Assembly: GCF_001194135.2 (NCBI RefSeq)
Contig: NC_068987.1
Span: 6,907,703-6,971,702, forward strand
Source of the DNA: Octopus bimaculoides
Lineage: Eukaryota
Length of the DNA: 64,000 nt
Direction: 5' to 3'
The notes beneath the pieces are model-generated. The model was not told the DNA's origin. It was given only the letters and a program-made list of their open reading frames with translations, and did no database searches. Made by a program: the position numbers and the translations under genes. Below, one piece after another: positions 1-64,000 of the stretch (position 1 is the first letter of the stretch; each line of letters opens with the position of its first letter).

Positions 1-16062: not shown

Positions 16063-16272
16063 AAGGCGGTGAGCTGGAAGAGTAGTTAGTGCGCCGGACA
16101 AAATGTTTTAGCGGAATTTCGCACATGCTTATGTTCTGGGAGCAAGTCCTGCTGGGGTCCACCTATCCTTTCGGGGGTCGATTAAAATAAGTACCAGTCG
16201 AGTAATGGAGCCAATGTTTTCGAATTACCCCCCACCTACGAACGTGTTGGGTTTGAGACAAAATTTAAAATC
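16063..16272 (+). mobile_element. SINE family A, full length
   Basis: tRNA-like head aaggcggtgagctgg..., central atcctttcgggggtcgattaaaataagtaccag (resembles the conserved Meta-type SINE domain, from memory), and an AT-rich tail. Confidence 0.8.
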
Positions 16273-17784
16273 AATATTTAATAATAACCTGTATATTGCA
16301 AAACTACTTTGGAATTCCTTGTATTTTTATTTGTATTGACTCGACTCTTACTGCAGAGTCATCGTCCAGCTCCTCCCCTTCTTGTTTTATTGATAATGTT
16401 TACTATGCATTATGAAGAAAGAATATTGCAAACTATGCAATTCGTTCACTACACACATATAGTATTCATTTAATCTATGTATTTCACTGTCTCTTGTCTT
16501 GGCAGCAGCACTTTTAGTCATGATATGTATCTCGACAAATCGTGTGATAACTACCTACGCGTAATATGTAACAGCTAGCAGATTACTAACGTATAAATAG
16601 CAGCTGGATTTTATTTGAGTCCTCCAGTCATAGAAGAATGTAATGTTGTGTTATTCGTTGTCTGTACTGTTTCTGTTAGTACAAACGTTCGATAATTATG
16701 TATTATCAAATTCTGTTTGCGTTTTAAACATTAATATAAATTTAATATTCTGTAAATCTATTCTGTCTTAATTCTATATTGATTTTATGTGTTGTGGTTA
16801 ACATGAGATATTTATTATATTGCTTCATTGTCTGTTGAAATCAGTTCATCTGCATGTTGAGGCCATATATATCCGCTGAAGTCTTAAATGTCTAAATTGA
16901 CTTGTATCTCAGATTAAAGGTAACCTTATCCTCAACATATAGTTCACATATGAAATTTTTGCTTGTATATCTGAAAAGTAAATTCATATCAATAACAAAC
17001 ACCACAGTAGAATATAAAACTAAGAAATTGATAAAAGAGTTTTAATATTACTGCATCATATAGACACATTAAAACATAATAGTAGAATAAAAAATTGATA
17101 ATTTAGTGACGAACTCCATCATATGTGAGCTGTTATGTCATAATAACGGAAGGCCCTATATATAACTGAGAAGACCATAGCAATACTTAATCTGAAGCTG
17201 CAAGATATATTATTTGTAAACCTGTTATTTAAAGCTCGAGTCAACAAACTTTTATCAGAGAAGCTTTTATATCTTGGAGGTGCAGTGATGTTTTTAAGCG
17301 ACAAATCGAATACAGTCATGACACCACTACTTCAAATATATAATAAAAGTTTACATTACCGATGTAAATGTGTAAATTTCTAATATTTTGGATGGAGTGC
17401 ATTTCCTATATGAAGTTGTTTCCAGTCGAGTTATTTGTCACTGTGTCTACTCTTTCTCACTAGCTTGGAGTTCTTTTCTTTACACGAATTCATTTTTAGC
17501 GAAGCTTTTGAATGAACAAATTGTATTTCAACTATACTTTCTGTTTGGTTGATGTTATTGCATAAAAGTAAAACTTTTATAAAAGTAAAAGATTTAGCGG
17601 AAGATGTTAACAGTAGTGCAAGGACCAAGGACTCATAATTGATTGCAAAGCAAAAAGCATTTTCATCATGTGCACAAGGCTGCATCATTCTTCAAAACAT
17701 CTCTACATCATACACGGACGCTAGCACAAAACGCATTTACACATATCCACACACACGTGCGCGCGCACACACATACTCACACAC

Positions 17785-17836
<52 letters not shown>

Positions 17837-20800
17837 GTGTGTTTAAGTGCAGTAACGTTTGGTTAAATGTGCGCACATATATATATGAATACACACATAT
17901 AAATAATGTAAGTAATTTGAAAATTCATAATATCAGTTCTCTTCTTTCTAATATTTATTTCTAATATTCATTTTTAAGAACGACTATTTGATTTCAAAGG
18001 AAAAATGTCAGTATTATCCAACAGCATTATTCAAGTTATATCAGACAATGTAATCGCTATTAATTTTGTAGAATTTGTTCCTGGACAATAATTCGGTTTC
18101 ACTATTTTTTTGCGATAATGATAGTTGGTGAACTAAGTATTTGTGCATCTGATCACCATTCTTTTGTTGAAGTTTAAATTTTTGCTTTCTTTTTTGTCGC
18201 AGTTTTGAAATTTATTTTGTCTCCTCACGTTCCTGTTACTTACGACTGCAGATACATCTGTTTTGATCTTGTTTTTCACCCGCAGTTACAATATTACTAT
18301 TCCTCCTAGATATCGAAATAAACTTTTCAAAGGCTGCAACATAAGTGTCGTGGAGGACTTTCAGCATGATCTTTGAGAGTATTTTCTGCATTCCGCTATC
18401 AAGACCATGGTGAGAGTCTGCCGCAACAGTATTTTCAACTGTTTGTCACCCAGCTCCATGCAAAGAAAAACAGAGTTGTCCCTAGATAAGCTAGTAATTT
18501 CTTGGTTATGTGTACATTGAACAATACAACGATTTTTTCGATGTGGTGAAGTTTCCGCAATTCAACCATTGCATGGATACTGGAATTGAGTTGTATGTGT
18601 ATAAAGACATGCGTATATATGTATGTATATATGTGCACATGACAATAAGATTTTGTATGATTCCTAATATGAAGTAACTCTAATAATTAATATGTGCGCG
18701 CGCATTTGGTGTATGCATTCTTTGTGCTTTGTGTACATAGCAATGTTTTTGTAGTGTACAAGTATCTGATCATCATGCCTTATTCCAGGAAACGTCTAAT
18801 CATATTAAATCATGTGTTCATTCGCTTATTGAAACAGAAACAGATTTGGTTAGCACCCACCGCGCAAAGATTATCTCAGGATAACTTGGATGAAACTGTG
18901 AAGTCACTAGAATTGCAATATATGCGAAGTCACCTGAAAAAGAATATTGCGCAACTATTGTCCTCGTTTTTTTAGGAATATCTTTCCTGCGCTCGGAAAA
19001 TTACTGGGGCTGAGATCGATTTGGGCGTTTTGTATGCGGAATATTGCCAAGCGTTCACTAAACTTAATCAGCTGGCCAACGTGACTGTTGGAGCATAAAA
19101 TCTGACATTCTGTAGTGGAGTATATGAATGACAATAACCAGACAACAGATCAATGCATCGGATGAAAGTTTAACACTTCAGCAGGACATTCATGGGCAAC
19201 GCTATGAAGAATTCAGTTTCAAAAAGACACATTAAGTCTGTGATGTGGGGGATGTAGACAAATAGACGGGTAGCGGTTGACGACAGTCAATTCTATCCAA
19301 GCTGAATGTATCACGAACCCATTCGCCGTACACATGCTTTGTGTCGGTTCAGTGAAAAAAAATCTATGGAATTATATCTTACAATTGGTGTCACATGTGG
19401 TGTGTATTGGATTATCCAGCAAGTGTATCTCGACGATGACTCATCACTTTCCTTAGTAGAGAAAAACTCGTCAGTCTTTCTCTCTGGCAAGAGAAGATGG
19501 CGAACAAAAATGGGTGATGAAAGCCGTAAAATCACTGAGAGTAGACATTTATCTCTCAACTCAATAACTCACCAGTTTCCTGAAATATTACTTGAACGTA
19601 AATATTATGTTGGAGAATGCGAAAATCCTACAATAACTATGTGGCTGCGGGCTGGCTGTGAGAATTCTCAGCTAACACTTTCTTTTGGTGTGTCAATTTA
19701 TTCTTGAATTTTATGTGGATAACCTCATTTCGGGAATACATTCTAATTATTATCTTGTTAATTGTCCTTTATTATTATTATTGTTTATAATTCTCATTTT
19801 TATTTACTCATATTACTGAATTCGCCATTTTTCTCAGTATATATTCTTCACTGTCTTTACCTTTTGTATTTGTACTATCCCCAATAATAAATAATTGGTA
19901 TCATTTTCCCATATCGTGTGCCTTCAGAGCACTGCTGAGCGCATGCGGTGTTTCGTTTTGGATTTGTAGTAAGTGTGCAATGTAAATGGTTACTGTTACT
20001 CTGTGTTGTGTATAAATCCTGGTGTTTTGCTTATGTACTTTGCATGCTTTCATTATTTCCCAAAGCATGATTGTTTTTGTTGTCACATCTCTTCATTTTG
20101 GTTATCTCTATCTCCAGATCTTTCGATAATTCTTCCATTCCATTTACAGATACATCGTCATCTGTTGGTACTGATGCTTTCAGACTCCTTTACTTCTGGG
20201 CCTAACAAACGACGGCCTTAATAATACTGTGTGTGTGAATTGACATATTTCCGATTATAGTCGTTTTGTAATTCTCTTCGGCAACTTCTGGTGTACAATA
20301 ATACATCCTTTTTTCTCACAGTATTCAATAATGTAATCACCAACGCTTTCATGCCTGCAAACATATTCTGGTAAATTTGAGTAGGCAGACAAAATGAACT
20401 AATTGTTTCTTTCCTGTTTGCTCGTCATTCACTTAATTCATTTTGCTTTATTAAATGCTTGTGGTAAATTTCTACTGGGGAAGATTTGAAGGTGTGTCAC
20501 AATTAAGAACACTTTAATGTCATCTTTAGGTCCTGCTCTTCACAAATGCTGCGATTTATTTTTGTCTTATTCCGTCCTGTCCGCTGATCTGGATTTGGCT
20601 GTCAGCAGCACATTTTACAGTAGTTTTTAACCGTTTCGATTTGCTAATTTTGATCTCCTTTCAATCGCATTTGGATGTTTTTAAGCAACTATTTTATATT
20701 TGTTCATTTCTTTGAAGGCAAAGGAAAGTTTTTTTATAGCAGTTAGTTCTCCATGATTTGTATTAGTTTTCCTCGATTCTTCACAACATATTTTGTAGTT

Positions 20801-22722
20801 CTACACTGAATATTTCTTAATAGTTTTCCAGTTAGATAAGGCTCCCACCTACTTGCAATCAATGTAAATATAATCTTTTGCATCATATTTTCAGTAATGT
20901 ATTCTAAATGCAGTTAGTTTTTAAACGAGTTTTTTTTACGAAATTTCTCAAATGCAAATATACCTATAAATGATAGTCCTAGATATATCGGATAAAAGAC
21001 CTATGGACAGAAAATAGTGATGGGGACACCATCAGAATTGACGTCACACAACTGCCTAACATCGGACGGCTGTTATTCCCATTACATTAGAAGAACCTTT
21101 CTAACTGAGCCATAAAATTTATAATGGATCATATTTTGGACAATACCTCTGAATCAAAAACACTTTCTTGAAATCCTTGAATTATACATTTCAAATATCA
21201 TCTGAGGTAAAAAATATCTGGTAAAGTGAGTTTATGCGATCTTTGTACGAGGAAACCTTTCTTTTTCGCAAAATTGGCTCTCTTAATCTCGTACACAATA
21301 ATGAGCTATACATTTTACAGATATAGGTGACGCTACAAAGAATCACCATACGACAACAGAAATTGTCCAGGAACATGATTAACCAATTCTAAACAGAGGG
21401 TTTTTCCAGAATACATTCGTCATATTGATTCAACATATTTGCAAATGATTTTCATCATAAATTAGTTTCCAAATTGATTGATCTTGCTAAAAATTAATGT
21501 ATATTTCAATTAGTCTGTTATCACATGGAGACAACTGATTTACATAAAAAGGGTTCCACATAATATCTCCCATAATTTGTACATTAATGAATTCCACATT
21601 ATTATGTCAACAACTCCAATCTTCACCGTCGAGAAAGAAACCGGTTTTAATTCAAATATTTTATATCATGATACTGTTTCAACTGGTCCTTGAAATTTCA
21701 CCTTGTGACTATAGTATTCCTCGATAAATTATGCTATTAATTTTTTAAAACAAATCCACAATGAAATGATTAAAGCGTTATTGCACACTTGCTGTGAAGT
21801 GCGTCACAAAGTATCAAAGGAATACTTAACCATATAAATATCTGACCAGTCGTTGCATCTGCTTTTCAAACATTCTGCAGTCGTTATTTTCCTGATTGGG
21901 TTAAAGTTATATTTTAAGTGTGATGTATTTTGCTATTCGTAAAATTTCCATCGTTATTCGAATTTCTGTGGAATCAATTTCTATTTTTTAACTGAAGACA
22001 TTTTCTGTATTGTATAAAATATATTACAATGGCATCTATTGTAAGTGCATAGTCAAGCAATGAGATCATGTCACACTTTTGCGCCCGATATTGAACACCG
22101 TGAGTAATAACATTTGTAACTGCCATACTTACATAGAACTTTGTATAATGCGTTGGTTGTTTGAAATGCAGTCGGTGTTTTGTGGTTTTGTGTTAGTGTG
22201 TAAGCTTTCCGTCTGGTGATTTTGCTGTGTATTCTGAATTTGAGCTTGAAGACTACGTGTGGTATATGTTACATTTCTTTTCATGGATTTTAATGACGCG
22301 TTCATCCATTGTGTAATCGGAAAGTTATATTTGTATGCGCATCAGTAATTTTGTCAGTTTATTGTTGTAATTTGTCTGGACTACTAATTTACTAGAATAC
22401 TTATTATTAAACTCTAATAGTGCTAGATTATACTATTTTAAACTCCTTTAGTAGATGAACATTCAAAAGCTACTCTAAGACGGGATTCGACAAATAAAAT
22501 GTTGTTTATGAGGACCATTTGGGATATGTTGTCAGTATTCTGGCTATTGAGTACGTGTATATATAATCATGGCTATATATACTAGGGGCAATTAACAGGA
22601 TGAGGACAAATGTAATGTTAAACCATGTATGACAAATGTTAAAGGAGCAATAGGCTTTTAATGCGGATTATATTTTGTACAACTAATCGAAGGAGTATTC
22701 CATCAATATTTTATCGTTGGAA

Positions 22723-22928
22723 GATGGCGGCGAGCTGACAGAGACGTCAGCACGCCGGTCGAAATGCTTAGCGGTATTTCATGTGTCTTTAAGTTTTGAA
22801 TTCAATTTCCGCCGAGGTCGAATTTACCTTTCGGGGTCGATAAATTAAGTACTAGTTGCGTAACGGTGTCGATGCAATCGACTGCCCCCTCCCGCCAAAT
22901 TTCGGGCCTTGTGCCTAGAGTAGAAAAA
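22723..22928 (+). mobile_element. SINE family A, part of the inverted duplication with 31236-31444
   Basis: Head gatggcggcgagctgacagagacgtcagcacgccgg, box-B-like gaattcaatttccgccgagg, and tail ccttgtgcctagagtagaaaaag. Confidence 0.9.
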
Positions 22929-23879
22929 GATTATACTGTTTCTATTTATACATTTACTTTCCTCAGTTATATCTACAAATTACGAAATATAATGTCCATC
23001 AATCCAGAATGTAACAGCTTACGGAATATATAAGCCTTGATAAACACCCACTCCGTAAACACAGACGACAAAAGCAAAGCAGTGCTATTATCTAGTAATT
23101 ACTAGTTTCGATAATGTACCACAGTGCTAGACAACTAAGGTACGAAAGGTATATTATTTCTCCCTGCCCAAGGGCCTCTGTAATTATTCATGAAAGCCTG
23201 GTCCCAGTTCGATGTACCAAATGTTGTCAAGTTTCAATCTTTCAGCAAAATGTTCCTCGTTGAATCTCTTCCTATTTAAAAGAATGCCGGTAAATGACAT
23301 TTTTTTGCTGTCTCTGTTGACACCCGAAAAAATACGTGCATGCACACTTCTTTTGTTGACAAGATTTCTACTCGCCAGTGTCGCTAAAATGTCTGCGTTT
23401 ACTTTTAGTTGTTGTTTACTATAAATATTTTACTTTACAATTAAATCAGTACTTTTTTTTGCTTGTTTTGTGTATGTGTCAAAAGTACGATATTGTACAT
23501 TTTCCATTGTGCTTTTGTGAATATGCTGTGTGATATCCATAACCTTTTTTTGTCAATGACCTGAAGGCAAAGAAAAACTGTAAAAAATGTAACACAGAAC
23601 TTATACTTTTCTTTTGTCAACCTCTGAAAGAGGAGAATTTAAACTGCAGAAAGTTATTTGTATGTTAGTATTCTTCGTAAAAAATTTATTTCCGTTAGCA
23701 GAATGTTTCCGAGCGAGGTTTAAGAAAACGTATACATTTGTAAATGATAAAAATAATAATAGTCTCAAACTCTGATAAAAGGCCAGAAATTTTGACGGTT
23801 TGAAGTAAGTCAATACCATGGACCCAAGTGCTTGACTGGTACTTTATTTTATCGACTTTATTTTAATTGCTATGATCAT

Positions 23880-24275
23880 ATCCCGCCGTCTTTCGTTGAG
23901 AATGAGCGAGTAAAGTACATATGGGATATGACCATCTTTACAAACAGGCACGTAGGACATAATCGTTTTGACGTCATGACTGTGCACACATGAATGAATC
24001 ATAGTAGAAGTCGGTGTTTCTGCTGACCAGAATGTTTAAATTACCGAGGGAGTGAAGGTAAACAAATACCAGGATTTGGCAAGCCAGGCACGAGAAATAC
24101 ATCAAGCAACAGTCAAAATTGCCCCTTTTGTTATCTCTGCACTCGGAACAATTTCAAAGAATCTGGATGCAGTACCTGAGATCTTCGGCTTGCTACATAT
24201 ATTATGGGAATGTAGAAATGAGTGCGGTGCTTTTAGAAGCTCATGTGAGGAGGAAGGTGTTGAGTCTCGGAGCTG
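23880..24275 (+). mobile_element. R4/Dong-clade non-LTR retrotransposon, 3' fragment (restriction-like endonuclease region), decayed
   Basis: Manual translation gives VENERVKYIWDMTIFTNRHVGHNRFDV ... KVNKYQDLASQAREIHQATVKIAPFVISALGTISKNL ... SAVLLEAHVRRKVLS. This is the typical R4-clade C-terminus, with frameshifts and stops. Confidence 0.8.
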
Positions 24276-24939
24276 AGGCATAATTACACACAATCCGACC
24301 GTGAAACGCCTAAGTGTTGGAAAAACAACGAAAAAATGATTTTTTAAAAATCTACCCCAGTACTTCACTGGTACTTTATTTTAACGACTTCAGAATGACG
24401 AGAGATAAAATAAGAGTTCCAAGAACACATACTCAATGTCTGTAGAGACCCCAATATACGTAAATAAATTAAAAGGTCGCCGAGAAGTATGCGCAACGAG
24501 ATGAAACAGAAGAATCCATTGTGAAAGCAAAACAAAGAAAAGCAGAAACCAAATCGAACGAAATTTCAGAGCAGCTTAATAGCAACAAGAAAAGAGAGAA
24601 AACAAGTCTCGAGGCAAAATCAGGTAAAAACTAAACATTAAATATCAACAAATAATATATGAGAATCTTCAAAAGCTCTTCAGAAACAATGTTAGGAAAT
24701 TTTACTAATAGCTGAGCCATGAGAATTAACATCAAGGGAATGATTTAGCAAATACTGAAGTATTTGTTATGTCATTCGATCAAATATTTGGAGCAAAGAG
24801 ATTCAATACACTAGTGAGTTGAACTGGTTATGGAAGTTTAAAATTGAAATGGCCTAACGATAAAATGTTTACAAATATACCAAATATAGTAAAAGTTCCT
24901 CAATCCTATGTTGTTTCGTTAGTGAACAGAACTGTTGAA

Positions 24940-25345
24940 AACTCTATCTTCTGCCCATTTCAGTCTCTTCTGCTTATGAACATCCTTCAGAGGGGGGGGG
25001 GGGCTTGTAACAAGTTTAACATTCCTGGCTACCTGCTTCAAGAGGCGACACCTGGTAGTTTTGGATACCTCCTCCCTGCCACAATGTTTGAAGATTTCTC
25101 TACTTGTCAGATATGGGTTCTGCACAACTCTCCTTTTCACCCATGATAAAATACGATTCGAAGCAACCCTCGAATGGCCCTTATCTGCCCTCGATCGGAC
25201 AAAAATAGGAGACTGCAAAAATTTCTTCATTGTTCGGTGATTCCTTACCAGTATTTTGGATACTTCTATGGTTGTTTTTCCTCTTCCAAGCTTTGACACA
25301 ATGGTAGACTTCTCATTTGAAGTAAGATCACATTTCTGATCCTTA
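24940..25345 (-). mobile_element. Tc1/mariner transposase N-terminal (HTH) remnant
   Basis: DLTSNEKSTIVSKLGRGKTTIEVSKILVRNHRTMKKF...SKTTRCRLL...PPPLKDVHKQKRLKWA is a characteristic Tc1 paired-like and homeo-like region. It is truncated before the DDE domain. Confidence 0.85.
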
Positions 25346-26373
25346 ATTATACTTAAATTGGATACATGCCTAATAATTTGGGATAGCAGAAATATTGCTG
25401 CTACACGATAATGGCTGCCGTTTGTTTTCGTCTGCGCAGATCCAATTTATTTTAACAGAATTTACGCAGGTAAGGGTTGCCAACAGTCAGTGAGAAAACA
25501 ACTGATTTTGAACGTATATACACTTATTTATTGAGAGAAGGTTGATTTGCCTAACAATGTGGGACGCAGTGTACTATCTTTCTTGAGGTTTCTATATATT
25601 TATTTATTTAATATTTATTTCTCTACTTGCTATTAAGTATCCTCTGTTATAGCGTTTAATGTGGTAGCATCTCCCCTCGAATGATGTTAACTCCGCATGA
25701 TTTTGTAGTTTTTGTAATTTGTTTGTGCTATAACTTACCCTTCGATATTTTACTCCATGTCTTGGGCCCTTGCGGCCAATAAAAGAAGCAATCATCTTTC
25801 ATTGTCACCGGGAACGCTCGTGGTTAATGAAAAGATGAACAATTTATTAGAGAAGGTGATGAGATGTTAAGAAACAAAACTAAACTGCAGAAGTAAATTA
25901 TTAGAAAATGTGAAAACGTGGAGAATAATATCCTAAGAGGACTCTTTGTCTCATACCTGAGAGGAATATAATGAGAAAATCCACACCTGCAAAAAGAGAT
26001 TGCTAAAACCAGGGTCAAAATAAATATTCTGGCATACATTGATAAACTGTACAGAAAAACTGAAAAATACCTGGAGTCACTAGTCCAATCTGTAAGAATA
26101 TTTGTTTATAGGTATGAGTCTTAGGCTGAACAAGTCTGCAGTTATCACAGAAACATAACTCAAGATGAAATCATTAGATTACTGTGCTGCAGCACAGAAT
26201 TTTGTCAGCGAACAGGTCGCGGTCTCAAAGCGACGAAAATATTTTGACAAATTAAATTTAAATGTTGAAGTGAATCTAACGGTCTGTGTGTGTTATTTTA
26301 AATGGCTTATAAACACCTTCCACGCTATAACAATATTGATAATAATAACAACGAAAACAACTACAGCAAAAAT

Positions 26374-26387
<14 letters not shown>

Positions 26388-26440
<53 letters not shown>
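26388..26440. repeat. (AAT)n microsatellite at the 5' edge of the R4/Dong fragment
   Basis: Directly visible. Confidence 0.95.
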
Positions 26441-26469
26441 TAGCTGAAAAAAGTATCAATGAAAAACAG

Positions 26470-27151
26470 AAACTGAGAGCACTATACTTGCAGCGAAAGA
26501 CGAAGTTTTGGCCACACATTGGAGGGCAAACCTTTGGAATGAGCAAGTATCTCCACTGTACGACTTCTGTAATAGAGTAGACGAAACCTTTGCCTGTATA
26601 ATGAATGAATGCCCTAGACATTCCCACAACCATTACAAGCTGTGGTAACACGATGAGGTAGCGAAAGTGCTATAATGGAAACTGTGTGAAAAGCGGGGGT
26701 CTAGAGAGAAGTTAGATGTGGTATGAGCCCAAACCGTAGAGAATGGCAGAGTCGAAGACGTGCAAAATCCTGTGGGATTTCGCAATCCAGATGAACCAAG
26801 TGCTAGAGCATAACAGACCGTCCCTGGTGGTGGTGGAAGGAAGGCGAGAAAATAGAAAAGATAGATAAAGTATAATCCTCATAGGTAGGAAATAACCCGG
26901 ATATGGGAAATGAAGAAAGTTAAGATAGTGTCAATTAATGATGGTTCCTTGGGGACAGAATCAGACGGTATCAGCAAGACTATATAGAAAATCGGAATAG
27001 AATGTCCAGTAGAACTGTTACAAAAGGCTTGCCTCCCTGCCACGGCCAGAATAATCAGGAAAGTATTAGATAGTTGAAAAACACAGATTGCAGGCAAAAA
27101 GCCCACTACACATGCAAAACTTTAGGAGTTCCAACAAATCTTGAATTAACA
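26470..27151 (+). mobile_element. R4/Dong-clade non-LTR retrotransposon, 5'-truncated copy (CCHC knuckle, RLE, C-terminus and short 3' UTR)
   Basis: Fragments read AAKDEVLATH...VSPLYDFCNRVDETFACIMNECP, HDEVAKVL*WKLCEK, KILWDFAIQMNQVLEHNRPSLVVV, EITRIWEMKKVKIVSI and LLQKACLPATARIIRKVLDS*. It is flanked by (AAT)n on both sides. Confidence 0.85.
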
Positions 27152-27249
27152 AATAATAATAAGTTACTCATAGATAAAATGGTAATGAAGATTGTTAACG
27201 AAGAAGGACAAATTTATCAATGGCCTGGATATACTACCGCAAGACCTAT

Positions 27250-27780
27250 GACATGATTCCACGTCTTTGGATCAGAAAACGTTTGAATATGTCTGTGATT
27301 GCAAAGAACGTCAATAATGTTTCTTAGAAAAAACATGGAAAATTGGAAGACAGGACTAACATCATAAAGATAGCACCAAGCAACGTAATAATTCAAGCAG
27401 AGTATTTTTTCAGGGTGACAGTGTCTCCTTGACTATTCGTTTAGAAATAAAGAAAATAATCCGCAGGCATGAAACCAGGACTTGAATACACAGGAAGTTA
27501 AGTCAACATTAGGAAGTACTAAGAAAAGGGAGGTGGTAAAAGTATACACCAGATCGGGTTCCAGAGAATCACAAAGCAGCCATACTATGAGATATGTTAA
27601 TGCATGCAATATTGTTGCCAGAGGTCAATTGGAAAATGTGTGGATTCTAGTTGACTTAACATTCTCAACGAGTGATAATATTTTTCCTAGAGAAACGGAG
27701 AAATTACTGAGATATATAACTCTTTAGATAGAGGAAACATAAATGTTAGGATTCAATGCAGAAACACTCTCTATGGTAAG
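27250..27780 (+). mobile_element. Non-LTR reverse-transcriptase fragment, R4-like, decayed
   Basis: DMIPRLWIRKRL...NMENWKTGLTS...IFQGDS(V)S resembles R4 RT motifs (DMVPHSWI...NWKTELT...GIFQGDSLSP). There are many frameshifts. Confidence 0.6.
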
Positions 27781-28960
27781 CGATAAGTGCCTTGGGAATG
27801 GTGAAAAAAACTTTAAGCAAATACTTAGCGAAACATCAATAACTTACAAACTTGCACATTCTTCAGAAATTAACACACATACGTACTGCACATATATTAA
27901 GTAGAACACTTAAATACAATGAAAGATGGAAACCTCAACAAAACACTTCTCCTACTGGAGGTACACAGAGATGTGTCTCAAAAGTACAGTTAAATGATGC
28001 AGTATATTTCAGACTGCAAAGTAATAATAATATGATGGTTTTACTTACTGCAAAAATTTAGCTACAATATACAGTGCAAAAGCTTAACTGGGATAGTCTA
28101 GTTACATTTTTACTTTTCCGTAACAGCTTCACAAAAAACTATAGTTTTAATTCCAATATATGAAACACCGCATTCATTCAAATTTGTCGTTGACTGTTTG
28201 GAAGTTAAGGTTTTTTAGAAAGCCGCGTAGGATAGTCATATAGTTATATTGCAAACCCACATCATCCCACATTTATCGCCAGCACCACTCTGATCACTCA
28301 CACCCTGCAAATAAGTCAAGTCCAAAGTCCAAATGTTTGAGAATAAACGGATTTGTACTAAAACAGGAGATTATTGCAAACATGAAATGATTTTATGAGC
28401 CATTATGCCAGCTACGATTGTACTGAATGACACCTGAATTTGAATGGCAAATAACAATTCGAAAATTGAATACGAATGACAAACTTTCAAAGAAAAATTA
28501 CTGAAAAATACCGTTCTTTCAAAATTAATATCCGTTTATTGTGTACTTTAGACGTTACAAAAATGTAAAGCAAATTCTAACTAGTACGTCTAACCCTAAT
28601 GAAAACTGCATTAGTATTTCTGAACGCTGTACCTCTAAAAATAGTTAAGAGAGAGATAAGAATTGTTCATTGTATAACTGAAAGAGTCAAGTCAATTCCA
28701 TCACAGGTTTCAAGAGTAATGTTATGATTTCTACAGATGGTATGACGTGTAATGATTACGCATTTGATCAATCAATTGACTAGTACTTTATTTTATTGAC
28801 TCCGAAATTCGCGGAATTTGAACTCATGGTGTATAGAGTCGAGAAAAAAGCTATGCAAGTTGTCCAACTTCGCAGAAAGAGTACAAACGCGGACATGACA
28901 AGGTTGCCCAAAACCTTCACTGGCTAATATGCCAGAAGTATGGATACGAGGTAACGGGTG

Positions 28961-29005
<45 letters not shown>

Positions 29006-29024
29006 CGCCTGAACACGTGCTCAA

Positions 29025-29262
29025 CCAGGTTGACAGATGCTGTTATAATACATTGCTGGGTACATTGACATTTTGCATCGTTTTAGCCATCGAATGAGGC
29101 CACCTCGCTGGGTAGGCGAGCAAGCCAACATTCCCAGCAACATGTAATGAAGTATGTTGCTCGAGAGCAAAACGCACCGCCCGTTCTCGGAATCAAAGCT
29201 ACAATCTAGCGATTGTATGTGCAACAGCTCAACCACTAGCTCACGTGCCAAGCCATGATCGA
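29025..29262 (-). mobile_element. tRNA-derived SINE, family B
   Basis: The reverse strand reads ggcacgtgagctagtggttgagctgttgcac...gctttgattccgagaacgggcggtgcg...ctcgagcaacatacttcatt: a degraded A box and B box followed by a central domain. Confidence 0.65.
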
Positions 29263-29289
29263 TCGTTGACCAAACACCATTCATTTTTT

Positions 29290-29425
29290 TTCTCCGTGTT
29301 TTTCTCCTTGTTTTCTCCGTACTCTTCCTGTTGAAGAGCGTAGCTCGAAACGTTAAAGACTTTCTGTATTCCCGAGCGTCAAACTAATACATCCCTTTGT
29401 TGTTTACACCACCTGTCCTCGTCTG
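29290..29425 (+). repeat. Penelope-like terminal repeat fragment abutting (TA)n
   Basis: ttgaagagcgtagctcgaaacgttaaagac resembles the (C)TGAAGA...CGAAACGT motif found at Penelope-like element ends. The family assignment is from memory only. Confidence 0.4.
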
Positions 29426-30612
29426 TTGTTGCTTTTTTTTTTCGTACATTCTCCCTTATATATATATATATATATNNNNNNNNNNNNNNNNNNNNNNNNN
29501 NNNNNNNNNNNNNNNNNNNNNNNNNNNNNNNNNNNNNNNNNNNNNNNNNNNNNNNNNNNNNNNNNNNNNNNNNNNNNNNNNNNNNNNNNNNNNNNNNNNN
29601 NNNNNNNNNNNNNNNNNNNNNNNNATACGTGTGTGTGTATGTGTGTGCGTGCCTTTCTTTATGTTCACTGCTTTGCTCGAAAAAAAGTGTTACTTAATTC
29701 TAAATATTACACAATGCAGCGGTTGGTTTTCTTTAAATCTGACGGTTTCAAAAACACATTTCATCCTTGGATGTGTGGGTTTTGTGATGTGCCCTGGAGG
29801 TGTTCCGGCGGTTACAGAAAGAGAATGACTATCCATATTCAATACTTTAGAAATACCAGATAATAGTACTTACTATCAACTGTATTTTTGAATTTTAAAA
29901 TTTTAATTCTTTTTCTTTAAAAACATTTAAACACGCACAGAGAGACACAGACACACACAGACACACACAGACACACACAGACACACACAGACCCACACAT
30001 ACTCCCACACCAGTGATCTATTTACTATTCAAGTCCGGTACAAAATCCTAGGTGCCTGCCACTGTATTAATAATAACATTCACGATGCGTACGTCTTTGT
30101 TCGATAATGAACTCATTAACCCAAATTGTTGATATGCACTCCCAATTTATTTCGCTCCAGTAGCTTCCGGACTTGAAGGTTGCAATGCATGTACCTATCT
30201 GCGACATAGAATTTGCTATACAAGAATGGTAAAAATGATGCAATCTGTTAAGTGGGAAGAAGGAATCTATTACATTTGGTAGTCCAGTCTCTATCGATTC
30301 CTTTAACTCTGACTTTCGATATATTAACTTTGTCAAGCTGAAATAAGAAACGAAATATATCCATTAATGAAAGAGATGGCATAAAAATAATTAGTTTGAT
30401 TGATATATATAGAGAGAAACAAAGAAAATCGTGTGTCGGTGAGTGTGTGTTTTTGTGTTTATGTCAATGCAATCTATTAAAAACTTCATCGTTAATACTT
30501 CATTATGTAATCTAAACTCTAACGAAATTACGCTTTCAATCACATTAAACGAATTCTTGTGACAATGAATTTCATTTTTATTCTGTATTGTTATGTGTGT
30601 TGTAACTTATAT

Positions 30613-30660
30613 CAACGGTTCTCAACCGGGGTCTCTATGACACTTGGGAGTTCATATCAG
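30613..30660 (+). mobile_element. hAT-type MITE terminus (one end only)
   Basis: caacggttctcaaccggggtc resembles hAT/Charlie terminal inverted repeats (CAG(C/T)GGTTCTCAAC). I did not find the matching right end. Confidence 0.4.
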
Positions 30661-30863
30661 ATGTTGTTGCAAATTTTAATGTGTAATAAACTGGCTACAA
30701 ATTTATTTACACATTTATAAATTGCTATAAAAAGAAATTGTTTTAAATATACGTTAACGATTAAATGTTTATAAAGATATTTATAAATGTCTTTATACAA
30801 TAGGGACAATTAACAGAACGAGAACAAATGTGATGTTACACCACCTTTGGCAATTGTTAAAGG

Positions 30864-31444
30864 ACACAAGGTCAGAAATTTTGGGGAAGGTGGGTAGTCG
30901 ATTAAATTGCCCCCAGCACTCACCTGGTACTTATTTTATCGACCCCTAAAGTGATAACGGCAAAGCCGAACACGGTGGATTTGAACTCAGAACGTAAAGA
31001 CAGACTAAATGCCACTTCGCAGTTTGCCCGTCGTGCTAATGGCTCAGCCACTTCGTCGTTCTCTAACGGCAAAATATTGGTTTGAAATTTTGGGGGAGGG
31101 ACTAATTAGATTAAATCAACCTTAATGCTCAACTGCGGAAGTTGAACTCAAAACTTAGAAACGAAATGCCGCCAAGCATCTTGCCCGGCGTGCCAACGAT
31201 TTTGCCACCTCACCGCCTTCTAACGATAAAATATTCTTTTCTACTCTAGGCACAAGGCCCGAAATTTTTAGGAAAGGGGCCCAGTCGATTACATCGACCC
31301 CAGTATGCAACTAGTACTTAATTTATTGGCCCGGAAAGGCAAAGTCGACATCGGCGGAATTTGAACTCAGAACGTAAAGACAGTCGAAATACTTCTAAGC
31401 ATTTCGCCCGGCGTGCTGACGTCTCTGTCAGCTCGCCGCCATCT
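30864..31444 (-). mobile_element. Three head-to-tail SINE family A copies (about 30864-31060, 31079-31218 and 31236-31444)
   Basis: Each copy carries family motifs (ttgaactca, gcccg...gtgc...aa, gcc). The copies are separated by the repeated 17-mer tctaacgataaaatatt. Confidence 0.88.
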
Positions 31445-34197
31445 TCTAACGATAAAATATTGATACAATATTCCTTCGATTAGTTGTACAAAATATAATC
31501 CACATTAAAAGCCTATTGCTCCTTTAACATTTGTCATACATGGTTTAACATTACATTAATTCTCATCCTGTTAATTGTCCCTATTATATATAACCATGAT
31601 TATAAATGCACGTACTCATTTGCCAGGATACTGACAACGTATCCCAAATGATCCTCATAAAGCAATCTGAACGTTTCGACTTCCAATTTAAATCGCAAAT
31701 TAAATATACTTAAAAATGTATTCGCTCATAATTTGTCGGAAGTTTTTATTACCTTCTGAAAGACAACTTAAAATTCAAGCATAATAGTTGTTTTATTCTC
31801 CTTCGTCAGAATCCATGATTACATGTTAAGAACGACAATAATGAATTGAATGCTTAATGTTGCGACTCTAAAATTTAAAACTAGTTAAATTTACTGGGCA
31901 AATTGAGGATAAAATAAGAAAACATTGGTGAAGCAGAAAACTAATACAAAACAGGAAATTGTCTTGGAATTCAAATTGTCGAAATAATTGCCTTCAAAGA
32001 ATACCGACATTTAAAATAATCTGCAATATATAGAAGAAAACACAAATTTGGTAATATTGTGAAGTACCAATGGAACAGATATACGAAAGGGTTATGATGC
32101 TTCGTCATTTTGTGAAGTTCTAAGAGCAAATGCTGAAAAGAAGTTTATTTTCACTAAATTGAAATGCATTTGCATATTTTCATAAAGAAATGATCAAGTC
32201 GCGTTGAATAAAGAACTCAATATGCAAGATCTGAGTGTCAATAGACATCTTTGTCCGGAAACGTGTCAGATATCGGAAATAGATAACGCTCCATTATATA
32301 CAGAAGCCTAGATTGAAAGACACATACACAGGGGAGTAGAAAGATAGCTATATCGATTAGTACAAATAAAGTGTTGGAAAACGGGACTGAATTTGTTATT
32401 AGAGGCTATGATTTTGATGATAGTGATGCTGCAGATGAAGATAATTATAATGTTGTTGAAAATGGAGATAAGAAATTGATTATAATAAGTCCTTCAATTT
32501 CACTCATAACATAATCTAGAGTAGCACCATCATCATCATCAACATCATATCCAAAAACCCTACTACCTCATAATGTTAACTTAAACGAATATTCAAAAGT
32601 CAACAGAATAAACGAACACTGTTTTAAGAGTTACTTAAAATGTTGTGCATTAAAATTCTCAAACCGGCAGCTATTACTGTAAATTATATATGCGAATATT
32701 ATATACTTAAATACTTTTATTGCCATAGAATATACTCACTGCTGGATGAACTGTTATGAGATCACTCTAATAACAGCTCCAGGGGACTGAATTTATTTTG
32801 CAAACATATCCAAGGTCTTTAATTTATGATATTTCTGTCCAAAAATCTGTAAGAAAATAATATCTGTATCGGTTGTATAAAGGACATCGCATTCATTGAC
32901 CATTACTTCATTCACCCGAAACGTCTACATTTATGAGAGACTTTTCCTAGTTTGGAATCACATTTCTGTGATCAGCCTATGAAGCATCGTATAAAAGAAA
33001 TCAGTGCCTCATTCTATCACTGGACATATATTACATTGGTTAGGCGCATCATGACTATGATTTTACAGTAATTTCTGCATTAAATTTGATATGAATTTTA
33101 ATCCATATATGTTTCGCCCGTGTATGACAAACAGTTGGTATGACAAAACGCTGGTGTTTTCCTGCCGTTCTTGTTTCAATGTCACACGACAATAATTTTG
33201 TTGTAACAACATATGTACACATATTTGCATAAAACACAGTGTTGTATTGAAGAACTGCTTAAAGATCAGAATGCATCTGATCCCCCCAGCTGTGTCAGAA
33301 GGGAAGAAAGAAACACAAGTTAGGAAAAGAAAGAAAAGATGGCCGATGGTCAAGTGGGAGCAACGAGAGAGCAAAGGAGGAAGAGTGAGGGAGAGAGAGA
33401 GAGACAGACAGAGAACAGTGAAAGGAAGAAGAAAAGAATGACAGAAAGGATAAGAGAGAAAAAAGCGAGAAGGGGAGATAGAAAGAATTAGAGGAAGGAA
33501 GAGAGAAAACGGAAGAGTAATAGAATAGAATACATATATATATCGTGAGAACAAAAATGGCGGTGATGGTATTATTTTTAATCTTTCATATACTCACATG
33601 CTCACACAAAAACCAACGGAGACAAACAAACAAACTGACCTCTGCACTTCCTAATACATGCACGTATATTCTCGGCATCATTTCTCACTCTCTCACTATA
33701 CTCAAGTTCACACATATATACTCTTGCTCACCATATATTTACAAACATGCAGACACAAGTAAACCCAAGACACAACACTCACACACACGAACACACATGG
33801 ATATTCGTATGAACACACACACACACACACACATATATATACACACAAATATTTCACAGAGAATAGACTCATAGAAGAAACGAAAAACTGGAAGTCTTCA
33901 TACAATTTGATATCTGGTAGCAATATTCGTGTTATAGAACAGCTGCCACTTCTAACGATTATATAATTCGAATTCTCTATATAAACATTTGCGTTTTTCG
34001 ACAAAGCATGACCGTGGTACTTTACTGTTTTATTTGCGATGTAGTGTTATTCATTGGCCCCTTCTATTTCTATGTCCGTCCAGTTGAAAAAGTAAGTGAC
34101 AATAACAAAGAAATCATTATAAAAATGGAACACTTCTTCACAATTACTGATTAATTTTATCTACACCTTTAATTATAATTCATTTTAATTATTTCAG

Positions 34198-34322
34198 ATT
34201 ACGTCGAAAAGGAGAGATGTTTTTCCATAGCCGCTTTGTGATTTTAACCGTTGTTATTTTGTGCGTTCTTGACTGCGCCTTGGTCCTGGGAGAACTTATT
34301 TTGGACTTGCACAGTGTTAGAG
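34198..34322 (+). CDS. HVCN1: Hv channel exon encoding S0-S1: LRRKGEMFFHSRFVILTVVILCVLDCALVLGELILDLHSVR
   Basis: Acceptor atttcag| and donor G|gtaagt. The translation aligns by eye to human Hv1 S1 ([24 protein letters not shown]). The D112 equivalent is GAC at 34271-34273, and the E119 and D123 equivalents are at the right spacing. Confidence 0.95.
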
Positions 34323-35089
34323 GTAAGTGATTTGCTGTATCCTAAGTATTGTAATCGGTAGAATAAACTTTTATGAGAAACTAAAATATTATGAGAAACT
34401 AAAATATATCTTTTCTTAGAAAAGATATATAAACAGCATCAGCAAAAGCCCAATGACTTTTTGGGTCCTGTTACCAAATTGTCAAATATTTCTTCGGTTA
34501 CATTTCTTTAGAACAGAAAAGTGAGTCGCTTGGTCTTAGATATAAACAAAGAACCATTCTTTTTCTTTTTGTATATCAATATGAGAACATAATATATAAA
34601 AATCCCAACCGTATCTAAATTTATCAATGCAAGCGTTTTATTTAAGAGCTTGAGTCTACGATTATCTGTCGTATGATTAAAATTTCTTAGTCTTATGACT
34701 GTCATGCATCATCTATTTAATCTTTATATCATTTGATACATACATAGGTCATTAATTAATAGATTACTGATAATAAATCATAGATTGGTGGCCGTCTATC
34801 ATTGTATTAATATCGCTCATCTACATACTATTGATGAAAAGTCAGAGCTCTTTGTTACACAGTTTGTTGGTTTCGTACCTCTTTACTAATAATTATTTTT
34901 CTAATCATCTTCAAAGTATATTTCATTGTTCTGTAGCCGTGATTGTTATAACAATGATACTGTTCCTCAAATGAATATAAAAGGATTGAGATTTATATTC
35001 ACTAAAATACCCGTACGCCAGCCTAAAGCAGAGACATATGAAGCACCACATGGAACGAAATCATTTACATTAGTTTGCAATAAGACGGA

Positions 35090-35440
35090 TTATACGAATA
35101 CTTAGCAGAATAACGTTTTGTTTTGATTACAGTAGTAATCCCTCTGGCCAGGGAAGCGATAAGATTCTTTAACTCCTGCGATTTATGATTATCCAAGCAT
35201 TCATCTTTGTTACAATAAATTGAGTTCAGCACTGTCTGATTCTTGATCATAAATTCTTGTTAGTCTTTCTCTAGCTAAGTTCTTGGATGTTTCCAGACCA
35301 TTGTCAAGTGTTCACTTTATAGGTTTTCAACATGTTTAAGTAGATTTAGCTGTAGGGTCTTGAGAATAATCTGGTTGAAAAATTACTTCATGTGAATCAC
35401 ATGTAAAATAGCAAAGACAGAGAAATAAGTTCGTTTCCAA
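35090..35440 (-). mobile_element. Tc1/mariner transposase C-terminal remnant
   Basis: The reverse strand gives AKS..L(K)HVENL* (cf. SPDLNPIENLW) and NLIASLARGITTVIKTKRYSAKY (cf. NLISSMPRRIAAVIKAKGGSTKY). Confidence 0.7.
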
Positions 35441-36983
35441 ATAATTTCTGGCTTTTTTTTTTTAGCGTTCTCTTAATAATTTAAATGCAGATAACAAGCC
35501 TAAAGCTGATAGTATCCTTCATTCTTTCTCTAACACAGTTAGAAAGAAATGTTCACACGATTTGCATTACACATATTTCAGTCCATCGCTTCTAAAGATT
35601 GAGCTTTTTCGTCTCATTTCCCAATGACTTTGAGCCAAACTTCTGCTATTTGTCTCTAATCAATAAAAAAGATGCGAATGTTGATATATTTACACACACA
35701 CACACAGATGTACGTGCGGGGTGTATGTTTGTGTATATGCATGTATGTGATGATGTCTGCTTAATAAATATATAAGCGTGCATCCAAGAAACATTTATTT
35801 AACTAATACGCGTCACCCTCGACACTTCTCTCACGTAAATAAGTAAAAAGTATGCACGTTGTTCATCGTATGTTGGAGTTGTTCTGAGCTACTTCATATC
35901 TGTGTACAATACGCAAATATTTCGGATGAACCAGAGATCAAACAAACCTAGTGCAGTTATTCAATCTTTCCTTTCAAAAGAGCTCTGCAGTTTAACCGCA
36001 TTATTTGTTTACATAGCGAATCGAAATGTACTGTTACCCGCAGACATGTTAATCTTAAAAAATTGCAAACAGTTTGCCTCAGTAATGAATATGCGCTGCT
36101 CATATGGACATGTATTCTTATATTCTATTTGTAGTTAAAATCCATTGAGAAATGGCAGTTACATAGTACTGTAGTTATTCTTATATAGTACTTTAGTTTC
36201 TCTTATATTTACTCTTATATAGTACTGTGTTTACTCTTATTTGAAAATGCAGCTTCATTTCTAAAGTAATTTGATTAATTCGGAATCCAGGTATCGTCTT
36301 TGCATATATTAAATTTTTTCGGTGTAGGTTATCAATTATTTATTTCTAGTTTCATTTATTTGTGCATCACAATATATATTTTTAAATAAATATCTTCAAC
36401 TAAGCGATTCAGTTGTTCTGTATTCCTGCAAACTTATCGTTTGAATTAACCTTTTCCAGTTTTTATACTATCCACAGGTGTATAGAATGGCATTTATAAT
36501 TTTATAGAAAACTAATGCATTGTGTATATTTATTATATTCAGGCGATACATATTTTCCATGCAACATTACTTTCAAAATCCTGAAAGAGTATTATTTCTG
36601 AGTAAATGAAATAGTATATGATTGTGATTCGTGCATGTTTAATATCAATGGTGTTTCATTATAAATGTTGCTCGTTCTCAGCATCAGAGGAGCTACAAAT
36701 TTACAAGCAGTTCTTATGCGAAAGACATTCCATGTTCCATCTATTTACAAATCGAATGTTCCTGAAAGCAAGGCAGCTGGCGTCAGTGACGCGGAAACTG
36801 ATTTACTATCAGGAGTTGTCATACACGAGAAAAATTATATAAAAAAAAATTATCAAAAAACATATTATTGTAGAGACTCTTATTTCAGAAACACTTTTCA
36901 GCTCATCTGAAGCAACTATTTGGTTATTTCCAAGAAGTATATGTAACCATTTTCAACGCATGAAAAAGTTGATGAAATATATT

Positions 36984-37092
<109 letters not shown>

Positions 37093-38424
37093 TGTGTGTG
37101 TGATAACGTAACAAGTCAAATGGAAATTTTCATTTCAACGGCAAATACTGATGCCAATTTCACCAACAATTGCACTTAACCATGCACACAAAAATGCACA
37201 TTTTGGCAAGCAAATATTATTTATATTTGTCTCTATGTGTGTAGTCGTATGAATATAAAAATCACCACAGGAAAACACAAGCAGACGTTCTCTCACTCTC
37301 TCGCGCTCTCACTATCTCACTCTCTCACATGAACAGGCGCTCACACCCACATATAGGCCTCTATATATGTGTAGATACACACGCACATACGTTCACATGC
37401 CCTACACACATATACACACATATGAATATAAATGTACATATGCAAGCATATATATATATAATTCAATACCCATATATATGCATGTATTGTGTATGTGTAT
37501 GAATACATACATACATATANNNNNNNNNNNNNNNNNNNNNNNNNNNNNNNNNNNNNNNNNNNNNNNNNNNNNNNNNNNNNNNNNNNNNNNNNNNNNNNNN
37601 NNNNNNNNNNNNNNNNNNNNNNNATAGCCGCCCCCTCTCTCTCTTCCTATATATATATATATAATGACAAATGCATTGATATAATTTTCAGATATCTGAA
37701 AATTGGTTTTGCCAGCGCAATTGCGAAATATTTTTCTCATACCCGTAGCAATTTTGAAATATACGTAAATGATAACTTTAAGTTTCCAAGTCATATTTGT
37801 ACTTACGAAACGAATAGCCGTATTATATATTTGAAATTGCTTTTAAAATATTTTGTACTTATGCAGCTCACTCTAAAGAGCTACGCTGAGAAAATAATTT
37901 TGTTTCTATTCGAGAAAGCAGTTAAACTTGGCCAAGTATTCTTAAGTTTAGGGTATCTTTTTCTCGAGCTCTATAGTTTCTCCGTGCAAATGTCTAGGAA
38001 TTGGATGCACATACATACGTACATCAACACTTTAGCATAAAGTTCCGTCAAGTTTATGACATCACACTTGGAATTCTGCAACCATACAATCCAAGAACAT
38101 GACATCCCCACCAAGTACCTGAATCATAAAAAGTAGAAAACGGGTGACAGAGAACGTAGGCTGTAAAGGCACAATATTACCAACTGTGAAAGAATGTCTT
38201 ATCCTAGAATATTTTATCCTATTTTAAAATTATATATATATATATATATGTAGCAATGTAGACGATTCAGTGAAGTAAAGATCCTTCAATGCAGTACTGA
38301 TTCTATGCGAAATAATGGAATTTCTGTTAGATTATTTGTGGAAAATAATGTTTGTTGCCTGAAATTCATTAAAGTAATGTAGTGAATACTATTTTGAGGA
38401 CGACTGCAAGTGTAGTGATATTGC

Positions 38425-38812
38425 TTTGAAATTTTGGTACAAACCAGCGGTTTTGAGGGGAGGGGCAAGTCGATTACATCGACCCCAATGCTCTGCAGGT
38501 ACTTATTTTATCGAATCCGAAAGGATCAAAGGCAAATTCGACCAGAGCGGAGTTTGAACTCAGAGTGTAAAGACAGACGAAATGCCGTTAGGCATATTTT
38601 TCTTTTGTACTCTAGGCACAAGGCCCGAAATTTTGGGGAAAGGGCTCAGCCAATTAGATCGACCTCAGTACACAACTGGTACTTAATTTATAGACCCCGA
38701 AAGGAGGAAAGGCAAAGTCAACTACGGCGGAGTTTGAACTCAACGTAAAGACAGACGAAATATCGCTAAGAATTTCGGCCGCTGTGCTAACGTTTCTACA
38801 ATTTCGCCGGCT
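38425..38812 (-). mobile_element. Two SINE family A copies; the second (about 38600-38812) interrupts the head of the first (about 38425-38597)
   Basis: Both carry gtcgattacatcgacccc / ggtactta / aaaggcaaa / ttgaactca / gtaaagacagacgaaat. The first stops at ttaggcat, and ttaagcat recurs right after the second. Confidence 0.85.
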
Positions 38813-40084
38813 TAAGCATCTAGTAATATTGATTAAACAACGTTTAGAGAGCTTCATTGTTATGATGTCAAACAAAGAGAAGAGAAATATGTTATTATCT
38901 GGTTATAAATGTTCCAAATTTCATATTATAAGAAAGCTATCTTTCAAATTTTCAGAAGAGATTGTTGTTACTATCATAAAATATAAAACAAACATTATGA
39001 CTAAGAAGTTGTTTAATGCTTTGTATGCCACAGTGACTTTTATGGCTGAATAAAGAGTTGTTATATATTAATCTGCATAGTCACATAAAATTTATTTAAT
39101 GTACTTGAACTGATCCCTTCGTAAATATAACTGATTCCTTCGTAAATATAAAAGAAACAAAAAAAAACCCAAAACACGATTTTATGTCAATCTAATCCTG
39201 TGAATGAAGTAAATAGTATAACAACAGTCTCTCAACTCATTTAGAATAGGTATTTGTTTGAATAGGTAATCTTAGCAATGGATACTGTAAAAACTGGTGT
39301 TTCCAACTACGATTACGCAATTTGATCAATACGCTATCAATTTACTCCCAATCGCTCCATTCTCTCGTTATGTTCGAAATTTTTAATCGGTACAGATGTA
39401 AAACCATTGACAAAAACGTATGTAGGTGGCGTGTTTTCGTACACGATATTTCATACATTTATGGGTTCAAATAGGTTTAAACACAAGAGCTTCCCTGCGC
39501 ATATTATTTTTTCTAGCTTGGAGTAGTGCTTTTCAAATTACCAACTTAATGTATATAATAGGAAATCCAAACAATATGATTTATCATCTGCTACTAATGT
39601 ACTTACAAATATACTCTCAAATATGCATATATATCTATACATGTGTGTGTGTGTTTGTGAGTATGTGTGTGCATTCGTATGTGAATATGTGTGTGTGTGT
39701 GTGTATCTGTGTGGCTGTGTGGGTGTATGTGAAATTATATCATCGAATAACAGACCATATGATTTTGTGTGTTTTATGTGCATTCAAATGTTGTGATAAA
39801 AGAAAGTTGGTACATCAGGATGTAGAAATGCAATGAAAAGCAAATAGAATAATATGAACAAATTAATAGTCATGTTTTAGCAGATTTCTTTGGCTGTATT
39901 GATTTTTGATACCTTGGTTTCTAAATTTCCTTTCACACTGTACGCTTTGACTTATTACACAGTTTTGTCTCTTCCTCTCTCCGATTTTATTGAACACTCT
40001 TGCACATACGCAAATTATATTTGCATGTGTCTATGTATGTTTGTATCTGAGTTGCCCATCCGAATGCGACAATGATATACACTT

Positions 40085-40380
40085 CATTAACAATGTGGTC
40101 TTCCATGGTTGAACATCCACTTTTGGGTTCACACAACAATCACGATATGAAAGTGGACGATGCCAATGTGATTATTATGACAATAGTATTGGCGGCGAGC
40201 ATATTCCCTGATTATGTACTGATCTCGCCTGGTTGCCATCTACATTTTCAGTACACCAGCTTCATCCTTACGCAGCCAACACTAAAAAGTATGGTCAGAA
40301 GTAGCGTCCTGCAACTCCATACATCTGATCTCGTAATTCATCTCTGCTGAGCAGCATCCATATCGTCTCACCAGCCATTA
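40085..40380 (-). mobile_element. Possible RTE-like LINE 3' remnant
   Basis: GC-richer island. The reverse strand gives AGETIWMLLSRDELR, loosely like RTE (Y)A(C)ETWTL. It is heavily frameshifted. Confidence 0.3.
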
Positions 40381-41306
40381 CTGTAACTGAAATCTTTGCA
40401 GTTACTTTATGAAAATATTCTAGTGTGACCTACACACACAAGTAATTCTCACGTTGTTCTGAAAGTAATTCATTGCGATGCAGTCGAAGGACTTGGTTTC
40501 ATGACTACAAGCTGCTATGCCTTACATTTGGAGAGTTCGATTTTGATATAGATTGATTCTATACAGTGACCTTTGTCCACCGCCTCTATGCAGCGGTAGA
40601 CGGTACGCGGATATGTTAAAAATGGATGCTGACCGTCAACAACATTGAAGGCAGGGCAGAATGATTGAAACTGGCATTCGATTAACAGATACTCACGTAC
40701 ATACATTTGCATCTGTACATGTCTATATGGGTGTGCGACCCTGTGTTTATGTATGCAAGTGAGTTCGTATTTGTGTCCATGGATATGTATGAGTGTGTGC
40801 GTGGCTATGTATGTCTGTGTGTGCGTGGATGTGGATGTGTATGTGTGTGTATAAACTGATTTTTAATTCACACTTTTCTATTTTTTTCTTTATACTCTTC
40901 AATTCTTTATACATATTTCTGTCCTAGCCATCTTCTATTTTCATCTCTCTAATGTTCGTAATAATCTTTCTTTTCTTCGTTAACTTCTACCTTCTGTCTG
41001 CATCTCTCTTTCAATATCCACTTCTGTTTTGACATCTTATTCTGTATTTCATACTCCTTGTCTCTCTCTAACCATATTTTATCAATTTTATCCAATATTA
41101 CCATCAAGTATATCTCATGAAATATTTGTAAATTTATTTTACAGCAGCTCTTAACTTTATTAGTCGATAATACTTTGTACTTCATGTGCAAATGAATACG
41201 TTGAATATTTATCATAGCTGTCTTGCAAAGTTTTCCGAATGCATTTAGATTAAGATCTACATTTCAGAATTTGAAAGAAAAATGTGATGGTTGCAGTTCA
41301 CATACG

Positions 41307-41310
<4 letters not shown>

Positions 41311-41396
<86 letters not shown>
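41311..41396. repeat. (CA)n microsatellite
   Basis: Directly visible. Confidence 0.95.
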
Positions 41397-41397
<1 letters not shown>

Positions 41398-41745
41398 CAT
41401 ATATGTGTGTGTATGTGTGTCTTATGCATATACGTTTCTGTACATCAAGCTTTTTCAGAAAAAAAATAATATTGAAATAGATGATAACCAATCTGGCATT
41501 TTTCTGTATATGTAACTGTTTTTGAATTGCAAAAGAGTCGAACACTCTGATCTAAGTGTGTGTCATATTTTATACGAAGTTAGATTTAAGAGCATATTAG
41601 CTTTGAAAAAACATTTAATCATAATTAATTTAATATAAATCGAGTATTTTACCATGTTTACATAATATTTACTGTTTCAGTGAGACAAATATTCTAAACA
41701 TTATACATGGAAAATCTCATTTTGTATTTTTTGTTTACATTTCAG

Positions 41746-42068
41746 ACACGCTGCAAGAAACAGAAAAACTTAGTGATTCATTTATAAATAAACTCAGGAA
41801 CAAATACCCCACAGACATGGAAGGCATGCAGGAGCACTTGATCTATGTTTATGAAAAAGTTCTAGACTCCGTAATGACGTGGCCCAAGAATAGCTCGGTG
41901 CCCAACACAACCCGTCCAACCCGCTCGCGACGTGCAGCCGACGTCGACCCTATAATGGAAAAGTGGAATGTTCATGTGCGGTTACCCGGCTCTCATACGC
42001 TCGAGGAAGAGATAGGGCACGCCTTCCATTTGGCCAGTATCTCCATACTTGCAGTCTTAGTCGCTGGT
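41746..42068 (+). CDS. HVCN1: Hv channel exon encoding the long S1-S2 loop and most of S2: DTLQETEK...NSSVPNTTRPTRSRRAAD...EEEIGHAFHLASISILAVLVAG
   Basis: Acceptor atttcag| in phase 1 matches the previous exon. The 323 nt are open. FHLASISIL matches Hv1 S2 FHYMSITIL. The donor GGT|gtaaat is the only choice in phase with the next exon. Confidence 0.9.
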
Positions 42069-42371
42069 GTAAATATGCACTTTTATTTTTCCATTATTCA
42101 TTATATTTTAAGAAAAAAAAAATGGTAACCGATAAAATGCACTTCACATAAATAACCAACAATTGTGTAAACAAAATATATCCGAGAATTTATATTCATA
42201 TGTGGAATGTGTGTGTGATGGTTTGCGTGTACGTATATATGTATATATACTTTCATTGTTTAATTGGCAGGTAGTTATAAAAGTGAGCGAAGCCTCGAGA
42301 GTGTCTGACATGGCGTTTATCGTCAATCTCTAATTACATATACACACACACACACAAACACGCAGGTACGT

Positions 42372-42421
<50 letters not shown>

Positions 42422-43419
42422 ACACACACATGCTTACAGATTTGGTAGAACAAACAAAATAGTTAGTTTTAAATATTTATTATATTGACCATGGAAGGTT
42501 TTATCCTAGCATTTTCCAGGATGTTTTATTAATCTATTTGCTTACCTATTTAAGTTTAAAAAAATGCATCTTAGACTGTAAGCTCACAAAATATAACGTA
42601 GAATGTCGTTGTCATCCAATATCTGACTAGTCTTCTTGTCGTCATTTCAAAATTATCCATCTGCTCCTACTTGTCATGTGACAAGAGTTTGTCGAATAAA
42701 ATTCATGTTGGAAAGTAAAAATTTAGTTTTATGTAATAGTGAAGGACAATCCGCTGACTGTATCATGTTCTCTCCACTTATGATAATATATTAAAGTGAT
42801 TTTGACGCATCTGTCAAGTTGAAGTAGACTCGGATATAGTAACCAACTAAAATAATGAGCGATAAACATTCCATTGTGCAAAACAAATCAAATCCGGATT
42901 GTAATATATGCTTCTGTCACTCACTTATTCCTAGTTAATCTGTTATAATTTAGAATTTATTTCGATGCCTTCCTACCTTTAACTGTGATTCTTTCATATT
43001 ATATTTAACTTTTTCACTATTTTGCTTATTTTTATAGCTAATGGCTAATGATATTTTCTTTCAGTTTTCCTGTCTTCACTTCTAGTGGCATATTACGCAA
43101 TCAAACTTCCATATAAACTTGATTCCTACGACGTATATTATGTGATTATATATGTGTGCCTCTCCCTATATACCTGTGCATATTGAACACGGCTAAATTT
43201 AATTATTTGCTGAAGTTTACTGTCTATTCTAGTCTCAATGATATTTTCTGCTGCATAGAATTTTCCTAAGAACGTGGTGTAATCCGTTCGATTCTTCTTT
43301 GGTTACAATGATACTATTACAATGATACCATTGCTATTACAATGATACTGTTGCATCCAATTTCAGCTTGTTCTGGCTCATTATGTTCTGATTTCAAATA
43401 CCACCAATATCAAGTTAGC

Positions 43420-43535
43420 TTATTATCCTTTCGGTTTTGATAAGATAAAGTATCAGTCATTTAGAAGAGTCGGTGATATCGACTTACTCCCTCTCAAAAT
43501 TTCTGATTTGTACCTAAATTAGAAATATTTATTAT
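43420..43535 (+). mobile_element. SINE family A, 3' half
   Basis: atcctttcggttttgataagataaagtatcag...atcgacttactccctctcaaaattt...ttgtacctaaattagaaa matches the family's central domain and tail. Confidence 0.6.
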
Positions 43536-43667
43536 ATTCATGCGTTAAGACAAGTAGGAAAACTATCCTAGTATTGTTATTTTCTGTAATATCCTTATGT
43601 GTATGTAATTTGTAAATATCTTTACTGAAGTAGTTGGCCTCCATTACATTTGCACTAATTATAAACA

Positions 43668-43668
<1 letters not shown>

Positions 43669-43733
<65 letters not shown>

Positions 43734-43746
43734 GTATCTATCTATC
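43669..43746. repeat. (TCTA)n microsatellite
   Basis: Directly visible. Confidence 0.9.
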
Positions 43747-44229
43747 TCTTATATATATANNNNNNNNNNNNNNNNNNNNNNNNNNNNNNNNNNNNNNNNN
43801 NNNNNNNNNNNNNNNNNNNNNNNNNNNNNNNNNNNNNNNNNNNNNNNNNNNNNNNNNNNNNNNNNNNNNNNNNNNNNNNNNNNNNNNNNNNNNNNNNNNN
43901 NNNNNNNNNNNNNNNNNNNNNNNNNNNNNNNNNNNNNNNNNNNNNNNNNNNNNNNNNNNNNNNNNNNNNNNNNNTTGAGTAAACGTAAGCAACGTTTTGA
44001 ACCATGAAGAATTTGTACCGAATTCTAGCAGAGTTGTGAATTTGTTTTAACATTTTTTTGAAATTGTCTAATAATACAGACATGGTTGTGTGTGCCTTTT
44101 GCACTACTATTCTCATGGTTGTATGTTTTATAGTGCTTCAATTTTATTAGATCAGATGTCTCACACAAGCAAGTCTGACCTGTCAGATTTTACAACACAT
44201 TTGCCATTTTTTTTATGTCGTTAAAAGTA

Positions 44230-44430
44230 GGCATAGTCACCAACTCAGCCTAAACCTAGAGGAACATCGAGTATGTGACAGCTGAAGAGAAGCTGTACCT
44301 GCAGACTGTTAGTCTTAGGTTTCATTTGAATAGACTAGATCAAAGCCAACTGATCTTTGTTTGCTCAAATAGGACATTGTAATGCCCAGTCCTGAGATCG
44401 AACCCACAACCTAATGTTAACCAGTAAGCT
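44230..44430 (-). mobile_element. tRNA-derived SINE-like remnant
   Basis: The reverse strand has ttgtgggttcgatctcaggactgggc (box B-like) followed by ttgagcaa. Confidence 0.45.
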
Positions 44431-44949
44431 ACGTAACTTGCAATCCATTATGTTAGAAAATTATATATATCCTGATGATTGATAATCTTTATATGTGTAA
44501 TCGCCTGCCAGGATTTGTGTTCAATAATTAAAATTAGTGTGAATCTTCGTTTATTTTTCTATAACATGTACGTACCCTGTTAACTGATGCGTGACATATA
44601 TATTAAGTTGTAATAAGATATCACAGCGTGCTTTCCGTTCTCCCTCTTACATCTTTGTTTCAATCATGCCATTGCTATGCACACATTGTTAGTATCAGTA
44701 TTTCAGCTGACATACTTTTTATGGTATTTCTTATTTTCCATAGCATTTTTATTAAAAATTCAACCTGAAATTGCTTGCATATATGTAAAAAACATACCGA
44801 ACATTTGTCTGGCATAAAGAGGTGTGCTACGAATAGTGTTTGTGCAACAGAAATATAGATATTAACAATGATTTATCTACTTTCCCATTTTTTTGTCTGT
44901 GCTTTACTGTTTTTAAGCATTCTATATTTGGCTTTACATATATTTACAG

Positions 44950-45003
44950 ACGTTATTAAAAATGATATGTTTCGGCACAAGATTTTTTAAAGGAAAATTG
45001 GAG
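44950..45003 (+). CDS. HVCN1: Hv channel exon, end of S2 and S2-S3 linker: TLLKMICFGTRFFKGKLE
   Basis: Acceptor tttacag|ACG and donor GAG|gtaagt; 54 nt, phase 0-0. It matches Hv1 IIFKLFVFRLEFFHHKFE, with K157 and E171 equivalents retained. Confidence 0.93.
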
Positions 45004-46867
45004 GTAAGTTAGCCATCAGATGAATTCCTTACTTTTCTTTTAAATCGTATGCGCATGTATAAGTCTTATATGTCTGAAAGAATGAATTGGATATTTCTTA
45101 GAGATGACAAGGAATTTGTAAATGTGATACAACAAATAACATTATCTCTAGGTAAACCAAGCAGAAATACTGGCTAAAGGTAATGGGACAATTGTAAACA
45201 TGCTAATAGAATAAGTTTATTCACAAATAATGATACAACAAACTTTAAGAAATATATTCATTTGAGCAAGAATACTTATGGGAGGGTGATGGAGATAGAA
45301 TCCTCATGCACCTTTTCCATAGGGTTCTATCTGAAGCAACTGTTATTACATATTGAGGATAGATTCCCTAGAGTGATGATCTGAGGCTATAAATATTAGC
45401 CAGCCATCTCATTTTCGGACTGTCTGTCTATAGGTTTCGTACTGGTTGGCTGTGTGTGAAACCCTGTCTTTCAGTTTTTTACTACGACATTCTTATCACG
45501 TGTCTGTAGTATCTGGTTGAAGTAGCGGCGCAAGAATATAAAGTTAAGCCGTTATAACGTATCACAAGAATTTAATATGGAGTCAAAAGTCAAATGGACA
45601 ATAAGGTTAAAATGAAGTTACTGGATCAAGATCTACTGAAAGCTGTATTGTAAGGGCTTTAGAAAAAAATTCTTGTACTAAGATATCTTATTGAAATGAG
45701 GTAAGCATGTGAAGAATATTTACCGACTTACCAATAAAACTACTGCCCAACAGTATTTATTGACTATTTATCCATTCCTGAAATGTATTTATAGATAAAT
45801 GGTCCCTTACAGAACAGTGGAAATACGTTAAAAAAAACCGCTCCAATGAAAAGGGTTTACGATGAATGCTTTGGGTTAGAGAGGTGAATGTCGAGGAAAT
45901 ATCTCAGACAGGTGAAAAATGTTATTGATTCCATTAAAGAAATTTAATCGAATCTTCGAAGTAAAATAGTGATAGAAATAGTAAGAACGGAAGCTTAACG
46001 TATGAAAAGAAAAAGGAAAATTTAAGATCAGATATTTAACAAGTTACTTAAGATGTCATAAATGATGAAGATCTTTGGAAAATATATACAAATTTCAAGA
46101 AGCTTAAAAATATATGAGAAAATAAAATATAAATTAAGGATGATCGACATAATGTCATAAAAGGTAAAATGTTACCTGGAAAGTACAATCTTATGACAGT
46201 GTGAGAAAGGAGTGAATTAGGAAGGGAAAGAAAAGGTGAAAAAGAAATTGAAGAACTTGTATTTAATAAAAGTTATGAAATATACATAGATTAGAATAAA
46301 ACAAACGAGGGAAAGATGAAATAAAAATATAGCGGGACAATGTTTTAAGGATGGGAAAAAAAGAGCGAAAATAAAACAAGAGAAAGAAGAGGAGAAAAAT
46401 TTTGAGAGAAATATAATGCAACAAAGATGTGATCAGCAACTCAATTTCTTTGTAAACCACGCTTATCAAAAGGATGTTAGCAGTTACAGAGAGAATACCA
46501 ATGCGTTGCCGTAAACATTTCTATATGTTTATCTATGCACTGTTATATTTTGTAAAGGAACATAAAAGAATTAAACAAGAGTTGAATATTAAGGAACTCT
46601 GGATGAACATGAAAATATACACACACACACACACACACACTCTCATTCACTAACACTCACATATATATATATATATATAAATAGAGAGAGAGAGAAAGAG
46701 GGGGAGATAAGCGAGAGAGAGAGAGAGAGATGAGAGAGAGACATTTGAGGGAGAGAGAAAGAAATAATGTAATATTAATTTGTGTGTATATTATCATTCT
46801 TAAAACAAACAACTGGTTTTTCTTCATATCTAAAATGTCATTATATATTTCTTTATATTTTCTGCAG

Positions 46868-47006
46868 GTATTTGATGCCGCTATCCTGATAGTTTCCTTC
46901 ATTGTAGATCTTATATTCGTAAATGGCCTTCCAAGATATAAGATAGAGGAGTTTGTCTTCATTCTAGCCTTCCTGTTACCCTGGAGAGTTATTCGTGTAG
47001 TGAACA
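46868..47006 (+). CDS. HVCN1: Hv channel exon encoding S3-S4: VFDAAILIVSFIVDLIFVNGLPRYKIEEFVFILAFLLPWRVIRVVN
   Basis: Acceptor ttctgcag| and donor A|gtaagt. The D174 and D185 equivalents are present, and the Hv S4 signature W-R-x-x-R-x-x-N is present. Confidence 0.96.
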
Positions 47007-47266
47007 GTAAGTTTATTTTTTATTTCATTTATTAATCTGTGGTTTATAGAGGCAAACAGAATATTAAATGATATGAAATACATACTTCAAAATTATTTCC
47101 TAAATCTTTTACAAATACCAGAAATATAAGATTGCTATACATAAGAAAAAAACAGTACGAGTGCATGATCTTAAAGAACAGAACTTATTTATGATTATTT
47201 CCATGCATCGCTTCACAAAATGAAAAAAAAATAATACAATGAATACATTTTCTTTTAATTTTTCAG

Positions 47267-47382
47267 GTCTTGTAGTAGCTGTCAAAGATCACGAACACTT
47301 TCGCCTCAAACTAGTGTACAGTCGTAAAAAGAAAATTTTAGCCGTATTAAAACAAAAAGAATTAAAATTAGATTTATTCCAA
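47267..47382 (+). CDS. HVCN1: Hv channel exon, post-S4 and coiled coil: SLVVAVKDHEHFRLKLVYSRKKKILAVLKQKELKLDLFQ
   Basis: Acceptor tttttcag| in phase 1 (A+GT=Ser) and donor CAA|gtaagt. The frame is open and has a basic, heptad-like composition similar to the Hv C-terminal coiled coil. Confidence 0.92.
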
Positions 47383-47919
47383 GTAAGTTGATAAATGTTA
47401 ACTTCCTTTAAATGGCGCAGTTCACTCCCAATCCTGTATTTCGGCATATATATATATATANNNNNNNNNNNNNNNNNNNNNNNNNNNNNNNNNNNNNNNN
47501 NNNNNNNNNNNNNNNNNNNNNNNNNNNNNNNNNNNNNNNNNNNNNNNNNNNNNNNNNNNNNNNNNNNNNNNNNNNNNNNNNNNNNNNNNNNNNNNNNNNN
47601 NNNNNNNNNNNNNNNNNNNNNNNNNNNNNNNNNNNNNNNNNNNNNNNNNNNNNNNNNNNNNNNNNNNNNNNNNNNNNNNNNNNNNNNNNNNNNNNNNNNN
47701 NNNNNNNNNNNNNNNNNNNNNNNNNNNNNNNNNNNNNNNNNNNNNNNNNNNNNNNNNNNNNNNNNNNNNNNNNNNNNNNNNNNNNNNNNNNNNNNNNNNN
47801 NNNNNNNNNNNNNNNNNNNNNNNNNNNNNNNNNNNNNNNNNNNNNNNNNNNNNNNNNNNNNNNNNNNNNNNNNNNNNNNNNNNNNNNNNNNNNNNNNNNN
47901 NNNNNNNNNNNNNNNNNNN

Positions 47920-47974
<55 letters not shown>

Positions 47975-49004
47975 TATATATTTATATATGTATATCTATA
48001 TATAAATGTGTGTGAGAGTGTATATAGGTGTGTGTGTAAGTACGTGTGCGTATCACTGTGTTTGTGTGTTTGCATGTGTGAGTTAAACAGAGGTAGCACA
48101 TATGATGAATTGGTTAAGTGGTTGAAACATTTGAGAAAATATTGAAGACGCGGCAGTTTATGTACTGGTATGCGATGCTACTGTCACAAGTGCCTTGCAT
48201 TAGACTACCTTAGAGGTATTTGGAGATTAGAGATAACTTCAATGAATTTATTTGGATAATATTGGTAACAAGTCAGGAAATTGTGAGGAGGAAAAATCCT
48301 CTTAATGTTGTGGTACTTCTGCAATTTTTTGAAATGCAAGCTAATGCAACTGAATTATTTTACCAACCACGGAATTGGCTATGAACCAGAATAGGTTTTT
48401 GGTAAGTATATATATATATAAATCAGTTTTTAGCGTCCGTGTGTATCATTTAGAGAAAGAATTAAAGAGAACACTACACTGCACCAAACACATTACATTG
48501 CACCTAATACATCTAAATAAACGAAGAGTGTGCTGACAAGGCGCCAACTCCATGAAATTAATAAAATTAGGTAGGTGTGAACGAAAGTAAAAACTTCGAA
48601 ATTTCTTGCGATTATAACTCTAAATAAAAGGAATTTGTGAAACTGTATGCAATATGCAAGTTGCCCTATTGCTTAAGGACTTTTCTGCTAAGGTCATATT
48701 TTCCTCAGCGAAGTATCTTATTGTTCTTAGGAACGCAAGATTATTCTTGCGATTTCTATTCGTCTGCTTCTTTATCTGAATTTTCAAAAATGCTCGTATG
48801 TTATAAAAATATAAGTTGTACCAACAAAAAGTGCATTTGAAATCAAAACCATAATAGAGGCAATTAAAAGATGATGAATTTCTTTANNNNNNNNNNNNNN
48901 NNNNNNNNNNNNNNNNNNNNNNNNNNNNNNNNNNNNNNNNNNNNNNNNNNNNNNNNNNNNNNNNNNNNNNNNNNNNNNNNNNNNNNNNNNNNNATGTGTG
49001 TGTG

Positions 49005-49060
<56 letters not shown>

Positions 49061-49739
49061 TGTACAGAATCCTACAAAAGTTTATTCATTTTAATTATGA
49101 AGCTTGTTAACACGTTTAACAAAAGCTGAACGTCACGCAATTTTTCCACATATTTATAAATGCAGTAGCCACACTTATTAAAATGTGTCCGTAATTGACA
49201 ATGCTGATATTAGTAGATTTTTTTTAATGACATATTCTTTTGTGTGAGAAAATAGTTTGCTAACTAGATATGAAGTAAATCAATAAATGAAATGATTCTG
49301 AAAAAGAAAACATTGTATATATTCATAACATTTTGTTTATAAACATGCCAGTAAATGTTGTCTAAGCTAATGATGAAAAAAGGAAAGCTTCTAATGATGA
49401 ATAAAAAAATAAAAAAAGAAGTGTAATGCTCTTCTGTTCTCATTGGTCTTCCATAAAGTTTCGAAGAACGAAATACAAATTTATAATTTAGTTTTGGTAG
49501 TTATATGATGTGACTGTTTAGCATTGTAATATAACTTCTTAAAAACGATAATCGGTGTAGTCTGATTACGACTTCATGATAAGTTGCCTGCGGTATTCTT
49601 TTACTGAATAACCATTGACTAAAAACACACGATACCATGAACAAACTGTTTGTGATATATATTGAATGGATCATAAATAAATATTTTCTCAGAAACAAAC
49701 ATTTTAATACTTATTTTCTCTTTTGTTTTATAATTTTAG

Positions 49740-49830
49740 ACTCAAATTGATAGTTTACGAAAATTATGTGTATCACATGGAATAACTGACAGTCAAATTA
49801 ACCAGTGCCTCTATCAAGAAGAACCAAAAG
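49740..49830 (+). CDS. HVCN1: Hv channel exon, distal coiled coil: TQIDSLRKLCVSHGITDSQINQCLYQEEPK
   Basis: Long pyrimidine tract ending ttttag|ACT and donor AAAG|gtaggt. Phase 0 matches the previous exon. LRKLCVSHGI resembles the Hv1 end LNKLLRQHGL. Confidence 0.85.
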
Positions 49831-50030
49831 GTAGGTGCCTAACAGCGTACCAAATCTTTTTTCTTTCTTTTTTTCTTTCTTTTTCTTCTTGCTTTTCTTA
49901 TTATTATTAATATTTTATTTTATGATTTTGTTGTTTACAGTTATGCTTGTGGATGTTTATCTGTTGTTTAAATTATTTATTGAAATTAGTCATTACTCCC
50001 TTAGCATCTTCTCTTATTCCTGCTGCTCAG

Positions 50031-50078
50031 AATATGGGAATATAATTTGCGCAGTGGTCAGCCGGCGAAGGTTATCGG
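50031..50078 (+). CDS. Candidate symmetric phase 1-1 Hv exon: EYGNIICAVVSRRRLS(G); an alternative longer acceptor at 49941 is in the same frame
   Basis: Pyrimidine-rich acceptor ...tcttattcctgctgctcag| and strong donor CGG|gtaagt. The frame continues from EEPK without a stop. There is no homology support that I can see. Confidence 0.35.
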
Positions 50079-51741
50079 GTAAGTAACTGAAATGTTTAAG
50101 TAATTAGGCTGTGAGTAGTCAATGAATTACTTAAATATTTGACCAATACTTCCACGTGGTACAACAAAATCAGGCAAACAGAATTAAAACAACAACAACA
50201 ACAACAATATAGTGATACTAGTGTCAATGATATTATGAATAACAATAATAATATTAATATTAATTGTAATAATATTCAATATTATTATCATTATTATTAT
50301 TACCATAATAATCCTGCATTATGATGATGATTATGATAGCATGTTCTTGTGGCTATATTAGGCATCATTGTTATTTTGAAAAAATAATGAAAATACCAAA
50401 ATAATTGACCGGAAAAAGACAGAATGAATAATATTTACGACTCCGTAACCATTAGATAACGTAATATGATTTTGATAGAATTATTACTTACAAAGAAGGA
50501 TAACTAGAGCATTTATCTTATAGAAAAATATAATTTACCAATATAAAAGATTACCAAAATCAGATGTATCAGAAACCTCTTTAGCATTGAAAAAGATTTT
50601 ATTCCTTCAGCAGTTAACCTAAAGATAAGATCTATTCACTTGAAATAGATAACAGCCGAACAGACTCTTTAGACGCATCATACCATTTCTGTTTCAAAAC
50701 AGAAAATGTTAAGTTTTGTAAATTGATTCAAAAATTCAAGAGAGAAGTATATAAAAAATGTGAATTTTTGCTATTTTCTCTTATCGTTTTTGTTGCAGGT
50801 AGTTTTTAAATATATTTGGTCAAAGCGTTCTATTCTATTCTCCATTTTCCCCTTCTCCTATCGAACAGTGTGATAAATTCATATGGTATATAACCCTCTA
50901 CATTACTGAGATCTTGAAAAACAGGATCTTAAACATGAACATACACGTTTAAATAGAATGTTTGCCAATTTCAAACCCCAGTTTATTTGAACTATGTTAA
51001 TTCACATATTTGGCCAAAATTTGATTTTAAATAAAGAGAAATTCAAAATAAACATAGTTATGATATGAAGAAGAGTGACATATCCAATTAAAGCACTAGA
51101 CAGTACAATTTTATGTCAGCGTTATCGTTCAAAATTTTAGCTTGTGTTTAGTTCTCCCTAAAGTGAAGAAACCTTTTAAGGATATAAAATCATATGGCTG
51201 GAATAAACTATTCTTAAATCAACTGATTCCCAAATTTTCTTCCATTGAGTCGCGTAGCATAAAAATATGATAACAACTAAACTCAATATAATCTTGCATT
51301 TTGAAATTGTACTATAGGCGTAACTGACATTTACATTCATGCCTTCAAGTTCTTACATAGATTCATAAATTCAGACAAACTTATATGACACCCTGGGTGA
51401 GAGCAGACGAATTTTGGGGATAGGAAAGTATTCTTTGATATAGAATAAATGCTATCTTAACATAATCTCACAACTACCTGACTATCTAAAAAATAATTGA
51501 TTATTCTTCTGATTATTTGCATTAAAGAGTACGTTTATCCAGAATTGTTATCATACTCAACTCAAACGCGAATCTCCCATGGGGGAATCAAATAAAAGCA
51601 CAATGAACAACGTTAATAACTGATATTGCTGGGGTAGTCGATTAACGGTAATATTTTCTTGAAAAATGACGAGGTTAATTTTATTCTCGAAAGAATAAAT
51701 ACTATCAAAATAACACCACATGGATCTGCTAGATAGGATAT

Positions 51742-51990
51742 GATTTCACCAGTATCACGGCCCCTAATGTTCCTATCAAGTTTATCATTCAAGCTGACGG
51801 CTCTGATGCCATTTTGTCAGCTTGTACCCAGACTGCAAATCCAGCGAGAACAGCGATCATAAAAATATACTAATATTCGAGAAGAAATATAAACGATTGG
51901 AATATATTCTAAGAGAAATCTTTCAAGAGAAGATTATTTCAATTTTTAAAATATCTCTTCAGAAAATACCATGTTTAATTAGGATAATTA
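51742..51990 (+). mobile_element. Gypsy-type LTR retrotransposon RNase H remnant
   Basis: FTSITAPNVPIKFIIQADGSDAILSACTQ...Y*YSRRNIND...FLKYLFRKYHV*LG resembles L..P....PFIIQTDASD.GLGAVLSQ...AYYSRKL...KFRHYLLG. It is decayed. Confidence 0.45.
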
Positions 51991-53891
51991 AAAGTCTCCA
52001 AATCAACTGGTTCCAGTACTGTTTAATGAAATCAGCAGTGAATATTCAAAGAAATGTAAAGACATTTCAGCTTCGCAAGTGAACGCTTAATTATATGCTC
52101 TTTTAACTGAACTGCTGCAAAGAAGCGTTTTCGACATATTGAAGAACTGGACAAAAAGCAATACTGTAAAACAAAAATTGCCATCTTGTTAGTTGAAATT
52201 TGGAACAAAAGGGGAATCGTAAGTCTGTGAAGAATTATCAGTTATGTGTTATAGCTTATAACATGAGTACACAGAAAAAATAATTACACTCCCCAAGAAC
52301 AAAGAATGAAAAGCTAACTAGAAACGTGTCTGGAGACAGTAATCTGACAACAATCGAGTGCAAATTAACTCCTCTCACACAGGAAGATAAAATCTGCCAG
52401 CGAAATCTCCGCCTCAGTAGAGAGTAGCTGAAAGAAAGATAATAATGAAATTTAACCGAAACCAAACAACGGTTTGTGGTGATATGAGTGGAGAGTGATT
52501 TATCGCAGAGAGGCTTCGTATTAGAAACGGGATAAAAAGGTGGAGTGAGACAAAGGAGCTTAGTCAAGTTAAAGGATGTCTAGAAAAAAATCCGAAAGAA
52601 TTATTGTTCCTCTATCAAACTAAAAGCGTACAGCATCAATGTTGAACCTTTAAGAGTGTAATTTAAAAACATCAGGATAGGAAAGCAAGGAGAACGGGTT
52701 TAATTGTCGGGCATCGCTACAAAAGGACTGACATCTTCATGATCTGCACCAATAAGCTCTTAATAGATATATAAGTAAACACACCGAACTGATTGGCACT
52801 AGCAGGAACAATACAAATATCCCAAACAATACCACTTACATGGCTAAAAACTACCGGTCAATTATATTCCAGAATCTTATATATAAAATGTGGACAGAAT
52901 GCCTGAATCCACTCTTCCATGATCATTGAGATGATATTATAGCTGAATTAATATTTTGTTGATATGCTGAATACCTTTTGATTAAGATGGCTGTGATATC
53001 AGTTGTGCGATGGCATAGAACGAAATAGTTCAGGCTAGCTGGATTACAGGAAATATTCGATTCTATTTCTCGCTTGTGGATACTAGAATATGCTCGATTT
53101 AAAAAAAGTTCCAGCTAGTAACAAAACCACAGAAAAACCTGGCTTCCTCCGGAACCACAATTCTAAAGTTGGTTGCTTCTATTGTCACTGAAAAGGGCTA
53201 GAAAATTATAGAGTTATATTTCAGGAGGGCAGTCTCTCTGCAATGCTGTATACACACTCAGTATAAACGGCGCATTTGTATTGATAAGAAATTATAAACA
53301 TAAGGCAGAAAAATACACCCACATGCAGACCACTCCACAAACATCCACATTAATACTTATGCACACACATACATGAAAGTTTAAAGTGCTTCACTGCACA
53401 CATTAGCTATGTAAGCGATACAGTTTCGGATACATAATTTAAGACTCAAATGAATCCCAGTTGGAAAATTCCACGCCTTAATTACATCAATTATGCACCG
53501 TTTTATAAATTAAATGCAATATTCCCTTTTCCTTTCCCTAATTTGTTGGAATTACCTTTCTTTAATACAATAGGTATTATTCATATTTTATTTAATACGT
53601 TTAAAATAATACCTTTTATTTTTTTTTACTAATTGATTTGTTATGTCAAAATTTATTTTTATTAAACCTTTACTTAGAAATTCAACCAGTTCACAATTCA
53701 GCATCGATAACGGATAAAATAAAACAAAACTAAGGATTGCAGCATTGGTTTTCGATAATAAGATTACCATGTGTCAGATTAAAGTATTCATTTAATTTAC
53801 ATCATGTCTGACATTTGATTGGTTTTGCATTTGTCAGCTTTTAATTCTCCATCGAAGCAATCCAAAAGAGAAACCAATTTTTAATCCAACT

Positions 53892-53892
<1 letters not shown>

Positions 53893-53949
<57 letters not shown>

Positions 53950-53954
53950 GTCTG

Positions 53955-54001
<47 letters not shown>

Positions 54002-54022
54002 GTCTTTCTATCTGTCTATCTG

Positions 54023-54057
<35 letters not shown>

Positions 54058-54070
54058 GTCTATCCATCTG
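53893..54070. repeat. (TCTA)n/(TCTG)n microsatellite
   Basis: Directly visible. Confidence 0.9.
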
Positions 54071-54270
54071 CCTTTCAGGCTGTCTGCATATATATANNNN
54101 NNNNNNNNNNNNNNNNNNNNNNNNNNNNNNNNNNNNNNNNNNNNNNNNNNNNNNNNNNNNNNNNNNNNNNNNNNNNNNNNNNNNNNNNNNNNNNNNNNNN
54201 NNNNNNNNNNNNNNNNNNNNNNNNNNNNNNNNNNNNNNNNNNNNNNNNNNNNNNNNNNNNNNNNNNNNNN

Positions 54271-54311
<41 letters not shown>

Positions 54312-54321
54312 CTATGTATGT

Positions 54322-54354
<33 letters not shown>

Positions 54355-54471
54355 GTATGTATATATATATGTATATATATGTACATATATATATATAGGT
54401 ATATATATATATTATATATAGAAGAGTAAATGTAAGGACAAGTTAAGGAAGTCGATAAACAAAAAGTATCA

Positions 54472-54850
54472 AGTACATTTAATACAAAAAAATGTCCGAC
54501 TTACACAGAATGGAAATGATATCAGGAATTAAGGGGGTTGAGTAGAGTTTTATGAGTCCAATAGCTGTTTGTGGGTGTTTGGTGGTCCAAAGTATTGCTT
54601 GGTCCAAAGTATTATGTATAATCTCCATTCTGTCAACACCGCAATTGTAAAATTCTTTCCTGAAGGCGACGGCTAATGGTATCCGATGATGGAATCAAGT
54701 TACAACAAATAGTTTGGACCACCAAGCCCCCAGAAAGAGATGCTGGACTCGTAGAACTTCTACTCAACCCCCTTTAATTCCTGATATCTGTGTAAGTCGG
54801 ACTTTTTTCATATGTATACGTATGTACATTTTTTGTATTAAATGTATTTA
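54472..54850. repeat. Imperfect inverted repeat with arms of about 120 bp (MITE-like or inverted retroelement terminus)
   Basis: The left arm gtccgacttacacaga...gatatcaggaattaagggggttgagtagag...gagtcc...ggtggtccaaa is mirrored by tttggaccc...ggactc...tctactcaaccccctttaattcctgatatctgtgtaagtcggac. Confidence 0.85.
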
Positions 54851-54965
54851 ATAATTTTTGTATATCTACTTGCTTAACTTACCTGTCTCTATATTTAGTC
54901 CTCTACCTGCTCAAGTTCAAATCTCTTGCGCACTACGAAGAGTATTCTATACAGAGAACACCTGT

Positions 54966-55005
<40 letters not shown>

Positions 55006-55129
55006 NNNNNNNNNNNNNNNNNNNNNNNNNNNNNNNNNNNNNNNNNNNNNNNNNNNNNNNNNNNNNNNNNNNNNNNNNNNNNNNNNNNNNNNNNNNNNNN
55101 NNNNNNNNNNNNNNNNNNNNNNNNNNNNN

Positions 55130-55170
<41 letters not shown>

Positions 55171-55599
55171 GCATGCATATATGGTTGTGTGTAAGTAAGT
55201 AGAGGAAGAGAGAAAATTGTTAAATTAGAAATAAATTAATATGATACCGATTTAGGATTTATAGAGGAATATGAATATTGCCTTAACATGAACAATTACA
55301 CCATGAAATCAGTACTGTATATTATATATTCAGAGTTAAACAATGCGATTCTGAAATTAGATTATCTAATAACTGAAACTAAGTGTTATAGGTCTAACAA
55401 GTATTTTATTTTATTACTTGAATTAACGTTTCTTTTAGTGCATTATTATTCATATTCAGCCTGTTTTATTCATTGTAGAGTCAGGAAAAAAAAAAGAGAT
55501 AACTTGAGAAAATTTACTGGCTCTCTCAGACTGTTAGAAGGGAAAACGTTCAAAAAGTCTTCTTTAGTATTAAAGTATTAATACTCGTCCTATGTATGC

Positions 55600-56720
55600 T
55601 TGTCTTTGAAGTAGATGGTTAAGCTTTTGTTCTAGTGCGGTTAATTGGTATTATGACGGGAGAAATGAGAGTTCAGTTATATATAAACAGTTCTGTGGAA
55701 AGCAAACATCACACTATAGGTGCTGGTGTGCAACGTCAGAGCTGAAGATCTCCAGCGGCATCATCTGCCTGTACCTGTCGACTTTTTACTATTGTCTTTG
55801 AACTTATGAAGAAAGTGCGATGGTATTGCTGCTGGTGCCTTGGTTTACTGAGCAACCTGGAAGATTAATATATTATAGTGGGCATGTCTTGTATAGAGCC
55901 TGTCTCACTCTCTCACCGCCTGTGTAACTTTCACGGATTTGGTGGAAGAATTGCCACAAGTCGAGCACTTTTCAGGTTGCAGGATTTGTAGTATATCCTT
56001 CTTTTGCGGAGCACGTAAAGAGTTGAAGGATCTTATCAGCCGGGACCCGTTGGAGCGTCTGTGAATGACTTTCTTCCGGAGGCAGTTTCATGACAAGATA
56101 ATTATTTCATAGCTGGGAGCTATATTAGAACTGAGAGCCATATTAGAACTGAGAGGAATAATGGCTAAGAGACGGTTCTATACAGCTCAACATATTGAAA
56201 TACCAACCCAAACCACGGCCCCATAATAGGATGCAATTTAAAGTCGCATTCAGGATATGATAAAGAGACTAACAGACGGAAGAATTATATCCTGGCAATT
56301 ATTGCATGTTTGTGAAATGTTTTTGCTTAATGCATTTACTTCTGTGTTGTACTCTAAAATATTCACGATTTTAACCACTTCGTATCCTTCGGCAGTATAC
56401 TAATGTAAAACAACTTCATCAATTATTTTAGCGCATAGATATTTTGCGACTGTTAAGCGGTAGTGGATTCATCCCTCCCTCAGTCTTACGTGTATCTTCC
56501 AGAACGAAGCTAATTTCCATCTATCAGCAATGTCTCTTAATTTTTGTGCTGGAAGCATGCAGTCATATAGAAACAATAATCGGTCTCATTATTTTCGGTT
56601 ACTCTAGTATATCGAGTTGGTAGGTATATCTGCTGGATAGTATACCGAAACCTTGACTTGAAAACGGAGAAGCATGGCACGTCCAACAATCCAGGTGCAA
56701 TCATCTGGGGTATGCCTGTT
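55600..56720 (-). mobile_element. RTE-clade LINE, decayed RT and 3' region
   Basis: On the reverse strand, in RTE order: GIPQMIAPGLL (cf. GVKQGCVLAPTLF), RLLFLYDCML (cf. ELLFADDCAL), IIARI*FFRL (cf. RIAKASAAFGRL), YGSQ, NQG...HKFKDNSKKS (cf. NQGRP..RFKD), and a terminal CDVC. Confidence 0.65.
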
Positions 56721-59302
56721 CATTCGAACAAGAATATCAATGTAGGCCACCCAGATATAATAATCAAGGACAAATATAATAAAAATGACCCTTATGTTGA
56801 TAAAGAAATTGTGAGCTGCTGGATCTAAGGAATAAAATAGTATGATAAAAATCTCTAAACAATATATACCATAAATAGTCATCATTCAATAAAATAATAG
56901 CTTGCACGGTACATACTCTATGAAATGAACATTAAATATAACAATTTCCTAAACACGATTTACACAATAATCATACAAACATAATCTATACAAAATTATA
57001 TGCACGAGATTATAATCTATACAGAATCTATACTCGGGATTATTACATCTCACACTGCAATTCGAGAGGGTTACCAATGAAATATTGCAAGTAGCATTAT
57101 GCATTATGTACAGTACAGATAATACTGGAAAACATAAACAAGTGTGGTGACGAAATGAAACAGAACTATTTCACCACACAAGTTGTACATTTATAAAAGA
57201 CCATAATGTGAAAAATCAGAAAGATCTAGCAGCGCGAAGTTATAGTGTGTGATATAATAATCAGTTTTCTTGATTAGCTACTAACTATAGACACAATTCA
57301 TATAAAGATATTAGTCATTAAAAAGAATACTCACAAAGACGTGTGTGGAATACAAATTATATCAAAACGACGGGAAGTGTCAATGGATAAGGAGACTAGG
57401 TTAAAACTTTATGGAGAAATGTCTAAATAATAAAAACGTAATGAATGAAAGAGTATAATGATGTATTCTCTGTGCCATTAACTTACAACCATTAAGACAA
57501 AATGTGTCAAATTTGGAAGTCTGCTTGTTTTTCAGTTTAGTTGACCTTTCTTATTACTCTAGTGAGTCCTAAATATATGTTGACGAGCTCTTTATTCAAG
57601 GTCGGCAAGTAATTCCCAAAGTCTTGATGCATGTTGACTTTCACTTTGATGATAGTCGATCTTTCCTACGCTTCTTGTATTCTGATCGCCATCTCTTCCT
57701 CGATATGCACTTCGATTGGATGAAGCTCAATCATGTCAAGTGCCTTCTATTAGACGTTTTGTTGGTCTTGCTAAAAAAACTACGAATTTTGTTTCATTTT
57801 ATGATGGGATGAATTCTCGCTGACAGAAAATTAGATCCCCCTATGGTAGTTGTAGCTATTGTTGCTCCTTTAATTCTTGTTCCTGTTGCCCCTTTCGTTG
57901 TTGTATCTGATGGTACTGCTGATGTTGTTATAAATAATAATGATAATAATAGTTAAAAATTTTGGCACATAAATTCCGAGAGAGCTGTAAGACTTTGATG
58001 AAATATCCTCTAGGGAAATGGAAATATATTGCGTTAAGAATCATGGAAAAATTAACACAAATCAGAAAAAAAACATTATTTTCTATCTTAAGAAAAAAGA
58101 ATTCCACAAAAATTCATACTAGAGAATGAAATTAAAAATAATTACGTAGTAAAACAAAAACAACCATCATAAATTGGGAAATGGCTAAAAATATGGTGTA
58201 AATGGGGCTATAGACTGCCATATCAGAGTGATGATAAGAAAAAGCCTACACGGGCAGCACCATATAAATTTATAGACACAAAGAAAGTAATTTCCCAATA
58301 CCGGTTAAGAAACCCGGGCCTCAAAGAAGAAACGGGTAGTATTTTCGATTGTGGCACATATGGCCTTGCTTTCCCAAATGTAAAAATGGATATTTTATCT
58401 GTCTTGAACGGAAAAGATTAACAACTACAATCCATTTCTGTTAATATTAGTAAACCAAAATTTGATTATTTAAGTTATGCCATTACTTAACATATCTATG
58501 AAGAATATAGAAGTGCGAAATATGGTGTTTCAAACTTTACAATTACAATAACATTGATTTTTAGAACTTTCTTTGGTCTGCTCGATCAAGGCTGATATGG
58601 ATCTCAGTTATAATGACAGCAACTATGTAATTAGTAAATGAATTTGTTGGAATTAATCAGCATTCCTAACTCAATTGCTACGTTAATTTCCTTAAATGAT
58701 TTACATGAATTTCCTTCTACTTCATTTGATGATTTCAGTCATAAAATTTCGTAAATTTAGTGTTTCTCTAGGAAATATCAAAGTACAAACAGTAAATTGA
58801 AATTTGATGAGAGCACATGATGTTATTTCACAGTCCATTTTCTGTTTTGAATGTTATTTAAGCTATTTCATCTTTATCAGTAAACAACATTTCGTAGGAG
58901 AATATAAATTAAAAGCTGATACTCTACAGTTTTTATTTTTAATTTTCGGATCTTTTAGTATATTTTTGTAAAGATATAACGCTATATTTTATTACGACAG
59001 ACACATTAATAACATTATCAAACGTTTGGTTGTTATGTATTTATTTCAATCAAGTCTATAAACAAGGTATTGGTTCCTGTGATACAAGGTACTCTCATTG
59101 CAAAATTTCAAAAACAAAGAAAAATGTTTTCTATGTTTCTCATATTTCTCTTATTAATTGGATTTATAGAATAACTGTTACATATCGCATTTGCCTGAGA
59201 TGCGCAAGTCTTTCAAAATTTAGAAAAATAATAAAGTCCACCAATATCTACCTGTACAAATGTAGGTTTATAATTGAAGTACAAAAAGCAATCATAATAT
59301 TC

Positions 59303-59486
59303 TTCTTGGGGAAGGGGCCAGTCAATTAGATCGACGCCAGTACGCAACTGGCACTTTATTTATCGACTCTGAAAGGATGAAAGACAAAGTTGACCTCTGC
59401 GTAATTTGAACTCGGAATGTAAAAACAGACGAAATACCGCTAAGCATTTCACCCGGAGTGCTAACGTTTCTGCCAGCTGACAGCCT
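59303..59486 (-). mobile_element. SINE family A
   Basis: ggccagtcaattagatcgac...aactggcac...gaaaggatgaaagacaaagttgacc...ttgaactc...gaaataccgctaagcatttcacccggagtgctaacgtttctgccagct. Confidence 0.88.
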
Positions 59487-60852
59487 TGCAATCATAAAAC
59501 TTTTACCCAGAGATGTTCTTTTTTCTTTTCTATATTGTCAAATCTTTAATTTTTGTACATACCACCAGGTAGAGGTTTCCAATTCAACATTAGAGAAATC
59601 ATATCTTGTTATGTAGCAACGGCAATTGTCTAATTATGATCGGTCTAGTTCTCTATCAATGATGGTAATTTTCTCAGGTTTACGCAGTACTTAATCAAAC
59701 TTCCTTTTTATCGGAATTCAAATTATTCCCTTTCAAGGTGTTATAAAGTTTGACCTGTCCAATTCCAGGATCTGATAGGATATAATCAGCCCTGAGTATA
59801 TTTTCAGAAGTCCATACTCAACTCAGAAGATATTGCTTTCATCATGTTGGAACTTTCATTAATGGTATTTGTAATTGCACCTCTTCCTTATCGGCTGATG
59901 TTTAAATCACTTTATACGTCAATCACAATATCTCAGAATAGACGTAATATTTCTCCTGCACCTTTCTTGACATAAAATATTATGGCAGTACCACTATTAC
60001 TGTGAGAATATTAAATCAGTTTTAATTTTCATCGTTTTCATTATCAATGACATTTACCGTCTTTAGCTTGGTATTGACACACGTGATGTAATCACATGCT
60101 GAAAGAAAACATCTAGGAAGGAGAACTCATTTTGCGTGAGGAGAAATTCTTCTCTCCGAATGAAATGAAATATACACCTCATCATAAGATCAAAATGGAT
60201 AAAACAGAACATCTGTTTGTTTCAGAATGAGGAAATCTCCAAATCTGTCTAGTGCCTTATTGTTTGGTAGTACCTGAGAAGTGATAGATACTGTGCTTGG
60301 TTTTTTTTTTTTCGAAGTTAACATATATATTCCATATACGATTTTGGTCTTCCTTATATGCGTTGGGTTATTTCTGGTGTCAAACGTGCCCTTATGCCGC
60401 AATGCAAAATCCTTCAGTCGCAGATATGTTCTGGCATTCCTCAACCATTCTTCAGCCTTGTCAGGTATGGACAATACCAATAATCTTCTTGCATTTCGTG
60501 TAATCTTTTATGGCCATTTTTTCGCCCTCTTCTTTCATCTGTGTGGAATGCACTTTATATAGTTCAAAATACCAAAGTATTTATGGTCCCTAAAACTATT
60601 GCTGGTCTTATACCAAAGTTAGAAAAAAGTATTATCATTATTTGTTAATTTCTTCAGACGTTGCTACAGTTGCCTTTTCTATTCGCAATATTACCTTAGA
60701 AATATTTCGATTTTGGATATATTTTTGCGTAGGAGGTTTATTGTGCATTTTGGAAGTCTATTCCGAATCAGCCTACGATAACATTTCTAAAATAGCCATA
60801 AAAATAGTTCATTATGTAACTCTCACTCTCTTTCACATTCTTTCTCTGTAGC

Positions 60853-60898
<46 letters not shown>

Positions 60899-61550
60899 GC
60901 TCACGCCTTTCAAATCATTCAGAGAGGTGAAGAATGTCTCCTCACGCAAAATCGGGTCTCCCTCATAGACGTGTTCTTTCGAAGCAGTAGGTGTCTCATA
61001 TTTAAAGGCGATGTACCCATCCACTATTTCCTGTGCGGTTTATTGCCTCCCTTCACTTTTTGGTGTTGGTGTATATCATTAACACTATAGAATTAATATT
61101 TCTACTTTATATCGAAGTGTGTCTAACTACATCTGAACTATCACGAACTTTTTCATTCCCGAGTCCTCCTAACTCCATGCAATATATATTCTTGGGTATA
61201 TTGTGATTTGTATGGTTAATCTTTCAAAATACACTGTCTGACTGGACTTATATCGTTTCCAAAACATGGCTAAGAAAATATGTGTGTGCATATGTGTGTG
61301 TGCATATGTGTGTGTGCGTGTATGTGTATACGCGCGTGTGTGCGAGTGTCTGTGCGTGAGTACATTCATATATATAGCATAGGCATATATATGCATATAT
61401 TCTTACATTCATACATGCCCATATCCACTGACACACACGTATGCGTTCATGTGTGGATGCGTGCATGTTATTTTGAAATTCATTCTCTGTATATTTTTAA
61501 ACGAATTCATAATTATATTTATATGTACGATTTCAGATTGCTCATGTATG

Positions 61551-61585
<35 letters not shown>

Positions 61586-63024
61586 NNNNNNNNNNNNNNN
61601 NNNNNNNNNNNNNNNNNNNNNNNNNNNNNNNNNNNNNNNNNNNNNNNNNNNNNNNNNNNNNNNNNNNNNNNNNNNNNNNNNNNNNNNNNNNNNNNNNNNN
61701 NNNNNNNNNNNNNNNNNNNNNNNNNNNNNNNNNNNNNNNNNNNNNNNNNNNNNNNNNNNNNNNNNNNNNNNNNNNNNNNNNNNNNNNNNNNNNNNNNNNN
61801 NNNNNNNNNNNNNNNNNNNNNNNNNNNNNNNNNNNNNNNNNNNNNNNNNNNNNNNNNNNNNNNNNNNNNNNNNNNNNNNNNNNNNNNNNNNNNNNNNNNN
61901 NNNNNNNNNNNNNNNNNNNNNNNNNNNNNNNNNNNNNNNNNNNNNNNNNNNNNNNNNNNNNNNNNNNNNNNNNNNNNNNNNNNNNNNNNNNNNNNNNNNN
62001 NNNNNNNNNNNNNNNNNNNNNNNNNNNNNNNNNNNNNNNNNNNNNNNNNNNNNNNNNNNNNNNNNNNNNNNNNNNNNNNNNNNNNNNNNNNNNNNNNNNN
62101 NNNNNNNNNNNNNNNNNNNNNNNNNNNNNNNNNNNNNNNNNNNNNNNNNNNNNNNNNNNNNNNNNNNNNNNNNNNNNNNNNNNNNNNNNNNNNNNNNNNN
62201 NNNNNNNNNNNNNNNNNNNNGTATGTATAAGTAATGTTTATCGCCACCTTAAGGAACTAGGTGGCTAGTTATGTATTTATACACACACACACACTCCACT
62301 TTTACCCGCTCCCATTGATTGCACCTAGTATAGCACTAGCGTAGCAATAATTGGGTACCCTCCCAGCAGTATACTGGATAGATACTATCCCTTAGTGGGT
62401 TGTACCCCCAACCCCTAACTCTCTCACGTTATATATATATATATATATATATAAATATATATATATATACATAAAAATGACATATATATATATATATATG
62501 TCTATATGTGTGTATATAATATACATAGTATATATGCTATATATATAGTCATATACAATGCATACATACATCATACATACAGACATCTATATACATGTAT
62601 ATATATCATATATCGTATATATATCAGATATAAGTCACAGAATTCACAAGACTAGACATCAATGTCTAAGCGTAATCAAAGCCTAATGAAGTTTACTATG
62701 GAGAAAAAAACCCCCAACAAATACGACAACGCAGAATAATCGAAGTCATTTGAACTGCGCGATGTAAATCGAAGAATTGGGTATTCTGCAAGAATGAATA
62801 TGAAGAGCTATAGCAAACATGATGCAAGTTATCGAATGAGATCAATTTTTGAAATAATGAAATTTACGATATAATTGCAGGTGGTAACGATTGAAAATTT
62901 GAGGAGAAAAGAATTAAACTTTCTCCATAATTAACGTATCATTAAGAGGTTTGACTGTTTTTCTGTAGAAATGAGGAAATGTTTAATCACAATTCTACTT
63001 CGAAAGGCATCTTCAGCAAACGTA

Positions 63025-63115
63025 TTTCAAATGTGATTCCAAAATTCAAATGTGATTCCAAAATTCAAATGTGATTCCAAAATTCAAATGTGATTCCAAA
63101 ATTCAAATGTGACTC
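63025..63115. repeat. 19-bp minisatellite (ttcaaatgtgattccaaaa), four perfect copies plus a partial copy
   Basis: atgtgattcc recurs at 63031, 63050, 63069 and 63088. A variant atgtgactct is at 63107. Confidence 0.95.
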
Positions 63116-63948
63116 TAGAATTAAAGAAACAGATTAAATAAATGTTTATGCTCTTGGATAATTACACAAACAAAATGAAAATGCTTCAAGAGAAAGTATT
63201 TCGGTTCGATACGTACACCAGGAATAAATATACATGAACTAGGACATCAAACTCATAAGAATGTATATTAGATTCCGTACCAGATTATTTGTATATTTTT
63301 TCATATACGTGTATGTACATAGATAAATACATACAGACAGACAATCAGACAGCCAAACACACAGACAGACACACACAAACATATATATACACACATAATT
63401 TATGTGTACATATATATATGCGTGTATGTGTGTACGTGTGTGTGCTGTATAATATGTGCGTATCCGTTAATACAGATACAACATAGAATACAAGATAGAA
63501 TTGATCGCAGGCGTATATTGGCATGTTAACGGCAATTTACTTCGAACTTACTTTTTCTGATCTCTTTATGGCTATTCTTTTTTGCTCAAATGTTTTATAT
63601 TTGCAGGATTTAATAAACTTCAAAACCCGTACAATTACGGTTCAACAATTATAACTCAATTTATTTTTCTTATACTTTACACTAACATATATATGTGTGT
63701 GTGCGTGTATGTGAATGTATGTGTGTGTAAGTGAGTATGTGTGTGAGAGAGTGTGTAGGTACATGTGCCCTTGTCCGGCGTGTATCTCTATAGAAGTATA
63801 TATATATATATGTCAAAACATGATGCACGCATAGACATACACACACACTAATAGATACTAATACATAGACACGTATATCAGGGATAAATATACATTCATT
63901 AGTATCTATGAATACTAATATCTTTACACAAATCTGCAATGTGTGTGT

Positions 63949-64000
<52 letters not shown>

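What the first reader, a model, noticed from the sequence alone, without database searches (positions are those of the whole stretch)
42057..42074. S2 has lost both the conserved countercharge (E153 to Gly) and the gating-charge-transfer Phe (F150 to Leu)
Seen: a gapless alignment of FHLASISILAVLVAG|TLLK with human FHYMSITILVFFMME|IIFK puts Leu (TTA, 42057-42059) at F150 and Gly (GGT, 42066-42068) at E153, while K157, D174 and D185 are kept. The Gly codon is the last of the exon. Only GGT|gtaaat is in phase with the next exon. The competing G|gtgtaa donor 2 nt upstream would frameshift. GGT differs from GAG or GAA at two positions, so a single base-call error is unlikely, and A-to-I editing cannot restore Glu. 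Established: F150 and E153 belong to the hydrophobic gasket and inner charge network of voltage-sensing domains. Inference: together with the R1 loss, this sensor is degenerate at three key positions. It could be a near voltage-independent proton pore, or a lineage-specific relaxed or pseudogenising allele.
Basis: partly seen in the sequence, partly recalled or inferred. Interest (0 to 1): 0.75.

Follow-up and report, generated by a model that had tools for sequence, protein, structure and literature searches.

The report
Octopus HV3-type proton channel, Gly at E153
The codons are real: this octopus gene for an unusual ("HV3-type") proton channel carries Leu and Gly where human Hv1 has Phe150 and Glu153. 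The Leu is a trait of the whole channel family. The Gly is an old, conserved octopod substitution, not a sequencing error or a decaying gene.

Summary
The window is Octopus bimaculoides gene LOC106869300, which encodes a molluscan HV3-type (LPWRxxR) proton-channel homologue. TTA 42057-59 and GGT 42066-68 align without gaps to human F150 and E153. K157, D174, D185, the selectivity Asp, R2 and R3 are kept.

The interpretation needs splitting.
- **F150 to aliphatic:** this holds across the family. None of 134 HV3-type proteins has Phe there, against 22 of 22 conventional HVs. The characterised Aplysia AcHV3 has Leu.
- **R1 loss:** this is the published family signature.
- **E153 to Gly:** this is specific to octopods within a well-supported orthologue group, where 21 of 22 other members have Glu. 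It is not an allele, an error or decay. O. sinensis, O. vulgaris, Argonauta hians, a third Octopus-like genome and spliced transcripts of another cephalopod (codon GGC) all have Gly. Synonymous sites are saturated while pN/pS is 0.04-0.11.
- **Loss of this acid recurs in HV3-type channels:** 26 of 134 against 0 of 22. This includes Gly in the Biomphalaria AcHV3 orthologue and Gln in Biomphalaria's orthologue of this gene.

The likely function is inferred, not tested: a weakly voltage-dependent, open-biased proton conductance like AcHV3. This is a lineage-specific variant of a known family, of modest interest.

The parts
42057..42059 (+). TTA, Leu208 of XP_014770462.1, at the human F150 position (S2, hydrophobic gasket / charge-transfer Phe)
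   Evidence: This column is never Phe in 134 HV3-type proteins. The codon is CTG in the other cephalopod's mRNA.
42066..42068 (+). GGT, Gly211, at the human E153 position (inner S2 countercharge). It is the last codon of the exon.
   Evidence: Gly is present in all octopod sequences found. The codon is GGC in L005 mRNA. 21 of 22 non-cephalopod orthologues have Glu.
42069..42074 (+). Splice donor gtaaat (phase 0) used by all NCBI isoforms. The competing donor gt at 42067-68 lies 2 nt upstream.
   Evidence: The donor is identical in a related octopus genome. The old model P0160 uses the upstream donor with acceptor 44917|44918.
41746..42068 (+). Exon encoding the S1-S2 extracellular loop (about 85 aa) and the outer and middle part of S2 (residues 103-211)
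   Evidence: Identity to the related genome is 95.7%, against 81-86% in the flanking introns.
44950..45003 (+). Exon encoding inner S2 and the S2-S3 linker (TLLKMICFGTRFFKGKLE). K215 (human K157) is at 44959-61. The exon holds the octopod-specific M216, F219 and K225.
44918..44949 (+). Intron sequence that the old gene model includes as coding (AFYIWLYIYLQ) through the alternative acceptor ttaag|CATTC
   Evidence: It is absent from all NCBI isoforms and from cephalopod transcripts.
34198..34322 (+). Exon encoding S1. The selectivity-filter Asp87 (human D112) is GAC at 34271-73. E94 and D98 correspond to human E119 and D123. C84 sits at the human V109 gasket position.
46868..47006 (+). Exon encoding S3 and S4. 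D232 is at 46874-76 and D243 at 46907-09. The LPWRVIR motif spans 46976-46996, with L266 at the R1 position, P267, W268, R269 (R2) and R272 (R3). N275 is at 47003-05.
47267..47382 (+). Exon encoding the post-S4 helix (SLVVAVKDHEHFRLKLVYSRKKK...), the start of the C-terminal long helix
49740..49830 (+). Exon encoding the continuation of the C-terminal helix (TQIDSLRKLCVSHGITDSQINQCLYQEEPK)
50031..50078 (+). Alternative 48-nt cassette exon (EYGNIICAVVSRRRLS). It is present in isoform X1 and skipped in X3.
13444..13565 (+). N-terminal cytoplasmic exon (ALVAETLILAKTHGYADKIENELEEELRRDSKGPPKEISAR), the motif shared by the orthologue subfamily
   Evidence: The first exon(s) and the last exon are not in the window.

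Best explanation
**Shown.** The window carries most of Octopus bimaculoides LOC106869300. It encodes a four-helix voltage-sensor-only protein of the molluscan 'unconventional' HV3-type proton-channel family.
- Kept features: the S1 selectivity Asp (D87), E94, D98, K215, D232, D243, W268, R2, R3 and N275, plus a long post-S4 helix.
- Family traits: Leu-Pro in place of R1-x, a long S1-S2 loop, and an aliphatic residue at the F150 position.
- Gly211 at the E153 position is a fixed substitution, shared by every octopod sequence found.
- Gly211 sits in an orthologue subfamily that otherwise keeps Glu.
- The gene is under strong purifying selection.
- Gly211 is accompanied by other octopod-specific changes at the inner end of S2, in the S2-S3 linker and in S3: A216M, A219F, H225K and V236L.

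**Inferred.** The protein most likely works like AcHV3, as a proton-selective conductance with very shallow voltage dependence and substantial open probability at rest. In Hv1, E153 is an internal countercharge that stabilises the resting (S4-down) state. Replacing it with Gly should bias the sensor further towards the activated or open state. Residues 211, 215 and 219 lie four apart, so on one helical face. The bulky changes at 216 and 219 may therefore repack the space left by the Glu. With R1 already gone, the constraint on this countercharge appears relaxed across the family, which would explain its repeated loss.
For: - **Identity.** The spliced model is 100% identical to XP_014770462.1. 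phmmer hits to Hv1 structures: 5oqk E=8.7e-11, 3wkv E=4.6e-9.
- **Family traits.** 0 of 134 HV3-type proteins have Phe at F150, against 22 of 22 conventional HVs. AcHV3 (P0018) reads ...SILLIE|VTMK with LPWR. The AcHV3 phenotype is a proton-selective leak with about 60 mV per e-fold (PMC10911540).
- **Gly is fixed.** O. sinensis, O. vulgaris, Argonauta hians, 12 transcript variants of another cephalopod, and a third genome all have it.
- **Codon turnover.** GGT/GGC and TTA/CTG. pS is 0.77 and pN 0.085; TM-core pN is 0.034.
- **Orthology.** The NJ clade of 23 has bootstrap 191/200, with Glu in 20 of 20 non-cephalopods. In the wider alignment it is 21 of 22.
- **Recurrent loss.** 26 of 134 against 0 of 22, Fisher p=0.026. 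This includes Gly in the Biomphalaria AcHV3 orthologue and Gln in the Biomphalaria orthologue of this gene.
- **Role of E153.** E153A and E153C shift gH-V by about -55 mV in hHv1, and internal acids stabilise the closed state (PMC4969798).
- **Structure.** The AF2 model has S2 as an unbroken helix 189-219 through G211, with pLDDT about 90.
Against: - No electrophysiology exists for this subfamily. The gene is not the one-to-one orthologue of AcHV3, so carrying over the AcHV3 phenotype is an extrapolation.
- The exact equivalent mutation in Ciona Hv1 (E201G) gave no current (PMC4969798 Table 4).
- Neutralising the equivalent acids in Shaker had little effect on G-V (same review), so the size and even the sign of the effect in an R1-less sensor is uncertain.
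- Pfam Ion_trans does not reach E<=0.01 for the octopus protein.
- Foldseek on the whole model gave no significant PDB match.
- I saw no O. bimaculoides cDNA directly. The junction rests on NCBI models, conservation, and transcripts of a related species.
- Squid, cuttlefish and Nautilus orthologues were not found, so the age of the change is bounded only from one side.
Confidence: 0.6

Rival explanations
1. The octopod protein no longer conducts protons. With R1, the Phe and the inner Glu all gone, it may be a non-conducting voltage-sensor-like membrane protein. It could be a regulatory or scaffolding subunit, perhaps pairing through its coiled coil with another HV, and kept under selection for that role.
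For: CiHv1 E201G, the same substitution, gave no detectable current (PMC4969798 Table 4). The review notes that some molluscan HV-derived sequences may no longer be proton channels (PMC10377628). Strong purifying selection fits any conserved function.
Against: Every residue tied to permeation is kept and is invariant or nearly so across the family: D87 (selectivity Asp), R269, R272, W268, N275, D232 and D243. AcHV3, which already lacks R1 and the Phe, conducts protons (PMC10911540). hHv1 E153A, E153N and E153C all conduct (PMC4969798).
Confidence: 0.2
2. The Gly is functionally near-neutral. In an R1-less HV3 sensor the E153 countercharge has little left to do. Its replacement in octopods is then drift at a weakly constrained site that became fixed, with no change in gating.
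For: The acid is lost in 26 of 134 HV3-type proteins, replaced by many different residues (L, I, F, V, M, A, Y, W, Q, T, G), but in 0 of 22 conventional HVs. Neutralising the equivalent Shaker acids had little effect on G-V (PMC4969798).
Against: Within the octopus orthologue subfamily the position is otherwise nearly invariant (21 of 22 Glu). Gly has been retained through saturated synonymous divergence. It co-occurs with several other octopod-specific changes in the inner half of S2, the S2-S3 linker and S3. This looks like a coordinated remodelling rather than a lone drift event.
Confidence: 0.15
3. Artefact or decay: a base-call or assembly error, a mis-annotated splice junction that hides a Glu codon, or a pseudogenising allele.
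For: The assembly has 12 N-gaps in this window, one of them in the intron just downstream (43760-43974). A second donor lies 2 nt upstream. An older gene model used a different junction. A 2-nt slipped GT-AC intron would read GAG.
Against: The same GCT GGT gtaaat is in an independent genome. Gly is present in four further species, including spliced mRNA that reads GCT GGC ACA. No alternative canonical junction yields Glu. The window has no duplicate S2 exon. pN/pS is 0.04-0.11 and the reading frame is intact. The exon is more conserved than its introns.
Confidence: 0.03

Closest known systems
Aplysia californica AcHV3 (LOC101855857; Chaves et al. 2022, FEBS J, PMC10911540)
   Same: Both have the LPWRVIRVVN S4 motif with no R1 and a Pro before the Trp. 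Both have Leu at the F150 position, a long S1-S2 loop, the S1 selectivity Asp, D174, D185 and K157, and a post-S4 helix or coiled coil.
   Different: AcHV3 keeps Glu at E153 (LLIE|VTMK). It is 980 aa, with a 299-aa loop and a 535-aa C-terminus, against 436 aa here. It lies outside the octopus gene's orthologue clade (bootstrap 191/200) and is only about 35-45% identical. The octopus subfamily has its own N-terminal motif (LVAETL.LAKTHGY..KIE.ELEEEL) and has not been characterised.
Human and mouse Hv1 (HVCN1; PDB 5OQK, 3WKV)
   Same: Both are voltage-sensor-only four-helix proteins with an Asp selectivity filter, WRxxR, N214, D174, D185, K157 and H140. S2-S4 aligns without gaps, E=8.7e-11.
   Different: Hv1 has R1, F150, E153 and a short S1-S2 loop. 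The octopus protein has L266, L208, G211 and an approximately 85-aa loop. H167/H168 of the linker are K225/G226 here.
Orthologues in gastropods and bivalves (e.g. Haliotis rubra LOC124270375, Littorina saxatilis, Mytilus edulis, Crassostrea virginica LOC111109086)
   Same: These sit in the same well-supported subfamily, at 41-55% identity. They share the N-terminal motif, the intron after the E153 codon, LPWR, and an aliphatic residue at F150 (I, L or V).
   Different: They have Glu at E153 (ETLLK), with Ala at 216 and 219 and His at 225. Octopods have Gly, Met, Phe and Lys at those positions. Biomphalaria is the one other exception, with Gln.
Gating charge transfer centre of voltage sensors (Phe plus two acids; Shaker F290, E293, D316)
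   Same: The third member (D232 = D174 = Shaker D316) and the S2 Lys one turn below are present.
   Different: Two of the three defining residues are replaced: Phe to Leu and Glu to Gly. The hydrophobic ring is kept in aliphatic form (C84, L208, I235, L236).

Membership tests
Voltage-gated proton channel (HV) superfamily | Significant sequence homology to Hv1 across S1-S4 | tested here: met
   phmmer against PDB: 5oqk_A human Hv1 E=8.7e-11 and 3wkv_A mouse Hv1 chimera E=4.6e-9. S1 and S2-S4 are both aligned.
Voltage-gated proton channel (HV) superfamily | Four transmembrane helices (S1-S4) and no pore domain (S5-S6) | tested here: met
   AF2 helices 74-123, 189-219, 227-252 and 255-326, with pLDDT 85-95. 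There is no further TM-like helix and the C-terminus is disordered. Foldseek on the whole model was uninformative.
Voltage-gated proton channel (HV) superfamily | Asp (or Glu) selectivity filter in mid-S1 (human D112) | tested here: met
   D87 is in VLDCALVLGE and is invariant across the 67 aligned family members.
Voltage-gated proton channel (HV) superfamily | S4 signature RxWRxxR | tested here: not met
   S4 reads LPWRVIR. R1 is Leu266, while W, R2 and R3 are present. This is the known HV3 deviation.
Voltage-gated proton channel (HV) superfamily | C-terminal coiled coil after S4 | tested here: inconclusive
   AF2 predicts one continuous helix 255-326, and the segment is highly conserved. No coiled-coil predictor or dimer model was run.
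Voltage-gated proton channel (HV) superfamily | Proton-selective, voltage- and delta-pH-dependent conductance | not testable with these tools
   This needs heterologous expression and patch-clamp.
Molluscan unconventional HV3-type channels (Chaves 2022; review PMC10377628) | xPWRxxR voltage-sensor motif (no R1, Pro before Trp) | tested here: met
   FLLPWRVIRVVN is identical to the AcHV3 motif.
Molluscan unconventional HV3-type channels (Chaves 2022; review PMC10377628) | Large extracellular S1-S2 loop | tested here: met
   About 85 residues lie between S1 and S2 (residues about 104-188), encoded in exon 41746-42068. Human Hv1 has about 10.
Molluscan unconventional HV3-type channels (Chaves 2022; review PMC10377628) | Large intracellular domains | tested here: inconclusive
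   The N-terminus is about 70 aa and the post-coiled-coil tail about 100 aa. Both are much smaller than in AcHV3 (535-aa C-terminus), but the review says the lengths vary hugely.
Molluscan unconventional HV3-type channels (Chaves 2022; review PMC10377628) | One-to-one orthology with AcHV3 | tested here: not met
   In the NJ tree the octopus gene falls in a 23-member clade (191/200) that excludes AcHV3.
Canonical gating charge transfer centre | Aromatic Phe in S2 (F150/F290) | tested here: not met
   Leu208. S2 has no aromatic residue between F197 at its outer end and F219 at its inner end. 0 of 134 HV3-type proteins have Phe here.
Canonical gating charge transfer centre | Acidic residue one turn below the Phe in S2 (E153/E293) | tested here: not met
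   Gly211.
Canonical gating charge transfer centre | Acidic residue in S3 (D174/D316) | tested here: met
   D232 is invariant.

The most novel reading that the evidence does not exclude
In HV3-type channels, loss of R1 has freed the inner S2 countercharge from constraint. It has then been lost many times independently. In octopods the Glu-to-Gly change was fixed together with compensating bulky substitutions in the inner half of S2 (A216M, A219F). The result would be a constitutively open, essentially voltage-independent proton leak channel. Glu-to-Gly needs a second-position A-to-G change (GAR to GGR), which is also the classic outcome of A-to-I recoding. The octopod Gly could therefore be a genomically hard-wired version of an ancestral coleoid editing site. 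In that case squid or cuttlefish orthologues would carry GAR or GAY at this codon and be edited.
Probability: 0.15. Interest if true: 0.55.

Novelty: new member of a known kind. Interest (0 to 1): 0.3.

Why it matters
HV3-type channels are the only native Hv relatives known to leak protons and to gate with almost no voltage dependence. Why they do so is unresolved. Chaves et al. discuss R1 loss, the Pro, and a possible 'breach of the hydrophobic gasket'.

This analysis adds two family-level facts that are easy to test.
- The charge-transfer Phe is replaced by an aliphatic residue in every HV3-type protein sampled.
- The inner Glu is dispensable in about a fifth of them, but in none of the conventional HVs sampled.

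The octopod protein is a natural E153G variant in an otherwise intact, selected channel. Its close Glu-bearing orthologues from abalone, mussel and oyster are available as controls. That makes it a convenient natural experiment on what the inner countercharge does once R1 is absent. It does not point to a new kind of protein.

Tried and rejected
- **First homologue search.** The search with the 213-aa core found no cephalopods. Only the exhaustive phmmer run and a profile search recovered them.
- **P0009.** I first suspected it was a squid orthologue. It is a bivalve protein, 65% identical to a Mytilus protein.
- **Foldseek.** The full AF2 model against PDB gave no match with E<=0.001. It returned a mix of coiled coils and weak voltage-sensor hits such as CatSper, Nav VSD4 and SLC9C1. 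I relied on sequence instead.
- **Pfam.** Ion_trans does not reach E<=0.01 on the octopus protein.
- **Naming the sequencing runs.** A literature search for SRR11869391, SRR29271455 and SRR34486193 failed. Two of the supporting cephalopod data sets therefore remain unnamed.
- **Mutually exclusive exon.** I looked for a second S2 exon encoding Glu. There is none in the window.
- **dN/dS.** A proper ratio could not be computed because synonymous sites are saturated (pS at or above 0.75). pN/pS is reported instead.
- **Supplements.** The supplementary alignments of Chaves et al., which include octopus, are not held.
- **Squid, cuttlefish and Nautilus.** No orthologue turned up in any search. 50%-identity clustering and candidate caps mean this is not evidence of absence.

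Full report
**1. What is in the sequence**

Positions 42024-42068 read TTC CAT TTG GCC AGT ATC TCC ATA CTT GCA GTC TTA GTC GCT GGT, followed by gtaaat.

tblastn with human Hv1 and with molluscan homologues, plus splice-site reading, gives these exons on the + strand:
- 13444-13565
- 34198-34322 (S1)
- 41746-42068 (S1-S2 loop and most of S2)
- 44950-45003 (inner S2 and linker)
- 46868-47006 (S3-S4)
- 47267-47382
- 49740-49830
- an alternative cassette at 50031-50078

The spliced product is 100% identical over 282 residues to a 436-aa database protein. That protein is XP_014770462.1, 'uncharacterized protein LOC106869300 isoform X1', from Octopus bimaculoides assembly GCA_001194135.2. The gene spans about 115 kb. 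Its first and last exons lie outside the window.

**2. The alignment**

phmmer against PDB sequences aligns S2-S4 to human Hv1 (5oqk_A, E=8.7e-11) without a gap between H140 and D174.

In XP_014770462.1 numbering, with the human residue in brackets:
- H198 (H140)
- L208 (F150)
- G211 (E153)
- K215 (K157)
- D232 (D174)
- D243 (D185)
- L266 (R205, R1)
- P267
- W268 (W207)
- R269 (R208, R2)
- R272 (R211, R3)
- N275 (N214)
- D87 (D112)
- E94 (E119)
- D98 (D123)

**3. Splicing**

Several lines support GGT|gtaaat joined to tttacag|ACG.
- The junction is in phase.
- All four NCBI isoforms of O. bimaculoides and every O. sinensis and O. vulgaris isoform retrieved use it.
- The intron sits after the E153 codon in other molluscs as well. 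Several gene models read through ...E|V into the intron, and one Pinctada model skips exactly the 54-nt exon.

Paired with ttaag|CATTC (exon start 44918) it is in frame and inserts AFYIWLYIYLQ. An older gene model (P0160) predicts this. That product also lacks Glu, would put 10 extra residues into S2, and appears in no transcript I could see.

Only a non-canonical GT...AC intron slipped by 2 nt would read GAG. There is no second copy of the S2 exon in the window.

**4. Not an error, not an allele, not decay**

Evidence from other sequences:
- A related octopus genome assembled independently from public reads (L002-L004) has GTT GCT GGT gtaaatatg. The Gly codon and the donor are the same, and the codon before GCT carries a synonymous change.
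- In that comparison the exon is 95.7% identical and the flanking introns 81-86%. All six amino-acid differences fall in the S1-S2 loop.
- A profile search recovered O. vulgaris, further O. sinensis isoforms and Argonauta hians.
- It also recovered full-length transcript contigs from an unidentified cephalopod (SRR29271455/62/63).
- All of these read LAVLVAGT[LI]LK.
- All 12 transcript variants of that unidentified species have Gly.

The unidentified species' mRNA reads GCT GGC ACA across the junction, and its Leu208 codon is CTG rather than TTA. Both residues have therefore been kept while their codons turned over.

Comparison with O. bimaculoides:

| Region | pS | pN | pN/pS |
|---|---|---|---|
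| Overall | 0.77 (saturated) | 0.085 | 0.11 |
| Transmembrane (TM) core | 0.79 (saturated) | 0.034 | 0.04 |
| S1-S2 loop | 0.85 (saturated) | 0.216 | 0.25 |

This is a gene under strong purifying selection. The 'relaxed or pseudogenising allele' option is refuted.

**5. Which family, and which of the three losses are special**

S4 reads FLLPWRVIRVVN, the LPWRxxR motif that defines the unconventional HV3 channels of molluscs (PMC10911540; PMC10377628). AcHV3 itself (P0018) reads HYASVAVVSILLIE|VTMK. It has Leu at F150 and Glu at E153.

I aligned all retrieved homologues and collapsed them at 95% identity (raw counts).

| Class | Sequences | F150 column | E153 column non-acidic |
|---|---|---|---|
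| xPWR (HV3-type) | 134 | L 102, I 14, M 14, V 3, E 1; never Phe | 26 |
| [RK]xWR (conventional) | 22 | Phe in 22 | 0 |

The difference in the E153 column gives Fisher p=0.026. 'Loss' of the charge-transfer Phe is therefore a family trait coupled to the LPWR sensor, and so is R1 loss.

The substitution is also conservative in the relevant sense. The gasket positions here are C84, L208, I235 and L236, all hydrophobic. In hHv1 even F150A alone gives no closed-state leak (PMC6754559).

The Glu is a different case. A neighbour-joining tree on S1 plus S2-to-coiled-coil columns gives the following.
- The three octopod representatives group together (200/200).
- They sit inside a 23-member orthologue subfamily (191/200) of gastropod and bivalve proteins.
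- That subfamily shares the LVAETL.LAKTHGY..KIE.ELEEEL N-terminal motif.
- All 20 non-cephalopod members have Glu.
- AcHV3 is outside this clade.

A wider alignment gives 21 of 22 with Glu. The exception is Biomphalaria, with Gln, seen in three independent models from two species.

Elsewhere in the family the acid has been replaced by L, I, F, V, M, A, Y, W, Q or T in at least ten sequence groups. In the Biomphalaria orthologue of AcHV3 it is again Gly, in two independent models.

**6. Context of the Gly**

Twenty-seven positions carry an octopod-specific residue where the other orthologues are at least 85% conserved. Five of them lie in the inner half of S2, the S2-S3 linker and S3: E211G, A216M, A219F, H225K and V236L, the last at the V178 gasket position. 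Residues 211, 215 and 219 are spaced i, i+4, i+8, so they lie on one helical face.

The AlphaFold2 model (mean pLDDT 72, TM blocks 87-94) predicts S2 as an unbroken helix 189-219 through G211. It also predicts a continuous S4-to-C-terminal helix 255-326.

I infer, but cannot show, that the large-to-tiny change at 211 and the small-to-bulky changes at 216 and 219 belong to one repacking of the inner vestibule.

**7. Mechanism**

Established:
- AcHV3 conducts protons selectively. It has a large resting leak and changes about 60 mV per e-fold, against 4-6 mV for AcHV1 and AcHV2 (PMC10911540).
- In Hv1 the internal acids E153 and D174 preferentially stabilise the closed state. E153A and E153C shift activation by about -55 mV (PMC4969798).

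Inferred: the octopod channel keeps everything needed for permeation (D87, R269, R272, W268, N275, D232, D243). It has an even less restrained sensor than AcHV3, so it probably behaves as a weakly voltage-dependent, open-biased proton conductance.

Against this:
- CiHv1 E201G, the same change, gave no current.
- Neutralising the equivalent Shaker acids had little effect (PMC4969798).
- The subfamily has never been recorded.

Hence the two live rivals are a non-conducting protein (0.2) and a functionally neutral change (0.15). Artefact or decay is effectively excluded (0.03).

**8. Novelty**

The family, its R1 and Pro anomaly, and the existence of octopus members are published (PMC10911540, PMC10377628). 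Neither paper mentions F150 or E153.

The following appear to be new but incremental observations within a known family:
- the family-wide aliphatic F150 position;
- the recurrent loss of the inner Glu;
- the fixed octopod Gly.

I rate this a new member of a known kind, with interest about 0.3.

**9. Limits**

- No squid, cuttlefish or Nautilus orthologue was recovered. The change is dated only to before the split between Octopus, Argonauta and the unidentified cephalopod.
- Two supporting data sets are unnamed sequencing runs.
- I did not see O. bimaculoides cDNA directly.

Noticed in passing
window 44950-45003 and 46868-46890 (residues 216, 219, 225, 236): Octopods share further lineage-specific residues at sites conserved in 20-21 of 22 other orthologues, A216M, A219F, H225K and V236L. 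H225K removes the linker His aligned with human H167, next to the pHi-sensing H168. V236L is at the V178 gasket position. They cluster around G211.
   Followed up: partly
P0227/P0247 and P0226/P0259/P0263 (Biomphalaria glabrata and B. pfeifferi proteins): Biomphalaria has lost the same Glu twice. Its AcHV3 orthologue has Gly (LLIG|V) and its orthologue of the octopus gene has Gln (LVIQ|TLLK). The latter also has Glu instead of Asp at the S1 selectivity-filter position (VTECAL).
   Followed up: partly
L005-L007 and proteins P0217, P0249-P0258 (unidentified cephalopod transcripts): Transcript variants differ by N/D (AHINDLED vs AHIDDLED) and K/R (TRLKAF vs TRLRAF). Both are A-to-G type changes, as expected of coleoid A-to-I recoding, although SNPs are not excluded.
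   Followed up: no
window 50031-50078; also residues 17-21 of XP_014770462.1 (exon outside the window): There are two alternative splicing events. One is a 48-nt cassette (EYGNIICAVVSRRRLS), present in X1 and absent in X3, and also present in O. sinensis. The other is a 5-aa VSAIR insert, present or absent both in Octopus (X1 vs X2) and in the unidentified cephalopod (P0217 vs P0216), so it is conserved.
   Followed up: partly
window 42066|44918 (protein P0160): An older gene model joins the upstream donor to an upstream acceptor and inserts AFYIWLYIYLQ into S2. That acceptor has the better polypyrimidine tract but an AAG rather than a CAG. No transcript evidence for it was seen.
   Followed up: partly
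window 34262-34264 (Cys84): The S1 gasket position (human V109) is Cys in octopus. It is Asn in many other HV3-type proteins (consensus LNI.DC) and Thr in AcHV3. A polar residue here might be the 'breach in the hydrophobic gasket' that Chaves et al. suspected.
   Followed up: no
window 24919-25299 (- strand): This is a 126-aa ORF resembling the N-terminal HTH of a Tc1/mariner-type transposase. It hits Pfam HTH_Tnp_Tc3_2 at E=7.7e-5 and 23.3 bits, below the 31.5-bit cut-off. It is probably a transposon remnant in an intron.
   Followed up: partly
window 71-318, 1809-1875, 4667-4848, 5521-5728, 29476-29624, 37520-37623, 43760-43974, 47461-47919, 48887-48993, 54097-54270, 55006-55129, 61586-62220: There are twelve runs of N (assembly gaps). 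Several of those inspected are flanked by TA/CA microsatellites. Two lie in introns next to the S2 and post-S4 exons. None touches coding sequence.
   Followed up: yes
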